From the NCBI GenBank assembly GCA_000004985.1, contig GG738876.1: a stretch of 64,000 bases of DNA; one strand, given 5' to 3'. The notes under the pieces are model-generated. The model had not been told where the DNA came from, did no database searches, and worked only from the letters and a program-made list of their open reading frames with translations. Of this stretch, positions 1 through 64,000 are shown piece by piece (within the stretch, counting starts at the first letter, position 1; each line of letters starts with the position of its first letter). This DNA is from Naegleria gruberi (taxonomy: Eukaryota). The position numbers were made by a program, and so were the translations under genes.

Positions 1-2796
1 AAACTTTCCAGTTCCAGCTATTGTTCGAATTATACCACTATTATCAACTAATCTTATTCGATTCGTATTCGATTCGGATATTACCAGTTCATTATTGGAT
101 GTTTTAACCATTTTAGCTGGATAAACATTAGCATTATAAACACTCATTCCATCACCAATTCCTCCAACTGGGGTTAACAATAGAGTGTCCAACTTTCGTA
201 TATTATTATTCTCTGTAAAGAAGAAACTTCCATCACTTACTATTGAGCAAACACCAAATGGAAATCCAATAGTATTGCCATCATCATTAGAAACCTTTGA
301 ATAAATGAATCCAGTCCGTGAAACAAAACGAATCCTATTATTATACGAATCTGCAATTAAAAAACCATTGGAATGAACTGTTATCGATGTTGGATTGAAT
401 AATTTGGCTGTTTTAGCCGTAATTCCATCTCCATTATATCCTGCCACAGTTGTCCCAGCCAAAGTACTAATTGTTCCTTCAGGAATCAAAAAACCTTGAG
501 AATCTTGTTTCACATTTTGATATTTCACCTGGAGAATTCGATGATTTGATGAATCTATATGAAAAAAAATTGAACAAATTAGAATTGAATGAGACTTGAA
601 TGAAATAACATACCAGCAATGTAAATATCATAAAAAAAGAATCCATTTCGTATAACTTCAATTCCAGAAGGTGAATTGAGCTCTGTTTGTCTTGGATTAT
701 TTTCCACAATGGTAGAACCTGACGAACCCAATCCAACAAGTGTAGAAACTGTGGATGCATTGGTGTAGGGCACAATTCTAACTCTATGATTAAGGGTATC
801 AGATATCAAGATTCCAATTCTTTTACTTGTAGCATACTGTGGAGAATTCAAATGAGTATTAAGGGGATGAAGAGAATCTCCATTGAATCCAGCAATTCCA
901 GTTCCTACTATAGTGTTGATTATTCCATCTTTCGTAATTTTTCTAATTCTATGATTTCCAGTATCTGCTATCAATAGAAAATCATCAGATTTATCATAGT
1001 AAACAGAATAGGGTCTATTTAATTGAGCATGGATTGCTAAATTACCATCTCCTCCATAACCTGGCTCTCCTGTTCCAGCTACCAATTGAACCTGCAAAGT
1101 AGATGGATTATATTCTAATATTCTATGATTATCAGTGTCTGTTTGACATTTTTGAATTGCAAGGAACACATGTGAAAGACTTACCTGCAATGTATATTTG
1201 AGTAAAATCTGTAGAGCAGTGAATACCCATTGGATTATTAAGAATGATTCTGGAAGCATTCGTATTGGCGAATAGTCTGTCAGAAGTTATGGAACCTGCA
1301 TACATGCAATTGTTTCCGTTGGTATTTAACGAAAATTGTTGTAAATTAAACTTTAGTCCCACATTGCTTGCCACGAGGAGTTTTTCATTATTAAGAATTA
1401 GACCACTTGGGTTTTCTATTGTGGAAATTACATTTGTGGAGGCACCAGGAACAGTACATGATTCGTTCGAAATCTTATTAGAAAGTGAATATTTCACAAC
1501 TTGGTTTGTATCAATATTCAATACATTAATTTTCAATTTCTTGGTCAAATCATCTGCAATGTACAATAATCTACTTGTTTCATTGAGAGTCATTGCAGAA
1601 ATTGAATTAAATCTCATAAATTTTCCATCAATAAAATCAGAAAAAGATCCATATTCACAATCGTATAAACGAGTGAGCTCTCCACTCACCAAATCCACTC
1701 TACCAATCATACAAATGTCATTCACATAATTTCCAGAGAATAAATTAACATCAGTACTGACATACTGAGCCAAATTCACAAATGATGAAATAATTCCATC
1801 CTTAATTTTCAACAATTGACTGCCAAGTGAAACCAAAATCGTTCCATCACTTGTTACTGAAATTCCAGCTGCATCATTCAAGGAAGCATTAATTGCTAGT
1901 CCATTCACTTGATACTGAGTTCCTCCCTTAAATTCTCTTCCACTAATAACTGTCAACCAACCACTTTTCATTTCAATTTTAAAAGTGGAAAATGAATCAA
2001 TCACAAAAAGGTAATTCTCCATTCCAACAATTTTCTTTGGACTACTCAAAACTGTTTCATTGGCAAAACCATCTAATTTAGTTTGAGTTACTAAACCATC
2101 ACTACCAGCAAATGTTGAAATTATTCCATCCAAGCCAATTCTTCTAATTCTATAATCTGTATAATCACAAACAAAGACAATTCCATTTTGGTCAACCCAC
2201 AAGGAATTAATCGAAAGAAACCTAGCTTTCGTAGCTAATCCTCCATCCCCTCTCTCTAATGCTCCAAAATATCCTGCAAAAACACTGACTAATCCATCAT
2301 TGTCAATTTTAATAATTTGCTTGAATCCAGAAACATAAATCGTCTTGTTTCCACTTGTCAAATCTTCCAAAACATAAAAATAGGAAAGTGGGTAGTAGAG
2401 ATTGGTTGCTTTGGTATCGTTTTTCTTCTCCAGACTGTCTGCAGTATCACACCTTTCGAATACAGAATCCTCACATCCCATGAGTGTAATAATTTCTCCA
2501 GTTTTCTGATTAAATTGAATGATTTTTACTGCAGTAGCAATGTAGAGGATAGCAGAGTTGATGAGAGACTGTTGACCTGAGCTGAAACTGTAATTATATT
2601 TGGGGCCACCTGCAATTATTTCTTGTTTAAATTCTAATGGAGCTTCTTCCGAGTTTCGAATAATGAAGAGTAGACAAGAAAACAGTAGAAGCAGTACTGC
2701 CATCGATGGCAGCTTTGTGTGTTTCCTACAGAAGCCGGATAAACATTTGAGCATATTTTTTCTTTTAAGCAAAGATATTCTTCTGTTGTCGGACAT
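1..2796 (-). CDS. NHL-repeat protein with N-terminal signal peptide/TM. The gene is 3'-partial and continues off the left edge. Exons are 2796(or ATG 2703)..1185, 1138..614 and 554..<1.
   Basis: Repeated 'DTxNHRI(R/L)' NHL motifs occur in the minus-strand ORFs 1132..2796 and 579..1259. An unlisted frame stays open from 554 to position 1 ('...TNRIRLVDNSGIIRTIAGTGKF'). Introns fit at 1184..1139 (GTAAGT...CAG, 46 nt) and 613..555 (GTATGT...TAG, 59 nt). Both are phase 1 and both fall right after 'IYIAG|D', which restores the NHL motif. The hydrophobic 'MAVLLLLFSCLLFII' looks like a signal peptide. Confidence 0.6.
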
Positions 2797-2936
2797 TTCT
2801 TTTAATTGGTCACTGTCGCCAAATATTCTGAAAACGGAACTAAAATAATTTCCAAAACCTTAAGGTTATGGAATTAATTAAAAAATTACATGTAATTAGT
2901 TTTAATTTGCTATCATTTTATTTACAAGTTCTTAAA

Positions 2937-4867
2937 TTAGTCGATATCCACATCTTCAAACTTTGGTTGAGCTGTGCTCGAAGTAGTTGGTCCACTGCCA
3001 CTAGAAGGGCCATAACCTCCTGGTGTTTGTTGTTGTTGAGCTTCTCCTTGATATAATTTGGTGATAATTGGAGCACATTTGTTTTCCAAATCCTTCTTTC
3101 TTCTTTCAATTTCGTCCTTTGAGGCCATGTTATTATTGTCAATCCAATTCATTGCTTCTTCACAGGCCTTCTTGATGACATTCTTGTCAGATTCTGAGAG
3201 TTTACCAGATAGATTTGGATCTTCTGTTGTTGATTTCATTTGGTAGGCGTAGGATTCGAATTGATTCTTGGAATCAATCTTTTCTCTCATTTCCTTATCT
3301 TCTTGTTCCATGTCTTTGGCCTTTCTCAACATTTCTTCAATTTCCTCCTTACTGAGACGACCCTTCTCATTGGTAATTGTAATGTTTTGAGTTTTACCAG
3401 ATGAAGTGTCCTTTGCTCCAACTTTCATGATACCATTAGAGTCAATTTCAAAGAAAACTTCAATCTTTGGTACGCCTCTTGGTGCAGGTGGAATTCCTTC
3501 CAAATTGAATTTACCCAACAAGTGATTATCCTTTGTTAATGTTCTCTCACCTTCAAAAACTTGAATAGTGACAGCTGTTTGATTATCAGAGTAGGTGGTA
3601 AACATTTCTGATTTCTTACATGGAATAGTTGTATTTCTCTCAATCAATTTAGCCATTACACCACCAGCAGTTTCAATACCCAAACTCAAAGGAGTCACAT
3701 CAATCAAAAGTACCTTAGTTTCCTTACCAGTCAAAACACCAGCTTGAACAGCAGCACCATAAGCAACAGCTTCATCAGGATTGATGGACTTACAGAGCTC
3801 CTTACCATTGAAGAATTCCTTAAGCATTTCTTGAACCTTTGGAATACGAGTTGAACCACCGACCAAGACAACATCATCAATTTGTGCCTTGTCCAAACCA
3901 GAATCTTGGAGAACCTTCTTAACTGGTTCGAAACAATTTCTGAACATATCCATATTCAATTGTTCGAATTTGGCTCTAGTCATTGGAATGTCCAAGTCAA
4001 TTCCATCAACAATTGAATCAACATTGATAGTTGAAGTGGAGGCAGATGACAAGTTTCTCTTTGTTCTTTCACAAGCAGTTCTCAATCTTCTCAAAGCTCT
4101 TGGATTATCATGAACGTCTCTTCTATACTTTCTCTTGAATTCTGTACAGCAGTATTCCACCATTCTTGAATCGAAATCTTCACCACCCAAGTGAGTATCA
4201 CCAGCAGTAGCTTTCACCTCAAAAACACCATCTTCAATATTTAGGATTGATACATCAAATGTACCACCACCCAAATCGAAAATCAAAACATACTTCTCAT
4301 CCTTCTTATTTAACCCATAGGCAATTGCAGCAGCTGTTGGTTCATTGATAATTCTCAAAACTTCTAGACCTGCAATTTGACCTGCATCCTTAGTGGCTTG
4401 TCTTTGAGAATCGTTAAAGTAAGCTGGAACAGTGACAACTGCCTTTTGGACCTTCTTTCCAACGTATTGTTCTGCAATATCTTTCATTTTGGTCAAGACC
4501 ATGGATGAGATTTGTTCTGGTGTGAAAATATGAGATTCTCCCTTGTACTCAACTGAATATATGGTTTATCATCTCCTTTGGTAATTACTTTGAAAGGCCA
4601 ATGCTTAATATCATTCTGAACACTTGTATCACTGAATTTTCTACCAATCAGACGTTTAGCATCAAACACTGTATTATGAGGATTCATTGCAACTTGATTT
4701 TTGGCAGCATCACCAATCAAACGTTCATCATCGGTGAATGCAACATAGGAGGGTGTAGTTCTATTACCTTGATCATTGGGTATAATCTCTACATTATCTC
4801 CCATATAAACACCAACACATGAATAAGTAGTACCCAAGTCAATTCCAATTGCTCCGTCAAATGACAT
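2937..4867 (-). CDS. Cytosolic Hsp70 (SSA/HSPA8-type), intronless. A single-nucleotide deletion near 4552/4553 splits the reading frame, so this is either a pseudogene or a sequencing indel.
   Basis: The N-terminal ORF 4493..4867 ('[20 protein letters not shown]...KPYIQ') and the C-terminal ORF 2937..4502 ('...[12 protein letters not shown]...[11 protein letters not shown]...PKFEDVDID') are the two halves of one Hsp70. The minus strand reads 'att cag ttg agt aca agg', where Hsp70 expects 'att cag Gtt gag tac aag' ([27 protein letters not shown]). The second frame encodes the expected sequence exactly. The frameshift alone already gives the stop at 4493..4495, and the shifted frame encodes a perfect Hsp70 continuation. 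Confidence 0.9.
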
Positions 4868-4954
4868 TTTGTTTCAATTTTTTTGATCTTTAAATTGCAA
4901 CCACCTTAACATTGTGTGAATATTTAAAGAAAAGAGCCAAAACTATTGTTAGAT

Positions 4955-4980
4955 TTCGGAATTAAGCTTTTGATTCCGAA
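4955..4980. promoter_or_regulatory. Palindrome TTCGGAAT-N10-ATTCCGAA about 90-110 bp upstream of the hsp70 ATG. It is a candidate stress or transcription-factor site and only loosely resembles a heat-shock element (HSE).
   Basis: A perfect 8-bp inverted repeat contains GAA/TTC units and lies in the hsp70 5' flank. A two-unit nTTCnnGAAn also occurs at ~5203..5214. Neither has three contiguous units. Confidence 0.25.
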
Positions 4981-5283
4981 CTTTAAATTCCTCAACCAGC
5001 AACCCTATTCTTTCCAATTATAGAAAATTTCTTTTTCTATTATTCATAAGATAATTTCATTCCGATTGTTCAACCTCAATAAGCATCTTTTTCATTCCGA
5101 TGCCATCACAGCAATATGCACCTTGATGAAAATCATCAAAACAATTTTCTTCGTTCCCTTTCAAATAACAAATCAATTTGAAATCTATCAAAGGTGTCTT
5201 CCATTTTCTTGAATGTGTTGCCTTTCTATTTTTATCATTTCCCTCCTTTTCGAAAAACCAATTTGAAAAAAAACGTCAACACA

Positions 5284-5724
5284 ATGCCTCCTTCCAGTTC
5301 ACCTTCGACCAATCAGCACCCTCAGAAAGTTCTTGCATTGCAAGAATTGGATACAACAACAAACTCTGTTTCATCTTCTTCTTCGGGTGGTGTAAAGACG
5401 AGTGGTAGTAGCACTCCTACAACATCAAATAATAAGAATACATCAACATCCGATCAAAAAGTTCCAACACCATCCAAAAAGAATGCAAAGCAACAACAGC
5501 CTCCACAACCTGCCTCCAAAAAGACTATTTCCCTCAAAACTAAAATTGCATTCAGGTTTGGTACGTTTAGCAAGGTACCAATCTTGTCGAGTATTGTCAG
5601 ATCAAATCCTGTACTTGTCAAACTTATCAATCCAAAGACATACAATAGAATCAAGATCAAGACTATTAGAAAGGATAACAAGACTATTATTGTTATCAGT
5701 AAGAGAAAGTTATTCAAGCCTTAA
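5284..5724 (+). CDS. Hypothetical Ser/Thr/Lys-rich small protein. The start is uncertain; the track ORF begins at 5194.
   Basis: ORF 5194..5724 has an internal ATG at 5284 ('MPPSSSPSTNQ...'). It is low-complexity and has a basic C-terminus. I find no recognisable domain. Its stop overlaps the stop of the convergent gene by 4 nt. Confidence 0.3.
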   Translation: MPPSSSPSTNQHPQKVLALQELDTTTNSVSSSSSGGVKTSGSSTPTTSNNKNTSTSDQKVPTPSKKNAKQQQPPQPASKKTISLKTKIAFRFGTFSKVPILSSIVRSNPVLVKLINPKTYNRIKIKTIRKDNKTIIVISKRKLFKP

Positions 5725-6815
5725 GTATCCACTGTAATTCTTTTCAAATGAGGAAAGTTGTTAATAAGGCTCTTCTTCACTTCGAATAGAATATCATTAT
5801 GACTAATATCGAGTGTTGTCAAGTTTGATAATTTGAATAGAGGCATTGGAAGTTTGATATTCCAATCCAATTCATTGCATCTAATATTTAGAAAGGTTAA
5901 ATTGCCAAGATTATTACTATTGGCAATATGTTTCAGTGAATCATTTCCAATAGAATTATATTCCAAATGTAAATTCCTCAAATTACTCATTAACTTGCTA
6001 TCCACAATTGACTTGACTCCATTTGAACCAATATTATTATGACTCAAATCCAGAAAAGTCAATCCATTAAGAATTTTAGCTTCTGAAATGAATTTGGCAC
6101 CTTTACAATCAATTCTATTGCAAGATAAATTGAGATGAGTTATGTGAGATAATTTTCCATCCACAAGATATTTGAGACCCTCACTCTCAATATGATTATA
6201 CTTTAGCAGAAGGGTCTGAACAGAGACAAGTCCATCACTGCTCATCAGAGCTTTCATTCCCTCAATTCCCAACATGTTATGATTCAAATCCAAATACGTG
6301 AGTTTATCAAATGATCCTCCAGATAATAATTTTGCACCCTTCTCCTCAATTTGATTTCCACCCAATTTCAAACTATTTAATTGTTTTGCCAATCGACTCA
6401 TACTAATACTCTCAATAATATTGTCATCAATTTTCTCAAAATACAACCGATAGAAATCTGATAAATTCAATTCATTCAAACTGTCCCAAGTATCGTTATC
6501 ATCATCATTCCGAAATATTTCCATCAATTGTTTGTTTACTTCTTCGGGTTGATTTTTAGAGAAGAAACACAGCTTTTCAATATATTTAAATTTCCCCAAT
6601 TTACAACATGAAACAAAAGATTCCAAATCATCATCACATGATACAATACTCGTTCTTGTCCGCATTACTAACTGATTCCAATATTTGCAAACCAAAGATA
6701 AGCTTGCAAATAATTCCTTCCCATCCAAATATCGGAATATATGAATAGTAAATAATTCAGAGGGCAAGTGATGTATCGTTGAGAGTTGTTGATCGTAATG
6801 AATGAAAACTACCAT
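5721..6815 (-). CDS. F-box-like / RNI-type leucine-rich-repeat protein.
   Basis: ATG at 6815. The N-terminal 'LPSELFTIHIFRYLDGKELFASLSLVCKYWNQLV' is F-box-like. Repeated 'L..LDLS.N.IG..G.K.L' LRR units follow (NLRC/RNI-like). The ORF is continuous at 364 aa. Confidence 0.6.
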   Translation of the reverse strand: MVVFIHYDQQLSTIHHLPSELFTIHIFRYLDGKELFASLSLVCKYWNQLVMRTRTSIVSCDDDLESFVSCCKLGKFKYIEKLCFFSKNQPEEVNKQLMEIFRNDDDNDTWDSLNELNLSDFYRLYFEKIDDNIIESISMSRLAKQLNSLKLGGNQIEEKGAKLLSGGSFDKLTYLDLNHNMLGIEGMKALMSSDGLVSVQTLLLKYNHIESEGLKYLVDGKLSHITHLNLSCNRIDCKGAKFISEAKILNGLTFLDLSHNNIGSNGVKSIVDSKLMSNLRNLHLEYNSIGNDSLKHIANSNNLGNLTFLNIRCNELDWNIKLPMPLFKLSNLTTLDISHNDILFEVKKSLINNFPHLKRITVDT

Positions 6816-7111
6816 GATGATGACACTGCTGTTTTGTTATTTGTATTTTTTTTGATTGGATTTCAATTCGGAATTGTATTATTAAATGAGCTTGTCAACT
6901 AATAGTAAGCAATTTTGGTATTAATTCTTTTACAATATTCGTAAATCAATAATTAGAAATAAGAAAAATATCACACGAGATCTACTAATTCATCAAGTTC
7001 TTTAAGAAATCCCAACAAGTTCTCATCCTAAAAACACGTTTTTGATTACAATTAATATTATTACAAATAAAGGCCTTAATAAAATAATTTAAAAATAATA
7101 TCTAAAAAAAA

Positions 7112-7969
7112 ATGGCAACAATTCAACAAGAACGTGAAATGATGTCGGTTGCTTCTCCTTCCGATGATCATCACAATAGTGCGGATGATGAGCAACAGGA
7201 ATTACCTTCACAACAAAATAATTATACAAATAATAATATTAACAAGGAAAATGTTGATTTGGAATCACAATTAGAACCATTGAAGGGTCCTGGTTTTTAT
7301 CCACAACAAGAAATTAATTGGCAAGCTATTGGAAACTTTTCGGGTATTGAACATCAAGTGAGACACAAGTTGAGAAGTATTTATTTAATTTTGGCTGGTA
7401 CAGTTTTGATGAGTACGTTGGGATCTGGTTTGGCAGTTTATTTCAGATTAGAACCATCTCTTCTTTATACAATTGTTGCTTTCGGATTTATGATTTATGT
7501 GGCAGTTACGAGCTCTTTGGCTGGATTGTTATTATTTGGTTTGACTATTGGATTGGAAATTGGACCTGCAATCAGAATGATTATGGAAGAAATTGATCCA
7601 AACCTTCCAATATTTGCTCTTGGAGCAACTTGTGTAGTATTTGCATGTTTTTCAGTTTTTGCTCATTTTTCTAAACGTAGAAGCATGCTGTACTTGGGTG
7701 GTATTTTGTCAAGTTTCCTCTCAGTTTTAATGTGGACTCTTTTATTTAGTTTCGTATTTGGAAGTTTTGCACTGTATGATATTTTGTCAATTTATGGAGG
7801 ACTTTTCATGTTTTGTGGTTTCATTGTTTTTGACACACAGCTCATTATTGAAAGACTACATGCTGGTGACAATGACCTCGTTAAAATGAGTTATCAATTA
7901 TTCATTGATTTCATTGCAATCTTTTTGAGAATTCTCATCATTTTGGCTAAGAGAAAATCAAAGGATTAA
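7112..7969 (+). CDS. TMBIM / Bax-inhibitor-1 family membrane protein (Lifeguard/Bxi1-like).
   Basis: ATG in an A-run. Seven predicted TM helices. The C-terminal 'FxxDTQLIIERLHAGDND...YQLFIDFIAIFLRILIIL' is the BI-1/TMBIM signature. Confidence 0.75.
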   Translation: MATIQQEREMMSVASPSDDHHNSADDEQQELPSQQNNYTNNNINKENVDLESQLEPLKGPGFYPQQEINWQAIGNFSGIEHQVRHKLRSIYLILAGTVLMSTLGSGLAVYFRLEPSLLYTIVAFGFMIYVAVTSSLAGLLLFGLTIGLEIGPAIRMIMEEIDPNLPIFALGATCVVFACFSVFAHFSKRRSMLYLGGILSSFLSVLMWTLLFSFVFGSFALYDILSIYGGLFMFCGFIVFDTQLIIERLHAGDNDLVKMSYQLFIDFIAIFLRILIILAKRKSKD

Positions 7970-8482
7970 CCTGTAAATAACCCATTGTAAATAAACTCTA
8001 ACCTCTTCATTAATTCTCAGGCAGAGTCGTCTTTTCTTAGCAAATGAACATGTTAGTTGCACAAGGATAATTAATTGAGTTCTATTGCATTCTTATGAAT
8101 ATTTTTGAATATATGAGATTGTGTTGTTGGGTATTCAGTTGTTTGAATCTTTGGGAATGTAAGTGCCTTTTTTGTAACAAACGAGATTTGTAACCAGTGT
8201 TTCTAACAAACCTATCATAGGAGAAAATCTCTATTAATCCCTCTCAAAATAAAAAGCAACACAATTAAAACCTTGAAACATATGCACGACGACTCTAGTG
8301 CATACACTGGTATGCCGTGAGGTTTTCAAAGTTTAAAACTGGATACAAAATTGCACAAAAGAGCCAAATTAATAAATGCATTTTAATATTTATTTAACAA
8401 TTATTAATATTTAACTATTAAAACTGTCTAAACTTTATTCATCAATCCACACCAATAAGAAATTTTGATCCTAATAAAAATA

Positions 8483-9629
8483 ATGGCTTTTCATGGTCAT
8501 GTAATATTAATATTGGATGATAGTTTTACGGAGGGAATTTATTCAAGCTGGATGACTTGTTTTAATTCAATGAAAATTCAACATGCTATTAAATCCTTTC
8601 AAACAATAGCCTTGTTTGATTCGGAAGTTATAAAAGATGATCAAAATGTTGTTAATCTTCTTCCTCAACAAGGAATTGCAACTTGTGTGAAGTATGTACA
8701 AATAATATTAATAATAATTTTAATATTAATAATTGAAATCATTCATAAACAGACCCTATTATAATTGTTTGATATTTGAAAATCATATTAAGCCAATAAT
8801 TGAAAAAGTGGTGGATGGTTATGATGGATGCTTGGCTATTTTATGTAAAGGTATGTTTATTAGTGTGAGTTGTGGGAGATATTCTAATTGTATTAGGCGA
8901 TAGGAAACATAGGTTCTTGTATGTAATTAGCTCATTCACTTCCATTAATTCAAAAATAGAGGAGAAAATGACTTGGTATTTAAAAGTTTTGACTCTTTAA
9001 TTGAAATCTTGAAAAAGAGAAAAAAAGATTTTACACTAGGAATGGAATTGTATGCTATTTATGGAGATGAATTATATGATTCTTCTAAAAAATGGAATAG
9101 TTCTGATAGATTGATTAAAATAAGGGAATTTAGAGAAAATCCTGGCCACTTGAATTTATTGAATTGTGATAGAAAATCTGTAAACAATATTGAGGAAATT
9201 TGTAAGGAATTAGAGAATGCCTGTTTAAATAATCTAGCCTATATAACAGCATGTTCACTGACTAGCAGACGTTTAATATACGGATGTAGACTTTTTGTGG
9301 AACAGATAGAAGACAATTCTGTGAAAAAGAGCATGTTTGAAATATTTGATATACCAATTAGTGATCATCAAGAGGATAGACATTACATTAAATTACAAAG
9401 GTATCAAAAATGTCTCTGGGTTATTGCTCACACCATCGGGCGCAGGGAAAAAGAGAATATATCTTATATACCATACCGAGACTCAAAGCTTACCAGACTC
9501 ATGACGAACTACCTTGGTGGAAATTCATATTCAGCAATGATATTCGATAATTTTGAGGATATTAGGATTCTAAAGATGTTTGGTTCCATTAAAAACAATG
9601 CTTGCATCAACAAGAACTCTGATATTTGA
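8483..9629 (+). pseudogene. Kinesin motor-like gene with degenerate catalytic motifs. It is probably a pseudogene, or possibly a dead pseudokinesin.
   Basis: Pieces of a kinesin motor run in order. 'FDSEVIKDDQNVVNLLPQQGIATCVK' (8483..8692) corresponds to FD.VF..Q..V. 'PIIEKVVDGYDGCLAILCKG' (8790..8848) corresponds to vldGyN.cifAYG but has no GQTGSGKT P-loop after it. 'FTLGMELYAIYGDELYDS' corresponds to VSYLEIYNE..DLL. The SSRSH region has decayed to 'TSRRLIY' and DLAGSE to 'IAHTIG'. The neck motif 'IPYRDSKLTRLMTNYLGGNSYSAMI' is conserved. I could not find a GT/AG splice that joins the 8790..8848 exon in frame to the downstream ORF (frame stop at 8946..8948). Confidence 0.4.
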
Positions 9630-10682
9630 AATTTCCATTCTTTAAGAATTGTCTCAAAAGGAATATTAACTTGTCCTAGGATGTTTTTGAAGATCAATAA
9701 AAGAAAGAGGAAGAACAAGATTGAGGATGATCAGGAAGTTGATCAAGAGGATGAAGGTCAAGATGAGAAGATGAGTGAAGAGAACCAACAGCAGCAATAC
9801 GAGGGGAATCCTAAAAGAGGAACAATCCCGCAACTATGGAAACACGTTTAAGAGAGGAGGAAAAGGATGATCCTATTTATTCCGTTCCTAATCTGTTTTG
9901 TTATTCACCTACTCGGGAAGCTTAGATCGCTCCTTAACTGATTAGTAATTCGAATAGGTATTTGCTTATGCGACCTAAAATTGTTGCATAATTTTCTCTC
10001 AGCACTTGGATTAAGAGTTGTAAGGATTTTCCATTATTAACTGCAAGTTGAACTAATAATATAAATATAGTTAAATTGACTATTAGTTCTTTATTGAGGT
10101 TAGTGTTTTCTAATATCCATCAAGAGGAAGAGATTCCTTTGAGGAATTGTTACCGAAATTAAGGAAAACAATTCTTATTGTGCACTTTACAAGCAAACAG
10201 ATTAACAAAACAGAACTTTGCCCAAAACGTAGTTCATTACCAAATCCAATCCTCACCATTTTAGTACGTGAACATTAATCAACGGTACTACACTTGCCAA
10301 GTACACAGCAAGTAAGCAAGGCAAGCAATCGCTTCCTTCTTGTTTAACAGTTTGTATAAAAACTTATCAAGGTTTTCCTTAATGCCTTGCGTGAAAGAAG
10401 CAAACGTCTATTTAAAGTTCTTTTATGGTTTAATTCGGCCTTAATTGCTTGAATTTTAACAAGTCCAGCCATCAAAACACAAATAAGGTAAAGGTAATCA
10501 CATCATTACGATAGCAATAGCGATACAAAAAGAGCCAAACATTGGAGTGGGTTTGCCTTCGAATCATTTGGCATTTTCTAAGTGCTCTCACAAAAAGAAA
10601 CTCCTCACCATCACTACCTCAGTTTCCCTTCCTCAATACTACTACTACTGCTGGCACTACAATCAATATAATCAAAGGCCTC

Positions 10683-11729
10683 ATGTCTATAAATTCCTCA
10701 ATAGTAAATTCTGCTGTTGTTGACAGTCCTCCTCGTCGTTGTGTTGATTCTCCCTCTTCATCTACCACATCAATATCAACATATACCGATAATAGTGATG
10801 AGAATAACTGCTTATTTCTCCCTCTTCGACCATCTCCAACTAGTCCACCTCAAAAATCTCAAGAGCAGCATCATGTTGAACCACATGCAAATAACAATTC
10901 CTCAACTGTTATAGAAATATCGGATGCTGCTACCCCAAACATGATTGTTTCTTCTCCACATCTTGAACCATGTAAATCTAGCTCATCACTCAATAGTACA
11001 ACAACAACATCAAGTAGTGGAACCATTTCATCTCAACAAGTTGGGCATGCCGAAGCAAGCAGTACACTAGCAGCAACATCTTTCCTTACATTCACTCCTC
11101 AGAATGCAGAAATCATCAAGCCAAAACGAACCAACAAGGCATGCACAGCTTGTAAATCTGCTCACAAAAAGTGCTCAAATACACGACCATGCACAAGGTG
11201 CATTTCCTTAAACAGAGAGGACAAGTGTGTAGACATGGACTCTGGGAGAAAACGAGGCAGGAGGGCTAATACACCTCGATCTGGAGGGTTACTAGTACAT
11301 AATTATGATCCCCATAATCCTTTTGTGTCTGGAAAGCCAAATACAGTTGTGTTTTCATTGCAACATGCAATTAATGAGGATCCTGGGAGCCATCATAAAC
11401 CATCCAAAAAGGTAAAACAAATTCCAACCTTACATGCTCCTGACATGTCCAATAATAATAATCATCATGCAACAAATGAACCCATAGGGCATGTAGATGT
11501 ACCACATGCTACTAACATGTTAAATCACACAAACATGCTTTATCCAACCTCTCATCATTTTTCAACACCATCTCATCATACTGATAATTTATCAACACCA
11601 TATCAGCATGCATCTCATTCTACCTCATCAACAATTCAAACAAGTCAAAAAACTCTTCCATCCATTAATGAATTAACAGAATGCAAAAATATTCTGTCGA
11701 ATTCTCAATCAGTTTTTTACCATCAATAA
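10683..11729 (+). CDS. Zn(II)2Cys6 binuclear-cluster (GAL4-type) transcription factor.
   Basis: 'CTACKSAHKKCSNTRPCTRCISLNREDKC' follows CX2CX6CX5CX2CX8C and is followed by the basic 'GRKRGRR'. The track start at 10542 is a TTG; the first ATG in frame is 10683 (MSINSS...). The protein is S/T/N/H-rich. Confidence 0.7.
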   Translation: MSINSSIVNSAVVDSPPRRCVDSPSSSTTSISTYTDNSDENNCLFLPLRPSPTSPPQKSQEQHHVEPHANNNSSTVIEISDAATPNMIVSSPHLEPCKSSSSLNSTTTTSSSGTISSQQVGHAEASSTLAATSFLTFTPQNAEIIKPKRTNKACTACKSAHKKCSNTRPCTRCISLNREDKCVDMDSGRKRGRRANTPRSGGLLVHNYDPHNPFVSGKPNTVVFSLQHAINEDPGSHHKPSKKVKQIPTLHAPDMSNNNNHHATNEPIGHVDVPHATNMLNHTNMLYPTSHHFSTPSHHTDNLSTPYQHASHSTSSTIQTSQKTLPSINELTECKNILSNSQSVFYHQ

Positions 11730-11758
11730 CATATGCATGCATTTCAAAGTATTTTTGC

Positions 11759-12904
11759 TTAATCAACCATATCAAAACTCTTTGAATTTTGCTGCTTGGA
11801 AACAAATCTCTCCTCATCGAACCATGTAATGGAATTATAATTTTCCATAGTTTTCATTGGAAATTCTTCAAATTGAGCAACATCATCGAAAACAACCCTA
11901 GTCTTTCCTGATTTTTCAACTCTAATTTCAATATCAAAATTTGCAAATGTACCACTGAATATTACTACATCCTTGCTCATGTCAAAAAGTTCTGTGAGTT
12001 TCTTGGAAATTTCGCATGAATATGAAAATGCATACCATATCTTGGCTTGTTCCAAAAGTGACTGGTGGAAATTCTTTCTTTCAAATACATTCCAATCATT
12101 CCAACCAATGAATTGTCTAAAATTTTTAGCATCCTTTCCAGAACATTGAGAGTATTCATCCAAAAGATAATTGATATATTTTTGAATAGCTTCTCTAGCT
12201 CTATTCAGGCATGTGTATCTCACAAAGAGTGCATATCTTTCTGGCTTGTCCATTGGAGAAAAGAGGAATTTACCTTTCGAATTTCTATCATATTTCAATT
12301 CTGGTGGAATAATTTCCCTTCCTTCCTTTTCCACAGAAAATTTCACTCTTCTCGAATCTTCCTCATCTTCCATTTCCTCTTGCTGTTGAGAAGAGTCCAT
12401 AAAATCACTCGTCCCAACATCAATCCTAAGCTTTCTATAAAAATACAATTCATTTTCCAATTCGTATTGCTCCTTGAATTTTGCAGAGAACTTTTCCAAC
12501 ACAAAATCTTGCCACGACTTGGAAACATAAACCATACACTGCAACAAATCTTTCAATTCCAAAAATTGGCTAATCAAATTCATTATCAATGAATTCTCCA
12601 AATATTCATTCCAATTAGCATCCACATATATCGAATTTGCAATTATTTTGTACGAATCCTTCTTCTCTCCAACATTTCTCCTAGTTGAAAATTGATTAAA
12701 AGCAATCTTTTGATTTCTTGATGATGTATCAGTCTCATTCTTGGCCGAAAGGATAGATCCCTTCCCAATGACCTTCCGATTACTAACCCTCTTCTTCTCA
12801 TTCCTATCTTGTTGCTGGTGATGAGAAACGATCAACATTCCCTCACCATCATCCAACTCAATGAGTGCAGGCATTTTTTTGCTATTCGGAAATTGTTTTC
12901 TCAT
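11759..12904 (-). CDS. Hypothetical protein with an F-box-like segment.
   Basis: ATG at 12904, continuous 381 aa. 'LISQFLELKDLLQCMVYVSKSWQDFV' resembles an F-box. An acidic stretch is present. No other domain is recognised. Confidence 0.45.
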   Translation of the reverse strand: MRKQFPNSKKMPALIELDDGEGMLIVSHHQQQDRNEKKRVSNRKVIGKGSILSAKNETDTSSRNQKIAFNQFSTRRNVGEKKDSYKIIANSIYVDANWNEYLENSLIMNLISQFLELKDLLQCMVYVSKSWQDFVLEKFSAKFKEQYELENELYFYRKLRIDVGTSDFMDSSQQQEEMEDEEDSRRVKFSVEKEGREIIPPELKYDRNSKGKFLFSPMDKPERYALFVRYTCLNRAREAIQKYINYLLDEYSQCSGKDAKNFRQFIGWNDWNVFERKNFHQSLLEQAKIWYAFSYSCEISKKLTELFDMSKDVVIFSGTFANFDIEIRVEKSGKTRVVFDDVAQFEEFPMKTMENYNSITWFDEERFVSKQQNSKSFDMVD

Positions 12905-13042
12905 TGAACATGAAGAAAACTAATAGGATATTCAACAATGTTATCATTACATCAAATAAATTAATTGATTTTGGGTGTGAAACTAATTTTCATTATTATT
13001 TGAAAATTGAAATTTAATTTTGTATTTAAAAAAATAGAAAAA

Positions 13043-14440
13043 ATGGACGGATTGATCGGAAGAGATTTAATCACAATTGAAGTTGAAATGTTGAGAGCCT
13101 TGTATCCAGAGGAAGAAGGTCTTTTAAAAGTTGATAATTACTTGGATTCGGAGGATTATAATGAAGGGAAACCATTGAAACTTTTTATTACAATTTCTCC
13201 AAGTACTGGATTGGACGATGCGACACAATTTGTATCATTGCAAATTTGTTTTAATATTTCAAATCTTGATGAGTATCCATCATGTTTGTTGAAGGAGGTT
13301 AGTTCGAATAGAAAAGGATCGAGTGAGGATCAAAATTATTTTATATCAATTCCTTGGAGAAGAGGTTTATCCGAAGTTCAATGTAATTACATGCTTTCCT
13401 ATTTGTATAAGAAGGCTCAACAATTAATTTCCGAATCAGAGGATTTTTCATGCTCTCCACCTGTTTATAATTTATTAGAGGAAGCGAGAGAATATTTGAA
13501 CAATGAAAATGCAAGACAATTGGAGGTTAGCAGATGTTCTGTTTGTTTGGATGGATTTTCTGGAAGTGAGGCCTTTATCAAATTGCCATGTTATCATATT
13601 TTCCATACCAATTGTTTGAAAACTTGGTTTTATCACAAGTGTAGAGACAGATATGATCGTTATTTGGTATTGATGGATAGAGATGACAGAGGTGTGACAA
13701 GCGGAGGTGAAGAAACACCAACTCAACCAGAAAATGAACCACTTTCAGGCTCTGATTCTCCAATTGTATTTGATGCATCATGGAAAGAAAATATTCTCAA
13801 TCATGATTCTATTTTCACTTGTCCTATTTGTTTGGTCACTATTCCAGTAACAGTTGTGGAGCAACAATTGGAAGTTAAGAAGGATGATATTATCAATCAA
13901 TACAAGAAGGAGAAGAAAAAGGAAGATCTGGAACGAAAGAAGGAACTAAAACGGTTGCTTGCATTGCAAGAGCAACAAAAACCACAACCACCTCCTCAAC
14001 CAAAACCAGTTCCTGTCATCAACAAGGAGATACCAAAGAAAAAGAAGGAACAAAAAGGAGGATGGAATGGTAAATCTGAACTTTATGGCGTGGAAATTGA
14101 GGGTTTAACATATAGTAACAATAGTAACAATATTGGAGTGAAACAAAAGGAAAAGGTATTCACTGATTTGAAGGAAGTAGCCAGAGTGAGAATGACCAAT
14201 ATGGGAACAACAACTGGAAGAGGTCCAAGAAAAATCACCTTACTTGCTGAATTCGTTTCCCTCGAATTAGCAGAAAAATTCCAAAGAGAATTCAACAATA
14301 AGAGTATCTATGATGAAACTGTCACATGTTCCCTTGCTGCCATCCAACCCACAACGGCTAGCATTGAGAAGAGCAAACCAGCTTCAAGTAGCAGCTCGAC
14401 AAGTAATTCGAATGAAAAAACCAAAAACCAAGAAAAATAA
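13043..14440 (+). CDS. RWD-domain plus RING-H2 E3 ubiquitin ligase (RNF25-like).
   Basis: N-terminal RWD-like 'ITIEVEMLRALYPEE'. RING-H2 'CSVCLDGF...LPCYHIFHTNCLKTWF...'. A second C/H cluster 'FTCPICL'. Lys/Glu-rich coiled region. The real ATG is 13043 in an A-run; the track start at 13007 is a TTG. Confidence 0.7.
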   Translation: MDGLIGRDLITIEVEMLRALYPEEEGLLKVDNYLDSEDYNEGKPLKLFITISPSTGLDDATQFVSLQICFNISNLDEYPSCLLKEVSSNRKGSSEDQNYFISIPWRRGLSEVQCNYMLSYLYKKAQQLISESEDFSCSPPVYNLLEEAREYLNNENARQLEVSRCSVCLDGFSGSEAFIKLPCYHIFHTNCLKTWFYHKCRDRYDRYLVLMDRDDRGVTSGGEETPTQPENEPLSGSDSPIVFDASWKENILNHDSIFTCPICLVTIPVTVVEQQLEVKKDDIINQYKKEKKKEDLERKKELKRLLALQEQQKPQPPPQPKPVPVINKEIPKKKKEQKGGWNGKSELYGVEIEGLTYSNNSNNIGVKQKEKVFTDLKEVARVRMTNMGTTTGRGPRKITLLAEFVSLELAEKFQREFNNKSIYDETVTCSLAAIQPTTASIEKSKPASSSSSTSNSNEKTKNQEK

Positions 14441-14442
14441 AA

Positions 14443-15281
14443 ATGCTCAACACTTCAATTAGGAATTTATACTTGAATGCAAGAAAATCATCATCAATAT
14501 GTTTATCGATGAATAATAACAATAGATTGATGAAGAAACTCTCATCGGAATGTAAATGTTCCTTTTCGACAAGTATGAACAAATTACAGAGACCTATCAT
14601 TTCAAATCTAAATGCAAATTTACATACTCAACAACAACAACAACAAAATTCAACCTGTATTGTCATTCTCCCACAAACAAATAGAGGAAATTATATTTTA
14701 TTACGTGATGCTAATGGAAATTGTACACTTCCAAAAATTACACTTCCAAATAATTCGGAAATTGATTTACATAGAGAAATTGAAAATTTCTTATTAACTA
14801 GATGTGGACATGGATATGAATTATTGAAAACTGATCCTAAATTTCAAGTGGCTCAAGTGATATCCCCAGTTGTGGATTTTGATTTTACACATGGAAATTT
14901 AAATATTACTCACTATGTCTATCATGCTCAATCTCTGGATCAAACTGTTTCATTAAATGATTTGGATTTGGCAAATGGTGGCAAAAATTCTAAAACTCTT
15001 CACTTTATGTCAATTGTAGATATGGAAAAGGAATTGAATGATCCACAAATTATTAGAGATGTTGTCACAAGATATACTCTTTCGTTTTTAGTTTCTCAAA
15101 AGGTATGTTAAATTTTATATTACTGAAATAATTGTTATTGAAATATTTTGAATGGGACCAATTGAAAACTCTATAGATTAAGGAATCATTTGATATTAAA
15201 TTAGGAACTACCAGAATTATGTTTGCTACTGCTGGTATTCTCGTCAGCATTGTTGTTGGATTTATTGCTGGTCAATTTTAA
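14443..15281 (+). CDS. Hypothetical tail-anchored protein in two exons (14443..15102 and 15177..15281).
   Basis: The ORF ends '...SQK' followed by GTATGT. A 74-nt intron (15103..15176, ending TATAG) joins in phase 0 to 'IKESFDIKLGTTRIMFATAGILVSIVVGFIAGQF*', a C-terminal TM helix. The N-terminus is basic and Ser-rich, like a presequence. The ATG at 14443 lies only 2 nt after the upstream stop, so the true start may be a downstream ATG. Confidence 0.45.
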
Positions 15282-15430
15282 ACAAAATTAATACCCAAAT
15301 AAATTAATCAAAATGAAATGGAATCAATTTTCAACAAAACTGACCTCATTCATTACATTCAACAAAATAAACTCTCTGAAACATTGTAAATAAAACAATG
15401 TAACCAAATAAAGGCTCTGTAACACAGTGA

Positions 15431-15461
15431 CGCCAACTTTCAGGGGGGCGGAAAGTTGGTA
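15431..15461. other. GC-rich hairpin in an AT-rich intergenic region (8-bp perfect stem CCAACTTT/AAAGTTGG around a CAGGGGGGCGG loop).
   Basis: Perfect 8-bp inverted repeat with the G-rich loop 'caggggggcgg'. The G6 run is unusual for this sequence. Confidence 0.3.
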
Positions 15462-15843
15462 TCAGCCCAGCGAAAATGTTGAGATTCTTCAAAGTGATTC
15501 CAAGTTGATATATGTTTTTACAATCAATATAGAATGCTAAACTACAATCGCTTCATAACTTATCATAAAATACTTGAATTTTACTATTATTGATTTAAAT
15601 ATTAAATAAATAATCTATTTTAAGAGAAATTAAACAAACTAGTCCATTCTGGGACGAACATAATATATAATAATATTGTATAGATTTTATTGCATTATTA
15701 TATATGTTAATAGATTACTTGTCCTGGAATAATTTGTTTTTATGAGGCAGATGTTGTGAACAAGTAAATTTCTTATTTAAATTTTGAGCCATAAAAATAT
15801 TGACTGATTAGGAAGTTTCAAAAACAATAAATATGGTGAATTA

Positions 15844-15940
15844 AAAAAATAGCTATCCTCAAATCATTTTAAATTGTATTTACTCCAATATTTGAAGATA
15901 TGAAACATTTTAACCTTTCTTTCGTGGTAGCTGCGTAATT
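15844..15940. repeat. Intergenic direct repeat, copy 1 (~97 bp).
   Basis: 'aaaaaaatagctatcctcaaatcattttaaattgtatttact...ctttctttcgtggtagctg' is about 85% identical over the first 47 nt to copy 2 at 16028..16124. Both share the 3' block 'tttcgtggtagctg'. The copies are direct, 184 bp apart, in a 1.2-kb ORF-free gap. Confidence 0.5.
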
Positions 15941-16027
15941 TTAAAAATCAGTGTTTTTCGCTTGGTTGTTACTTTACTATTTTGAGGTTGATAACCAACA
16001 TTCGTTCTTGAGATATGAGCAAAAACA

Positions 16028-16124
16028 AAAAAATAGCTATTCTCAAATCGTTCTAAATCTTGTTTACTGTTAAAAAAGACGATTTAATTTAAATAATTCT
16101 ACCATTTCGTGGTAGCTGATTACA
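16028..16124. repeat. Intergenic direct repeat, copy 2 (~97 bp).
   Basis: 'aaaaaaatagctattctcaaatcgttctaaatcttgtttact...accatttcgtggtagctgattac', aligned to 15844..15940. Confidence 0.5.
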
Positions 16125-16352
16125 AAGTTTAATAGTGTATGAATTCATTGAGTTACTTTTCTTGCTGAAAAAAATGTCAAACTCAAAAATAAACTACAGA
16201 TTACAAAATATTTGTTTATTGTTCATTTTTTCCTTTACTCAACATTTTTCTTCACTTTCTGCCCCCCTGCCAACTTTTGAGACAATTCTGAAAATGATCA
16301 TCAAAATAAAATTGAAAAAACTATTTTTAAAAAATCTTTAAACTTTTAAAAA

Positions 16353-17287
16353 ATGTCCAAGGATTTTAGTATTGTCAAATTTAAGAAGGGCGAGGCAACC
16401 TTTGAAGTGTTGGTTAAGCCAAATACAGTGATTGCTCATCGTGAGGGAAAGATGGGAGTTGATGATGTTATTTATACTGATGAAATTTTCTCCAATTATG
16501 CCAAAGGTGATAAAGTTAAAGATGAATCATTAAAGGCTGTTTTCGGAACAACAAATGTTAAAGAAGTTATTACCAAGATTATTGCTGATGGTGAATATCA
16601 CATGTCTACTCAAGAACGTAAAGAAAAAGTTGATCAAAAGAGAAAGCAAATGATGTAAGTAGTAGTTTAAAATTATAATATGAATTTTAATGATGAATTT
16701 TCATAATAGTTACTTTATCCATCAAAATTACATTGATCCAAAGACTAATATTTGCCATCCTCTCACCCGTATTGAAAGTGCTTTGGATTCTGTCAAATAT
16801 GTAGGTTTTTATTGACCAGACTGTGATGATTTTAATATTTGATTTTAATATAGAATATTGATCCATTCATGCCAGCTGATAAACAAGTTGCTTCCATTCA
16901 CAGCAAGTTGGTTGAAAAGATTCCATTGAAAAAGTCACAAATTGAAGCTGAAATTGACGTCAAGCATCACGTTGCTGGTCAAGGTATGTTTTTATAATGA
17001 GAATGATAATAACAATTCAATTACATAATGAATTACAATATTAATTGAATCTATCAGCTCTTGGAACTTGTCACAAACATGCCAAAGTCGTTGGCCAAAA
17101 CTATACTGATACCGGTTGTACTATTAGTATTGAAATTTGTCCAGGTGAATATGACAAGCTTATTAATGAATTGAACTCATCCACAAAGGGAGATTTCCAA
17201 TTCAGAATTGCTGGTGCCTCAGCTAGTGTTGAAGCTTCCGAATCAAGTGATTCTGGTAAGAAGAAGAAGGGTGGTAAGAAGAAGTAA
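16353..17287 (+). CDS. SDO1: Ribosome maturation factor SBDS/Sdo1 in four exons: 16353..16654, 16710..16800, 16854..16983, 17058..17287.
   Basis: Exon 1 'FEVLVKPNTVIAHREGKMGVDDV...KEKVDQKRKQM' matches the SBDS N-domain. Introns: GTAAGT..AATAG (55 nt), GTAGGT..TATAG (53 nt), GTATGT..ATCAG (74 nt). The phases are consistent. The joined protein is ~250 aa and ends 'CPGEYDKLINELNSSTKGDFQFRI...GKKKKGGKKK'. Confidence 0.85.
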
Positions 17288-17842
17288 ACCGAATCGATCA
17301 AAACCCCAATCCTTACTACCTTCAAAAATTGAAATAATCACAAATTACTTATTGAGATTATTTAATGATACCAAAATTATTACATTACATTGAATAAATT
17401 TGGTATCATTACGATACACTATTTACATTATTAAAAAGTTTTTTATTGATATCACTAAGGTTGTTTCCTTCTTGATATGTGTCAAAGTTGGAGTCAAGTC
17501 CTCTTTAACTCGTAGCATTGTGGTGGCCTTCCAATTTCATAAGATGATAAATATAAGGAATTTCTTTGGTTGACTTTGTACTCTTGTGTTCACACTACCG
17601 AATTTAATTCAAATTAGTTGTGCATTGGAAAAATTGCCAGTTGTACAATTTCTGAGAAACTCCCAAACACCCTTGTTTGGCGAGATGAAAACTGTTCAAG
17701 CACAGGCTACACAACCAAACTCCAAAACTTACATTTTCGATCATGTTCTTCTCTGTTCTCCGTTTACAATCTCAAAAACTACAACAACAAATGGAAATAA
17801 ATTTAAGGTGTGTGCATAACCAAATTGACTATACGAAAAAAA

Positions 17843-18820
17843 ATGATTTCAAAGGTGGCAATTCTTGCCTTGCTTTTTGCATGTTGCATGTTGATGATTG
17901 CTTTTACTCAAGCAACATCACCTGCTGGTTTGAGATACAGATATGTTGAAAATTTGAAGGAGGAAGAATTGGCTGATGAAGTTTTTGATCTTCTTGCTGA
18001 TAAGCTTGCTCATGTAGTTTCATCTAGTCAATCTCGTACTGGTTCTTACAATCCTGATACCAAGTCTCATGGAAAGGCTTTTGTTGTTACTCCAGGCATG
18101 AAAGGTGGAAACTATAGAACTCATTCTGATAAAGCATTTGTCATGACATCTGGCATGAGAGGTGGAAATTACAGAACAAACTCTGATATTAAAGCCTTTG
18201 TTATGACTCCAGGCATGAGAGGTGGAAATTACAGAACCAGTTCTGACAAGGCATTTGTCATGACATCTGGCATGAGAGGAGGTAACTATAGAACAAACTC
18301 TGATATTAAAGCCTTTGTTATGACACCAGGTATGAGAGGTGGAAATTACAGAACAAACTCTGATATTAAAGCATTCGTCATGACACCAGGTATGAGAGGT
18401 GGAAATTACAGAACCAGTTCTGATAAGGCATTCGTCATTACATCAGGAATGAGAGGAGGTAACTATAGAACAAATTCTGATATTAAAGCCTTTGTTATGA
18501 CACCAGGTATGAGAGGCGGAAATTACAGAACCAGTTCTGACAAGGCATTCGTCATGACATCTGGCATGAGAGGTGGAAATTACAGAACAAACTCTGATAT
18601 CAAAGCCTTTGTTATGACACCAGGTATGAGAGGAGGTAACTATAGAACCAGTGCTGATAAGGCATTCGTCATGACTTCTGGTATGAGAGGTGGAAACTAT
18701 AGAACTAATTCTGATAAGGTTGCTTATGAAGTAACTCCTGGAATGAGAGGTACAATTGGTCACACTACCTATAATCCAGGTACAGTTAACCATGGAAAGG
18801 CCTATGTTGTTAGAAAATAA
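17843..18820 (+). CDS. Secreted tandem-repeat protein of unknown function (signal peptide plus 12 repeats of 19/20 aa).
   Basis: The real ATG is 17843 (MISKVAILALLFACCMLMIAFTQA, a signal peptide); the track start is a GTG. The body is 'KAFVMTPGMRGGNYRTNSDI'/'KAFVMTSGMRGGNYRTSSD' alternating 12 times. Confidence 0.6.
   Translation: MISKVAILALLFACCMLMIAFTQATSPAGLRYRYVENLKEEELADEVFDLLADKLAHVVSSSQSRTGSYNPDTKSHGKAFVVTPGMKGGNYRTHSDKAFVMTSGMRGGNYRTNSDIKAFVMTPGMRGGNYRTSSDKAFVMTSGMRGGNYRTNSDIKAFVMTPGMRGGNYRTNSDIKAFVMTPGMRGGNYRTSSDKAFVITSGMRGGNYRTNSDIKAFVMTPGMRGGNYRTSSDKAFVMTSGMRGGNYRTNSDIKAFVMTPGMRGGNYRTSADKAFVMTSGMRGGNYRTNSDKVAYEVTPGMRGTIGHTTYNPGTVNHGKAYVVRK
18074..18740 (+). repeat. In-frame coding tandem repeat, ~117-nt (39-aa) double unit x ~5.5, nearly identical at the nucleotide level.
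   Basis: 'ggcatgagaggtggaaattacagaac(a/c)a(a/g)(c/t)tctgat' recurs every 57/60 nt. Only a few synonymous or S/N/T changes separate the copies. Confidence 0.7.
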
Positions 18821-19006
18821 ACATCATTACAATTCCACACAACAAACAACCCAAATATTACATTGGCAAAGAACATAAATGGTAATTAGTTGAGTTCATT
18901 CAATTATCAACAATCACGTAGCATTTATCTAAGATTATTCAATACTACTATTGGAGTCATTCATGTGGATATTTACATTATTTACATAATATCTATGGAA
19001 TTCATT

Positions 19007-20235
19007 TTAGAAATGGACAACCTTACAATGCACAAGCTCTGAAACAGAAGGACAATATGGGCACTTGAACTTTGGAGCGCTTCTTGTGGTGGAGAGGATT
19101 TTCTTTACAGAAGATTCTGCTAGCACATGATTGCAAGGAAGCAATAGTGGAGGATTTTCTGGAGTGGTTTGTTCTTTTGTAACTGGACATGAAAATATAG
19201 AATGATATTGGAATTCGTCATCCAAATCAATCTCAATAGCTAATTGTTCTGAAGATGTCCTTAAATCCATTCCTTGTGTCACACTAGCCAATTTGATCAA
19301 TGTAGGCACAGCTTGATAACCTGCAGTAATGGAAACATAAAGAGGAGATTCCATAGCTTGGTTGATTCTTCTACATCCAATTTTCTTAAATAATCGAAGT
19401 ACTTCAGTCCACAGTGATTCATCAAGTAAAGGTCTATATCTTTCAGATTTGAGTAACTTGTCTCTTCCAGAGTAAAGAATGCTTCCCATTAAATATTTAA
19501 TTTCCTCAATATTTTGATCGGAGAAGGATTGTAAATTATCTCTAGCATATTGAATAGCCTTCTTGGAATCATTCTGTACCAGTAATTCAACATATTGAAG
19601 CTTGTGCAATTGAAATGCTAACATCCTCAAATCTCTAAATTCTTTTTCATCAACTTTATCATGATTCCGAGCCTTTTCAATGTGACAATTACACCATTCA
19701 AGGGCTCTACTAATTTCCTTTCTTTTAAGAGATTGACTAATGGCATTCAATTCTCTAAATTGTTCCTTAAAATCATTAGAGACTGTAACACCAGCCTCCT
19801 TTTCGAATAATTCTCCAACATCTGTATTTCCTTCTCTGAAAAAGTGTTCAGCAATAATTTGATTGATTATATCCTCAGAGAGTTTCACCTTGTCTTGAAT
19901 AATCTTCTCCTGATCGGGAGGGAATTTTTCATTAATTGTTTTTCCAAATTTCGAAAGTTGTGAATGAAACTCTTTATGAGCCTGTTGAAATTTAGTATGA
20001 GTGTTTTTAATATGAGTAATAACATCCTTTCCAATATCTTTTATGCTCTTTCCTAAAGAGTTTCAATTTTTGAAACACATTATTTAAATAACTAACCTTC
20101 ATTTTGTATTTGATTTTTACAACTCTCAACATATTCAATTAAATTATCAATCTCCGATGTGAGAATATTAATGGTGGTTTTTTGCTTTTTGGAGGCTCTT
20201 TCATAATTTTCCACCAAATCTGAATCAGTTTGCAT
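19007..20235 (-). CDS. GID/CTLH-complex subunit, MAEA/Fyv10(Gid9)-like, with LisH-CTLH-CRA and a degenerate C-terminal RING. Two exons: 20235..20097 and 20052..19007.
   Basis: ATG at 20235 'MQTDSDLVENYERASKKQ...'. Intron 20096..20053 (GTTAGT...TTTAG, 44 nt, phase 1). The C-terminal 'CPVTKE...PCNHV...KFKCPYCPS...VHF' matches the MAEA/Fyv10 RING-like end. The CTLH/CRA helices lie in the middle. Confidence 0.75.
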
Positions 20236-20679
20236 AATGTTATTTTTTATTGTTTTAAAAATAAAATTATTGATGATTGTAAACTTTCAGTAAGATATAA
20301 GATTAATCTCTGAGCAATGGGTAATCTATGTTGCTATTAGGATTTAAATTTATTAGTATTTGAATCACAATTTTAAAAATTAGAAACAAATTGAATCTTT
20401 TCCGATACCTCAATCAAACTCCTTCTTTTGCCTTACGATATATAACAATTCCATCAAGATGAAGCATAATTCCTCCTTCATTTTGTACGCACAATCAAAA
20501 ACTCACATTTACCTCACTAATAAAATTCGTGTTCGTCTATCATTGCAAGGACGATCTTAATAGAACGCGGACCTTTCTTCAACTCTTAGATGATAAAAAT
20601 AGCTCGCAACAAATATTTTATCAGAATCATTTAAGAACGGAAACGCGAGAAATTATTTTTTTCAATTCAATCAAAAAAA

Positions 20680-21702
20680 ATGTTTAGAAACTTCCGTCGT
20701 TATGCCTCATCATCATCGGCATCATTTAATGCTCGTTTAAATCCAGCTGGTCACAAAATGTTGAATAATAGTGTCAGAACCTTCTCTGGTACTGCTTCCA
20801 GCTCTACTTTTTCTCCGCTTGTTAAAACTCTTGTTACTGGTGGTTTATTGATTGGTACTGGTTACCTTCTCAACAAGACTATGAATGAACCTACACAAGC
20901 TATCGGAAGATATGGTAATACATCAGAATTGGCCCAACAAAGACTTGTTCAACCAGACATGGCTAGAACTGGTTTGAATCCAATTGTTCAACAATACATG
21001 AGTGGTACTTACAAATATGTTGCCTTGAACGTTGCTCTTACAACTCTCTTTGCTGTTGGTGCTTACAAATCTGGCTTAGTTTTTAGAATTTTGAATATGA
21101 ATCCATGGATGCATTTGCTCGTCTTTGGTGGTGGTATGATTGGAACAAACATGATCACTAGATCTCTCGATATTAATACTAATAGTGCATTGAAGCATAC
21201 CATGTTGACTGCCTTCAACGGAATTGTTGGTTTGTCACTCTGTTATGTTGGTTTAATGTATAGACCAGAAATTATCATGAGAGCTGCTCTCTACACTGCT
21301 GGTATCTTTGGTGCCTTGTCCTATGTTGCTATCAATGCTGAACAAGACAAGTTCCTTTCTATGGGTGGTCCATTGTTGGCTGGTTTGGCTGTTGTCTTCT
21401 TGTCAAGCTTGGCTCCATTGGTTCTCCCAGCCACAATGACTAGAACTTTGCAAGCTACTGAAGCTATTGCTCTCTATGGTGGTTTGTTGTTGTTCGGTAT
21501 GTTCATCTTGTACGAAACCCAAAAGGTCAGAATGAAGGGTGAAAATTATAAGAATTATGTTGAATCTGAAACCATGAGAGGTACTCCAAACCACATGATC
21601 CAAAAGCCAGATTACATCAACTCTTCAATTTCTCTCTACATGGATATGGTCAACATTTTCGTTCGTTTGCTCTACATTCTCGGTGGTAACAATAGAAAGT
21701 AA
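20680..21702 (+). CDS. TMBIM-family membrane protein with an N-terminal presequence-like extension (GHITM/MICS1-like, probably mitochondrial).
   Basis: 'MFRNFRRYASSSSASFNARL' looks like a targeting peptide. It has 7 TM helices. 'LYGGLLLFGMFILYETQKV' and the C-terminal 'LYMDMVNIFVRLLYILGG' are the BI-1-like motif. It is a paralogue of the gene at 7112. Confidence 0.65.
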   Translation: MFRNFRRYASSSSASFNARLNPAGHKMLNNSVRTFSGTASSSTFSPLVKTLVTGGLLIGTGYLLNKTMNEPTQAIGRYGNTSELAQQRLVQPDMARTGLNPIVQQYMSGTYKYVALNVALTTLFAVGAYKSGLVFRILNMNPWMHLLVFGGGMIGTNMITRSLDINTNSALKHTMLTAFNGIVGLSLCYVGLMYRPEIIMRAALYTAGIFGALSYVAINAEQDKFLSMGGPLLAGLAVVFLSSLAPLVLPATMTRTLQATEAIALYGGLLLFGMFILYETQKVRMKGENYKNYVESETMRGTPNHMIQKPDYINSSISLYMDMVNIFVRLLYILGGNNRK

Positions 21703-21872
21703 ATGCCAGAAATCAAATGTTAATAATGAATCGATCAATCATAAATGGAATGGGTAATTGGAAAGAAAAACAGCTTTCAAATCCAAGAATTATCATGACA
21801 ATAAAATAATAACTAAAATGTAAATATTAAATTAAATTGTTAATTATTTCACTTGTTTGGCACTGACACAAT

Positions 21873-21877
21873 AAAAA
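21873..21877 (-). terminator. Oligo-T RNA polymerase III terminator (T5) 3' of tRNA-Val.
   Basis: The minus strand reads ...GGCGTA AC TTTTT AT immediately after the discriminator base. Confidence 0.5.
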
Positions 21878-21879
21878 GT

Positions 21880-21953
21880 TACGCCGTAAGGGAGTCGAAC
21901 CCTTGACCTTCAGCGTGTAAAGCTGACGATCTAACCAACTGATCTAACGGCGC
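21880..21953 (-). tRNA. tRNA-Val, anticodon UAC.
   Basis: Reverse complement GCGCCGT-TA-GATC-AGTTGGTTA-GATC-G-TCAGC-TTTACAC-GCTGA-AGGTC-AAGGG-TTCGACT-CCCTT-ACGGCGT-A. It folds as a cloverleaf with 7-bp acceptor, 4-bp D, 5-bp anticodon and 5-bp T stems. The B box GGTTCGACTCC is present, with U33 and A37. CCA is not encoded. Confidence 0.9.
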
Positions 21954-22295
21954 TTGCATGTTAATTTACAAAAATATCCTGTTGCCACTATTCAAATCCA
22001 CTCCTTTGTCAAGCCAACATCTCTAGATATGGTACAAATCTATTTTAAAAAAAGATTTTGAATAAGAGTTCTTTGTGATTGAGTTTTTCGGTTTGAAAAC
22101 ATCATCAACATACCACAGCAACGTTTGAATTTTAAATAATCCATACACATTCAAACTCTTCCATTGTTTTCAATCAAACAATTCATAAGATTAACCACAA
22201 TCCAATTATCATCTGTATATTTAATATTGAAAAGTAAATAATAACTAACAAAGAACAATAACAACACTCTTATTAAAGAAGAACTAGATTAGAAA

Positions 22296-22741
22296 ATGGG
22301 AAGACTCTTCTTAAGATATCTCGATGGACCATCGGTTTATGTTTGTTCCAATTGTAATTCTCACCTCTGCATGAATGATGAAATCATTTCCAAGCATTTC
22401 CATGGACGTTATGGAAAAGCCTACTTGTTTAACAAGGCGTAGGTATTATGAATTATTCTCATATTTCAATTCTTTTCAATTTACTGTTTCAATTAACTGA
22501 TCATTTTAATATTTCAATATTAATATAATGATAATATTCGGAATATAGAGTGAATGTTTCTAATGGACCATTGGAAGAGAGACAATTAATGACTGGTTTA
22601 CATGTTGTCTGTGATGTGTACTGTGTAAATTGCAAGTCAAATGTTGGATGGAAATATAAAGAAGCATATGCCACAACTGAACAGTACAAGGTTGGAAAAT
22701 TTTGCTTGGAAATGACTAAATTGAAAAAGGAAACTATGTAA
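22296..22741 (+). CDS. Yippee/Moh1 zinc-binding protein in two exons: 22296..22438 and 22549..22741.
   Basis: 'MGRLFLRYLDGPSVYVCSNCNSHLCMNDEIISKHFHGRYGKAYLFNKA'. Intron 22439..22548 (GTAGGT..TATAG, 110 nt, phase 2). Then 'VNVSNGPLEERQLMTGLHVVCDVYCVNCKSNVGWKYKEAYATTEQYKVGKF' (CxxC...CxxC). The product is 111 aa. Confidence 0.85.
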
Positions 22742-22976
22742 ATTATTTAATCCTGTGTGGATCTGGATTTCAATGCAGATTTCCTACTTTGTAAAATTAC
22801 CTTGTAAATAATTGTAAATAATGCAATCTGATATTTTTATTGGAAATGGAAACTTTTGAATTGAAGAATTGTTCAAATTCTATCATGTTTGACTGAATTG
22901 GCTAAACATGTGACATGGAATGGTTGATAATAAACTAAAATTTCTTTGGTTATTGCACTTCTTTCACAATAAAAAT

Positions 22977-23816
22977 ATGGTCAGAGTAAAGAACAATTCC
23001 CCAGCAGCTGCTGTGCCCATTGTTCAAGAACCAGCTGAAGAGGAGAAAGTCTATTCGATAGGATTAGTTGGAGATGCAGGTGTGGGTATGTTTGAGAGTT
23101 GAACTTTTTATTAATAAATATTAGGGAAAGCTAGCTTGTGTGTTGAGTTTACAAAATCAAAGAAAGTGAGAGGTATGTTCTTTCAGTTTCCAATATTTCA
23201 ATTTTCCTTCCTTGAACAGTTTCAAGACCATCAGCTTACGATCCAACAGATGAATCTCGATTCTATCAAACCATTTCAATTGACAACTCAAATGTAACAG
23301 TTCAATTAATAAGCACATCAGGTCAAGAACTCATGAATGCAGTCGAGGATATTTACTTTAAGAAATGTTTGGGTTTCCTGCTCATCTTTTCTCTAGATAA
23401 CAGAAATTCTTTCATCAGTGCCACAACCAGACACTATGAAAAGATATTGAGAATGAAGGATTGTGTGCAGTCGGAGGATATTCCACATAATATTCCAATG
23501 ATACTTGTGGGAAATAAGGTGCGTATTTTATTCAAGAATTTTATCAATGAATTACATAATATTTGAAAATTAGAATGATCTCGATCTGTCTAAGGTACAA
23601 GTCAGCAATCAAGAAATTGAACAATTTTGTCAGAAAACATTTATCAAATATGTTGCCACTTCAACAGTAACTAATGAGAATATCTATGATTCGTTTGAAA
23701 TGATTGTAAGGCAAGTGGTTGAATGTGATTACATTGAAAGTATGAAGAAAATATTAGAAAGTAATCAAGAAAAGGAAAAAAAGACGAAAAAGAAACCTAG
23801 ATGTATTATATTATAA
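22977..23816 (+). CDS. Ras-family small GTPase with a CAAX box (CIIL), divergent in switch II. Four exons: 22977(or ATG 22920)..23085, 23125..23172, 23220..23518, 23574..23816.
   Basis: G1 'GDAGVGK' is split by intron 1 (23086..23124, 39 nt). 'YDPTDESRFYQ' follows. G3 reads 'STSGQE' in place of DTAGQE. G4 'LVGNKNDL' is split by intron 3 (23519..23573). Intron 2 is 23173..23219. The C-terminus is 'KKKPRCIIL*'. All introns are GT..AG with consistent phases. Confidence 0.75.
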
Positions 23817-23871
23817 ATTAGGTGCTTAGATTTAATAAATTCCACAATTACTCATCATGGTATTTACACAA

Positions 23872-24795
23872 TTAAAAATTAATAGTAAAATGTTCTTCAT
23901 CAAGGGTATTGAAAAGAATACCATCATTAACTAAAAGTCCAAAAGCTTGTTCCAAATCATCCTCATTGTAAGCTTCATAGAGAGGTGCCAAGATGTCAGC
24001 CTTAGTGACACCAGTTCTTCTATTACCATTCATGACTACAGTTTTGGCGACTTCAACAATATCATCCTTCACTCTTTGAACATTTGAAAAATTGCTACTG
24101 CTTGCATTATAAGTAGCATTACTTGTAGAAGCTGATGAACTAAAGTTGTAACCATTATCAAGAGTAGAAGTATTCATAGTGTCACGATTGGATTGGGTAG
24201 ACTTTTCTGGAAGCCCAACTGTATTAAATAAATGTACTTGAATACATTCAAGCATGTGGAAATAAATTTCATTGGCATCTTCAACTCGTCTGACCATTTG
24301 TGCTTTAATTGAAAGTCTATCTTTATATTCACTAACTAATCCGAAAGCTTTGACAAATTTGTTGACTCTACATTGTTGATTATTGAAATAATAAACACAA
24401 TTAATAATTATTTTCAAATCATGACAAGAACAATTAATGATGATGATAAATAATCAACATTTGTGAATATATAATAATACATACTGAATTTGTTCAACTT
24501 CACTCTTCAAAAATGGATTATTATTCACAGATTCATCAAATACTTTTACATCCAACTTTCCGGTACAATCATCAATTTGAATTGTGGTAAATCCATTCCT
24601 GCTGTTGATTGATGTTACCATTCCCAACACTTCAACAATATACAATTCCTTTCCATCGACAATAAACTTTTCGCTTACCGTCTTTCTACCCAGTAATTGT
24701 CTGATTGTGAGAGGAGTAATCGATGAAGGCTTTTCACCACTCATCCTTGTGTGTTCCTTTGAATTATGGGAGTCTTCGAAAAATCCAGTTTCCAT
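23872..24795 (-). CDS. RFA2: Replication protein A 32-kDa subunit (RPA2/Rfa2) in two exons: 24795..24485 and 24367..23872.
   Basis: 'SITPLTIRQLL...FIVDGKELYIVEVLGMVTS...TIQIDDCTGKLDVKVF' is the OB fold. Intron 24484..24368 (GTATGT..TGTAG, 117 nt, phase 2). Then '...VNKFVKAFGLVSEYKDRLSIKAQMVRRVEDANEIYFHMLECIQVHL' and the C-terminal winged helix '...DGILFNTLDEEHFTINF'. The protein is 268 aa. Confidence 0.8.
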
Positions 24796-25271
24796 TTTTT
24801 TTTAAATTTTTATCAATTAAAAAACCGTTTTTTGGCGGGAAGCAATGCTCAAGCTAGTTTTTGGTGGAAAGTAATTTGCTTCAATCGCCAGCAAGAAGTG
24901 ATGTTACATTCCAATAGAACTGTTCTGAACTGGATAATGACCAGATTTATGTAAACATTACCCAACTCTACCTGATCATCAAGGCAGGCCATAAAAATGT
25001 TCATCATGGCAGCACTTGGAAGTAAAATAAAACGGCACTCGTCAATAAAATTTCTCAGCAACAACTCGTTCGACACTTAACAAATCACTCTCCAGAACAC
25101 TTGATGCCAGACAAACCACTGCCATCCAGCCAAAATTATTGATGTGTTGATTGAGTGAAAAAGGATTTAATTTAAAAAATTTTTAATCATCAAAAAAATA
25201 TCTTTCTCTCGTCATTGAGCAGCGGTTTTCTCTCTTGTGCGCGACTAAATATTTAAATCATCATCATCAAC

Positions 25272-26090
25272 ATGGCATCCGAAGATAGTCAGCTTAATTC
25301 TGCTCTTGATCTTTTCAGAAGACTCCCACCTGCTCAATTGGAAACCAACTTGAGTTTTGTTACTGAATTGGCACCACATTTAACTGATGATCTTTTGCAA
25401 ACTGTTGATTGTCCATTGAAAATTCGTAAATGTGCTGAAACTGGAAAGGATTATCTTGTCTGCGATTATAACAGAGATGGTGATTCCTACAGAAGTCCAC
25501 ACTCTAACAAGTATGACCCACCTTTGGAGGATGGTATTTTGCCACCTGAAGATTTAAGAGATTTGGAAAAGAAGGCCAACGATATTTTCCAATCATATTG
25601 TGAACAATACTATGAAGGAGGTATCTCTAGTGTTTATATGTGGGAAGTTATGGATGGAGGATTTGCTTGTGCTGTTCTCTTCAAAAAGGATGGTTCTGGT
25701 TTGAGAGGTGTCGAAAAGGGTGTTTGGGACTCTATTCACGTTGTTGAAGTTCAACCACAAGATTCTAAAACTGCCTTGTACAAACTCACCACTACTATTA
25801 TTTTGAGTATGGCCACTCAAGATGGACAATTGGATCTCTCAGGTAGTGTTCAAAAACAAGAAGATCAAACTTGTTCTTTTGATAATGCATACAATAGCCA
25901 TATTGTTAACATGGGTAACATGATTCAAAAGATGGAAAATTACTTGCGTAACCAATTGCAAGGAGTTTACTTTGATAAGGCTCGTGAAATTACTCGTACT
26001 CTTCGTAACACTCAAAGTTCTGGTGAACGTAAGGCCCAAATCTTATTGCAAAATGAATTGGCCAATGCTCTCTCCAACAGAAAGAGATAA
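25272..26090 (+). CDS. CAP2: F-actin capping protein beta subunit (CapZ beta/Cap2).
   Basis: 'ALDLFRRLPPAQLETNLS...KDYLVCDYNRDGDSYRSPHSNKYDPPLEDG...WDSIHVVEVQ' is near-identical in pattern to CAPZB. Single exon, 272 aa. Confidence 0.9.
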   Translation: MASEDSQLNSALDLFRRLPPAQLETNLSFVTELAPHLTDDLLQTVDCPLKIRKCAETGKDYLVCDYNRDGDSYRSPHSNKYDPPLEDGILPPEDLRDLEKKANDIFQSYCEQYYEGGISSVYMWEVMDGGFACAVLFKKDGSGLRGVEKGVWDSIHVVEVQPQDSKTALYKLTTTIILSMATQDGQLDLSGSVQKQEDQTCSFDNAYNSHIVNMGNMIQKMENYLRNQLQGVYFDKAREITRTLRNTQSSGERKAQILLQNELANALSNRKR

Positions 26091-26427
26091 ATCATCAACA
26101 ACATGAATCTATGGTGTTGATAACATAATGATGACAATATGCTGCTATTTATACAGTTGGATGACCAAATTATTTATTTATTTATCCATTGAATTGTTTT
26201 TGGAGTTTTGGTAATTGTCATCCTAATGTCAACATTATTCTGTATCAACTTGTACCCATATACACACAATGTATAATTGTATCATTAAAAAATAATTTAT
26301 TTGTTTATATGTTATTTAATATTTCCAAAGAATTGGCAAATCATCATTAATTCTGATCCAATTCCATCCCATTCCAAGTTAAAATATTTTATTAATAATA
26401 AATAAATTTGTTTTTTTCAATTGATTA

Positions 26428-28101
26428 TTAACATGTTTGAACAGGGAAATCAGTAATGCCATTCCAGAATGGACAAACAGTGCTATACAAATTATTTGTA
26501 ATAGACAAGGCACCCTTCTTCAACATATTTCTCTTATTATTACAAACTGTATAAGCTGGCCAAGTAACCATATCAGCAGCCAAGTTGGAAGATGCTGCAT
26601 TGTTGTTAACATTTGAACTGACAATAAAATTGGACCAATATCTGATCAATTGCTTGGAGAAGTTGGTTTCTTCATCAGTGAAGGTGTAAAACTTTGAAGT
26701 TAATCTCACTTTCATGACAGATGGGAAGAAGAATGGTAGCTCTGTTGCATGTGATGCACCATAACAAGTTTCGTCAAATAATGGATAATCAATAAAGTAG
26801 TTGAAAGTGTACAAGTAAACTTTGGTAACAAACTTGGTAAAGAGAGAAGCAGCATGTCTTGCATTACAATGCATTTCAGCATCACTAAAATAAACATTGA
26901 AATATTGTAAATTGTTATCATAACCAACATTTGGATAATAAGTTGGCAAAGAACTCCAGAAGGTATTAACCTTATCCTTTCCAAATACAGAATTGAGAAC
27001 TCCACGTTGAGCAGTAGATGATAAATCACTTGGATATCCACAAGTCCATTGAGTTGTTTCATTGTAAGTAGTTCCAATAATTGTTGGAACTTGCTTGTAA
27101 TTACCAATCAAAAAGTTGTTATAAATTGTATCATTGGTAACATAATTATCAATAACTGGAACGAACAAATCTGTGGAACCATCTTGATAGGAGAGAATAG
27201 TGCTTGTTGGCAAATTTCTGAGACAATTCAATGATGAACAGCCGACAGCAGTCTTGAATTTTCCTGAAATAACATTGGCATCATCAACACTTTGTTGGAT
27301 TAACCATGGAAGGAATGATCCACTTTGGGCAATAGCACCTTTGACTTTACCTAATAATGGACTTGTCAAGAGAATGAGAGTACTGACACCTCCAGCACTT
27401 TCTCCACCAATTGTAATCTTACTAGAATCACCACCAAAGTTATCAATATTCTTTCTAACCCAAGTCAATGCAGATAATTGATCCAAAAGTCCCAAATTGC
27501 CAGTTGTCAAACCATTTTCAGTCTTAAAAAGTGAATCAGAAAGAAATCCTAAAATTCCCAATCTATAATTGAAAGTAACCACAACAATTGGTGAACCAAC
27601 TTGTTGACTAACTTGTGTCCAATAATCTCCTTGATACATATTACCACTTTTTCACACATTACAAAATCAAGTCAACTCGACAACTTACGTTCCATATTTG
27701 AAAGCTCCTCCATGAATCCAAAAGAAAACAGGATACTTATTTGTAACATTAGCATCAGCAGGTGTCCAAACATTCAAAAACAAACAATCTTCACTTTGTG
27801 CTTGATCATAATTGTTTCCACTTGAATCTGATTGGACACAAACATTTCCATAATTGGTAGCATTAAAGATTGTTGGAGAAATGACATCAGCAACATTGAT
27901 TGGAGGTTTAAAACGATTGGATCCAGCAGTTGAGCTTGCAAATCTTATACCAGTAAATGCTCTGGTTGTTGGATTTGGAAAGTAACCACGAACTTTACCT
28001 TGTTTAGTGTCAACAATTGGATCGGTGGTGGCAGCATTGATGGATAATGCAAGTAGGAAGAGAAGTAGTAAACAAGTGAGAGAAGTAACAATCTTTCTCA
28101 T
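26428..28101 (-). CDS. Secreted type-B carboxylesterase/lipase (cholinesterase-like) in two exons: 28101..27689 and 27646..26428.
   Basis: Signal peptide 'MRKIVTSLTCLLLLFLLALSINA'. Then '...PVFFWIHGGAFKYGT'. Intron 27688..27647 (GTAAGT...AAAAAG, 42 nt, phase 2). Then 'GNMYQGDY...TFNYRLGILGFL...GGESAGG' (catalytic Ser in GESAG). 543 aa. Confidence 0.8.
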
Positions 28102-28554
28102 TTTGTTGTTGTTAATTTTTTTTTAAATGACAAGTGGCAGGAGCTCACAAGTTACTTGACATTAAAGGTTCTGTTACAATATTGTACTTGACTTTGTTTC
28201 TTGTTGGTTGTTCTTTAGTTGTGCAAAAATGAGAGTTCACACTGGTGAACACAGATCAATAATCCGAAATGTAATGGTTCGCTTTCTAGTTCAGCAAAAA
28301 CTAACAAACTAAACTTGACGAAAATTGGGTGGAGAAATGTTTCGCTCTCGAGTTTTATGTAACCTTTGCATTTCGAATCGTTCACATTCATTTCGAATAT
28401 CATTTTGATATTCCTTTCTTTCAGATTATGGAGTTCTTTGATATTGAACTTGTCTATTTCACACTTTCACACACTTTCTAATATTTATCATCTATGTATC
28501 TCAACATTCTATTGTATAACTTTTCTCTTCTTTTTATTCGAAACTACTTTACAA

Positions 28555-30552
28555 TTATTTTTCTTCCTCTTCCAAACTAACCTCCTTCTCAATCTTTCTA
28601 TATTTATACATATTTGCCATAACCAAATGAAACACCAATCCAACCAACATTAACAAGGCAAAGAATGAAAACTCATAAACTTGTTTCAATGGGAATTCCT
28701 TCAAAGTTCCCATTGGAATACTCGCCACCACCACAACAATTACATTTCCCATACTCACAGTTAAGAGATAGTAGGATTGGAGGAGGGATTTCATTTCCTT
28801 TGGGGATTGAGAGTAGGCAAATTCTAAACCAGTGACTGAGACAAAGATTTCGGCAATGCTTAGTAGAATGTATTGAGGAAGTTGCCAGGCAACGTGGATT
28901 TGACGTGGATACATACGGACAAAGATTTCAACGATGGCTGCTGCGACAAATGACATGGATGCAATGACCATTCCAATACCTATTTTACGGAGTGGTGTTA
29001 GGTAGTACTATAGTTGGAAAAATGATATTGATAATTTGGAAAGATTGTGAAATTGTTTTTAAAAAAATTGAGAAAATGGAAATTGTGAAATACTTACAAA
29101 TTTGGAAATGAGCTTGTAAATGAATCGATCGAAAACAATGACGAGTCCAATAACTAGGATTGGATTAATGGTTGTAATTTGATCACTTCCAAATACATAA
29201 CTTCCAACTCTTCTATTCATCATTTCAGCTTGAAACACAAATCTACTCGAATGTTGATCGAATAAAGACCAGAAAACAGTAATTGGTAATAAAGTAATGC
29301 ACACTCTATAGACACATTTGGCATCATTCACTTCCTTTTCAGTGCATTTACCTCTAGCTCTATCAAGCCAGTGATCATTCTTTTCATTGGAATTTAGAGT
29401 TTCATTCTTTTTGGTTTCGTCTATTGGAGTATGTTGAACGAGAACTGAAGTTTCATCACTACTGAGTGGTGAGCTAGGTCTTTCACCTCCTCCACCACCT
29501 CTCACTGCAGTAAATACCACTCTAAAAAACTTCAAAACTGGATTATTCTTCAATCCACTTGGTTTTACAACTCTGTACCAACATTTACCAATTGTGAAAA
29601 TGACAGTTGCCACTAATAACAAACCCAATGGAACAAAGAAAGCCACAGCATATCCAAATTGTGATCTGATGATTGGAGTTACGAATGAACTAACAGTTGA
29701 ACCAATGTTAATGGAAAAGTAAAAAATTGAAAAGAAGGAGGAAATTAATTCTCGTTGATCTTCTCTGAATTGATCAGCTCCAATGGATGAAACATTGGGT
29801 TTGATACCACCTGTTCCAACACCTACAAGGAAGAGACCTAGCATGCAACCCCACCAATGAGGTGGAGTTCCTGTCACTCCTTCAATGGCAGTGACACTAA
29901 TCACAGTCTGACCACTACAGTAAACCACTTTAAATTATTGGAATCTATTGAGAAATAATGAGTAATACTTACATAAAAGCAAAACAATGGTCCAATATTT
30001 ACCAATTAAAGCATCTGCCAAGAAGGCTCCCAAAATTGGTGTCACTTTTCAAAAATTGCTATTGAAATAATTGAAATACTTGAAAAACTTACAATATGCA
30101 AAAAAGACAAATGCGTGAACAATACTCGTTGATGCATCCTGATCAAATTTCAAATAATTCAACAAGTATAAACTGAGAATTGTCTTGAAACCATAAAACG
30201 CAAATCTTTCACACAATTCTGCAAACATGATAAACCACGTCGAGATTGGATACTCGACAAAGATGAAAACTCTTCTAACCCAATGTTTTTTCTGTTTTCC
30301 ACCTTCAATATTCTCATCATTCTTATCAAAATTCTCCTCATCATCACCATCATTCTCATGATTTTCATAATCATTTTCAAATTGATTATTTTCGGAGGAA
30401 ATAATTAAATGATTTTCCTGTTGATAACTTGAATATTGTTGCTCTCCTCCGAGTCTTGCTACTGCTCCATCCTCTTCATATGAGTTACTATTGGTATTAT
30501 CAATAAAATCAACTCCGTTCGGAGAAGATTCATCACTTTGCATTTTTTTCAT
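28555..30552 (-). CDS. PTR2: Proton-dependent oligopeptide transporter (POT/PTR2 family) in four exons: 30552..30093, 30044..29973, 29927..29098, 29007..28555.
   Basis: The N-terminal ~150 aa is an acidic low-complexity extension. 'FAELCERFAFYGFKTILSLYL' follows. Intron 1 is 30092..30045. 'LTPILGAFLADALIGKYWTIVLL' is the PTR2 signature. Intron 2 is 29972..29928. '...GTGGIKPNVSSIGADQF' follows. Intron 3 is 29097..29008 (90 nt). '...GLEFAYSQSPKEMKS' closes the protein. All introns are GTAAGT with consistent phases. 604 aa. Confidence 0.8.
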
Positions 30553-30930
30553 CCTTGTTTCAAGTTGACAAAAGATTCTTTTATGTTCTTGTTGATTTTT
30601 ATGAGGAATGAAAGAAGAAACGAATGGAAAATCTGTTGATTTTTACAGATTCACATGAAAAGTGTTTATTGCCCTTTTTGAATGTGGAACTGTAATGTGA
30701 ATTGTGAGTTTTTACAATGAAAATTTTCAAGACGAAATTCATAGGGCAGGAGCATTTTGTAAAATTGATCTCTTGGATTTTTCACAATCATTCACATATT
30801 CACTCAGATTCTTGTTCATTCACTTTTCTTCTTGATTCATTAAATATTAGTATTATAAAAATATGAACGAACTCTGTAAGATGAACTTCATTGTAAACTC
30901 TCGAAATCAATTAAAACTAATTAAAAAAAA

Positions 30931-32190
30931 ATGCCTCAACATTATCGAGTTCATCGTCAATATCCACTTGATACATTCTATCCGAACTTTTTTTCTGCAG
31001 GTCAGGCAATGGTTAAATATTGGGTAGCAACATCGAGTGATGATATTTATGATACGAAAGAGATTAATGATTCGGGATGGTCTTTGATTGAATTACCTTT
31101 TGAAAGTAAGGCTGTTTGGTTGGGAAATAGATTGTTATTGTTTCATACGACCCAAAATTTGTTGGTTCTGAATAGACATGTTGCATTGAAAGTGCTTCAT
31201 TCATTCAAGGTGTTTCATATGCCATTTGAGAAGGATCAATTATCATCATCGGCTTGTCCTTTCTATATTTTTGATATTAGAAAGTTGGTTGATATTGGAT
31301 TTGATGTGAGTGGAACTGATCCTGATTTAAAGTGTTATGATATACATCGGGTAGTTTGTGATTCATCATGTTTTTATTTTGAAATGATAAATGGAATATT
31401 GATCGTACTAAAGAGCGATGAAGGAAAATTGATTATTGATACACGATTTGTAAAGGACAGAATCAAGTTAATAGAGACATCGCTTCAATCATCAAAGATG
31501 GTAGTTTATACAGAAGGTCACAAGCTGTATTTTGATTCAGAAAATGTTCCTATTGATCATATTGATTCACCATTTAGATTGATTGCTGCTAGTCCTGTTA
31601 GTGTTGCATTGGTGACTGAGGACAATAGATTCTATCTTAATGGAGATGATTCAAATGGAACTTGTGGGGGTATTCAAACAGGAGGTAACGAGTTGAAACT
31701 AGCTCTAAAACAATTCTCACCATCGGAAAGGATTGCCAATATTAAATGTGGATATATTCACACTGTAATTTTACTAGAAAATGGTCATGTATGGGCAAGT
31801 GGATACAATGATCTGAAACAATGTGGTATAGAAGGACCTGTCAAGGAATTTACTGAAATTGAGGAACGCTATTACCAATATGGACATTTCAGAAAGATTA
31901 GGTCTACTTCGAGAGGAACAGTTTTAATGTCAGACTCTGGGGCAGTATTCATAGGAGAGGTAGTTCACAAATTCAAACAGTACAAGGATAGATACCTCTT
32001 TGAACCATTCACCCCAGACTTTAATGAGGTAGCAGGAGGAGGATGGCAATACGTTCTTTTTAAAAAGAATGAAACAACCAAATCTTTGAATTATTTCCTG
32101 AGTAATTTGAAGCAATTTGCAAGAGGAGAATCGAAACAAGGCAACAGTGGTGATGTTTTTTTTCAAGATTGTCAGTTAATCATTCAATAA
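30931..32190 (+). CDS. Hypothetical protein with C-terminal RCC1-like (BLIP-II) repeats.
   Basis: Continuous 419 aa. 'NGDDSNGTCGGIQTGG...KCGYIHTVILLENGHVWASGYNDLKQCG' fits RCC1-repeat hairpins. The N-terminal half is unassigned. Confidence 0.45.
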   Translation: MPQHYRVHRQYPLDTFYPNFFSAGQAMVKYWVATSSDDIYDTKEINDSGWSLIELPFESKAVWLGNRLLLFHTTQNLLVLNRHVALKVLHSFKVFHMPFEKDQLSSSACPFYIFDIRKLVDIGFDVSGTDPDLKCYDIHRVVCDSSCFYFEMINGILIVLKSDEGKLIIDTRFVKDRIKLIETSLQSSKMVVYTEGHKLYFDSENVPIDHIDSPFRLIAASPVSVALVTEDNRFYLNGDDSNGTCGGIQTGGNELKLALKQFSPSERIANIKCGYIHTVILLENGHVWASGYNDLKQCGIEGPVKEFTEIEERYYQYGHFRKIRSTSRGTVLMSDSGAVFIGEVVHKFKQYKDRYLFEPFTPDFNEVAGGGWQYVLFKKNETTKSLNYFLSNLKQFARGESKQGNSGDVFFQDCQLIIQ

Positions 32191-32294
32191 TAATGGCGAT
32201 TGATTTTTCTGCTAATTACCTAGAGTTTACAATTATTTTACAAATTAGTCAATTCGCCAAATTTTCCAATTTTGGTTTTCACAAGCAAAAAAAA

Positions 32295-33332
32295 ATGCAA
32301 GAACACTTACTACCAAGATCCTCATCTTCCTCTTCATCGACTCCACATCCATCATGCAATTCTTCATCCTCTTCGACCGACAATCACCGAGGAAATAAAC
32401 AATCCTTAGAACATTTGGCAAGAGTTTTCCTTGCCGCAGGTATTGCAGCAGCCACAGCAACTGCGATTGTTAATCCTATGGAATTAATTAAAACCAGAAT
32501 GCAAACCATTGAAGGAGGAAATACTAAAATGCTTCAAGTAGCTTCAGATATTGTGAAAAAAGAAGGAGGAGTTCATAAATTGTGGACAATTGGATTGGGA
32601 GTTTCATTCACAAGGAGTTTATTATATTCGAGTTTTAGAATTGGATTATATGATCCTATTAAGGATTCATTGGCTATGTTGAATGATGGAAATACAAAGC
32701 AATTATCACTTGGAATGAAGGCATTTGCTGGTTTGATAAGTGGTGCAGTTGGAAGTGCATTAATGAATCCTTTAGATGTTGTGAAAATTAGATTTCAATC
32801 ATCGGGAATAACAGGATCAGCAAGTACTGTTAAAAATAAGAATACAGTGGATGCATTGTGGAAAATTGCAAGGGATGAGGGATTTACAGCTCTTTACAAA
32901 GGATCCATAGTCACAATGGTCAGAGCTTCGGTTTTGACAGCTGCACAATTGAGCTCTTACGATCATTCCAAATATTTATTATTGAAGAGTAATTTATTCG
33001 GCCACACCTTCTCAGATAACCATGTTACACATCTTTGGAGTGCCCTTATCTCTAGTCTCTGTACAGCTGTGACTATTTCACCAGTTGATGTCATCAAGAC
33101 CAAGTATATGAATGATGCCAAATTGAAAACCATTTCCCCAACAGGAGAAGTGCTAAAGGGAGGAAAATATAATGGTATTATCGATTGTGTAGTTAAGAGT
33201 GTTAAGACTGAGGGTTACAGAGTTTTGTTCAGAGGATTCCTTCCTTCATATGCCAGATTATGTCCTCACTTTTTGTTGAGCTTGCCTCTTTACGAACAGT
33301 TCAGAAAGTTATTTGGTGTTCCACCTGTGTAA
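32295..33332 (+). CDS. Mitochondrial carrier family protein (DIC/OGC/UCP-like subfamily) with an N-terminal Ser-rich extension.
   Basis: Three tandem carrier repeats carry 'PMELIKTRMQ', 'PLDVVKIRFQ' and 'PVDVIKTKYM' (Px[DE]xx[KR]x[RK]). The real ATG is 32295 in an A-run; the track start at 32169 is a TTG overlapping the upstream gene. Confidence 0.8.
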   Translation: MQEHLLPRSSSSSSSTPHPSCNSSSSSTDNHRGNKQSLEHLARVFLAAGIAAATATAIVNPMELIKTRMQTIEGGNTKMLQVASDIVKKEGGVHKLWTIGLGVSFTRSLLYSSFRIGLYDPIKDSLAMLNDGNTKQLSLGMKAFAGLISGAVGSALMNPLDVVKIRFQSSGITGSASTVKNKNTVDALWKIARDEGFTALYKGSIVTMVRASVLTAAQLSSYDHSKYLLLKSNLFGHTFSDNHVTHLWSALISSLCTAVTISPVDVIKTKYMNDAKLKTISPTGEVLKGGKYNGIIDCVVKSVKTEGYRVLFRGFLPSYARLCPHFLLSLPLYEQFRKLFGVPPV

Positions 33333-33363
33333 ATATTCTTAGTAAAAAGACGGATTAAATTTA

Positions 33364-36300
33364 TTACATATTTGAAAAATTTAAAGATCTTTTTACACTG
33401 CCTGTACTTATAGAACTTCTGGCCGAATTATTCAAAGACTTTCTGAGATATTCATTGTATTCCTTAATGTTCAACTCTTTGAGAGCTTGAGTTGATGAGC
33501 TGAATGAAAAATCAATAGATGTTGATAGCTGTTGAAAGTTGGTAAGAGAATGACCAATAGGACTCATTATTAAACTGTTGTGAGAGAATGGACCAGGACG
33601 TACTGGACTTGGTGATCCCAATGAGCTGCCATCACTGTTAAAGCTTGTTGCTCCGTCGAATGGGCTCATTATACCACTTGTGGTTGGAGTGACTGGGTAA
33701 TTGTTCTTTCTTGGTGAAAATCTTGAAGTATCCTCAGGCTCGCCAACAGGTGTGAACAATTGTTCTTGTAATAGAGTGTCCCAATCGATAGGCTTTAAAA
33801 ATGGGTGTTCCTTAATGATTTCTCCTCCTAATCTGGTTTTTGGGTTTTGATCAAGTAGTTTCTTGACAAAGTCTTCAACACCTGAAGTTTGGAACTCTTC
33901 TGGCAATTCTTCTGGCCATTCGTAACTACCTGACAGGATATTATTGAAAATGTCCTCGACAGTGTCAGCATTGAAAGGAGGAACACCAAACAATAGCTCA
34001 TATGTGATACATCCCAAAGACCAATAGTCGACAGCATAGCTATGTTCTTCACCAAATAAAATTTCAGGTGCAATGTAATCTGGAGTTCCAGGGACCTGAA
34101 CCATATCATCTGAATCTGACTCGCTTTCAATGCTTGCATTAGGACTGGTAACAAAACTGGCAGGATGAGGTGGAGATGATGGATTAGGAGTTCTTGGTTT
34201 GCTACTGGTTACTGCCTTTTCTTCTCTGTCCATAATACCAATTTCACTTAAACCAAAATCAGTAAGTTTCAATCTTCCCATGCTATCTACAAGCATATTG
34301 TCAGGTTTCAAATCACGATGAACAATCTTGGCAGCATGTAATTCCAAGAGAGCCAATACAATTTCAGCAACAATCTTTCTAACCTTATCAATATCAAATG
34401 CTGCCTGATGTTTGTTAATCTGATCTTCAAGTAGGCAATCCAAACTTCCTCCAGAACAATACTCCATAACAATGAAGAAGTATTTCTTACCAGCAAATGA
34501 GTAATAAAAATTGACAATGCACTTGGAGTCATGATTACTTCTCATCAATTGTTGCAGGACAGCACGTTCGGAGAGAATCTTATCCTTATTCTTCAAATAG
34601 GCAATGTTCTTGTGGTTGAAAATGTATTGTTTCTCAATGACCTTGATTGCATAAATGTCTGGTGTTGAAGTTTTCCTAGCAAGGTAAACCTTTCCATAGG
34701 CACCTTTAGAGATTGGTTTGATTAGAGTGAAATCCAAAATTGAAACCTTCTTAAAGTCTTCAGTATATTCGTGAAGTGTTTTGATTTTCTCTTCAGCAAG
34801 TTCAATAGAGGAGATGACTGTTTGTGTCTCCGTGCTTTGGTAACCCTTTAGTTCATCTTTGAGAGATAATTTTTCTTTGAGAGACTTTAAGTGATCTATT
34901 GCATGCTGTAAGTCGGCTTTTGTTTTGGAGTGATAAGATTCCTTGATGTATGAATACAATTCTCCAAATGTCTCCTCTCTTCTTCTCTTTCTAATCTCAT
35001 GAAGAAGTTGTTTAAACTTTTGATCACAACTAATTCTTCTCATGTTCATTTCGTGAGACTTTGCACAAGTTTGTGTGTGAGCTGTAAAGTTACTAACCTC
35101 AATAGCCTTTTCACAAATTCTACAGAATAAAGTATCTTGAGGTGATTGAGGAGTAGAATCAATTGTAACAACAGAATCTGAGGGTGTACTAATGCTACTT
35201 TGGTCAGATCGAGGAGTAATGACAGTTGTACTTTCCTCAGCCCACTTTTTAAGGAGTTTGTTAATTTTCAAATTTTGCTTATCTGTAACTGTAGATTCAC
35301 GAATCAAATCTGAGGAGGAGCCTGACTTTTTAGTCAGAGTTGACTCGAGGAAAGATAGCTTGGAAAATTGATTCAATCCAACTGGTGGTGTATTCACTCT
35401 AGGTATACCTCCCTTTGTTCTTGCCTCACTTGCGCTTCTCTTTCTTCCATCAATGCTAAGCACTTTGAGCTTTTCTGGAATTCTATTGTAAACTGCAATA
35501 ATTCTGTTCACTCTACTATAAATAAATATGAGCTTTTTCAATTCTTTCATAATAAAGCTTGTTTGAATAGATTCAATAATAGATTCTTCCTTCCTTCCTC
35601 TCAATTGAGACAACATGTCATTGAGCTCTTTCATATAAACCTGTTGAATAAGTTTAGAAACCTCTGCTTCAATAATTTGATGAGCCAATCGTTTCATTTC
35701 TGCTACGTGCCAATCATCACTCATTATTGGTTCATGATTTTCAGCAGCCTCTTCCAGTTCATGAATAAAGGCCTTTAAATCGGTATGTAATTGTTCAATA
35801 GATACTATCATTTTTCTCCAAAGGAACCTAGCAATCTTCTCATCTGTTCTTTTTCCTAAAAAGAACATTTGATTAGGATTTACTGTTTCAGTTTCTTCCT
35901 CGGAACTATAAGGATTCTTGTCGAATTGCTCGGTATGAATCATTTCTGAAAATGACATTTCATCCAATTTCTTTGTTCTCTTCATAATATTATTTCCTTC
36001 AATAAAATCTTCTCGTAAAGAGTTAAATTCGTCCTCCATAATTGATGATTCCTTTTCCACTGCCATCATTAAATACTTTTTCTTTCTTCTAGCATAATAT
36101 TTCATATGACTGTAAGACGCTGAGAAGGTTTCTGCATGCATTTTGCTTTTAAAAACTACAGGTGTTTGACATTTCATCATTAAAGATCCCATTGGAGATG
36201 GTAAATCTTGAAAAGTAGGAACATATCCACGAATTCTATAACCTTTAACTTCCGTCTGTGGCTCCATTTTATGATCACCAGATGAAGGTGGAGTCACGTA

Positions 36301-37914
36301 TCGTTCTTCACTACTAAATTCTCCATCCTCATTAGAAAAACTTTTCCTATTAGGTGGCGTTGTATAATTTGAATCCAAGTCATCATCCTTTGTTGTTGTC
36401 AGAGGTGTTTGATGATTGTCTGATTTTTCCGAATTGGTTGGTGTTTTTTTAAAGCTGAAACTGCTTCTTCTCGTTGAAGGAGGAGAAACAGATCGACTCC
36501 TAACTGGATAATCTGCTAACATGGCATAATCATCATCATCAAAATCATTTTTAAAAACACTCGGAAATGTCTTTTTAGCGCTACTATTTTTCTGTGATGA
36601 ATTATTCTTGATATATGCATCAACTTGTTCCAAATTGATTATGTTTTTCTGTGGTGTAATTTGTTCATTTCTTGGTGAAACTTTAGGAGAAGAGGTTGTG
36701 ATTGGTTGAAGAGGTATTGTTTTTCCATTCGACTTGGTATCAATCCTGAGATTGGGTCTCTTTTTCTGTGATGATGAAGCTGAAGATCTTGGAGTAGAAG
36801 AAGTTGATGATGTTGGGCTTGATGTATCATCTGTTGAATAATCATAATCGGAATGAGGAGAATGATGTGTTACCTTCTCACTGCTATTAGGTCTCAGTAG
36901 TTGGGATGTTTCTAAAATACAATTTGGTGTTTCTGGCATTTGAGAATTATTTTTGGTTGGATTAGGGATGAATGAGTTATTTGAGTGGATAGGAAGGTGA
37001 TTGTTTCGAAAACTCTGGTGATGATCCATCACAGAACCAACATCGAGTGAGGAACTTCTTTGATGTCCTACTGTATTTAGTTGGGATCCTCGCTTATTGA
37101 TAAGAGAAGCATTTCTACCAGAAAGTCGAAAGGGTTGATTTGAGGTTGACTTGAATGATGGAAGTGGTGGGTGCATTGATGTGGCACTATTATTGCTACT
37201 ATTGTTACTAGTATTATTATTATTACAAGAATTATCAGTTCTATCTGAATCAATAATTGGTGGAGGTGATCGAGGAGGTGAAAGAATTCTTGGTGTGGCA
37301 TGAATAATATGGTGATGATTAGGTGGGGAACACAAATATTGAGAACTGTATCCATATGCACCACTTTTCATACCCATTGGATAATTAATACTTTGAATTT
37401 CATTGTAAGTCAAATCATCAGAATCATCAGTATCATGAGATCCACATTCATCTTCCTCAACCAACATATCATTAATAGAGAATGGTACTTTTATGGGAAT
37501 ACTTGGAGATATTGATCTTAAAAGAGGTGATGTTGCTGCTGGATTAAGTATTGGTGAAATTTGAGGTTTTAAAATTGGGGATACAGACGGTAAATTCAAT
37601 GAAGATGATGAATCCATATTTTCAATAGTTCCACTCATCAAATTATGGAGATGTTGAAGCAATCCAGGGCTCTTCTTACCTCCATGATGATTATTATTAT
37701 TACTATCACTTGCATATGATGAAGATGAATTGTTATTCATACCCGAATTATTCATATTTTGATGATTTCTTTGAAGTGAAGATGGTGTTGCAGGACTAAT
37801 ATGAATGGGCTGATTCACACTAAACGGTGTCGTTATTCCGGATGGTGATGAGCCCACTATTTGTTGACTCTCTCGTTGGTGGTGATGGTGTTGGCTTCCT
37901 CGAGGCGTGGGCAT
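33364..37914 (-). CDS. Large Ser/Thr protein kinase of the AGC family, Rim15/Greatwall-like. The kinase domain is C-terminal with an activation-segment insert. A Cys-rich zinc-finger-like motif lies upstream.
   Basis: Continuous 1516 aa. 'ISKGAYGKVYLARK', 'HRDLKPDNMLV' and 'DFGLSEIG...(~50-aa insert)...GTPDYIAPE' make up the kinase core, with a C-terminal AGC tail. 'CRICEKAIEVSNFTAHTQTCAKSHE' is a C2HC-like motif as in Rim15. Long S/N/Q/H-rich low-complexity regions are present. Confidence 0.75.
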   Translation of the reverse strand: MPTPRGSQHHHHQRESQQIVGSSPSGITTPFSVNQPIHISPATPSSLQRNHQNMNNSGMNNNSSSSYASDSNNNNHHGGKKSPGLLQHLHNLMSGTIENMDSSSSLNLPSVSPILKPQISPILNPAATSPLLRSISPSIPIKVPFSINDMLVEEDECGSHDTDDSDDLTYNEIQSINYPMGMKSGAYGYSSQYLCSPPNHHHIIHATPRILSPPRSPPPIIDSDRTDNSCNNNNTSNNSSNNSATSMHPPLPSFKSTSNQPFRLSGRNASLINKRGSQLNTVGHQRSSSLDVGSVMDHHQSFRNNHLPIHSNNSFIPNPTKNNSQMPETPNCILETSQLLRPNSSEKVTHHSPHSDYDYSTDDTSSPTSSTSSTPRSSASSSQKKRPNLRIDTKSNGKTIPLQPITTSSPKVSPRNEQITPQKNIINLEQVDAYIKNNSSQKNSSAKKTFPSVFKNDFDDDDYAMLADYPVRSRSVSPPSTRRSSFSFKKTPTNSEKSDNHQTPLTTTKDDDLDSNYTTPPNRKSFSNEDGEFSSEERYVTPPSSGDHKMEPQTEVKGYRIRGYVPTFQDLPSPMGSLMMKCQTPVVFKSKMHAETFSASYSHMKYYARRKKKYLMMAVEKESSIMEDEFNSLREDFIEGNNIMKRTKKLDEMSFSEMIHTEQFDKNPYSSEEETETVNPNQMFFLGKRTDEKIARFLWRKMIVSIEQLHTDLKAFIHELEEAAENHEPIMSDDWHVAEMKRLAHQIIEAEVSKLIQQVYMKELNDMLSQLRGRKEESIIESIQTSFIMKELKKLIFIYSRVNRIIAVYNRIPEKLKVLSIDGRKRSASEARTKGGIPRVNTPPVGLNQFSKLSFLESTLTKKSGSSSDLIRESTVTDKQNLKINKLLKKWAEESTTVITPRSDQSSISTPSDSVVTIDSTPQSPQDTLFCRICEKAIEVSNFTAHTQTCAKSHEMNMRRISCDQKFKQLLHEIRKRRREETFGELYSYIKESYHSKTKADLQHAIDHLKSLKEKLSLKDELKGYQSTETQTVISSIELAEEKIKTLHEYTEDFKKVSILDFTLIKPISKGAYGKVYLARKTSTPDIYAIKVIEKQYIFNHKNIAYLKNKDKILSERAVLQQLMRSNHDSKCIVNFYYSFAGKKYFFIVMEYCSGGSLDCLLEDQINKHQAAFDIDKVRKIVAEIVLALLELHAAKIVHRDLKPDNMLVDSMGRLKLTDFGLSEIGIMDREEKAVTSSKPRTPNPSSPPHPASFVTSPNASIESESDSDDMVQVPGTPDYIAPEILFGEEHSYAVDYWSLGCITYELLFGVPPFNADTVEDIFNNILSGSYEWPEELPEEFQTSGVEDFVKKLLDQNPKTRLGGEIIKEHPFLKPIDWDTLLQEQLFTPVGEPEDTSRFSPRKNNYPVTPTTSGIMSPFDGATSFNSDGSSLGSPSPVRPGPFSHNSLIMSPIGHSLTNFQQLSTSIDFSFSSSTQALKELNIKEYNEYLRKSLNNSARSSISTGSVKRSLNFSNM

Positions 37915-38198
37915 TTTTTAACTGGTGAAAAAAGACATTGTTGAGTGGAATAATGTTGTGTTATGTACGGATAAGTTCTAAGCATTTGATCAAGATACTT
38001 TGTGAAAATGATTATTTTACTCACAGTCAAAGATGAAGAGAAAATAGGATAAACAGTAAAAGGAAGTGGGACCATTGAAAATACGGTAGTGAGGAGTTGT
38101 TGGATGTCTGTTAGCCATATCGTATTACAGTAGTCAAAAAGATTTGGTAATGTCATCAATTTATATTGTGGGAAGATTTCAAGTTGTTCATCAAAAAA

Positions 38199-38753
38199 AT
38201 GTCAAAGTTTTTCAATGCTGATTTGTTAAGCAAGAAGAAGATTAAACCTCTCACACTCGTATTTATTCAACAACAAGAGAAGAGGAAGCTCTTGCTCGGA
38301 TTGAAAAAAAGAGGATTTGGAATGAATAAATTTAATGGATTCGGAGGAAAGGTTGAAGCTCAAGATTTATCCATAAAACATGCCGCAGAGAGAGAATTAA
38401 TGGAGGAAGCAGGAATTTGTGCTACTAATTTAATCAAGAGAGGTTTAATTATTTTCGAATTTGATCCACACATAGAATCATCAGTCTTGGAAGTTCATGT
38501 TTATTCATCACCAGATTATACTGGTGAAATTACGGAGAGTGAAGAGATGAAACCAGAATGGTTCGATTTTCAAGGTATTCCCTATGAGAAAATGTGGGTA
38601 GATGATGCTATTTGGTTTCCTTTACTTTTGGAGAATCCTACTCAATTATTTAAAGGGCATTTCATCTTTAGTGATTTCTCGAACATTCAAGAGTATGAAC
38701 TGGTAAAAGTGGAATCTCTCGACGAAATTGGTTCTTTTGTATTGAAAGAGTAA
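38199..38753 (+). CDS. Nudix hydrolase, MTH1/NUDT1-like 8-oxo-dGTPase.
   Basis: 'LLLGLKKRGFGMNKFNGFGGKVEAQDLSIKHAAERELMEEAGI' is the Nudix box GX5EX7REUXEEXGU. '...WFDFQGIPYEKMWVDDAIWFPLLL' aligns with human NUDT1 throughout. The real ATG is 38199; the track start is a TTG. Confidence 0.8.
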   Translation: MSKFFNADLLSKKKIKPLTLVFIQQQEKRKLLLGLKKRGFGMNKFNGFGGKVEAQDLSIKHAAERELMEEAGICATNLIKRGLIIFEFDPHIESSVLEVHVYSSPDYTGEITESEEMKPEWFDFQGIPYEKMWVDDAIWFPLLLENPTQLFKGHFIFSDFSNIQEYELVKVESLDEIGSFVLKE

Positions 38754-39016
38754 CTGTTAACTGAGCTATTACTGTACATTATTCTTACAGTAATTTTGTT
38801 GAATACTGTAACTAGTTTGGTGGTCAACATTAATGTTATGGCCATTTATCATTCTCTTTATTTATTAAATATTGGTCAAACCAATGAATTGAAATGCAAT
38901 ACAACTATTCTAATTCAACTCAAAGAGAGATGCCCAATACTACCATTTAAAACTTCTCAATGATATAATAAGGCAAGTAAGAACATGCATCAGAAGTTTT
39001 CAGAGAGAGAAAAAAA

Positions 39017-40804
39017 ATGAAAAGACCCACAACCAGCAAAGTCATTCGACCTCCATCATCATCAAGCATATTGGGAAAGAAATCATACATGACAATTCAT
39101 GTTGGAGAACGAGATTATTACGACTCGTCATCAGATGATTCTCTGATGGTGGTCAAAAAACTTGTTCCCAGTTTAAAGACAAGCCACTCGGCTTCCAATC
39201 TCAGAACCAACAAGTCATCATCCTCAATAGAGGGAAGGCAACTCAATAATATATCCACTCTAAATTCTTCAAGTCCTACCAATACGGGTAAGGATTTAAG
39301 TAGGTCCTCATCTGCATCTGCTCTTTTAAAAATCCCTACATTATCCCTCACTTCTTCTTCTGCCAATAAGATGGTAAAACCTTCTTTTAAAATGTTAACA
39401 CCCGACAATATTATTCATATATTGGGGTATTTTGGGGGAGAATTTCAATCATGTGTATCAAAAGGAAAAATTATTTGGAGTAAATTCTTTAAAACTTGGT
39501 ATGGAAGATTATCGGATGAAACTGTACGTTTATTGTATGTCTATGGAGACTTGACAGAGGCAAAAAATAGCATTGTTGATGAAATTTCATTCCTTTGTGC
39601 TGCCCAACTGCCTTTTGGATCTCACAATTTAGAGATTCCACTCATTAAAAAGTTGTGCTTTTGTCCTTACAAGTTTACAGATACTGAGAAGAAGGTGGCA
39701 ACCATAGTGAGGGAAGCTGATGTTGAATTAAAAAAGAAACTTTTGAGGAGATTGGATAATTTTAAGGTAAAAAATAGATACATTTGTGATAGTCTAAAAA
39801 TTCTAAAATTTAGTCAATTGGAAACATTTTGGGAAGCAATTGAAAAGTGCTTTGAAGTATTTCCAAATTTTGAGGAATTGAGAATTGGCTTTATTCACTG
39901 GGAAACTCCTGATTTTGTAAAATTTATCCCTCGATCATACAATTATAGAGATACGCTAGCGAGTGCACTAGCTAAAAGTAATAGAAAATGCAAAAAAATC
40001 GAGAGTAGAGGTCTAGATCATTTCCTGACACCAAAACTAGCTCAATATTTGCCTCTATTAGAGGAGTACAAAACAGTATATTCTTACTCATCTAAGCACT
40101 TGAAGGATATTGGGATGTGGAAAAATTTGAAAATACTGGATTGTGACTTGAGAGGTTTACAAGGAAGTCAAAAACCATGTAATCACTCCGTTCCAGAATT
40201 TTTCAAATCCCTAGCTCACTGTAAAAAGTTAGAGTGCTTTAGAATGCAAGATGACTGTCTATATGCTGATGAATTCAAACATCTAGCTAATGCTCTCCCC
40301 AATTTAAAATACCTCAACTTGTATAGTACAAAAACAGAACCTGATATTATAGAAACGATTGAAACGTTTACAAGTCTCAAAACTTTGATATTGAGTGAAA
40401 GCTTTGATGATGAGATTGTTTGGTTAGATCGGTTAAACAACATTGATAGTTTGGAATATTTGGAAATAAGTGGTAGTTTGAATTTTTCAAACTTTGTGGA
40501 AGTGTGTAAATTAACATCTCTCAAAACTCTGAGCGTACAAGTAGATATAGGAGATGAAGCTGGCAAACAATTGGCGAACTTGACTAATCTTGAACAATTG
40601 GAATTACAATCCTGCAGAAACTGTAAAAATCCTTTCACCTACGCATTATGTTTATTCTTACAAGACAATTTGAAAAATGTAAAGAGATTTAACATTCAAC
40701 CTCATTATTCAGTCCATGCCTATAACCATATTCCGATTGAAACACTGAAAACTCTGCAGTCCTATATTGTTAAGAAACATATTCTCCCCGATGCTATTCT
40801 ATAA
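39017..40804 (+). CDS. Hypothetical leucine-rich-repeat protein (RNI-like LRRs in the C-terminal half; Ser-rich N-terminus).
   Basis: ATG in an A-run, continuous 595 aa. Repeats such as 'LPNLKYLNLYS', 'FTSLKTLILSE', 'LTSLKTLSVQV' and 'LTNLEQLELQSC' recur. Confidence 0.5.
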   Translation: MKRPTTSKVIRPPSSSSILGKKSYMTIHVGERDYYDSSSDDSLMVVKKLVPSLKTSHSASNLRTNKSSSSIEGRQLNNISTLNSSSPTNTGKDLSRSSSASALLKIPTLSLTSSSANKMVKPSFKMLTPDNIIHILGYFGGEFQSCVSKGKIIWSKFFKTWYGRLSDETVRLLYVYGDLTEAKNSIVDEISFLCAAQLPFGSHNLEIPLIKKLCFCPYKFTDTEKKVATIVREADVELKKKLLRRLDNFKVKNRYICDSLKILKFSQLETFWEAIEKCFEVFPNFEELRIGFIHWETPDFVKFIPRSYNYRDTLASALAKSNRKCKKIESRGLDHFLTPKLAQYLPLLEEYKTVYSYSSKHLKDIGMWKNLKILDCDLRGLQGSQKPCNHSVPEFFKSLAHCKKLECFRMQDDCLYADEFKHLANALPNLKYLNLYSTKTEPDIIETIETFTSLKTLILSESFDDEIVWLDRLNNIDSLEYLEISGSLNFSNFVEVCKLTSLKTLSVQVDIGDEAGKQLANLTNLEQLELQSCRNCKNPFTYALCLFLQDNLKNVKRFNIQPHYSVHAYNHIPIETLKTLQSYIVKKHILPDAIL

Positions 40805-41150
40805 GATGAACACAATAGAATAGCTGCAGTAGGATAAGAGAGACTTTACCTCCAGCTATTAAAATGTGAAGATAATGCGAGCACAACAGACTTACATCAG
40901 TGATCGAATATGTGGTAACAATAAAACAAACGTGGAGATGAACATTACTCAGATTACAACTTTACAATTTCACATCAATTTTGATGTAACACTTAACTTC
41001 TGTGATGTTTGAACTCTGCTAAAAACTAATGGTTTTTGTAACCCTCCCACCAATTAAAATCATCGCTAAAATTACGCTGGTGAAGGAAGCCGTCTATCTT
41101 TAACCATCTCGACGGTACAACTGGAGGTGAACTAACAACACACAAAAAAA

Positions 41151-41391
41151 ATGTCTGACGCCCCAGTAAGTATCTCTCACTAGCCATCACGTTCTGATCA
41201 AAAATAATCATCAATAATATTTAAAAATTGTATGATGACGATGATGAATTTATTTAAATTAGAAAACTGAAACTCAACAAGAAATCCAAGGTTCTGACGA
41301 TAAGACCACCCACGGTCACAGAGTCATTCTTGCTGCTCAATCATTGTTCTTCAGAAAGTTGATCTTGGAAGATCTCGAAAAGAAGCAATAA
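41151..41391 (+). pseudogene. BTB/POZ-domain gene fragment in two exons (41151..41165 and 41263..41391). It is truncated after ~30 aa of the BTB domain, probably a pseudogene remnant.
   Basis: 'MSDAP' plus intron (GTAAGT..AAATTAG, 97 nt) plus 'KTETQQEIQGSDDKTTHGHRVILAAQSLFFRKLILEDLEKKQ*'. 'HRVILAAQSLFFRKL' matches the BTB core (AHRvvLAAcSpYFramf). A BTB-like continuation 'EAIIVPLSEP*' appears only in the +2 frame before another stop. No downstream exons are evident before the next gene at 41767. Confidence 0.35.
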
Positions 41392-41766
41392 TTGTACCAT
41401 TATCCGAGCCCTAAGAAAAATAAAAGTCTTTTTGTAAATATATAATCCGTAGAGTACGAGAAAACTATTCAATTTTAGACGTTTCGTAAAAATAGTATTG
41501 AAAGGCAGAGAGTTTGCCTCTATTAATTTCTTCACGACCAACAAAATCCTGATTCAAGGAAAATAGAATATTGAACCAATTCCAATATATTTATTCATCC
41601 ATTCAACGTTCAACAGTAGTCTGTCTACTAATATCCTCATCATCAAATTCTCTTTGTGTGTGAAGAACACTCAGTGAAAAAAGGGACACATTCTATGGAC
41701 AGGTTCCAATCAGAAGGATAGATGAAAAAATCACTGTAATTGCAAGAAAAAGTTAAATTTTAAAAA

Positions 41767-43372
41767 ATGGAAACAACAGCCTTGAACGTTATTCTCATAA
41801 TATTTGGAGTACTGGGAGGAGTTTTCAGTATTGTTTCAGCTATTATTTATCTGTGCTACTTTATGAGTAGTGATGATAGAGGAAAAGCTTGGTGTCCAAA
41901 ATTAGTTGTTATTTTCGCTTTTGCTCTTGCTGTTTGTTCAGTGTTTTTACTTCCGTTGGATGTGGCTAATGCAAGACTAGAGGGAGATCTTACCTACGCT
42001 TTCCAAATCACATGGCAAGTTTTCTATGGATTTGTTGCTGTATTTGTGGTTTTGATCCTCCCATTCTTCATCTTTTATTATGAATCCGAAGACCCAGAAA
42101 AGAGGTAGGTGAAAATTATTTTCAATTAATGATGATGAAATTCTGAAACTCTATCTAGCTTTTTACATCAAATCAAATGGGGAATTTGTGCTACAGTTGT
42201 AACTTTCATTGTTGTTGCTACACTCACTTTGGTCAGTTACTGGTTTTTGGGTTATGCTGATATTCCATTTAAACAATATACAGCCACACAACCAGCCGAT
42301 ACTTTATATGATGCCTACTATAGAGCAACGCCAACCTTTGTATGTTATTATTTTGATATTATTCTTCTTCTAACATTTTAATTAGGCTGTTAACAAGACT
42401 TTATCCATCTTTGTCTCGATTGTTATTTACATTATTGCCGTAATTCTCTTCCTCGGATATTTTGTCTTTATTACTTGCAGTGGTTGTGGTATGACAGCTC
42501 TTCCAGTTACTCTCATTAAGGCTTTCATCTTTAAACCAAAGAGAATTAAGAGTTCTGAATTTATTGAGGCTAAGGCTAGACTTATGAAACAATCTAGAAG
42601 ATTGATCGACATCGGAACCAAACTTCAAGAAGCTCAAGATGAAGGAAAGATTACTCTTAAGGATCGTAGAGTTTTGAACGATTTCAAGATTGCTGCCTAC
42701 AGACTTGAAGAGGAATGGAAGGTTATACACACTAGTTTCTTCCATGCTGGTGGTTCTGTTATTTTACCAATTATTTATCTCATTTTGGGTATTATTTGTT
42801 GTTTGGTCTCACTCACTTGGATTATTCACTTGATTGTTTATTGGGCCATCATCTATCCACCAAATGGTATGCTCAATGTTGTTTTCAACTGGTTGGATGA
42901 TTTGACAATAGGTTTCCCAATTTTGGGAGGTTTGAGTTTCTGGTTCTTTACAGTTTATCTTATTTTCACTGTTTTGGCTGGTAATGCTGCCATCACAAGT
43001 AGAATTCCATTGTTTGCTATTCACCCAATGAAGAAGGGTGATACCATGATGAACTCACTCATGTTTAACACTGGTTTAATTTTGCTTTCCTCTGTAGTTG
43101 TTAACCAATTTTCTCAAAGAGCATTTAATTCTTATTCTAGGTCAACTGCCATGGATATTATTTTCAGTGGTGCTATTACCAATCTCAGATATATCCAATA
43201 CTTCTTTTTTTATCTGATTTATGCTTATTTAGGTTGTTGTGTTATTGGTTTCTTCTTGGCTCTTATTTGTTGTAGAGAAAAGACAAAGAATGAGAAACAA
43301 TTGGAAGAAGTCCTTTCAAGAATTACTGACTATGCTCCTGCTAGTGATGATGCAATGATGGACCAACAATAA
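41767..43372 (+). CDS. LMBR1-domain membrane protein, LMBD1-like (homologue of the lysosomal cobalamin transporter), in three exons: 41767..42104, 42159..42339, 42386..43372.
   Basis: 'LLPLDVANARLEGDLTYAFQITWQVFYGFVAVFVVLILPFFIFYYESEDPEK' parallels the LMBD1 N-terminus. Introns at 42105..42158 (GTAGGT..ATCTAG) and 42340..42385 (GTATGT..AATTAG). It has nine or more TM segments and a cytosolic loop 'KPKRIKSSEFIEAKARLMKQSRRL'. 501 aa. Confidence 0.7.
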
Positions 43373-43519
43373 TTGGCCATTTTCTTCTGAAGAAACGATA
43401 ACCAAAAGATTGCAATTTTTAACTTCCACATTTGTAAATTGTACAAAACAGTTTTGTTTTAAAAATAATAAATTCTAATTTGTAAATATTTATATAAAGT
43501 TACTGGTATAGTTTAAAAT

Positions 43520-44617
43520 TTAAACTTGAGAAGTTCCGTAACGGTGTTCAGTAGTTTCAGCCAAGTGAGCTGCTGATGGAGAGGCACCAGTATTATCATT
43601 GTTTGTCACATCAAGCACAATAAAGTTATTTCTTACAATACCTCCTCCTCTTCTAATTTGTAAAATATATACAATAATTCTGAATGCATTTACGCAACAA
43701 TGCAAACCAATGACGGCTTCCTGAGCGAAAGCAACGTTATTCCAAAAGTAATTCTCCTCCTTCTCAATGAAACAATAAAGAAGCAATGAGAAAATTACAA
43801 TTGCTGATATGGAAACGAATAAATTGCACCAAACAATGAGTTTCTTGTAAAATTGTCTCTTATATAAAAATATGCTCAAAACACATTCATAACAAATTGC
43901 AAAAGTACAAAAACCTTCCAAAGCTAAAAACCAAATTTCTTCAATTTTTCCTCTCTTGTAAATTGACCATCCAAATAAAAAGGCAGCAAGTGCACTCATA
44001 AATAATAAATATAAAGAATACACAATTGAGTATCTCCATTTCACAATAATGTCTCTTATCGAAAAGTTCTTCAATCTTTGTTTTAGACTTTGTTTTCTTT
44101 CATATCGTTTTGTTACATCAACTGCTTGAACTTCATCCTCTCCGTCCTTATTGTAGAGTTTTGCAGATTCATCCTCATCCTCATCATCAATAATATCCTC
44201 ATCGCCACCAACATAATAAACATGAGGTGGATCTTGAGAAGTGACAAATTCATGATGTTCCTTCACGTGATGATGGTGATGAAGGTGTGGAGCATAATCC
44301 GGATCAACTTTCTAAAGTACCTGAATATATATTCAAAAAACTTTAAATCAACCTACATTAATAGTATCTAGTAATTTACTTTCATGTTGTTCCTTAACAT
44401 GATGATGACTCGATTCTTCACTAAAAGCTTCATTTATATCAGGAGCCGAACTTGATTGTAATAAATTATTCTGATGAATTGCAACAAATGGTGTTATTTT
44501 GTCTGTTGATTGAAGAAGAATGTCATCGGAGTAGTCTAGTGAATCTAACGGTTGTTCTTGTTGAGAGTTTGTAGTAGTGGTTGTTGACTTTTTGGTGGAC
44601 TTTTTACGTTTGGCCAT
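43520..44617 (-). CDS. Hypothetical 4-TM membrane protein with an acidic, His-rich N-terminal region. Two exons: 44617..44357 and 44311..43520.
   Basis: ATG at 44617 'MAKRKKSTKKS...'. Intron 44356..44312 (GTAGGT..CTTTAG, 45 nt, phase 0). 'KVDPDYAPHLHHHHHVKEHHEF...DEDIIDDEDEDES' is followed by four hydrophobic helices. The last helix region 'AFRIIVYILQIRRGGG' carries basic residues. Confidence 0.5.
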
Positions 44618-44830
44618 TTTTTTTCAATTTCTTCAAGTCCGGACAAAGTCCACTTGGGACGCCCCAAAAGAGTGTGTAAAAAGGGATCAAAAATGTTATT
44701 GGAAGGGTTATTGGAAAGTTCCAATTCTTCTTCATTCTCACAAATAAAACCTTAATGGCAATGATGTTGAGGAAGAAGAAGCAACAGGTTAAGGATTGTT
44801 TTTTTTTTGAAATTTTTACATTTTGTACAT

Positions 44831-46501
44831 TTATTTAGTTTGAATGACACCACTGGCAATCAACTTTTGAATCTTACCAAAAATGTCTGGGTTCTTCAAA
44901 TGCTTTTGAGCACTAGCTGGGTCAGTTTGGAAATCTCTCAATACAGTTTGCATGACTGGGTCTTGAAGAATGCCAGCAATTTCTGGATCCTTCATGGCAT
45001 TTTGAATTCTTTGTTCGTCTCTTTCACCAGAACCATGTTGAATAATATCCATGACGTGAGCAACTCCATTCTTGATTTCTTCATTGTTTGGATCAATCTT
45101 GCTGGCTTGATCATAGGTAGCAAGGGCCTTGTGATATTCCTTACAGGCAACATGGCATTGAGCCTTTCTAATGTATGCCTTGACAAAGTTTGGATCAATT
45201 TCAATAGCCTTTTCAGCGTCTTTCAAACCATAGGCAAATTCACCCAACTTGATATAACAGGCAGCTCTATTGCTGAAAATGGTGGCATCCTTTGGATTTC
45301 TCTTGGCAGCTTCATTGTATTCCTTCATGGCTTCTGGGAATCTTTTTTCCTTAAAGTGTTGATTACCAGCATTCTTATGTTGGGTGGCAATTTCCGGATT
45401 AATGTATGCTTCTTCTTCTAATTTCTTCATAATCTTTTCACATTCTTGCTTCTTCTTTATAACTTCTGGGTTTCTATGTTCAGTCAAAGATTCGGTATAA
45501 AAATGAAGAGCTTGAGTATAGTTTTGTTGTCTGAAATAAGCATTACCAATTCTGGCATATCCCTTAGCAATTTCGTTGAAATCGGCATGATTTGTCTTAC
45601 CAACTTGGATAGCTTCTTCAGCTTGTTTAATACAAGTTTCAAAATCACCTTGTTCCATATATACGGCAGCCTTATTTAAATAGAGAATCATATTTGTTGG
45701 ATCCAATGTAATAGCCTTGTCATAGTGGAACAAAGCCTTTTCGAAATCCTTCTTCTTATAATATTCGTTACCAAGATTCTTTTCAATCATGGCTGGCTGT
45801 TGATTAATTTCTTCGAGTTTCTTTTGTTCATCTTCCTTCTTTTTACGTTCCTCTTCCTTACGTCTTTGTCTTTCTTCTTCTTCCTTTCTGCCTCTATCAG
45901 CTCTTATCTTTTCTTCCATTTCAGGATTGACTTGCATCAAGAAAATAATTGTGGACATAATTCTAGGATCGGAAATGTGTTTTTGCAAATTTTCTGGACT
46001 TGCTTGAATTTCTTTCAATGCATCAACGTAATCCTTTTCTTGAAGATGTTTAGAAAGTTCAGGATGGTTTTCAATCTTTCCGAACATATTTGGATCATTG
46101 AATACTTTGAGGAATGGTAAAGCAGCGTCACTTGGTGCTTGTTGCATCAAGAGATTTTCAACTTCGGTCATCACACTCTTGATTTGTGCATTATTTGGTT
46201 CAACTCTTAATCCTTCTTGTAATGTATCCAAAGCTTCTTCATATCTTTTAAGAGCATATAAAGCTTGTCCTTTTCTCAGGAATCCTTTAGAGAATGCTGG
46301 TTGTTGTTCAACACACAAGGAAGCATCCTTCAAAGCTTGTTCAAATCTGCTCAACTTTAAATAAACAGCAGCTCTATTAGATAATAAAACGTGATGATTT
46401 GGATCAACTTGAAGACCCAAAGTATAGAGTTTGATGGCTTCTTCGTCCTTTCCTTCCTTCAAAGCTTGATTTCCTTGGTTTTTGTAGTCTTCAGCGCTCA
46501 T
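44831..46501 (-). CDS. STI1: Hsp70/Hsp90 organising protein Sti1/HOP (TPR1, DP1, TPR2A/B, DP2).
   Basis: The ATG at 46501 (MSAEDYKNQGNQALKEGKDEEAIKLY...) is in an A-run; the track ORF begins 10 codons upstream. Three TPR clusters are present. The charged linker is 'EEEERQRRKEEERKKKEDEQKK'. The C-terminal DP domain reads '...DPEIAGILQDPVMQTVLRDFQTDP...'. Confidence 0.85.
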   Translation of the reverse strand: MSAEDYKNQGNQALKEGKDEEAIKLYTLGLQVDPNHHVLLSNRAAVYLKLSRFEQALKDASLCVEQQPAFSKGFLRKGQALYALKRYEEALDTLQEGLRVEPNNAQIKSVMTEVENLLMQQAPSDAALPFLKVFNDPNMFGKIENHPELSKHLQEKDYVDALKEIQASPENLQKHISDPRIMSTIIFLMQVNPEMEEKIRADRGRKEEEERQRRKEEERKKKEDEQKKLEEINQQPAMIEKNLGNEYYKKKDFEKALFHYDKAITLDPTNMILYLNKAAVYMEQGDFETCIKQAEEAIQVGKTNHADFNEIAKGYARIGNAYFRQQNYTQALHFYTESLTEHRNPEVIKKKQECEKIMKKLEEEAYINPEIATQHKNAGNQHFKEKRFPEAMKEYNEAAKRNPKDATIFSNRAACYIKLGEFAYGLKDAEKAIEIDPNFVKAYIRKAQCHVACKEYHKALATYDQASKIDPNNEEIKNGVAHVMDIIQHGSGERDEQRIQNAMKDPEIAGILQDPVMQTVLRDFQTDPASAQKHLKNPDIFGKIQKLIASGVIQTK

Positions 46502-47051
46502 TGTTTTCCAATTTTTTTTTAATTTAATCAAATTCCGAAAGCTTTTGTTTATTTATTAGAGACGGAAGTTGATTCCTTTAGGCTGGTTCCGAAATATTTT
46601 GATCAAATAATAGATTGTTATTTTTATTAATTGAAATATTCAATTAATAATTAATTTTGTAAACATTAATTACTCTGTTAACGAACGAATTAAAGAAAAA
46701 TGTCAAAGGAAAGAGATGATCATATTGGCAATTAAACAACTCTTTTGATAATCTTCTTCCTGCATAATACAGTTAAAATTACAGAGTCTCAATTATAGTC
46801 GTGAAATGTAAAAGAGAACAGAGAGATGAAAATAACTGTTGACTACCATCACCCTCAATCATATTAATGAAGGCATTAAGCCGAACTGAAGCATTTTAAG
46901 ATCCTCCACCAATGCACAACAGTTTTATTAAAAAAACAAACTCACAATAACCCTTTTCGCAAATTTACAGTATTTCTTCTTCTTGCTTTATCAAAAAGAT
47001 TAAATTATAATTTAGAGAGGATTTTGGATTTTGTAAATCTTCACTCTGAAT

Positions 47052-48716
47052 ATGTATCCTCCAAATGAAAATGGGACAGAGTATTCGGGTCCTTTCTTAA
47101 CGATAAATGATAATGGCAGTAGTAACACTCTTCATCAATTAATAGAAAATAATAATTCAAAAAGGAAGGGATTAAATCAGTTGGATATATCATCATCAAC
47201 TCCTTCATCAAGAAAAGGCTCCATCCTCTCTGGAGGAAATAAATCATCACCCAGTTCTCCTCTCCTTACTGCCTCTCAACAACATCATCCAATGAGGAAT
47301 TCCATTCTTGAGGATACCGAAATTAAGAAGGTAATAACACTCTCTCTTCAACTGACAGAGGAAGTAAAGAGACAAAAAAACCGAGTCTCCGAAAAGGAAT
47401 TGGAAAATCAAGCCCTTGAGAGAGAAAATCAATTTCTTCATGATGAAATGGCAAATATTAAGGAACAAGTATCAGCCTTAAAGGCAAAGAAAAATCAATA
47501 CAAGTACGAAAGAGATACTTTAAAATTGGAATTGAACAATTCGAGAGAAAAATTATTACACATCACTAAGGAAAAGGATCTACAAAAGGAAGAGAGTGAG
47601 CCATCGGAATCAATTGGAGATAAGGAGAGTAGTAATAGAATTGCATTATTGAAGAAGGCGGAATCTTCTAAAAAATTAATTTTAGACAATGGTTGGATGG
47701 CCTCAGCAGAACTTAGAAATAAGTATCAAACTGTATGTGACAACCTAGATGAAATGACAGAAAAAATAGAAAAGAGTGATCAACAAATGAAAGAGTTGAC
47801 AGAACAAAACAAACTACTCGAGCTCAAGCTTGCGAATGCAAGAGAAAATGAAAATGCTCTCCTCAATCACGTGGAATATACAGAACAGCTCTATTACGAG
47901 GCTAGAGAAAATGTAGAAAATCTCACCGATACTGTAAACAAAATGAAACGAGAATATGATAGAGTTGTTCATGGAATTGGTTGGAGAGCTCCAATGGAAA
48001 TTAGTGATGATAGTATCTCATCGAGCAATGATTCTACACCAAGAGAATATCTAGATTTGGAACCGGCAGATGAGCTTCTTCAAGTAGCGGACGGAGATGA
48101 AACATCACAACTTAGAATTGAGAATGCCAAGCTAAGGCATGATTTGGAGGAACTTCAACGAATTCTTGACCAAACTCGAGAGGATTTACAAATACTAAGA
48201 ATTCAAAGTATGGAATCTCCACGAACACCTAGGGTTGGTACTCCAAGAAACACTGAAAAATTGGTGCCTCAACAACCTTCTCCTGTTTCCAATACATCGA
48301 GTGCTGATGTTATAGATAGTAAGATATTTGAGGAGTGGAATAAGCTTTTATCGGATAAATTTGAACATAATTTAGAAATCTTAAAGGAACAAGTGGTTGG
48401 ATACGAGAGAAAATCCTTTAATAATAATTTGAAAAATAAGCAACAATCACAGAGTTTCTTAGAAGATTACTTTAGACTAATGTTACTCTCTGTAAAGATT
48501 TTACTTTCTAAAGAGCCTAGGTATCAGAACACTGTATGGTATAAGATATGGTGTGATGTCAATTCCGAAGAAATTTATTCAGCAATCCTTAATAACCAGG
48601 TTCCTATTGAGGAATGGTGGCTATTCCTATATACTACCATTCAGACACGTCTCGAATATGCCAAACTAGAGTATGAAGATGAAGAATCAGGAGCATTAGC
48701 CTTTGATCTTTCGTAA
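47052..48716 (+). CDS. Hypothetical coiled-coil protein.
   Basis: Continuous 554 aa. The N-terminus is Ser/Asn-rich. Long heptad-like E/K/L/Q-rich stretches follow. No enzymatic motif is recognised. Confidence 0.45.
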   Translation: MYPPNENGTEYSGPFLTINDNGSSNTLHQLIENNNSKRKGLNQLDISSSTPSSRKGSILSGGNKSSPSSPLLTASQQHHPMRNSILEDTEIKKVITLSLQLTEEVKRQKNRVSEKELENQALERENQFLHDEMANIKEQVSALKAKKNQYKYERDTLKLELNNSREKLLHITKEKDLQKEESEPSESIGDKESSNRIALLKKAESSKKLILDNGWMASAELRNKYQTVCDNLDEMTEKIEKSDQQMKELTEQNKLLELKLANARENENALLNHVEYTEQLYYEARENVENLTDTVNKMKREYDRVVHGIGWRAPMEISDDSISSSNDSTPREYLDLEPADELLQVADGDETSQLRIENAKLRHDLEELQRILDQTREDLQILRIQSMESPRTPRVGTPRNTEKLVPQQPSPVSNTSSADVIDSKIFEEWNKLLSDKFEHNLEILKEQVVGYERKSFNNNLKNKQQSQSFLEDYFRLMLLSVKILLSKEPRYQNTVWYKIWCDVNSEEIYSAILNNQVPIEEWWLFLYTTIQTRLEYAKLEYEDEESGALAFDLS

Positions 48717-48736
48717 TCTATTCGTATTCTAACAGC

Positions 48737-49291
48737 CTACTTATTTCTATTTATTTCGTCCATTGTATATATAGCCTCAATAATTACATTCGCAATAGCT
48801 AAGTCTCCCTCATGTGACAATGATAAATGTGTCACATAATCATTTGCATGTTTCTCTTCTAATGCAATTTTAATAATTTTGTTAATTTCACTCCCTTCCA
48901 ACTTTAATAAAGGTGGATACAGTTTTGTGATACTATTATTCAAAATTTGTAAATTAGCTTGATGATTTTTGTAGACAAACATTTGTTTACTTCCAATTCC
49001 ACTAACTCCTAGCGCTTTAATTGTTGCTTCCTTTGCAGCCCATCTAGAGGCATAATATTGAGATATCCGTAATTGTTGTTTTTTCAAAAGTTCCAAATCT
49101 GATGTGGTATTATTATTCACTATTGAACATGTTGCAAAAGCCTCTGAAAAAACGAGAGGACATTGTTGAATTTCGGAAGGATGAAATATTCTCTTTACAA
49201 ATTTTTCTCCGTGCTTGGCAAGCAATTGATGCATTCTACTTATTGAAGCCATATCAACTCCGATCCCAATAATTCTACCAAAGCTTGTCAT
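48737..49291 (-). CDS. 4'-phosphopantetheinyl transferase, AcpS type (holo-ACP synthase; Ppt2-like).
   Basis: 'IGIGVDMASISRM...RIFHPSEIQQC...YYASRWAAKEATIKALG' are the AcpS motifs. 184 aa, single exon. Confidence 0.75.
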   Translation of the reverse strand: MTSFGRIIGIGVDMASISRMHQLLAKHGEKFVKRIFHPSEIQQCPLVFSEAFATCSIVNNNTTSDLELLKKQQLRISQYYASRWAAKEATIKALGVSGIGSKQMFVYKNHQANLQILNNSITKLYPPLLKLEGSEINKIIKIALEEKHANDYVTHLSLSHEGDLAIANVIIEAIYTMDEINRNK

Positions 49292-49705
49292 TGATCCAAT
49301 AAATTAAATCTAATTTTATGAAATTTAACTTTCAAAATATTAAAAAGTATTATTAATAATTGATGATAATGGCCGAATCAGATTCCACTTGGAGTTGCTG
49401 ATAATGATTGGTCTGTAATTTACAGCTTTTTTTTTAGATTTTCCGCTCCAACAATGGACGACATGTTCTTCAGCGTCACCATTTAATTGAATTTGTGAAA
49501 AAAAGAAAAAATATTTTTTGAACACGCTGTTGTTTGTTGTGCGAGGTTTTTCAAAACAAGTCGAAGGCTAATTGTTGATATTTGAAGTTGAAATATTTTA
49601 CATTCTTCTTCTAAAATTATTGAATATACAACGGTATATTTGCAAATCTGAGAGTTTCTCTCATCATCACAATAATTAAAATTTCAAAGCCTTTCTTCTA
49701 TTATT

Positions 49706-52700
49706 ATGAACATTAGTAACAATTCTATTCCCAATTCATCATCTAATAATATTAATATTATGAATAACAATACGATTATTACCGATACTAGTAATTCTAA
49801 TAGTAGCAACAATGGTATCAATAATTTCACTATGGAAACTTCTATGAACCAACAAGGTAGTACTACGATGGTGGGTATTGTTGATAATTCATTCTATTCC
49901 AAACCTTCTCCTTCCTCTTCCACTACCACCACCAGAGAATCTACTTCAGCTAACAATATACATCCCTCTAGTTTTATTCATCACCAACAACAACAAGGAT
50001 TCGCTCAACAACATAATTCTCAGAATAATAATAGTAGAATGGAATCAATATCATCATCAAATGCATTCTCTACTTATAACCAACAATCTTCACATCACAA
50101 TGTTCTTCCATCACTTCCTTCACTATCTCAAATGACAACCAGCTCCCCTAACCAAATTTATCCACAGAATACTAATAATAGTAATTTGGGAAATTCTGCT
50201 GTCTATCCAAATAATAATCCTTACTTGCTGGGAAATAGTATGGCTAACAATAATACAATGATGAGCCCATCGATGGTATCAAATGATAGTAACAATCGAG
50301 AACATCTTCCACCACCTCCACCTTCTGATTTTTCATACTCATCTAAGCAACAACCAATGTTTAATCAAAATCCTCCTACTAATAATGGTAATATCCAAAT
50401 GATGCATTCACAAATGAATCAACAACATGTGCGTCTTTCAAACATGCCCCAGAATTACAATCAACAACAACGTGCCCAAAATGAAGACAATTTACCATCT
50501 CTACAACAGTTTGGATTGTTATTTTCTCAATCCTTGAACATTTATCCAAGTAGTTCAAACGCTCAATTCCAACAAAATTCTAAACCTCCAACTACTGAAA
50601 AACCAATACATCAAGTATATAATGATAACAGACAACCAAAAGTTGCAATGAGTTTGAATACTAACAAGGCTAAACCTCTGAGTGTGGCCCCACAAAATAA
50701 TCAACAAGTTCATACCAGCTCTATTTTGAATCAACTGCATCAATCTCAAGACCAAAATAATTCTATGAAGAATAGATCATCTAAACTCATTTCACCACAA
50801 TCCTACATGGGTCCATATCCAAATAATCCTCCAACTTCCTTTGTGAACCAACCTAAATACTCGAATCAACGACCTGTTGTTCTTCCACAAGAAGAATCAA
50901 GAAATATCTCACCAACTGAAAAGTCTAGTATGATAGTACTTCCGTCAAACATGGTTGTCTGTGAAGGACTATTAAAATTAATTTCTCACAGAATAATGGA
51001 AACTATGCTTGCCTTTGATGAAAAAACTATGAAGAACGAAGAAACAAAATTAAGATTGCAAGATGAATGGAATAAGCTTGTAAATGAGTATTTCATCAAT
51101 GGAAGAAGACTTGAGGGAATGACACAAGTATTGCATACCTTGTTTGGAATGTTAACTTCAGAACCAGATATTGAAATTATCAAGGAAGGTATTTCTCCAA
51201 ATTTCAACAAGAAGGGAGATCATATGTTATCTATCAAATTTAGAGCAAACTTGAGAATAGTAAGACTTAAGATTTGTATATTTTTCCTTTTATTCAAATT
51301 AAGTGTTGGTACTTGTTTCCAACCAGAAAATGGAATGGAAGAATTTTTAGAAACAAATTCTTTGGTAGTTGACGAAAAATTGTTTTCAGCCATGACTTGG
51401 GAGCAATTTATCCTTGAAATGGACGCTATTGAAAGTAAATTAAGATTTAAGATTGATATGATTACTCACGAGGATAATGAAAACTCCATGGAGGATGCCT
51501 ACCCTTATCAACTCAATGTAAAAAATAATACTATGAATTCATTGGTATTGGAATCAGTCTCAGAAGAAAAGCTTCAGGCTTCTTTCAATCAGTTATTAAT
51601 TGATAGGTCCAACATTGAGAGATTCAAACAAAGTAGCTCACGATCTAATACTTTTAGACTTAGATTATCTATACAAATGTCAAATTATCTTACCATAACC
51701 AAGTTCAGTAATAATGTTTTGAGTATTGATAATAATTATGGGCTTATAGAATCTAGAAGCATTTCTACAATGTTTCCACTCCATATTGAAAGAGCCGAAA
51801 GAAAGAACAAGGTTGTTGTACTTGAGTTTAACCGTGATTTCTTTGTTACTCCAACAAGAGACAAATCAGATATTGATTTTATTGTCGAATTGACAAAGGG
51901 AGATGAAAGAAAAAGAGTATCAATCAAGAATATTTATATTGACAAGATAATCGTTGAATACATAAGTGGAGCACAGTATGTCACTGTCACCAGAGGGCAA
52001 GATGTCTTGTGTGAAAATTTAGAAATAGTTACAGTCAGAATTCATAATAACCTGAAAAAGCTTACTATTGGAACACCAAAGTCTATTGAAAGTGATTCTC
52101 CTTTTTCCTCAAATTCAACTACTCCTTCACCTCTATGTGAAGAATCACCTTCAAGAAGTACCAAGAGAGCACTATCAAATGAAGACGAAAGCTCAAATGC
52201 AGCATCTAGCACAACAAGTCCAACTGGACCAAAGAGGGTCAAGAGTAACCACTCCCAAAATATGGGCTTGGCTAATATTCAACAATATGTAAAGGGGCTA
52301 CGTGATAAGTGTGGATTTTCCTTGTTGCATATTGCTGCAATGAATGGATTCGATTTAGCAATAGAATTCTTCAATGAAACAATATCAATGCCTATCGATA
52401 TGACAGATAACTACCAATATTCACCATATCATTGGTCTTGTTTTTCAGGAAGAGTTTCAACATCAAAATTACTCATCTCAAAAGGAGCCAGTACCACCAG
52501 AAGAAACGTTCACTCAGCCACAGGTATTCAAATAGCAGAAGCTAAAAAACACAAAACCCTTATTACTGAATTAGAACAGGAATTGGCTCAACATGCTTGT
52601 TCAGTTCTATCTGATTTATACTCCAACTTGTCAGAATCAGATATTCCATTTACATCTCAAAATCGTTCTTCAGGCTTTGACCACTTACCTCATAATTTGA

Positions 52701-53788
52701 AAATTCCTCAACACAAAGCCACTAAAAGCTTTCCCAATTCCTCACCAAGACAACAAGGAAGTTCATCAGGTGAAAGTAACTCACCCAGACCAAAATTAAT
52801 CCCAGCAAAGAAGAAGAAGGATAAATCAAGCCCAACAAGCTCACCATTTGGGAGTTCAAAAAAAAGTGTAAAGAGTAATGAAGCATCTCCTGTTATAACA
52901 AGCTCACCAACAGTAGTAGCTAATTCCCTCTCTCAGAAGATGGAGCTCTTTATCAAACCAAGCAGAAAAAAGAGAACGTACATTTCCTTCTTCCCAAAGG
53001 AACTTTGCTCCAGCCCATACAAGTATGACATTTTGTTGAGAATTCCTTTGAATTTTACCAATCAATTCAATGAAAGTCATTTCACTTTCCACTTGATGAT
53101 TCAAGGTTCAGATAGACAATGGATGGCCGTGCCTGAACAGGCTGTTGAAATTGTAAAGTATTTGAGAACCATGTTCCCACTTAATTTTAGAGAAATTGAA
53201 TGGAGACTCATGTATAAGGTTTGCTCATTCCACTATGGAAGAAAACCTTTTAAACTCAGAGTTATTTACAATACCAATCTCAATCCAGAAAGTGCTGTTC
53301 CAGTTCCTGAGAACTTTGCTACAAATAGTGAAGGAAAGGCAACCCTTTCAGATAATTCTATAGTTTATGAATCTGAAGAATTTTATATTGTTGCTAGAAA
53401 GAAGAAGGAAAATGATTATTTCCATAATGATCTTTCTAATGGTGATGATATTTCATCTGTTACAGACCAATCTCCACTCACTCTTGACCAATCTCTTAAT
53501 GGTGATGGTCTTTCACCAACATCTCCAGATTCTCCTGATTGTGGACCTAATAGTGTTTTCCCACGTAGTTCATCTCCACCACAACCTTATTCCTACATTC
53601 CTCCAAATGACAACTTTTCACAATTCCCATCCTCCTTGGTAGGTCAAAATTCAGGCAATCAAATGCCACTTCCTCCCCAAAACCTAATTAATCCAATGAG
53701 TCATAATATGATTCCTCAAACAATTTTGTCTCACCAACAAACTCCTCAACCACCTCGACCAGTTACACAAAGTTTTAATAAACAATAA
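49706..53788 (+). CDS. Large low-complexity (N/S/Q/P-rich) protein with ankyrin repeats.
   Basis: Continuous 1360-aa ORF. 'GFSLLHIAAMNGFDLAIEFF...YSPYHWSCFSGRVSTSKLLISKGAS' are ankyrin repeats. Long poly-N/Q/S tracts occur throughout. A candidate 44-nt intron at ~51265 would break the frame and was not used. Confidence 0.55.
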   Translation: MNISNNSIPNSSSNNINIMNNNTIITDTSNSNSSNNGINNFTMETSMNQQGSTTMVGIVDNSFYSKPSPSSSTTTTRESTSANNIHPSSFIHHQQQQGFAQQHNSQNNNSRMESISSSNAFSTYNQQSSHHNVLPSLPSLSQMTTSSPNQIYPQNTNNSNLGNSAVYPNNNPYLLGNSMANNNTMMSPSMVSNDSNNREHLPPPPPSDFSYSSKQQPMFNQNPPTNNGNIQMMHSQMNQQHVRLSNMPQNYNQQQRAQNEDNLPSLQQFGLLFSQSLNIYPSSSNAQFQQNSKPPTTEKPIHQVYNDNRQPKVAMSLNTNKAKPLSVAPQNNQQVHTSSILNQLHQSQDQNNSMKNRSSKLISPQSYMGPYPNNPPTSFVNQPKYSNQRPVVLPQEESRNISPTEKSSMIVLPSNMVVCEGLLKLISHRIMETMLAFDEKTMKNEETKLRLQDEWNKLVNEYFINGRRLEGMTQVLHTLFGMLTSEPDIEIIKEGISPNFNKKGDHMLSIKFRANLRIVRLKICIFFLLFKLSVGTCFQPENGMEEFLETNSLVVDEKLFSAMTWEQFILEMDAIESKLRFKIDMITHEDNENSMEDAYPYQLNVKNNTMNSLVLESVSEEKLQASFNQLLIDRSNIERFKQSSSRSNTFRLRLSIQMSNYLTITKFSNNVLSIDNNYGLIESRSISTMFPLHIERAERKNKVVVLEFNRDFFVTPTRDKSDIDFIVELTKGDERKRVSIKNIYIDKIIVEYISGAQYVTVTRGQDVLCENLEIVTVRIHNNLKKLTIGTPKSIESDSPFSSNSTTPSPLCEESPSRSTKRALSNEDESSNAASSTTSPTGPKRVKSNHSQNMGLANIQQYVKGLRDKCGFSLLHIAAMNGFDLAIEFFNETISMPIDMTDNYQYSPYHWSCFSGRVSTSKLLISKGASTTRRNVHSATGIQIAEAKKHKTLITELEQELAQHACSVLSDLYSNLSESDIPFTSQNRSSGFDHLPHNLKIPQHKATKSFPNSSPRQQGSSSGESNSPRPKLIPAKKKKDKSSPTSSPFGSSKKSVKSNEASPVITSSPTVVANSLSQKMELFIKPSRKKRTYISFFPKELCSSPYKYDILLRIPLNFTNQFNESHFTFHLMIQGSDRQWMAVPEQAVEIVKYLRTMFPLNFREIEWRLMYKVCSFHYGRKPFKLRVIYNTNLNPESAVPVPENFATNSEGKATLSDNSIVYESEEFYIVARKKKENDYFHNDLSNGDDISSVTDQSPLTLDQSLNGDGLSPTSPDSPDCGPNSVFPRSSSPPQPYSYIPPNDNFSQFPSSLVGQNSGNQMPLPPQNLINPMSHNMIPQTILSHQQTPQPPRPVTQSFNKQ

Positions 53789-53841
53789 AAAACAACGCCA
53801 CATTTTCCCGCCAAAATTGAATTCAAAACCACTACAAAAAA

Positions 53842-54507
53842 ATGACTGAACAAGCAACAAAACAAACCCGTTTCAATGAGGTTGAAGAACATTTTGAGGA
53901 TGGAGATGAGAATGAAGAGGGATTGAAGGAAGGTGATTTGGAACACTTGGATAAATTCAGTGATCAAGTATCTTTCATGACAGGGTCAACAGGAAAATCC
54001 TCTTTCAATATGAACAAGTTTTTCATCAGCCCGATTGAACAGAGAGAATTGAGCATGGCTCGGGCTAAAATTCAAAGGTTTGATGAGAGAATTGGTACTG
54101 AATATCAAAAGATTCAAGACCTTAAAAATCAAATTGTTCAAATAACTCAACAAATAGCAGAGAGCCAAGCTCATACTGCTTATCTTCAACTTGATGAGGA
54201 GGCCCTCAAACTTGAATTCATTCAAGCCAAACTAATTTATGAAATGGAATGTAGAAAAAAGCAAATGCAAGAAAGAGAAATGAAGAATTTGAGAAAAGTG
54301 AGAGAGGCTAAGGAAAATGAATTCTTAAGGAAAGGTTGGCGATTACAAAAAGCAGAAGCAATCAGAAGAAAACAAGAAACCAAAACTACTGACATTGTTT
54401 CTCAAGTGTCACGAATCCAAAGTACAGTCGAAGAACTCACGGAAGATGTACATCACTATAAGGCTTTAGATAAGAAACTCAAATCTTCTATTCAAAACAA
54501 CTTTTAA
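53842..54507 (+). CDS. Hypothetical coiled-coil protein with an acidic N-terminus.
   Basis: ATG in an A-run, 53 bp after the upstream stop. 221 aa. Heptad-like 'KIQDLKNQIVQITQQIAESQAH...' is present. Confidence 0.45.
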   Translation: MTEQATKQTRFNEVEEHFEDGDENEEGLKEGDLEHLDKFSDQVSFMTGSTGKSSFNMNKFFISPIEQRELSMARAKIQRFDERIGTEYQKIQDLKNQIVQITQQIAESQAHTAYLQLDEEALKLEFIQAKLIYEMECRKKQMQEREMKNLRKVREAKENEFLRKGWRLQKAEAIRRKQETKTTDIVSQVSRIQSTVEELTEDVHHYKALDKKLKSSIQNNF

Positions 54508-54774
54508 ATGTGTCACAGGTTCACAAAATAGAAGAGTATTTGAAATATGTTGACAAGATAAGATTATTGAAGCTCGGAGAATGGCACAAAGGGTTGATTG
54601 ATCCCTTTACTGTAACAACAAACTAAAGTTCCTAATAAGTGAGATTGAAAAACTACAGTAATTTCAAGAGAGAAAAACAAAAGATTTTTCAAAATAAAAT
54701 ACAACGACTTTGTCCACCGGTAAATTGAATATTAAGGTCGGATCGTAATTTCTATCAACATCAGCAACAACACC

Positions 54775-57378
54775 ATGTCGCTCAACTTGGATACCTCCCA
54801 ATTATCGGAGCTAGAAAGTTATCAACCTCCTCACTCACCAATGAGGAAGAAGCAACAAATTCTTGAGAAGAGTAAAAAGGGACATGAACGATGTGTTGAT
54901 CGTTTACAGCGTAAAATAATTTGTGATAAAATTGCCAATGAGGAAGCTAAAAAACAAGAACTACAAGAAAAGGCAAGGAAATTAAAAGAATGGAATAATT
55001 TAATGGAGACAGTCAAGTCCTATCAAATTCCTCTAATTGCCTCAATATCTACAAGTGCCGATGATGACACTCCATTTCCATTGTCACCAACAAAAAAAGT
55101 ATTGGCCAATGACAGTCTTCTATCTGCCCTTGAAAAGGAGGCTTATCAAAACGCTAGAGACGATAAAAAGGCTGAACTCGCAAAATTAGCAAATTTAGAG
55201 TAAGTTATTAATACCACTACCTGTCAGTTCATATTCTTGATTTATTTAATCGTCCTTATATTGATATTTATAGAGCCAAGGAGAGATGCACAACAAGAAA
55301 GAGATGGTATGAAGGAAAGACATCTTTCGAAAGCTTTAACAAATTGCTAAAATTCCAAAATGAAAGACGAAATGCTTACAATGAAGGACGATTTAAGATA
55401 ATGACATTGGATGAGGAATTCGATGAATTTGAGGACAATTTAGCAAAAAGCCAGCACCAAGTGGGTTTGAATCAATCAATTATTTCAGAAAAGACATCAA
55501 CAGGAACTGTTGTGGAAGATATTCAACCTCAAAAACAACCTTTAACACCTTTGGAAATTTCATCAGGAAGTATCGGAAATGTTAGAGGTGTTATCACACC
55601 AAAAGTATCATGTAAGTAATGGTTGATTTTCATTTTGTAACATTTCGGAAGTGGTTAAAAAGAGACTTGATTTTGTTGTTCAATATTTGGATAAGGAGGA
55701 GTTAGTAAGCACCCAAGAAATAAGGAAGATGGTTTATTTGATTTGTAGAAATGTGATAGAGAATCAAGAAGATTTACACAGAAAGAGAGTTAGGGTGTAC
55801 ATTTCCAAGGAGATGGATCAAATTGTTAAAAGAGTAATTTTTGCATGCAATACTAGACAAGCAATTCAAGGCTTCGTTCGCAATATTTGTGATGCAGTAA
55901 TTAGAAATCAAAATGAAATTGAAAGAAAAAAGAGGAATGCTAAGTTTATTTCCCAAGAGGTGGATCAAATTTTGAAGAGCATAATCCATTACAATGAGAC
56001 AAGACAAGAAATTGAGAGAGTGGTTTCTCTCACACTTAAAAATGTTATTGCAACACAAATTGATAAGCAAAATAGGGAATATGTTTCAAGGCAAGTTCAA
56101 TCAATTTTGGACAGAGTCATCCTTCACCAAACAACAAAGCAACAAATTGAAAAAACAGCTTTTGAAATTTGTCAAAACGTTCTTCACACCCAAGAAACAA
56201 GACAATATATTGAAAGAGTAGTCAGCAATGTATTTGAAAATGTTGTTAATCATCAAAATACTCTGTGCATCAAGAATGAAGTTGACCAAATATTTTCAAA
56301 TGTAATTCATACTCAAGAAACTAAACAAAATATTGAAAAGACAGTAGAAGAGATTTTGATGAAAGTAGTTGTCACTCAGGGAACAATACTGGAAGAAAAG
56401 AAGATACGATTGTTTATTGAAAAGGAAGTGACTCAAATTCTTAAAACCGTAGTTCAAACTCAAACAATCAACTCATTAGTCTCCAATATTATCTATAATG
56501 TAATAAGAACTCAAGAAGACAAACAAGATATTGAAATAGTGACCAGAGACATTATTTTCAATGTTATTAATCACCAAAATACCAAATTACAACAAGAAAG
56601 AAACCAAGCTGAAATATCAAAGGTGGTAGAGTCAATTGTATCCAATGTCATTCAATTCCAAGAGACAAAGAAATCCATTGAAACTTACGTCTCTCAAATT
56701 ATTGAAAATGTTATTTACTCTCAAAGCAACAAGCTCGAAGTTCAAAAAGTTGTTTGTGACATTATTCAAAATGTAATTTCACACCAAGTCAAAAAGAAAG
56801 ATTGCTTACTTATTTCTGCAGAAGTCAATTCTATAATTCAAAGAGTTATAGATTTCCAATTGTTTAAAAAAGAGGAAAATGTTGATTCTCCATTGAATTC
56901 AGAAAAGACAAGTGAAGGTGAAGCAGAAGTAGAAACAAGAGTTATTATTGAGCAAGAAGTTGAAAGAATTTTCAAGAATGTAATCTCCAACTGGGAGTAC
57001 CATAACAAGATTGCTAAAGATGAAAGCAACAAATTAATAATTCAGAAAGAAGTTGAAGAAATTGTAAAGATTGTAATTTCAAAATGGCAAACTGAAAGTA
57101 TGGAAATCAAACAGAAAACAATCGAGACCGAAGAAATTCAACAAGAATCTCAAGTTATTATCAAGCAATTTGTTGAGGAAGCGCTTGGAAATGTTGTGAA
57201 CCTCCAAAACTCTCTTTTTATCAAAAATGAAGTAGAGTCTATAATTTTAAGAGTTATTGGAAATTGGAAAGATGAAATCTTGTCAAATGACCAAAGTATC
57301 AAAACTTGCACTGTTGAACAAGTAATTTCTCAAGAAGTTCAAAAAATCATTCAAAATGTCATTTCAAGAAACCAATAA
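54775..57378 (+). CDS. Hypothetical coiled-coil/helical-repeat protein in three exons: 54775..55199, 55274..55611, 55652..57378. The C-terminal 575 aa is built from degenerate ~35-40-aa repeats.
   Basis: Intron 1 is 55200..55273 (GTAAGT..TTATAG, phase 2). Intron 2 is 55612..55651 (GTAAGT..GGAAG, 40 nt, phase 1). Both join the three track ORFs in frame. Exon 3 repeats the pattern 'V.Q(I/V)..V(I/V).HQ.TKQ.IE..V..I..NV(I/V)'. 829 aa. Confidence 0.5.
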
Positions 57379-57434
57379 TAAATGTATTTACAATTTTATA
57401 AGAGATTATCCTTGGCATTCCAAAAGGTTACAAT
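57377..57434. repeat. Dispersed repeat copy A (58 nt), in the 3'UTR of the 54775 gene. Its partner is at 60177..60234.
   Basis: 'aataaatgtatttacaattttataagagattatccttggcattccaaaaggttacaa' versus 60177..60234 'aataaatttatttacaattttataagatattatccttggcattccaaaaggttacaa' (56/58 identical). Confidence 0.6.
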
Positions 57435-57534
57435 TCCAATAAACTGTGTTTGCATTGGACTTTTAAATTTTTAAACCACTAAGTACAACAAATATTGTAA
57501 TTTATTCTTCTTCATAAAAGTTTTTGATTAAAAA

Positions 57535-59862
57535 ATGAATCCACTAGAAAGTGAATTACTCTCCAAAGCGATTGAATGCCTTCGGAGCAAGGTAATCACG
57601 TTAAACAATGAGGAATTTATCAAATGTTTAGAGAATACAGCTGAAGTTGTTGCTGATTATCAAATATTTGCAAAGACGAAACAAGAGTTAAATAATTTTG
57701 ATATTATATTTTCTATCAAGGACGATGATGATACTATTTGGAAAAAATTAATTAAATTCATGATGGCTTTTCATTTGACTTTAACTGTGAATAATATTGA
57801 TAACTTTTTGGAAGTGGAAGAAGCATTAAAAATTGTTGAAAAGTATTTGAAAATTCAAGATATGGATATGGTTTCTAATGAGATGATTTGTGTAGCTAAC
57901 TTGCTGATGTGGGTATTAGGGGATTTGAAAGACAAATCTTTGCAAGTTTCTAAGGGTGGATACTGTGAAAAATTCATTCAATTAGTGTTGGACTATTTCA
58001 AATATATTCACCACCAAATGAGAAAATCCAACCAAAATAATCAAGAATGGAAGCCAAGAGAAGATATTATAGAGTTATTCGCAGGAATTTATGAAAATTT
58101 ACCATTCAATCAATGGTATTGGCATGAATGGGATCATACAAAAGAATTAGGATTTGAATTTTTGGAACTTGTATATGAACTTGGAGAATATCCTCTATTT
58201 TCTGATAGTGACAATAGAATGCATCACTTATGCACATTTCTTGGCGAGGAAGCCATTAAAAAATTGGAATTATTAACTAATCGAGATGTAAAACAGATTG
58301 AGAATTTGAAACCAACAGATATTGTTCCTTTGGGAGAGATTTCACAGGGAACACCTGTTTGGAAGATTATCTTGAAAATAGCAAATGCAGTATTTGTTAT
58401 CTCATCAAAGCCACTCTTATCACCATCTATTCTTTTTGGATCCCAATATATCCAGTTATTTTTTGATACATTGAAAGTTTGTCCAGCTGAAATTGAGGAA
58501 ACTAAACTGGCGATTCATTTAATTGATGCATTAATCAGAATTTCAACAGTTATTACTCCAAGCCGTATGGACGATGAAGTGGAAGAGGAACATTTTACGA
58601 GATTGGAAGAGTCAAAAATTATTGCAACATTTATTGATTTCTATCATCTTGCACAAATCTCTTTGAAGGAACCAATTGTTAAAGCCATAACTATTTTAGT
58701 GCGTAAAATGCGTTCAATACGTGCCGATAATTTGGAGAAAACCTTAAATATATGTATTAACGAAGAAAAGATAACAAAAATGGATGAGCTACTTCTAGTC
58801 TGCTTTTCCATGTACGACTCTGATATAGCGAATCGGACAATACTGTCTAAACATATACACAAAATGATAGATAAGATTTTTGAATTTACTGTGACAGATA
58901 GAAATTTTTTTTACCAGTTTACCAAGTTTGATTTATTCAGAAATGCTGTAGATGACCCCTTATATGATCCATTCTTTAATCTGGACACAGAACGAATTAT
59001 TTCACAAATGAAAGGCACATTCAAAGATATGAGATCACTTGATAATTCACAATATTTGACAATCATGCGATGGTATAGTGGATTGATAGTAGCACTAAAA
59101 GTTGATCCCAAACACTTTGTTCAGGAGGTTTATGATGAATATTTCTACCTTGTGGAAAATCTACCGAAATATCTAATGTACCAAACTATACCGACTGAAA
59201 TATTCAGAGTAGTGCTTGGGCTCTGTATGGGCAATAGAGAATTTACTGAAAAAGTTAGCCATATAATATTTGAATTATTCTTTGATACTAACAAGATCGG
59301 AAAGGAGGAAATAGTACCCCTTATTGAATATTTACTAGTTAATGAGATTCTAACAAAACCAAATACACCAATTATCAAAAAAATCGAACAGAGAATTCCA
59401 CTTTTTATTAAGGAAATACGAGAAGGCAAAATATCATATTTAGTATTGCTCTGTATTGTTTATCCATACTTTCCAAACAAGATTTTTGACCTATTTAATG
59501 ATGTTTTTTTCTTACAGGCTATGATTTCATTCATTGACGAGTTTATAGATGATGAAGGAAAGATGAGCGTATTAAGAATTATCACAACCTCATTATTCCA
59601 AATTATGGAAGAATTGCTTGACCAAGAGAAGTATAAAGTCAGTGTGTTTAGTCCACCCGAAATGTTATACTCAATTGAGGAGTTCCTCACTCAGAGTGGT
59701 AATATAATAATTGACTGTCATAACAACCGAGTACGTCAGAAGTTAGAAATAGCAAAAGTGGAGCTTGTTGGCATGTATTCTGTCAACAGTGAAGAAGATG
59801 AAGAAGATGAAGAATATGACTATGATGACGAAGACGATGAAGAAGGTGAAGAAGATGATTAG
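57535..59862 (+). CDS. Hypothetical large alpha-helical protein with an acidic C-terminal tail.
   Basis: ATG in an A-run, continuous 775 aa. It ends 'EEDEEDEEYDYDDEDDEEGEEDD'. No catalytic motif is recognised. Confidence 0.45.
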   Translation: MNPLESELLSKAIECLRSKVITLNNEEFIKCLENTAEVVADYQIFAKTKQELNNFDIIFSIKDDDDTIWKKLIKFMMAFHLTLTVNNIDNFLEVEEALKIVEKYLKIQDMDMVSNEMICVANLLMWVLGDLKDKSLQVSKGGYCEKFIQLVLDYFKYIHHQMRKSNQNNQEWKPREDIIELFAGIYENLPFNQWYWHEWDHTKELGFEFLELVYELGEYPLFSDSDNRMHHLCTFLGEEAIKKLELLTNRDVKQIENLKPTDIVPLGEISQGTPVWKIILKIANAVFVISSKPLLSPSILFGSQYIQLFFDTLKVCPAEIEETKLAIHLIDALIRISTVITPSRMDDEVEEEHFTRLEESKIIATFIDFYHLAQISLKEPIVKAITILVRKMRSIRADNLEKTLNICINEEKITKMDELLLVCFSMYDSDIANRTILSKHIHKMIDKIFEFTVTDRNFFYQFTKFDLFRNAVDDPLYDPFFNLDTERIISQMKGTFKDMRSLDNSQYLTIMRWYSGLIVALKVDPKHFVQEVYDEYFYLVENLPKYLMYQTIPTEIFRVVLGLCMGNREFTEKVSHIIFELFFDTNKIGKEEIVPLIEYLLVNEILTKPNTPIIKKIEQRIPLFIKEIREGKISYLVLLCIVYPYFPNKIFDLFNDVFFLQAMISFIDEFIDDEGKMSVLRIITTSLFQIMEELLDQEKYKVSVFSPPEMLYSIEEFLTQSGNIIIDCHNNRVRQKLEIAKVELVGMYSVNSEEDEEDEEYDYDDEDDEEGEEDD

Positions 59863-60119
59863 AAAGCCAATTTTGGCTAAAGTTTCCGTTTCAATTTCAA
59901 TTAAATTCAAAAGGTTTCAAACAGAACATTGTCTTCAATAGACTGATTCAATCGTTTACAATGTTTGCAAATGATTTCAAAAATTCAAACCGATCTTAGA
60001 AATATCGACATTCTTCTGTTCAATTGAAAAGGTAATTTTAACGACAGGTCAATAAATCTATCACTAGCATATGTTTTATTGAATATTAGTGATGTTCTTG
60101 ACTGAAAAACAATCAACCC

Positions 60120-60234
60120 AAGGGTTGAAAAGGAGCTTACCAAAACGATAAAAAGGCTGAACTCTTTTCATGAAATCAATAAATTTATTTACAATTTTAT
60201 AAGATATTATCCTTGGCATTCCAAAAGGTTACAA
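60120..60234 (+). pseudogene. Internally deleted pseudo-copy of the 54775..57434 gene. About 50 nt of the exon-1 end is fused to the last CDS codons plus 3'UTR. Its 3' part overlaps the end of the FHA-RING CDS on the opposite strand.
   Basis: 60123..60165 'ggttgaaaaggagcttaccaaaacgataaaaaggctgaactc' matches 55133..55179 'cttgaaaaggaggcttatcaaaacgctagagacgataaaaaggctgaactc' with 1-nt and 9-nt gaps. It is then directly joined to 'ttttcatgaaatcaataaatttatttacaattttataag...', which matches 57361..57434. Confidence 0.4.
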
Positions 60235-61942
60235 GATTCTGTCTTGTTTGATCAAAGTCAATGACTCTTCTCATTGTCTTGATTTCTTGCCCAACAATCA
60301 TGTAGGCAACTGGAAGTTCTAAATTCTCGCAGGCAATCAGTAATTGTTCATTATTGCAATTAATGACATAATTCTCTGTGATTCCCACTAATTTACAAAA
60401 TTCGTCTCTGCACTTTCCAAAATACTGCTTCACTCCAGTCTTGAAAGTTCTCTTCTCTTCCAATTTCCATCTGACTGTAATGTCCAAGAATTTAATCTTC
60501 TTAATCTTGGCATTTTCAACTAGAGTTGCAAGTTTTGCAAAGTTTTCATCATCTTTAATTTTGATTGCCTTGATCCTTTCTTCGTAGTCTTTGACATCTT
60601 CCTCTGGAGCACAATTTTCAACATAGATTTTCAGTAAAGTTTCAACGGCTCTGTTTGGAGCTGAAGATTGGCTCAACTTCTTTCTGCACAAAGGACAGGA
60701 CTTATTCTTGGCCAACCAATCATGCAGACATTTTCTGCAAAAGTTGTGCCCACATTCCAAGACAGTTGGTTCATACATTAAATTACAACAAATTGTGCAG
60801 CTGAATTCATTACAACAATCTTGAGCGAATTTGTTGAACTTTTCTTCCTTCAGCTTCTTTGAACCTGATTCAAAGTCAACTGATTCTTCTTTCTCTTCTC
60901 TCACCCTCTTGCCGGTTAATGGCTGTGGTTGGGTAGATTTTGGAGTGACTACAACTGGTGGCTCTGTAAACTCTTCATCAACCTTGAGATTAATTGCTGA
61001 TTTGGTTGGGTTCAAGTTTTTTGGAATGAATTGATTTTGGAGCATTTCAAATTTGTACATGAATGCATTCTTGACATTTCCAATCAGGGCACATTTCCAT
61101 TCTTGCTCAGTTGAGAAATCACTTCTTCTCTTTCCATTCTCAAGAATTATATAATCTCCAACCAAAGCTTTCACTCCTCCCGTAATAATTATCAAATCAC
61201 CATGTTTCAAATCAGTATCCTTGCCAATCTTTTTACCATTCAATAAAGTTCCATTGGTGCTTCCCAAATCTGAAATCAAAAAGGTGTAATCATTCATCTT
61301 GACAATATCTGCATGGTTTCTTGAAACAAATTTTGATAAAGTATTCGACACAATCTTGACATGGCTGTTCAAACCTCTTCCAATATTAATTTTGGTGTCA
61401 GAAAGGAGAAATTCAGGTGGAGCATCACTACATGCTTCACCAACAAGTCTCAATCTTCCCCAACAAGGACCCTTTGGTGCTATTGTTGATGATGCAGAAA
61501 TACAATTATTGGAAACTGAACTTGTCTTGCTCACAGTAGTGGATTGGTTTGCTTTCTGTTGCATATTTGCAAACTTTGGAGGTGGCATGCTTGTAAATGG
61601 AGATATCAATGTTGTAGAGGAACCATTCACACTCGTATTATACTGAAATCCCTGATTGAACATATTCATAATCATTGGTGGTGGTGGGGGAGGAAGAGAA
61701 TTCCTCATCAAATTGCCAGATATGTTTTTATTACCTTGCTGCATGTTAGTAGTACTACTTGTAGGAGTAGTGGAAATGATCAAGTTTGGAGTGGTAAATT
61801 CTTCCATGCTATTCATTTCCTCAAATAATCCCTTTGGAATGGTTGAGGAGGATGAGGAGGCTGGCGAGCAATTGGAATTTCTGTTCATCATTAGAGAATT
61901 AACGGTTGTGGTGCTTGAAGTGGTGGTAGTGGTGGTGGACAT
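60197..61942 (-). CDS. FHA-domain plus RING-finger E3 ubiquitin ligase (Dma1/CHFR-like checkpoint ligase).
   Basis: ATG at 61942. The N-terminus is poly-T/S low-complexity. The FHA domain reads 'GRLRLVGEACSDAPPEFLLSDTKINIGRGLNSHVKI...SRNHADIV...LGSTNGTLLNGKKI'. The RING C3HC4 reads 'CTICCNLMYEPTVLECGHNFCRKCLHDWLAKNKSCPLCR'. The last 12 codons 'VTFWNAKDNIL*' lie inside dispersed repeat copy B. Confidence 0.8.
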   Translation of the reverse strand: MSTTTTTTSSTTTVNSLMMNRNSNCSPASSSSSTIPKGLFEEMNSMEEFTTPNLIISTTPTSSTTNMQQGNKNISGNLMRNSLPPPPPPMIMNMFNQGFQYNTSVNGSSTTLISPFTSMPPPKFANMQQKANQSTTVSKTSSVSNNCISASSTIAPKGPCWGRLRLVGEACSDAPPEFLLSDTKINIGRGLNSHVKIVSNTLSKFVSRNHADIVKMNDYTFLISDLGSTNGTLLNGKKIGKDTDLKHGDLIIITGGVKALVGDYIILENGKRRSDFSTEQEWKCALIGNVKNAFMYKFEMLQNQFIPKNLNPTKSAINLKVDEEFTEPPVVVTPKSTQPQPLTGKRVREEKEESVDFESGSKKLKEEKFNKFAQDCCNEFSCTICCNLMYEPTVLECGHNFCRKCLHDWLAKNKSCPLCRKKLSQSSAPNRAVETLLKIYVENCAPEEDVKDYEERIKAIKIKDDENFAKLATLVENAKIKKIKFLDITVRWKLEEKRTFKTGVKQYFGKCRDEFCKLVGITENYVINCNNEQLLIACENLELPVAYMIVGQEIKTMRRVIDFDQTRQNLVTFWNAKDNIL

Positions 61943-62663
61943 GATTTTTTTGTGATGTTTTTTTGAGGAGAGTGGAAAGCCTTGTTTTTAAATGTTATTT
62001 TCCAACACAAGAAAGTTTGATTCGTTTAACCGTCCCATTTTTATGGTAAATATAGATTTTTGACGGTCACTTGCAGGGTGGGAACAAGAATTTTTGCTTG
62101 CTCAAAATTACGAACTTGTCAACAAAATATTTTACAATTCTTCTTTGGTTGATGATTATTGGATGAGAACGAATGTTTTGGAATTGGATTGTACTTCAAC
62201 CAATCAGCAAACATTGGAATTGTAAAATAGATTGCCAAATTAGTTTGTCTAATACCAATAAAGACTTTATGTTTCATCCAATCATCTTTAAGGGGTTTGA
62301 AAGAAATCACAAACACTTTCGATGAGCAGCAAATGATCCAAATTCTTTAAATATTCACTTTTTGGAATCCAATGAGGACTGAAAGATGTCATTGACTCAA
62401 AATCGATTCTCCAATCCTTGCAGAAAAGCTTCTTCTTGGTGAAGCATGCAGTCAATCCATGAAATTATTCACCGATCAATAGATTAATGTGAACTTGAAA
62501 TCAGAAAGCAGATGTAGTACAACATATCATTTCATAACCTATCAAAATCAAAAGCAATCTCACTATCCTCTTAAATACTTCCTCTTCTCCAATTTACTGA
62601 CCTTTCAATACACTGTCCTTAACCAAAGCGAATGTCAAGTACATATTTAGTTATTGATTATAA

Positions 62664-62737
62664 GCGCCGTTAGATCAGTTGGTTAGATCGTCAGCTTTAC
62701 ACGCTGAAGGTCAAGGGTTCGACTCCCTTACGGCGTA
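62664..62737 (+). tRNA. tRNA-Val, anticodon UAC (second copy, identical to 21880..21953, opposite orientation).
   Basis: The 74-nt sequence is identical and has the same cloverleaf. It is followed by TTTTTT at 62740..62745. Confidence 0.9.
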
Positions 62738-62739
62738 AC

Positions 62740-62745
62740 TTTTTT
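62740..62745 (+). terminator. Oligo-T RNA polymerase III terminator (T6) 3' of tRNA-Val.
   Basis: '...ACGGCGTA AC TTTTTT ACTGG'. Confidence 0.5.
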
Positions 62746-63190
62746 ACTGGTTTAAATCTATCCAAGTAATATCATTATTATTTTATGGTCCTTTTCCATG
62801 TATTCTTTTTTAATGTCAACCTATGAACATCTAGTAATTAAAAATCGGATTTCAACAATTAATTTATTGGTTGGCGATTTTGTTGAACCTAATTTTTTTT
62901 TAACCGTGCACCAACAAGAGCCAAAACCAGAGATTCATATCAGAAAACAAATAAATTCAAATTTTCACTCCAAACTAAACTTGCACTGAAACACAACTAT
63001 CATCCACTCTGTGTCACTCTCACGTGTACCCAAACATACAGTTCAAAGAAAATGATTTTTTATAGCTGTCTTTTTGTAAAACGCATTCATTTTCGTTTTG
63101 AAAAAAATATTTTCTCACGCTATCCTCTCGGTTTTTCACAACAAGCCTCTTTAAAAAACCAAAAAGTTTTTCAACAGCAACAACAACAAC

Positions 63191-64000
63191 ATGGCTCATT
63201 TAGAAAAGGCTGTCGTCATCGAAGATGATGTAAATCACGAACAACAACAAACCGAAGAAGAATTCGACTCTGCTGACTGGGCTGTTAGTACCAAGAAACA
63301 AAGAGGAGGTAGAAAACAAAAAGGTGTAGCACCAACATCAGTTCAAAATACAGTTTTTGGTTCTTCTATGACTAAGAAGAAACCAACAACCACTACCACT
63401 ACCTCTACTACTTCATCATTTAGCGGAAATTTGAAGAAGAAGACACCAACCGATAAGAAATCAACATTCTCTACCGATAAAACCATTCATCCACCTCACT
63501 ACACACACGAAAGAAGCGTTGAAATACCAGCTAGAGTTGATCCACGTTTCCTTGTCGGAGAAAAGGGTTCTTTCTCTAATGAGGTCAAAAAACAAACTGG
63601 TATTACTTGGTATAGCGTCAAGAATATGAAAGTTGTCATTGGTGGTGCTTCCGAGGAAAGTGTTGCCAAGGCTGAAGAATTAGTTATTGGTAGATTGAAC
63701 ACTTTCTCCATGACTCACTTCTCTGAAACTTTCAGTACTTTGGTCATTCCAGAACTTAAAGAACAATTAGATTCTGAAGATTCTGAAATTGAAAATATTG
63801 GTACTGAATATGATATTGTCTTGAAGCCATTCACTTCATTGGCTGTTTACTCAAGTCAACCAAACCACACTTTCAAGAGAATGGTTTTGAAGAAGGAAGG
63901 TGATGCCGAAGAAGTTACTGAGGATAAACAAAGCACTGCCACTGATCTCCAAGCATCCGTCATGAATGATGCTCATGATGTTGAAGCTAATGCCAGTGGT
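63191..64000 (+). CDS. Hypothetical protein with a KH-like RNA-binding domain. It is 3'-partial and runs off the right edge.
   Basis: The ATG at 63191 (MAHLEKAVVIEDD...) follows a CAA-repeat leader. The frame stays open to position 64000. 'VEIPARVDPRFLVGEKGSFSNEVKKQTGITWYSVKNMKVVIGGASEESVAKAEELV' fits the KH pattern (I.IP...vG.iIGkgG..I..i...tG..I.i). It is absent from the ORF track because no stop falls inside the window. Confidence 0.5.
   Translation, partial: MAHLEKAVVIEDDVNHEQQQTEEEFDSADWAVSTKKQRGGRKQKGVAPTSVQNTVFGSSMTKKKPTTTTTTSTTSSFSGNLKKKTPTDKKSTFSTDKTIHPPHYTHERSVEIPARVDPRFLVGEKGSFSNEVKKQTGITWYSVKNMKVVIGGASEESVAKAEELVIGRLNTFSMTHFSETFSTLVIPELKEQLDSEDSEIENIGTEYDIVLKPFTSLAVYSSQPNHTFKRMVLKKEGDAEEVTEDKQSTATDLQASVMNDAHDVEANASG

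Follow-up and report, generated by a model that had tools for sequence, protein, structure and literature searches.

The minus strand of the 64,000-nt stretch of Naegleria gruberi DNA analysed here (the window; contig GG738876.1 of assembly GCA_000004985.1) carries an intron-less cytosolic Hsp70 gene, located at 2937..4867, whose sole interruption is a 1-nt gap at codon 105/106. We infer that this missing base is probably a consensus error of the Sanger whole-genome shotgun draft and no biological lesion, which would mean that the NEG-M draft carries an ordinary, selectively maintained Hsp70 of the HSPA8/SSA type, whose record would simply be one base short at CA[A/G]-GTT. The gene-prediction pipeline made up for the gap with an invented 32-nt intron, and the model deposited as XP_002675789.1 / D2VJI1, with 11 residues of the nucleotide-binding domain (NBD) missing and two wrong, is the outcome.

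Organization of the Hsp70 locus

The gene runs from an ATG at 4865-4867 to a TAA at 2937-2939 and appears in the window as two overlapping minus-strand ORFs in different frames, 4493..4867 (124 aa) and 2937..4502 (521 aa). An earlier, sequence-only reading of the window had interpreted these ORFs as a single Hsp70 missing one base, and the ORF list, the translation and tblastn all confirm this interpretation, the base being lost at 4552-4554. Codons 1-105 (M1..Q105; 4553..4867, minus strand), in the starting frame, are identical to residues 1-105 of AAQ24867.1 (P0121). Codons 106-643 (V106..D643; 2940..4553, minus strand) follow in the -1 frame and are 100% identical to P0121, G4553 being counted twice. 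When the repaired protein is used as a tblastn query, it matches only these two Hsp70 pieces in the window, residues 106-643 in one frame at 100% identity and the N-terminal portion in a second frame.

The G of CAG is at plus position 4553 and the T that follows at plus 4552, and the minus-strand reading ATT CAG TTG AGT ACA AGG GAG given previously matches the letters of the window. Translation shows that the insertion of any single base after CAG yields one ORF of 643 codons with zero internal stops. The gapped form of the site (4552..4554, minus strand) is CAGTTGAG and the form with the extra base CA[A/G]GTTGAG, Q105-V106 being restored either by an A after 4554 or by a G after 4553. The missing base had been taken for a G, and CAG GTT does give the right protein. 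CAA GTT is however equally good, so that the window itself does not determine the base, and the nearest relative has an A. The suggestion of a homopolymer at the indel does not stand, as the gap site is a two-base run at most.

Across the whole gene, neither translation nor tblastn reveals a further stop or frameshift. The 19-residue, out-of-frame tail of the 124-aa ORF (4493..4552, minus strand) is a product of the shift and no real peptide. A 74-aa ORF lying over the 3' end of the gene (2918..3142, minus strand) had been listed as starting with ATG; it starts at TTG, in a frame that differs from that of Hsp70, and is a chance ORF without bearing on the gap.

Intact versions of the gene

The repaired 643-aa translation was found in the protein collection, where it is identical over all 643 residues to AAQ24867.1 / Q6WGI0, "heat shock protein 70 [Naegleria gruberi]". 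The two proteins are the same once the base has been restored, whereas the window DNA is one base short in codon 105/106.

An Illumina metagenome contig of 4569 bp (ENA ERZ929261 k127_504458, run ERR1078381, project PRJEB11402; hereafter L001) also encodes exactly the repaired 643-aa Hsp70, in an uninterrupted ORF. It aligns with window positions 1446..5725 at 99.2% DNA identity over 4.3 kb, with flanking genes and gene order alike, and its first 97 nt match window positions 5725..5821 at 96.9%. To judge from this alignment, L001 is from a close N. gruberi-like strain or haplotype. Its Hsp70 protein is that of the window, encoded in an intact frame with 14 synonymous differences; L001 further has 197 nt more than the window at 5725/5726, and a few indels outside coding sequence distinguish the two. 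The reading frame of Hsp70, interrupted in the window, is thus uninterrupted in both L001 and AAQ24867.1. At the gap site, L001 reads ATT CAA GTT GAG and the window ATT CA- GTT GAG. As L001 has CAA, the lost base is more likely an A than a G, the most parsimonious change being the loss of one A from CAA. The organism from which L001 originates differs from N. gruberi NEG-M by no more than about 0.8%.

The sequence-only reading had also called for a search for other SSA-type copies, and this search proved fruitful, as it returned intact N. gruberi paralogues, two at 84% identity (P0012, P0013) and one at 71% (P0033). Other searches gave no match. A DNA pattern for the gapped and the ungapped site had zero matches in the JGI metagenome contigs, where the closest sequence in a protein-guided scan was at <=82% identity. 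Neither of the split ORFs is present, by exact look-up, in a collection of 15 billion proteins, and an exact-product look-up in a collection without the reference assembly gave no match for the split ORFs, for the annotated product of the locus (P0007), or for the F-box/LRR and NHL ORFs nearby. When the frameshifted ORF of 124 aa was taken as a protein query, no match exceeded 86% identity among the matches listed, and neither an independent frameshifted tail nor N. gruberi fragments were seen. A literature search returned nothing on AAQ24867, Q6WGI0, NAEGRDRAFT_83205, XP_002675789, D2VJI1, EFC43045 or project PRJEB11402.

Selective constraint on the window copy

Over the 1932 nt of Hsp70, 14 substitutions separate the window from L001, among them those at window positions 4461, 4389, 4362, 4326 and 4314; all are synonymous, with 0 non-synonymous changes. 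This gives a dS of ~0.035 and a dN of 0 (405 synonymous and 1524 non-synonymous sites), and the chance of observing zero amino-acid change would be ~1e-3 if the window copy had been neutral since its split from L001. The neighbouring NHL-repeat gene has 6 synonymous and 2 non-synonymous differences over 450 codons. The remaining indels between the window and L001 are non-coding, plus one in-frame indel of 3 nt; the Hsp70 gap alone breaks a reading frame, and does so in the most conserved and constrained gene of the stretch.

This 14:0 pattern indicates that purifying selection has acted on the window copy practically up to the present, and that any real inactivation would be extremely recent. 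Together with the lack of a second stop or shift, it agrees with the earlier description of an otherwise lesion-free Hsp70. A long-standing pseudogene, which was considered as a candidate, is ruled out by the same pattern and by the absence of a second lesion. No relaxation of constraint is seen, and a newborn pseudogene would be the sole pseudogene option that is still possible.

The reference gene model and its 32-nt pseudo-intron

N. gruberi supplies the best protein matches to the gene. The locus is annotated as NAEGRDRAFT_83205, with a protein of 632 aa (XP_002675789.1 / UniProt D2VJI1 / EukProt EP00686_P007860). This protein (P0007) is obtained exactly when 4517..4548 (minus strand) is removed and the remainder translated. 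Such an exact match indicates that the window represents the NEG-M reference, or at least does not differ from it at this locus, and that the model has bridged the frameshift with an invented intron of 32 nt (GTACAAGGGAGAATCTCATATTTTCACACCAG). The expectation that automated annotation would mishandle the site is thereby borne out. XP_002675789.1, although derived from exactly this DNA, is a mis-model of the gene, 11 residues short and wrong at two positions: at the junction it reads ...PYIQLK followed by QISSMVL, with L106 and K107 where the gene has V and E. The 11 residues that it lacks are conserved in all paralogues and align with HSPA2 residues 108-118, which belong to NBD subdomain IB, and without them the 632-aa model probably could not fold correctly.

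The pseudo-intron has the ends GTACAA...CCAG, and thus GT..AG boundaries, and its removal restores the frame. Its content is coding, since it encodes conserved Hsp70 residues, and its length is not typical of the species.

Origin of the missing base

The sequence-only reading had left the choice between a very recent pseudogenisation and a sequencing or assembly indel, an alternative that our results support, since the gene is otherwise intact and constrained and its repaired protein is on record. A draft consensus error is favoured by the existence of this protein and of the intact, independent L001 contig, and also by the 14:0 constraint, the lack of a second lesion and the fact that the sole frame-breaking indel falls in the most conserved gene. 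Prior rates favour it as well: a draft 8x Sanger assembly (41 Mb here) is expected to contain hundreds to thousands of single-base consensus errors, and a new frameshift, fixed or in the majority, in one particular constrained gene of 1.9 kb is much rarer than these. A weak assembly stretch, which the 197-nt difference 1.2 kb away would fit, can be counted on the same side. Other observations have to be counted against an error. The L001 protein is identical despite 0.7% DNA divergence, so that the identity with AAQ24867.1 is no proof of an intact NEG-M allele; at least two intact paralogues at 84% would make a real loss of the window copy tolerable; and indel errors classically occur in long homopolymers, which this site is not. 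The base might instead have been lost through a real, very recent 1-nt deletion in NEG-M, fixed or on the one haplotype assembled, leaving a newborn pseudogene or null allele whose function is covered by other Hsp70 copies. We consider this main rival unlikely, while giving it appreciable weight: the deposited reference contains the gap and its annotated model rests on gapped sequence, intact paralogues exist, and the 197-nt deletion nearby may mean that the reference haplotype carries other real lesions. NEG-M has moreover long been kept in axenic culture, where such mutations can accumulate, and the heterozygosity mentioned for N. gruberi (PMC9928731) makes allele-specific lesions possible. 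However, with 0 non-synonymous against 14 synonymous differences and no second lesion, the deletion could have occurred only within a very small part of the time since divergence. The collections searched contain no independent frameshifted product, and the prior of such a deletion is below that of a draft-consensus error.

A real gap could also be compatible with full-length Hsp70, by a -1 ribosomal frameshift at CAG_G or by a nucleotide inserted into the transcript, and reading G4553 twice would give exactly Q-V-E-Y-K. This is very improbable, as no X XXY YYZ heptamer is found at or near the site (CCA TAT ATT CAG TTG AGT), and as the 121 nt from the site onward are less stably folded than 193 of 200 shuffles (MFE -14.7 kcal/mol; mean of the shuffles -19.6; z = +1.57). 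There is no homopolymer on which transcriptional slippage could occur, and the frame is simply continuous in L001 and in all paralogues, so that there is no conserved recoding signal. Programmed -1 frameshifting was rejected for lack of a slippery site, of a downstream structure and of the frameshift in relatives. To our knowledge, neither an unconventional -1 re-reading nor nucleotide insertion into transcripts has been described for Naegleria nuclear genes. As for the annotated model itself, it would be right if a true spliceosomal intron of 32 nt lay at 4517..4548 and the protein had 632 aa, a reading to which the GT..AG ends, the restored frame and the use of the model in RefSeq, UniProt and EukProt lend some appearance, and to which we give practically no credence. 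One frame over, this segment encodes residues identical to those of the N. gruberi and N. fowleri paralogues and of all cytosolic Hsp70s, and the matching stretch of L001 is ordinary in-frame coding sequence. Splicing would delete 11 conserved NBD residues and create L106 and K107, GTACAA makes a poor donor next to the GTAAGT of the neighbouring gene at 1184, and 32 nt is far under the mean intron length of 203 bp in N. gruberi (PMC8296547). A genuine intron at this place is thus rejected in view of the conserved coding content, the length, the donor and the in-frame sequence of L001.

Neighbouring features of the window

At the junction 5725/5726, 1.2 kb from the Hsp70 gap, 197 nt of L001 (98..294) have no counterpart in the window. 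An F-box/LRR ORF (5721..6815, minus strand) is here convergent with a plus-strand ORF (5284..5724), the stop codons of the two overlapping in the window. In L001, the LRR protein is 27 residues longer at its C-terminus and a spacer of ~116 nt is found, which is missing as a whole from the window. No obvious microhomology is found at the 5725/5726 junction. The difference could reflect either a real deletion or an assembly collapse.

On the other side of Hsp70, two NHL-repeat ORFs (1132..2796 and 579..1259, together 579..2796, minus strand) overlap in different frames. They probably constitute one gene with a short intron, for which a canonical GTAAGT donor is present at 1184 and for which several AG sites, 46-106 nt downstream of this donor, are acceptor candidates that keep the frame open. 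Further away, the window encodes a homologue of Hop/Sti1, the Hsp70-Hsp90 organising co-chaperone (44831..46531, minus strand), with multiple TPR repeats and two STI1/HOP DP domains; its linkage to Hsp70, at ~40 kb, is probably coincidental. Two ORFs of the Bax-inhibitor-1 family (PF01027; 7112..7969 and 20680..21702, plus strand) lie within 13 kb of each other.

Significance for reference data

Our results bring no novel biology, as Hsp70 is a well-known chaperone whose intact sequence is already deposited. Their practical value is the correction of a reference protein, AAQ24867.1 / Q6WGI0 having to replace XP_002675789.1 / D2VJI1 / EP00686_P007860. Such a correction is useful, since phylogenies of deep eukaryotes often rely on cytosolic Hsp70 as a marker, and it is also used in proteomics searches. 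The locus moreover provides an example of draft-genome frameshifts disguised as tiny introns, and the sample from which L001 was assembled could yield another N. gruberi-like genome with which to compare the reference. If the gap turned out to be true, a paralogue under strong constraint would have acquired a newborn null allele in a lab strain, which would be mildly interesting with regard to Hsp70 redundancy in Naegleria.

The encoded protein and its relation to other cytosolic Hsp70s

On the strength of its domains, ends and alignments, the window gene can be classified as a standard eukaryotic cytosolic Hsp70 of the HSPA8/SSA type. Pfam PF00012 is found on both P0007 and P0121. The protein is colinear with solved human HSPA2/HSPA1A over residues 5-640 (E about 1e-276), and the phmmer alignment with human HSPA2 (5fpn) extends over residues 6-628 (E = 3e-278), covering the nucleotide- and substrate-binding domains. 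Only 5 residues precede the conserved phosphate-binding motif and the protein ends with ...FEDVDID; no signal peptide, transit peptide, targeting extension or KDEL/HDEL can be read from the sequence.

No heat-shock element GAAnnTTCnnGAA (<=1 mismatch) is found in the ~450 nt upstream of the Hsp70 ATG (4868..5300). This element occurs at chance level window-wide, with 43 found and 44 expected, and is thus uninformative either way. The gene may be constitutive (Hsc70-like), or Naegleria may use a different heat-shock element.

The canonical C-terminal motif of cytosolic Hsp70s, bound by TPR co-chaperones, is EEVD. The tails of the Naegleria proteins (window 2937..2960, minus strand; P0012, P0013, P0017; N. 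gruberi and N. fowleri) read FEDVD(I/V)D, a form that is related to EEVD and not canonical. The window protein belongs with the eukaryotic cytosolic Hsp70s (human HSPA8/HSPA1A/HSPA2, yeast SSA) and is colinear over its full length with solved human HSPA2 and HSPA1A, but its C-terminus is EDVDID instead of EEVD.

What the first reader, a model, noticed from the sequence alone, without database searches (positions are those of the whole stretch)
17843..18820. Secreted protein built from 12 near-identical 19/20-aa tandem repeats (KAFVMTPGMRGGNYRTNSDI)
A signal peptide is followed by a short unique region and then 12 alternating repeats, 'KAFVMTPGMRGGNYRTNSDI' and 'KAFVMTSGMRGGNYRTSSD'. The 117-nt double unit is almost invariant at the DNA level, which implies recent expansion or ongoing homogenisation. 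Silent differences are rare, and the few changes cluster at S/N/T positions (possible glycosylation or phosphorylation sites). I do not recognise the repeat as a known family. It could be a cell-surface adhesin or effector-like protein whose copy number is likely polymorphic. A shadow antisense ORF (18443..18793) is an artefact of the repeat.
Basis: seen in the sequence. Interest (0 to 1): 0.55.

Follow-up and report, generated by a model that had tools for sequence, protein, structure and literature searches.

The report
Unannotated Naegleria secreted repeat-peptide gene
An unannotated gene of the amoeba Naegleria gruberi encodes a secreted protein with about a dozen copies of a 19-20-residue basic peptide that selection keeps nearly identical while the DNA has drifted, so it is most likely a multi-copy peptide precursor of unknown activity.

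Summary
The ORF (17843..18820, +, 325 aa) and its repeat array are real. First, the DNA is not near-invariant. The units are on average 83% identical (74-96%), with pS 0.60 against pN 0.046 (18 synonymous versus 7 non-synonymous codon changes, P=1e-7). The array is therefore old and the peptide sequence is under purifying selection; it has not recently expanded or been homogenised. Second, the genome is not fungal. The neighbouring ORFs are exact matches to Naegleria gruberi NEG-M proteins. The repeat gene itself is missing from the protein collections, so it appears to be unannotated. An exhaustive HMMER search found only three true relatives: N. gruberi NAEGRDRAFT_74762, Willaertia magna KAL9651282, and one environmental sequence. 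All share a signal peptide, an acidic 'ELADxLxDxLADK' segment and basic units with the core [KR]A[YF]x[VM]TPGMRG. The Willaertia units are also identical in peptide but differ in codons, and each carries a KR site. The best reading is a pre-pro-polyprotein that releases many copies of one peptide, as alpha-factor, KEP and apidaecin precursors do. Processing is inferred, not shown, and the N. gruberi array has no dibasic sites. The main rival is an intact beta-solenoid or surface protein (AF2 pLDDT about 65-72, no fold match).

The parts
17843..18820 (+). Complete single-exon CDS (325 aa plus stop) of an unannotated N. gruberi secreted repeat protein
   Evidence: The ORF is shown. The A-rich context before the ATG (cgaaaaaaaATG) resembles that of the paralogue (gaaaaaaaaATG). 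The exact sequence is absent from the 15-billion-protein collection, and the exhaustive phmmer search returned no self-hit.
17843..17914 (+). Predicted signal peptide, residues 1-24 (MISKVAILALLFACCMLMIAFTQA | TS)
   Evidence: The hydrophobic core at residues 5-21 has mean KD 2.94, followed by a T-Q-A cleavage motif. It aligns with the signal peptides and the 'YTQA|SSPG' motif of P0005 and P0034. SignalP was not available.
17915..18073 (+). Pro-region, residues 25-77, pI 5.1. It contains the acidic amphipathic segment EEELADEVFDLLADK (17960-18004) and a degenerate proto-unit LAHVVSSSQSRTGSYNPDTKSHG (18005-18073).
   Evidence: The ELAD..D.L.D motif is invariant across the four family members. 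Alignment of this non-repeat region to P0005 and P0034 gives z = 15 and 11 against shuffles. AF2 predicts a helix at residues 40-53 at low confidence. pI is.
18074..18715 (+). Array of 11 canonical units (19 or 20 aa) with consensus KAFVMT[P/S]GMRGGNYRT[N/S]SD(I). The array has pI 10.8 and net charge about +22.
   Evidence: Unit coordinates are. Mean DNA identity is 83%, pS 0.60, pN 0.046. There are 18 synonymous versus 7 non-synonymous codon-allele changes, P = 1.2e-7. TRF periods are 117, 177 and 294 nt.
18716..18796 (+). Degenerate terminal unit KVAYEVTPGMRGTIGHTTYNPGTVNHG. This is the unit most similar to the Willaertia unit RAYEVTPGMRGMIGVKR.
   Evidence: tblastn of P0016 against window 18485-18754, E = 2e-11.
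18797..18820 (+). C-terminal partial unit KAYVVRK plus the TAA stop. It holds the only dibasic pair (RK) in the protein.
18443..18793 (-). Antisense shadow ORF (116 aa); not a gene
   Evidence: Listed. It has no homologue in 5.8 billion proteins. This antisense frame has only 1 stop across the array as a by-product of the sense codon composition. The selection signature and the homologues are all on the + strand.

Best explanation
This is a real but unannotated gene of Naegleria gruberi NEG-M. It belongs to a very small family so far seen only in Heterolobosea. The family architecture is a signal peptide, an acidic amphipathic pro-segment (ELADxLxDxLADK) and basic peptide units with the core [K/R]-A-[Y/F]-x-[V/M]-T-P-G-M-R-G.

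In this gene the unit has been multiplied to 11 canonical copies plus one degenerate copy. Every copy is held to nearly the same amino-acid sequence by purifying selection.

The most likely mechanism is a pre-pro-polyprotein. The signal peptide takes it into the ER. The acidic pro-segment offsets the strongly cationic array, which carries about +22 charge. Endoproteolysis within or between the units then releases about a dozen copies of one short basic peptide, with core KAFVMT[P/S]GMRGGNY(R), into the medium or into vesicles. The copy number serves as a dosage device, as in yeast alpha-factor, fungal KEPs, apidaecin and neuropeptide polyproteins.

Shown: the coding status, the signal-peptide-like N-terminus, the family membership and the per-unit purifying selection.
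Inferred: secretion, proteolytic processing, the exact peptide boundaries and the peptide's activity (signalling or antimicrobial).
For: 1. Selection acts on the peptide, not the DNA.
- pN/pS is 0.076 and mean DNA identity is 83%. There are 18 synonymous versus 7 non-synonymous codon changes on 12.5 versus 44.5 sites, P = 1.2e-7.
- The four full Willaertia units repeat the result independently. Their 17-residue cores are identical and pS = 0.51.
- Yeast MFalpha1 shows the same signature. Sixteen synonymous DNA variants encode one alpha-factor peptide, and the amino-acid variants lie at the array edges (PMC5850478). Here too the first and last units are the divergent ones.

2. The unit works as an autonomous module.
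- Relatives carry 2 units (P0005, P0034) or 5 units (Willaertia). These are separated by acidic helices and multibasic sites: KKR and SKR in P0034, RHRK in P0005, and KR in every full-length Willaertia unit (KK in the truncated last one).
- The first Willaertia unit begins directly after the predicted signal-peptidase site (VSA|RAYEV).

3. Variation among units falls largely in the putative spacer.
- In N. gruberi, three of the six variable positions lie in the spacer T-[N/S/H]-[S/A]-D-(I), including the indel. The other three are positions 5, 7 and 10.
- In Willaertia the spacer varies as LSD, MAD and FFSDGEFLDELADRLADILTD. The core TPGMRG is conserved between the two genera.

4. An acidic pro-region (pI 5.1) precedes a basic array (pI 10.8).

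5. The short paralogue shows no compact predicted fold: AF2 pLDDT is 48 with a 4-sequence MSA.

6. The relationship is real outside the repeats: z = 11-15 for the N-terminal region, and profile E-values of 1e-28 to 1e-50.

7. The criteria for KEP-type precursors come from PMC6339444.
Against: - The N. gruberi array contains no KR, RR or KK site. Only a conserved single Arg (NYR|T, with R at P6) lines up with the Willaertia K of the KR site. Processing here would have to be monobasic or use another protease.
- There is no transcript, proteomic or peptidomic evidence. No processing protease was identified in Naegleria.
- The units abut without a clearly distinct spacer.
- AF2 folds the array as regular beta structure with pLDDT 63-72, which is compatible with an intact repeat protein.
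- The family has only four known members, so the comparative inference is thin.
- No modifying or processing genes are clustered nearby.
Confidence: 0.45

Rival explanations
1. The protein stays intact as a secreted or surface-bound repeat protein. The 19-20-residue units stack as coils of a beta-solenoid or fibre, giving a rigid, strongly cationic rod. It could serve in adhesion, in the cyst wall or matrix, or in binding bacterial or polyanionic surfaces.
For: - AF2 on the single sequence gives two to three short strands per unit and a regular all-beta array, with pLDDT 63-72 and pTM 0.53.
- The nearest Foldseek neighbours, although not significant, are all beta-helices: tailspikes, pectate-lyase-like proteins, RTX and antifreeze proteins.
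- A 19-20-residue period with Gly, Asn and Pro at regular turn positions fits known solenoid coil lengths (my own knowledge).
- The first and last units are divergent and could act as caps.
- The array has no dibasic cleavage sites.
Against: - No Foldseek match is significant (best E = 0.5, TM <= 0.34) and the model confidence is low. AF2 is known to build solenoids from near-perfect repeats (my own knowledge).
- Relatives with only two units separated by helices and multibasic sites cannot form a solenoid.
- The short paralogue has no confident fold.
- Structural solenoids usually conserve only the core positions. Here nearly every residue of every unit is conserved.
Confidence: 0.3
2. It is an extracellular, intrinsically disordered polycation. 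Its repeated RGG and Tyr motifs would bind polyanions such as nucleic acids, bacterial envelopes or polysaccharides, or act as an adhesive, in the manner of basic Tyr/Lys-rich decapeptide-repeat adhesive proteins.
For: - The mature protein has pI 10.2 and net charge about +23. Gly, Thr, Arg, Met, Ser and Asn dominate the array. Each unit contains an RGG motif and a Tyr. There is no Cys after the signal peptide.
- AF2 confidence is only moderate.
Against: - Such proteins tolerate sequence drift as long as composition is kept. Here the exact sequence is conserved in every unit and the core TPGMRG is conserved across genera.
- Each unit contains a hydrophobic AFVM stretch.
Confidence: 0.1
3. One reading: a recently expanded or actively homogenised array with polymorphic copy number, in a fungal adhesin or effector.
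For: The higher-order periodicity (117 and 294 nt) shows that the array grew by duplicating multi-unit blocks. The closest unit pair differs at only 2 of 57 nt.
Against: - Mean unit identity is 83% and pS is 0.60. The two 294-nt blocks match at only 86%.
- The organism is Naegleria gruberi, not a fungus.
Confidence: 0.04
4. It is not a gene: an intergenic minisatellite that happens to stay open in one frame.
For: The gene is absent from the reference annotation and from all protein collections.
Against: - There is a strong excess of synonymous change in this frame only. The other two sense frames have 20 and 27 stops.
- The ORF has a signal peptide and a pro-region homologous to proteins from N. 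gruberi, Willaertia and an environmental contig.
- It fits neatly between the SBDS gene (stop at 17287) and the RMD5-like gene (stop at 19007).
Confidence: 0.02

Closest known systems
Yeast alpha-factor precursor (MFalpha1) and fungal KEX2-processed repeat proteins (KEPs; PMC6339444, PMC5850478)
   Same: [quoted passage not shown] The 19-20-aa units fall within the common 9-24-aa KEP motif class.
- The repeats differ synonymously while encoding the same peptide, and the variants sit at the array edges.
- The Willaertia homologue has a KR in each full-length unit, followed by a short acidic spacer (LSD or MAD). This resembles KR-EAEA in alpha-factor.
   Different: - There is no sequence similarity to any KEP.
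- The organism is a heterolobosean amoeba, not a fungus.
- The N. gruberi array has no KR, RR or KK between its units, so it fails the defining KEP criterion.
- The acidic amphipathic 'ELAD' pro-segment, which recurs before units in the relatives, has no KEP counterpart.
- Processing has not been demonstrated.
Multi-copy antimicrobial peptide polyproteins (apidaecin, magainin; cited in PMC5850478) and acidic-propiece cationic-AMP precursors
   Same: An acidic pro-segment precedes repeated short cationic peptides rich in Gly, Pro and Arg. The organism is a bacterivore, for which secreted antimicrobials are plausible.
   Different: - There is no sequence similarity.
- Each unit carries only about +2 net charge and is not an amphipathic helix.
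- There are no dibasic or dipeptidyl spacer motifs.
- Antimicrobial activity has not been tested.
Naegleriapore precursors (multi-peptide SAPLIP precursors of Naegleria; mentioned in PMC5850478)
   Same: They set a precedent, in the same genus, for several secreted effector peptides being released from one precursor.
   Different: To my knowledge, naegleriapores are Cys-rich saposin-like domains of about 80-100 aa. This protein has no Cys after the signal peptide and its units are 19-20 aa, so the two are unrelated in sequence.
Beta-solenoid repeat proteins (antifreeze and ice-binding proteins, RTX, tailspikes)
   Same: The coil-length period is 19-20 residues, Gly and Asn recur at regular turn positions, the AF2 model is all-beta, and the terminal units are divergent.
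   Different: There is no significant structural match and the model confidence is low. Family members with only two units cannot be solenoids.

Membership tests
KEX2-processed repeat proteins (KEPs), as defined in PMC6339444 | N-terminal signal peptide | tested here: met
   Manual criteria only: K4, a 17-residue hydrophobic core (KD 2.94) and T-Q-A|T. The feature is conserved in the relatives. SignalP was not run.
KEX2-processed repeat proteins (KEPs), as defined in PMC6339444 | At least three internal repeats, together occupying at least 15% of the protein | tested here: met
   There are 11 canonical units plus one degenerate unit. The array covers 214 of 325 residues (66%).
KEX2-processed repeat proteins (KEPs), as defined in PMC6339444 | KR, RR or KK cleavage sites between the repeats | tested here: not met
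   The only dibasic pair in the protein is the C-terminal RK at residues 324-325. The Willaertia homologue does have KR in its four full-length units and KK in the truncated fifth.
KEX2-processed repeat proteins (KEPs), as defined in PMC6339444 | Fungal origin, with a KEX2 protease in the genome | tested here: not met
   The organism is Naegleria gruberi. The presence of a kexin-like convertase in Naegleria was not established; the literature search was uninformative.
   The invariant columns E42, L43, A44, D45, D49, L51, D53, A56 and V59 are shown in alignment A1. Profile E-values are 1e-28 to 1e-50. The non-repeat region scores z = 11-15.
Beta-solenoid proteins | A confident solenoid fold or a significant structural match to a known beta-helix | tested here: inconclusive
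   The AF2 array has pLDDT 63-72 and pTM 0.53. The best Foldseek PDB hit has E = 0.5 and TM <= 0.34.
Amidated neuropeptide or hormone polyproteins | Peptide copies ending in Gly followed by basic residues (G-K/R-K/R) | tested here: not met
   No G-[KR]-[KR] motif is present; the unit reads ...GMRGGNYRT....
Saposin-like naegleriapore precursors | Repeated Cys-rich saposin domains | tested here: not met
   The only Cys residues are at positions 14 and 15, inside the signal peptide. There is no Pfam saposin hit.
Pfam Rho_RNA_bind (PF07497) and Pox_A22 (PF04848) | A score above the gathering threshold, with at least one significant domain stretch | tested here: not met
   Rho_RNA_bind scores 26.4 bits against a cut-off of 27. 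Pox_A22 scores 22.0 against a cut-off of 22. For both, 0 stretches pass on their own, so the scores are summed over repeats and are an artefact.

The most novel reading that the evidence does not exclude
The gene encodes the precursor of a diffusible peptide signal of Naegleria, such as a mating pheromone, a quorum factor, or a differentiation or encystment factor. About twelve copies per translation product would amplify the dose, as in alpha-factor. It would be the first peptide-signal polyprotein in Heterolobosea. It uses a processing logic different from the KR-based fungal and animal systems, and it has been missed by genome annotation. That would give a concrete molecular handle on cell-cell communication, and possibly on the long-suspected cryptic sexuality, in Naegleria.
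Probability: 0.1. Interest if true: 0.8.

Novelty: new variant of a known kind. Interest (0 to 1): 0.4.

Why it matters
If the reading is right, the model amoeba Naegleria gruberi has an overlooked gene whose only plausible purpose is to make many copies of one short secreted peptide. The gene is absent from the reference proteome.

Selection has preserved that peptide through enough time to nearly saturate silent sites. Its core is shared with Willaertia. No secreted signalling or repeat-peptide system is known to me in Heterolobosea.

The peptide can be synthesised and tested directly for effects on bacteria, on the amoeba-to-flagellate switch, on encystment and on chemotaxis.

The case also shows that short repetitive secreted genes are systematically lost in protist annotation. 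The one annotated orthologue, in Willaertia, appears to be mis-modelled.

If the protein is instead an intact surface repeat protein, it is an ordinary lineage-specific orphan.

Tried and rejected
- **Pfam**: only sub-threshold, repeat-summed hits (Rho_RNA_bind, Pox_A22). Rejected.
- **Word-indexed homologue search with the whole protein**: nothing.
- **Exhaustive phmmer**: 33 hits, of which only P0005, P0016 and P0025 are credible.
  - The higher-scoring P0001-P0004, P0008 and others are unrelated periodic proteins, including a Cys-rich 20-aa repeat, a VCBS protein and a Drosophila protein. Their scores are inflated by repeat-on-repeat alignment.
  - P0006 is a giant-virus protein. Its single-unit similarity has P = 2.5e-4, which is far from significant once database size is allowed for.
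- **Profile search with the family alignment**: the same three proteins only.
- **Metagenome scans**: a 45-bit two-unit DNA pattern found 0 matches. The short-paralogue profile matched 93 stretches, none of which tblastn confirmed. Automatic pattern design on A1 failed.
- **Exact-contig look-ups** for the protein and two neighbours: nothing. The N. gruberi assembly is evidently not in that index.
- **Synteny through CapZ-beta** into N. fowleri and N. lovaniensis: the neighbourhood is rearranged and no family member lies within 10 kb. Presence or absence of orthologues in those species remains unknown.
- **Foldseek against PDB** and **PDB sequence search**: nothing significant.
- **AF2 of the short paralogue**: too low in confidence to be used as positive evidence.
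- **Literature searches** for the motif, for the paralogue's locus tag, and for a Naegleria kexin: nothing.
- **A clustered processing or modifying enzyme** of the RiPP type: rejected. The neighbours are housekeeping genes.
Full report
**1. The observation**

The + strand carries an uninterrupted ORF from the ATG at 17843 to the TAA at 18818-18820, encoding 325 aa. The protein has these parts:

| Residues | Feature |
|---|---|
| 1-24 | Signal-peptide-like N-terminus, MISKVAILALLFACCMLMIAFTQA|TS. The 17-residue hydrophobic core has mean Kyte-Doolittle 2.94 and is the only strongly hydrophobic segment. Small residues sit at -3 and -1. |
| 25-77 | Unique region |
| 78-291 | Tandem array of 11 canonical units |
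| 292-318 | Degenerate 27-aa unit, KVAYEVTPGMRGTIGHTTYNPGTVNHG |
| 319-325 | Partial unit, KAYVVRK |

The canonical units come in two types. One is KAFVMTSGMRGGNYRTNSDI (20 aa) and the other is KAFVMTPGMRGGNYRTSSD (19 aa). They alternate imperfectly: the unit at 18308 is a hybrid and the first unit diverges (KAFVVTPGMKGGNYRTHSD).

TRF reports periods of 117, 177 and 294 nt with 84-86% matches. This is the only strong tandem repeat in the window. A degenerate two-unit DNA pattern occurs 10 times against 0 expected.

**2.

The units are not near-identical at the nucleotide level.
- Over the shared 57 nt, pairwise identity averages 83% (range 74-96%).
- Fourteen of the 19 codon positions carry synonymous variants.
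- pS = 0.60, pN = 0.046 and pN/pS = 0.076.
- Counting codon alleles parsimoniously gives 18 synonymous and 7 non-synonymous changes on 12.5 and 44.5 sites. The binomial P is 1.2e-7.
- Even units of the same type differ at 2-10 of 57 nt.

The array is therefore old and silent sites are close to saturation. What is conserved is the peptide. This is the opposite of 'recent expansion or ongoing homogenisation'.

The result also establishes the reading frame. The other two sense frames contain 20 and 27 stops. The antisense ORF (18443..18793) is open only as a by-product of the sense codon composition, and it has no homologue.

**3. The organism and the annotation status**

- The SBDS gene immediately upstream (16353..17287) is split by three GT..AG introns of about 50-70 nt. 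The window has 34% GC and is gene-dense with eukaryotic housekeeping genes.
- Exact look-ups show that eight neighbouring ORFs are in the collection. Six of them carry Naegleria gruberi NEG-M accessions within EFC42948-EFC42967, on a 396,977-bp scaffold. The other two fall in clusters whose N. gruberi members have different gene models. The window is not fungal.
- The 325-aa protein is not in the 15-billion-sequence collection.
- An exhaustive phmmer search of 1.84 billion cluster representatives, which include the N. gruberi proteome, returned no self-like hit.
- The antisense product is not annotated either.

The gene appears to have been missed by annotation. It fills the 1.7-kb gap between the SBDS stop (17287) and the stop of the convergent RMD5-like CTLH-RING gene (19007).

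**4. Relatives**

No Pfam family passes its threshold and there is no PDB relative. Of the 33 phmmer hits, most are unrelated periodic proteins whose scores are inflated by repeat-on-repeat alignment. Three are credible:

| Relative | Length | Architecture |
|---|---|---|
| P0025/P0034 = N. gruberi NAEGRDRAFT_74762 (XP_002670269) | 134 aa | SP..YTQA|SSPG - ELADALVDVILSDK - VAHEVKPNNAGKYNPDEIFY - KKR - spacer with SKR - MADK - IAYEIKANNAGKYNPDRPVK |
| P0005, from a 598-bp ENA metagenome contig | 116 aa | Same plan, with RHRK between the two modules |
| P0016 = Willaertia magna KAL9651282 | 121 aa | See below |

In the Willaertia genome (L001 10001-10404) the gene reads as follows. A signal peptide (..VSA|) is followed by five units. 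Units 1-4 are RAYEVTPGMRGMIGVKR and unit 5 is the truncated RAYEVTPGMRGVKKY. The spacers between them are LSD, FFSDGEFLDELADRLADILTD, MAD and LSD.

The relationship does not depend on the repeats. The non-repeat pro-region of the query scores z = 15 against P0005 and z = 11 against P0034 relative to shuffles. The columns E-L-A-D..D.L.D..A..V are invariant.

A profile of the four sequences found nothing further in 5.8 billion proteins. Two metagenome scans also found nothing. The family is therefore tiny and is known so far only from Heterolobosea.

**5. What the anatomy suggests**

The family module is an acidic amphipathic segment followed by a basic unit that starts [K/R](x)A[Y/F/H]x[V/I/M][T/K]. 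In the two longer members the core [K/R]A[Y/F]x[V/M]TPGMRG is conserved between genera. Four observations favour a polyprotein that is cut into many copies of one peptide.

- (a) **Per-unit purifying selection.** Synonymous drift with a constant peptide is seen independently in N. gruberi and in Willaertia, where the 17-residue cores are identical and pS = 0.51. Yeast MFalpha1 behaves the same way. Sixteen synonymous DNA variants encode the same alpha-factor, and the amino-acid variants lie at the array edges (PMC5850478). Here too the edge units are the divergent ones.
- (b) **Variable copy number.** Family members have 2, 2, 5 and about 12 units. In three of the four, multibasic sites lie between or inside the modules. 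The first Willaertia unit starts right at the signal-peptidase site.
- (c) **Variation largely in a spacer-like segment.** Three of the six variable positions in N. gruberi, including the indel, lie in T-[N/S/H]-[S/A]-D-(I); the others are positions 5, 7 and 10. In Willaertia the variation is confined to LSD, MAD and the long spacer. KAFV, GMRGGNYR and RAYEVTPGMRGMIGVKR do not vary.
- (d) **Charge layout.** An acidic pro-region (pI 5.1) precedes a strongly basic array (pI 10.8, about +22). To my knowledge this is the usual arrangement in precursors of cationic peptides.

The short paralogue has no confident compact fold (AF2 pLDDT 48). This is weak supporting evidence.

**6. What argues against it**

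- The N. gruberi array has no KR, RR or KK site. The only dibasic pair is the C-terminal RK.
- In my manual alignment, the conserved Arg of NYR|T aligns with the K of the Willaertia KR. It has an Arg at P6, which fits monobasic-site rules as I recall them. This is inference only.
- No protease was identified, and the literature search for a Naegleria kexin was uninformative.
- No processing or modifying genes are clustered nearby.
- AF2 on the single sequence folds the array as regular beta structure with pLDDT 63-72 and pTM 0.53. The non-significant Foldseek neighbours are beta-helices (best E = 0.5).

An intact beta-solenoid or fibrous cationic surface protein therefore remains a serious rival. 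I discount it partly for three reasons: two-unit family members cannot be solenoids, almost every residue of the unit is conserved rather than only the core positions, and AF2 tends to build solenoids from near-perfect repeats (my own knowledge).

**7. Comparison with what is known**

- **KEPs and alpha-factor.** Functionally the closest kind is the secreted multi-copy peptide polyprotein: alpha-factor and fungal KEPs, apidaecin-type AMP polyproteins, and neuropeptide precursors. Against the published KEP definition of signal peptide, at least three repeats, dibasic sites between the repeats, and repeats covering at least 15% of the protein (PMC6339444), this gene meets three criteria and fails the dibasic-site criterion. 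It is also not fungal. It should not be filed as a KEP. The Willaertia homologue would pass the sequence criteria.
- **Naegleriapores.** These are a same-genus precedent for multi-peptide precursors, but they are Cys-rich saposin-like domains. This protein has no Cys after its signal peptide.
- **Amidated peptides.** The protein has no amidation-type G-K/R-K/R motif.

**8. Verdict**

The gene is real, selected and unannotated, and it encodes a secreted tandem-repeat protein of N. gruberi. My confidence in that is about 0.9.

The most likely mechanism is release of about 12 copies of a basic peptide of roughly 14-20 aa, with confidence about 0.45. The activity of that peptide is unknown.

'Secreted' and 'unknown family' stand.

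Interest is moderate. It is a clean, testable candidate for a new peptide-precursor family in a model protist, but for now it rests on four sequences and no expression data.

Noticed in passing
window 17843-18820: The gene is absent from the N. gruberi NEG-M reference proteome and from all protein collections searched, although eight flanking ORFs were found by exact look-up and six of them are N. gruberi NEG-M proteins. Short repetitive secreted genes may be missed systematically in this genome.
   Followed up: partly
L001 10001-10404 (Willaertia magna JBEGDK010000072, about 29.3 kb): The annotated model KAL9651282.1 does not translate colinearly. The genomic sequence shows five RAYEVTPGMRG units and a frame change at a T-run (AAAAGATTTTTTCTGATGG). 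The annotated 'intron' probably papers over a homopolymer sequencing error or a real frameshift.
   Followed up: partly
L008 1526-4333 (JGI metagenome 3300013093, contig Ga0164296_1000079): P0006 is a 935-aa protein that lies just upstream of two NCLDV major-capsid-protein genes on a 119-kb giant-virus contig. It carries 35-aa repeats (DRAGFLGGDRGGNYTVDFKTMTPDPTMRDIHDKT) that align in register with the Naegleria double unit (G.RGGNY..D.K..MTP.MR). The single-unit similarity has P = 2.5e-4, which is not significant database-wide, so this is probably chance. It is still curious, given that giant viruses infect amoebae.
   Followed up: partly
window 10542-11729 (+): An ORF has a Pfam 'fungal Zn(2)-Cys(6) binuclear cluster' domain hit (E = 3e-5, above the gathering score) in a heterolobosean genome.
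   Followed up: no
window 7112-7969 (+) and 20680-21702 (+); 21880-21953 (-) and 62664-62737 (+): Two Bax-inhibitor-1 family paralogues lie 13 kb apart and flank the repeat gene region. There are also two tRNA-Val(TAC) genes in the window.
   Followed up: no
window 29059-29928 (-); L004 1-686; L007 1-1227: A POT/PTR2 peptide-transporter gene lies 3 kb from CapZ-beta in N. gruberi. It is also within 10 kb of CapZ-beta in N. fowleri and N. lovaniensis, although on the opposite side and with the rest of the neighbourhood rearranged. In N. fowleri a LINE-like element (Exo_endo_phos_2 plus RVT_1 and RNase_H, L004 13734-17820) lies next to the RING-RWD gene, whose N. gruberi copy lies 3.4 kb upstream of the repeat gene.
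   Followed up: partly
window 14443-15111 (+) and 11759-12904 (-): Two sizeable ORFs near the repeat gene have no Pfam domain. The first is rich in Asn and Gln. Their function is unknown.
   Followed up: no

Follow-up and report, generated by a model that had tools for sequence, protein, structure and literature searches.

How a protein-coding gene can come to end inside what looks like a duplicated piece of its neighbour is the question raised by one locus of Naegleria gruberi, in a stretch of 64,000 nt of contig GG738876.1 (assembly GCA_000004985.1) that is referred to here as the window. Three genes are concerned. The first (gene 1, 54775–57378, plus strand) has exons at 54775–55199, 55274–55611 and 55652–57378, and its spliced model gives the translation of a repeat protein of 829 aa without internal stops. 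The second (gene 2, 57535–59862, plus strand) is an intronless orphan ORF of 775 aa with an acidic tail. The third (60197–61942, minus strand) encodes a CHFR-like FHA-RING E3 ligase of 581 aa, identified from its ORF, its orthologs and its Pfam domains (FHA, 3e-16; RING, 2.5e-10). A sequence-only reading of the locus had proposed that an internally deleted and decayed duplicate of gene 1 lies downstream of gene 2 and supplies the C-terminus and the stop codon of the convergently transcribed ligase.

The duplicate had been recognised as two pieces of gene 1 in their original order and on their original strand. Local alignment against gene 1 and a blastn search (query 59863–60400, subject the whole window) recovered these two collinear matches and nothing further at E<0.01. 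The longer of them, at 60163–60234, aligned with 57359–57433 at 89% identity over 75 columns, with one 3-nt gap (E=6.6e-23). Its source, piece b or copy A (57359–57434, plus strand), comprises the last 6 codons of gene 1, the stop and the 3' flank. The downstream counterpart, piece b' or copy B (60163–60235, plus strand), holds a relic of the last codons and stop of gene 1 and then, on the other strand, the 3' UTR, the stop and the last 12 codons of the ligase gene. The gene 1 reading of copy B is disrupted by a change from AGA to TGA as well as by the 3-nt gap. Over their last 57 nt b and b' share 55 positions; over the final 58 nt the identity is 55/58 in place of the 56/58 first reported, since 57434 is T and 60235 is G, and 56/58 is obtained with the T that a close strain carries at that position. 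The shorter match aligned 60125–60164 (piece a', plus strand) with 55130–55179 in exon 1 (piece a, plus strand), with one substitution and gaps of 1 and 9 nt (E=1.6e-5). The match and both indels are as originally described, with limits revised from 60123–60165; its source is not the end of the exon, as had been thought, because exon 1 ends at 55199 and piece a stops 20 nt before the splice donor. Pieces a' and b' abut with a 2-nt overlap, 'TC', and the 2179 nt that lie between their sources (55180–57358) are absent downstream, in agreement with the gap of about 2.2 kb noted before.

Piece a' scored 45 against gene 1, compared with a mean of 26.7 (sd 3.0, maximum 40) for 1000 dinucleotide-preserving shuffles of 59863–60162, none of which reached the observed score; the possibility that the exon-1-like match was due to chance, admitted when it was first described, can be dismissed. 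A 47-nt core occurs twice in the window, with no occurrence expected by chance. The extent proposed for the copy, 59863–60240, was too generous: similarity to gene 1 is at chance level in 59863–60124 (28, against a shuffle mean of 27), and the copy is confined to 60125–60234. The two pieces are significant, collinear and in the same orientation, but at 110 nt, about 4% of gene 1, they hardly amount to a pseudo-copy of a gene. Nothing shows that the middle of gene 1 ever existed there, with no trace of it in 59863–60124, in the rest of the DNA between the two copies or in the close strain, which has the two pieces only. Over about 112 aligned nt the pairs a/a' and b/b' show only 6 substitutions; set against about 45–55% at the protein level between species, this means that the split of one sequence into two was recent.

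That the strand opposite b' forms the end of the ligase gene was confirmed. The minus strand at 60197–60259 reads ...QNLVTFWNAKDNIL followed by a stop, the last 12 codons and the stop being encoded within b', and the minus strand of copy A at 57396–57434 reads IVTFWNAKDNLL followed by a stop, both as claimed. The origin assigned to these codons, however, was wrong. The C-terminal motif (D/T)FWNA(K/E/A)DN(L/I) was found in the orthologs from N. lovaniensis, N. fowleri and one metagenomic Naegleria-like species, and a weaker form, DFYSAGDNL, in the FHA-RING ortholog of a second metagenomic species; overall these four proteins are only about 46–56% identical. F573, A576, D578 and N579 are invariant in 6/6 aligned FHA-RING sequences, those of N. 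lovaniensis and N. fowleri included, and W574 is retained in five (Y in P0005). Since the motif has been kept in orthologs of such low overall identity, its codons predate the duplication and belong to the ancestral FHA-RING gene. The C-terminus of the ligase is, on this comparison of protein sequences, ancestral and not derived from duplicated gene 1 DNA. Conversely, the copy at 57396–57434 (minus strand) is a non-functional fossil of the ligase end and not its source; no gene is attached to it, and no minus-strand ORF continuing from it is present in the ORF list. The fossil retains the L of 'DNL', as in the DNLFF of the orthologs, where the functional copy has 'DNI'.

Gene order in related genomes also speaks against a borrowed C-terminus. 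In N. lovaniensis (locus L001) the orthologs of p1360, p221 and gene 1 are followed by the convergent FHA-RING gene, with 121 nt between the two stops. In a third Naegleria-like species (L005) the order is p221 ortholog, gene 1 ortholog and convergent FHA-RING gene, and the last two overlap by 15 nt of coding sequence. Gene 2 is absent between the gene 1 ortholog and the ligase gene in both. The gene 1 orthologs were found by tblastn in loci fetched through FHA-RING; the full spliced gene 1 returned no homolog when used as a query against a word-indexed database, and a Pfam search with it returned no family. Exons 1 and 2 of gene 1 are homologous to a 425-aa gene of N. lovaniensis and to exons in L005. 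Piece a, which encodes ...DDKKAELAKLANLE, is the ancestral copy because this motif is common to the orthologs (DEKKKEELIKLATLE, EEKKKGLISLATIE). Gene 1 and the FHA-RING gene were thus ancestrally immediate tail-to-tail neighbours, and the 3' flank of gene 1 was always antisense to the last codons of the ligase.

The region shared by the two genes includes the candidate poly(A) signals of both. A perfect palindrome, AATAAATTTATT, at 60178–60189 presents AATAAA on the plus strand (60178–60183) and on the minus strand (60189–60184) and may have served the ancestral convergent pair as a two-way poly(A) signal. Copy A reads AATAAATGTATT, having lost the minus-strand AATAAA and kept only that of the plus strand (57377–57382), which overlaps the stop of gene 1 (57376–57378). 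According to the text of a study of N. gruberi, the poly(A) signal is AAUAAA with cleavage about 15–20 nt downstream, the median 3' UTR is 39 nt, dual-use stop/AAUAAA sites are found, and UGUA is an upstream element (PMC11529991). The overlap of stop and signal in gene 1, and likewise in its L005 ortholog, resembles these dual-use sites, and the predicted 3' UTRs of about 20–35 nt, together with a UGUA just upstream of the FHA-RING signal, resemble the ultrashort 3' UTRs of that account (PMC11529991). Unlike the signals described in the same text (PMC11529991), one palindromic 12-mer appears here to be shared by two convergent genes as the candidate signal on both strands. We infer that gene 1 and the FHA-RING gene would use these candidate signals.

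Between the two copies of the shared region lies a segment of 2,690 nt (57435–60124, plus strand) that has no counterpart at this site in L001 or L005 and is present in the close strain (contigs L002 and L006). No other similarity to it and no second copy were found within the 64-kb window, and its ends are not paired by inverted or direct repeats. Gene 2, which it carries, matched no Pfam family at E<=0.01 and contained no transposase or other domain. A word-indexed search with gene 2 found no homolog, and an exhaustive HMMER search of 1.84 billion representatives matched only one fragment, 98% identical, of the close strain, which has the same gene and is itself 98–99% identical. A single-sequence AlphaFold model of the protein was all helical and of low confidence (mean pLDDT 51). 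The GC3 and codon usage of gene 2 match those of neighbouring genes; with this native composition gene 2 is not recent foreign DNA, and a foreign or viral origin was rejected. The two strains differ in gene 2 by 3 synonymous and 13 non-synonymous changes, a ratio of about 1, and one close-strain contig has a 1-nt deletion inside the gene, so its functional status is uncertain. In layout the close strain agrees with the window, with the same gene 2, a'b' and FHA-RING gene; L006 starts 38 nt upstream of the gene 2 ATG, and the comparison there begins downstream of copy A. In L002 the non-coding part has lost 4 nt from a' and gained 66 nt by tandem duplication, changes that look neutral. A 16-nt palindrome, TCAACCCAAGGGTTGA, spans the junction of the insert with a' (60113–60128); the scan for bacterial-type promoters and terminators in which it was found is irrelevant to a eukaryote and served no purpose beyond flagging it.

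The arrangement is probably best explained by insertion of this segment into the shared 3'-end module of a convergent gene pair, with duplication of the module. In the ancestral state gene 1 (plus strand) and the FHA-RING gene (minus strand) were immediate convergent neighbours, with stops that would have been only about 15 nt apart, the poly(A) signal and short 3' UTR of each lying antisense to the last codons of the other and AATAAATTTATT standing at the centre. In the window lineage the 2.69-kb segment with the orphan gene would then have entered the module, and the same event would have duplicated this module of about 75 nt. Copy b (57359–57434) would have stayed with gene 1 as its stop, AATAAA and 3' UTR, and copy b' (60163–60235) with the FHA-RING gene, for which it provides the last 12 codons, the stop, UGUA and AATAAA; neither gene could have survived intact unless the insertion also duplicated the overlap. 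Between the insert and b' lies the patch a', 40 nt copied from exon 1 at 2.2 kb upstream and joined to b' at the 2-nt microhomology. Once freed from constraint the copies would have decayed, copy A by loss of the minus-strand AATAAA and copy B by the stop and indels in its gene 1 codons. On this model gene 1 transcripts would be cleaved near 57397–57405 and those of the FHA-RING gene near 60164–60169, and gene 2 would end beyond an AATAAA at 60051–60056 or be read through to that at 60178–60183.

Duplication and insertion would most likely go back to the repair of a single break with template switching, by a process of the kind that leaves filler DNA or relies on microhomology. Microhomology amounts to the 2 nt ('TC') at a'/b', too short to tell from chance, and none is evident at the other two junctions; neither it nor the 16-nt palindrome is long enough to be diagnostic. 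In its most specific form the proposal is tentative: a single complex template-switching event may have placed the lineage-specific 775-aa gene exactly into the shared module and duplicated the module, splitting a palindromic two-way signal into two one-way signals. Other routes for the added DNA were rejected. Against retroposition, the a/b junction does not fall at exon boundaries, piece a ending 20 nt short of the donor, and a poly(A) tract is absent; against Helitron-type and TIR-type transposition, the ends of the insert are without the expected motifs or repeats.

Piece a' could alternatively be the remnant of a larger, 2.3-kb tandem duplicate (55130–57434) that later suffered an internal deletion. 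Extended to the whole locus, this becomes a series of three independent events starting from the same ancestral adjacency, namely the tandem duplication, a later insertion of gene 2 and a still later deletion of 2.18 kb. Tandem duplication and deletion are both common, and a' and b' look exactly like a gene 1 internally deleted at a 2-nt microhomology. We nevertheless regard this series as unlikely, given that neither strain has any trace of the middle of gene 1 and that the gene 2 segment would have had to hit the exact boundary of b and a' without the loss of a single base, which is improbable unless insertion and duplication were simultaneous. A separate arrival of gene 2 after a plain tandem duplication would have to hit the b|a' junction, about 1 in 2,300 of the dispensable DNA, and on this reasoning one event is favoured. 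No pre-insertion allele or intermediate was found, the comparison strain (n=1) having the same layout. A degenerate pattern of the b block, run against 241 million JGI metagenome records, yielded 10 loci with a GC content of 0.24–0.44, none of them similar to window proteins and all regarded as chance matches; no pre-insertion allele was seen in these metagenome contigs.

Less probable still is an ancestral presence of gene 2 at this site followed by its loss in the other Naegleria lineages, with a'b' arising later and independently as a micro-duplication or an ectopic conversion tract. By FHA-RING identity the window lineage is about equally far from all other species (0.47–0.57), and it may be the outgroup to all species compared; if so, one loss elsewhere formally requires no more steps than one gain here, and parsimony alone cannot separate the two. 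What tells against the loss is that near-identical b and b' flank gene 2, so that both flanks were recently one sequence, and that this sequence is exactly the junction of gene 1 and the FHA-RING gene in other species. A loss would moreover have had to recreate the tight tail-to-tail junction, and the close strain apart, no homolog of gene 2 was detectable anywhere searched.

The duplication of gene 1 or its 3' part downstream of gene 2, followed by internal deletion and co-option of the remnant as a new C-terminus and stop for the ligase, is very improbable. It would account for the presence of gene-1-derived pieces at the 3' end of the ligase gene, one of which encodes its last 12 codons and stop. 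Yet the motif FWNA.DN(L/I) occurs in the ligase orthologs of species that have neither the duplication nor gene 2, the gene 1 ortholog already abuts or overlaps the ligase end in those species, and chance cannot turn an unrelated 3' UTR into 12 codons that match a conserved protein end. The A/T-rich sequence and the short, gapped exon-1-like match might suggest a small dispersed repeat or a low-complexity coincidence unconnected with the history of gene 1. This is scarcely credible in view of both E-values within the window, the shuffle result, the occurrence of the core in only two copies in 64 kb, the derivation of both pieces from a single gene with order and strand preserved, and the metagenome pattern scan, in which every match was unrelated and due to chance.

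Filler DNA and templated insertions arise at the junctions of double-strand-break repair by polymerase-theta-mediated end joining and by microhomology-mediated break-induced replication or template switching. The locus resembles these in having, where a larger insertion joins its flank, a 40-nt patch copied in cis from some 2 kb away, together with a 2-nt overlap that may be microhomology and a duplicated flanking target. It departs from them in its 75-nt flank duplication, longer than is typical, and its minimal microhomologies, and the mechanism is deduced from one junction that has already diverged by about 5%. The locus also recalls fragmentary duplicated pseudogenes (gene relics), in that pieces of the gene next door persist without function, their orientation unchanged, and carry indels and a premature stop; unlike these, only about 4% of the parent is represented, and in one piece the opposite strand is functional coding sequence of a different gene, the overlap being ancestral. 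Direct repeats of the target (b ... b') flank the insert as in transposon insertion with target-site duplication, but terminal inverted repeats and a transposase are lacking, no second copy was found in the window, the repeat measures about 75 nt, and the extra patch a' stands between insert and b'. Gene 2 itself is like other taxonomically restricted (orphan) genes in being a long intact ORF without a known domain and with homologs only in near-identical strains. Its native codon usage argues against recent foreign acquisition, and its 775 codons are too many for an easy de novo origin.

The locus is a modest and ordinary kind of rearrangement scar, and the borrowed C-terminus that made it attractive is not what happened. 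For annotation, the antisense 'mini-ORF' in the 3' flank of gene 1 is to be treated as a fossil, neither a' nor b' is an exon, and gene 2 is an orphan of uncertain status. In Naegleria, genes that lie tail to tail can have their last codons and a palindromic candidate poly(A) signal in common, and an insertion between such overlapping genes is tolerated when the shared module of about 75 nt is duplicated, which bears on how compact genomes gain genes. If a single template-switching event was indeed responsible, the locus would be a dated, sequence-resolved example of a gene-dense protist genome gaining a gene between overlapping neighbours with neither broken, and would provide a natural experiment on two-way terminators.

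The window is eukaryotic and AT-rich (~30-37% G+C). Gene 1, encoding a repeat protein of 829 amino acids, was modelled on the plus strand as three exons (54775-55199, 55274-55611 and 55652-57378) with splice sites taken from the reading frame alone; the model requires a second intron of 40 nt (55612-55651, GTAAGT...AG). ORF scans identified gene 2, an intronless plus-strand ORF of 775 amino acids (57535-59862), and a convergent minus-strand ORF of 581 amino acids (60197-61942) encoding an E3 ligase with FHA (3e-16) and RING (2.5e-10) domains. Exon 3 of gene 1 (~55652-57378) contains many diverged internal repeats of variable spacing, including family D1, with 63-198 nt between copies and a motif like QETKQ.IE..V..I..NVI. 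The gene 1 protein, at 829 aa, is longer than the annotated N. lovaniensis ortholog (425 aa), which suggests that the repeats expanded in its own lineage.

Two pieces of gene 1 recur beside the end of the ligase gene, in the order and on the strand that they have in gene 1. Three methods were concordant: local alignment of gene 1 against the 3' flank of gene 2, which recovered both pieces, a repeat finder (family D8) and a blastn search of the whole window with 59863-60400. Piece b' (60163-60234) matched piece b (57359-57433; E=6.6e-23 within the 64-kb window) with ~93-96% identity, the gene 2 segment lying between them. The sequence-only reading had counted 56/58 identical final positions; the figure is 55/57 over the last 57 nt, positions 57434 and 60235 being unlike in the window. 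Piece a' (60125-60164) matched piece a in exon 1 (55130-55179; E=1.6e-5) with one substitution and gaps of 1 nt and 9 nt; this match is real, but piece a ends 20 nt before the exon 1 donor at 55200 and not at the exon end, as had been proposed. When 59863-60162 was subjected to 1000 dinucleotide-preserving shuffles, scores against gene 1 were 26.7 ± 3.0 (maximum 40) and none of the 1000 reached the observed 45. A span of 59863-60240 had been claimed for the copy, of which 60125-60234 matches gene 1 but 59863-60124 does not exceed chance similarity in the shuffle comparison. Blastn with 59863-60400 gave no further match at E<0.01 in the 64 kb, and a 47-nt core is present in exactly two copies within the window. 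At the a'/b' junction a 2-nt 'TC' is common to both pieces and 2179 nt of gene 1 are absent, in agreement with the ~2.2 kb estimated from sequence. The minus-strand translations were also as first read, IVTFWNAKDNLL followed by a stop for 57396-57434 and ...QNLVTFWNAKDNIL followed by a stop for 60197-60259.

Relatives of the ligase were gathered by searching protein sequences with the FHA-RING gene product, and were aligned. Orthologs came from Naegleria lovaniensis and N. fowleri (~46-50% identity), two more were metagenomic (~46-56% identity), and an ENA metagenome contained a 99%-identical protein. The C-terminus was conserved right up to its end in this alignment (...DFDQTRQNLVTFWNAKDNIL in the window; ...DFDQTRQRLQDFWNAEDNLFFY, ...LLNFWNAADNLFFI and ...LMDFYSAGDNLFFC in relatives), with F573, A576, D578 and N579 invariant, and the 12 codons within b' are therefore ancestral ligase sequence rather than acquired. 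The ligase of the window lineage ends in ...DNIL, three residues shorter than the ...DNLFF(Y/I/C) of orthologs; both copies share the shortening, which is thus older than the duplication. The fossil in copy A, the copy at the 3' end of gene 1, retains 'DNL', the ortholog state, and the working ligase now has 'DNI'.

In N. lovaniensis (L001) the gene order is the orthologs of the 1360-aa and 221-aa genes of the window, a 425-aa gene and the convergent FHA-RING gene. The 425-aa gene was identified as the gene 1 ortholog by tblastn and frame translations; exon 1 ends align (...DEKKKEELIKLATLE with ...DDKKAELAKLANLE), as do exon 2 starts (AKERCTIRKR... with AKERCTTRKR...). Its stop and that of the ligase are 121 nt apart, with an AATAAA between them on each strand. 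A third species (L005) has, in order, the 221-aa-gene ortholog, the gene 1 ortholog and the convergent FHA-RING gene; the coding sequences of the latter two overlap by 15 nt, and the gene 1 ortholog stop overlaps an AATAAA. Nothing resembling gene 2 was found between gene 1 and the ligase in either locus. In a fourth, metagenomic species (L003) the ligase is packed tail-to-tail against a different gene, encoding an LRR protein, its TAA stop directly abutting the TTA stop of that gene with zero intergenic bases; the FHA and RING parts are annotated there (3934-5482) as two genes of 171 aa and 333 aa. By FHA-RING identities the window lineage is roughly equidistant from all other species, so that the polarity of the change is argued from the scar and from the orphan status of gene 2, not from parsimony.

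Gene 2 is an orphan: it belongs to no Pfam family, had no match in a word-indexed search, and in an exhaustive HMMER search across 1.84 billion representatives matched solely a 98%-identical fragment, which belongs to the metagenome that also contains the 99%-identical ligase. Its composition is native (GC3 0.29; relative codon usage r=0.79-0.89 vs neighbouring genes). A single-sequence structure model was all-helical and unreliable (pLDDT 51). Between strains, 3 synonymous and 13 non-synonymous differences were counted in gene 2, a ratio of about 1 from small counts, and 18.5 and 9.5, respectively, in the ligase (pN/pS 0.13). A contig of the close strain (L002) includes the end of gene 2 (3092-3727), the a'b' pieces as in the window and the ligase gene, and has T at the position equivalent to 60235, matching copy A. 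Its intergenic region differs from the window by a 4-nt deletion within a' and a 66-nt tandem duplication (~2790-2860; window ~59955-60005); gene 2 itself has a 3-nt indel in the GAA/GAT repeat of the acidic tail. On another contig (L006, position 897) gene 2 has a 1-nt deletion in a TTT run (window position 58393), which represents a frameshift or, alternatively, an error in the assembly.

We conclude that the repeat is real; it is best read as a scar left when an insertion parted two convergent genes whose ends overlapped ancestrally. The ligase body, like the left flank of gene 1, is in its ancestral position. In the simplest, four-part history, the ancestor would have had a single gene 1/ligase junction with stops ~15 nt apart (copy B, the b' copy, has a relic TAA at ~60180-60182, the ligase stop being 60197-60199); a segment of 2,690 nt (57435-60124) would have been inserted into it, the shared ~75-nt module duplicated, and a 40-nt exon 1 patch left between insert and b'. 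Duplication and insertion are favoured as one event, for example template-switching repair with filler DNA, and the loss of the gene 1 middle may have been part of it or a later microhomology deletion. A plain tandem duplication of 55130-57434 as the first step would have required gene 2 to be placed precisely at the b|a' junction afterwards, which is why the single event is preferred. Metagenome contigs scanned with a degenerate pattern yielded unrelated matches only and no intermediate allele. The central claim of the sequence-only reading, that a decayed gene 1 duplicate donated a new C-terminus to the ligase, is excluded, as orthologs conserve that C-terminus to the last residues and the b' codons are ancestral to the ligase. 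A 16-nt palindrome, TCAACCCAAGGGTTGA (60113-60128), exactly spans the junction of insert and exon 1 patch; it may be coincidental, or a hairpin that took part in the rearrangement.

The N. gruberi direct-RNA study describes AAUAAA as the poly(A) signal with cleavage ~15-20 nt downstream, a UGUA upstream element, a median 3' UTR of 39 nt and 'dual-use' stops overlapping AAUAAA in ~11-13% of genes (PMC11529991). The gene 1 stop (57376-57378) overlaps an AATAAA (57377-57382). Within copy B, a perfect 12-nt palindrome, AATAAATTTATT, occupies 60178-60189 between the two convergent stops; its plus-strand AATAAA is a gene 1 relic and its minus-strand AATAAA is that of the ligase, with TGTA just upstream. 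Copy A reads AATAAATGTATT at 57377-57388, a T-to-G change destroying the minus-strand hexamer (AATACA), and the gene 1 codons of copy B carry a premature TGA and a 3-nt gap. We infer AATAAATTTATT to be a candidate two-way poly(A) signal of the convergent pair. Before the insertion, the overlap between the gene 1 and ligase mRNAs would have been a few tens of nucleotides long, with each gene's signal opposite the other's 3' end; afterwards, each module copy would need one strand only. The event, a local duplication plus filler at the junction of a rearrangement, is of a known kind, and the instance is new; it is mildly interesting for its palindrome, a candidate two-way poly(A) signal, and for the orphan 775-aa gene brought by the insertion.
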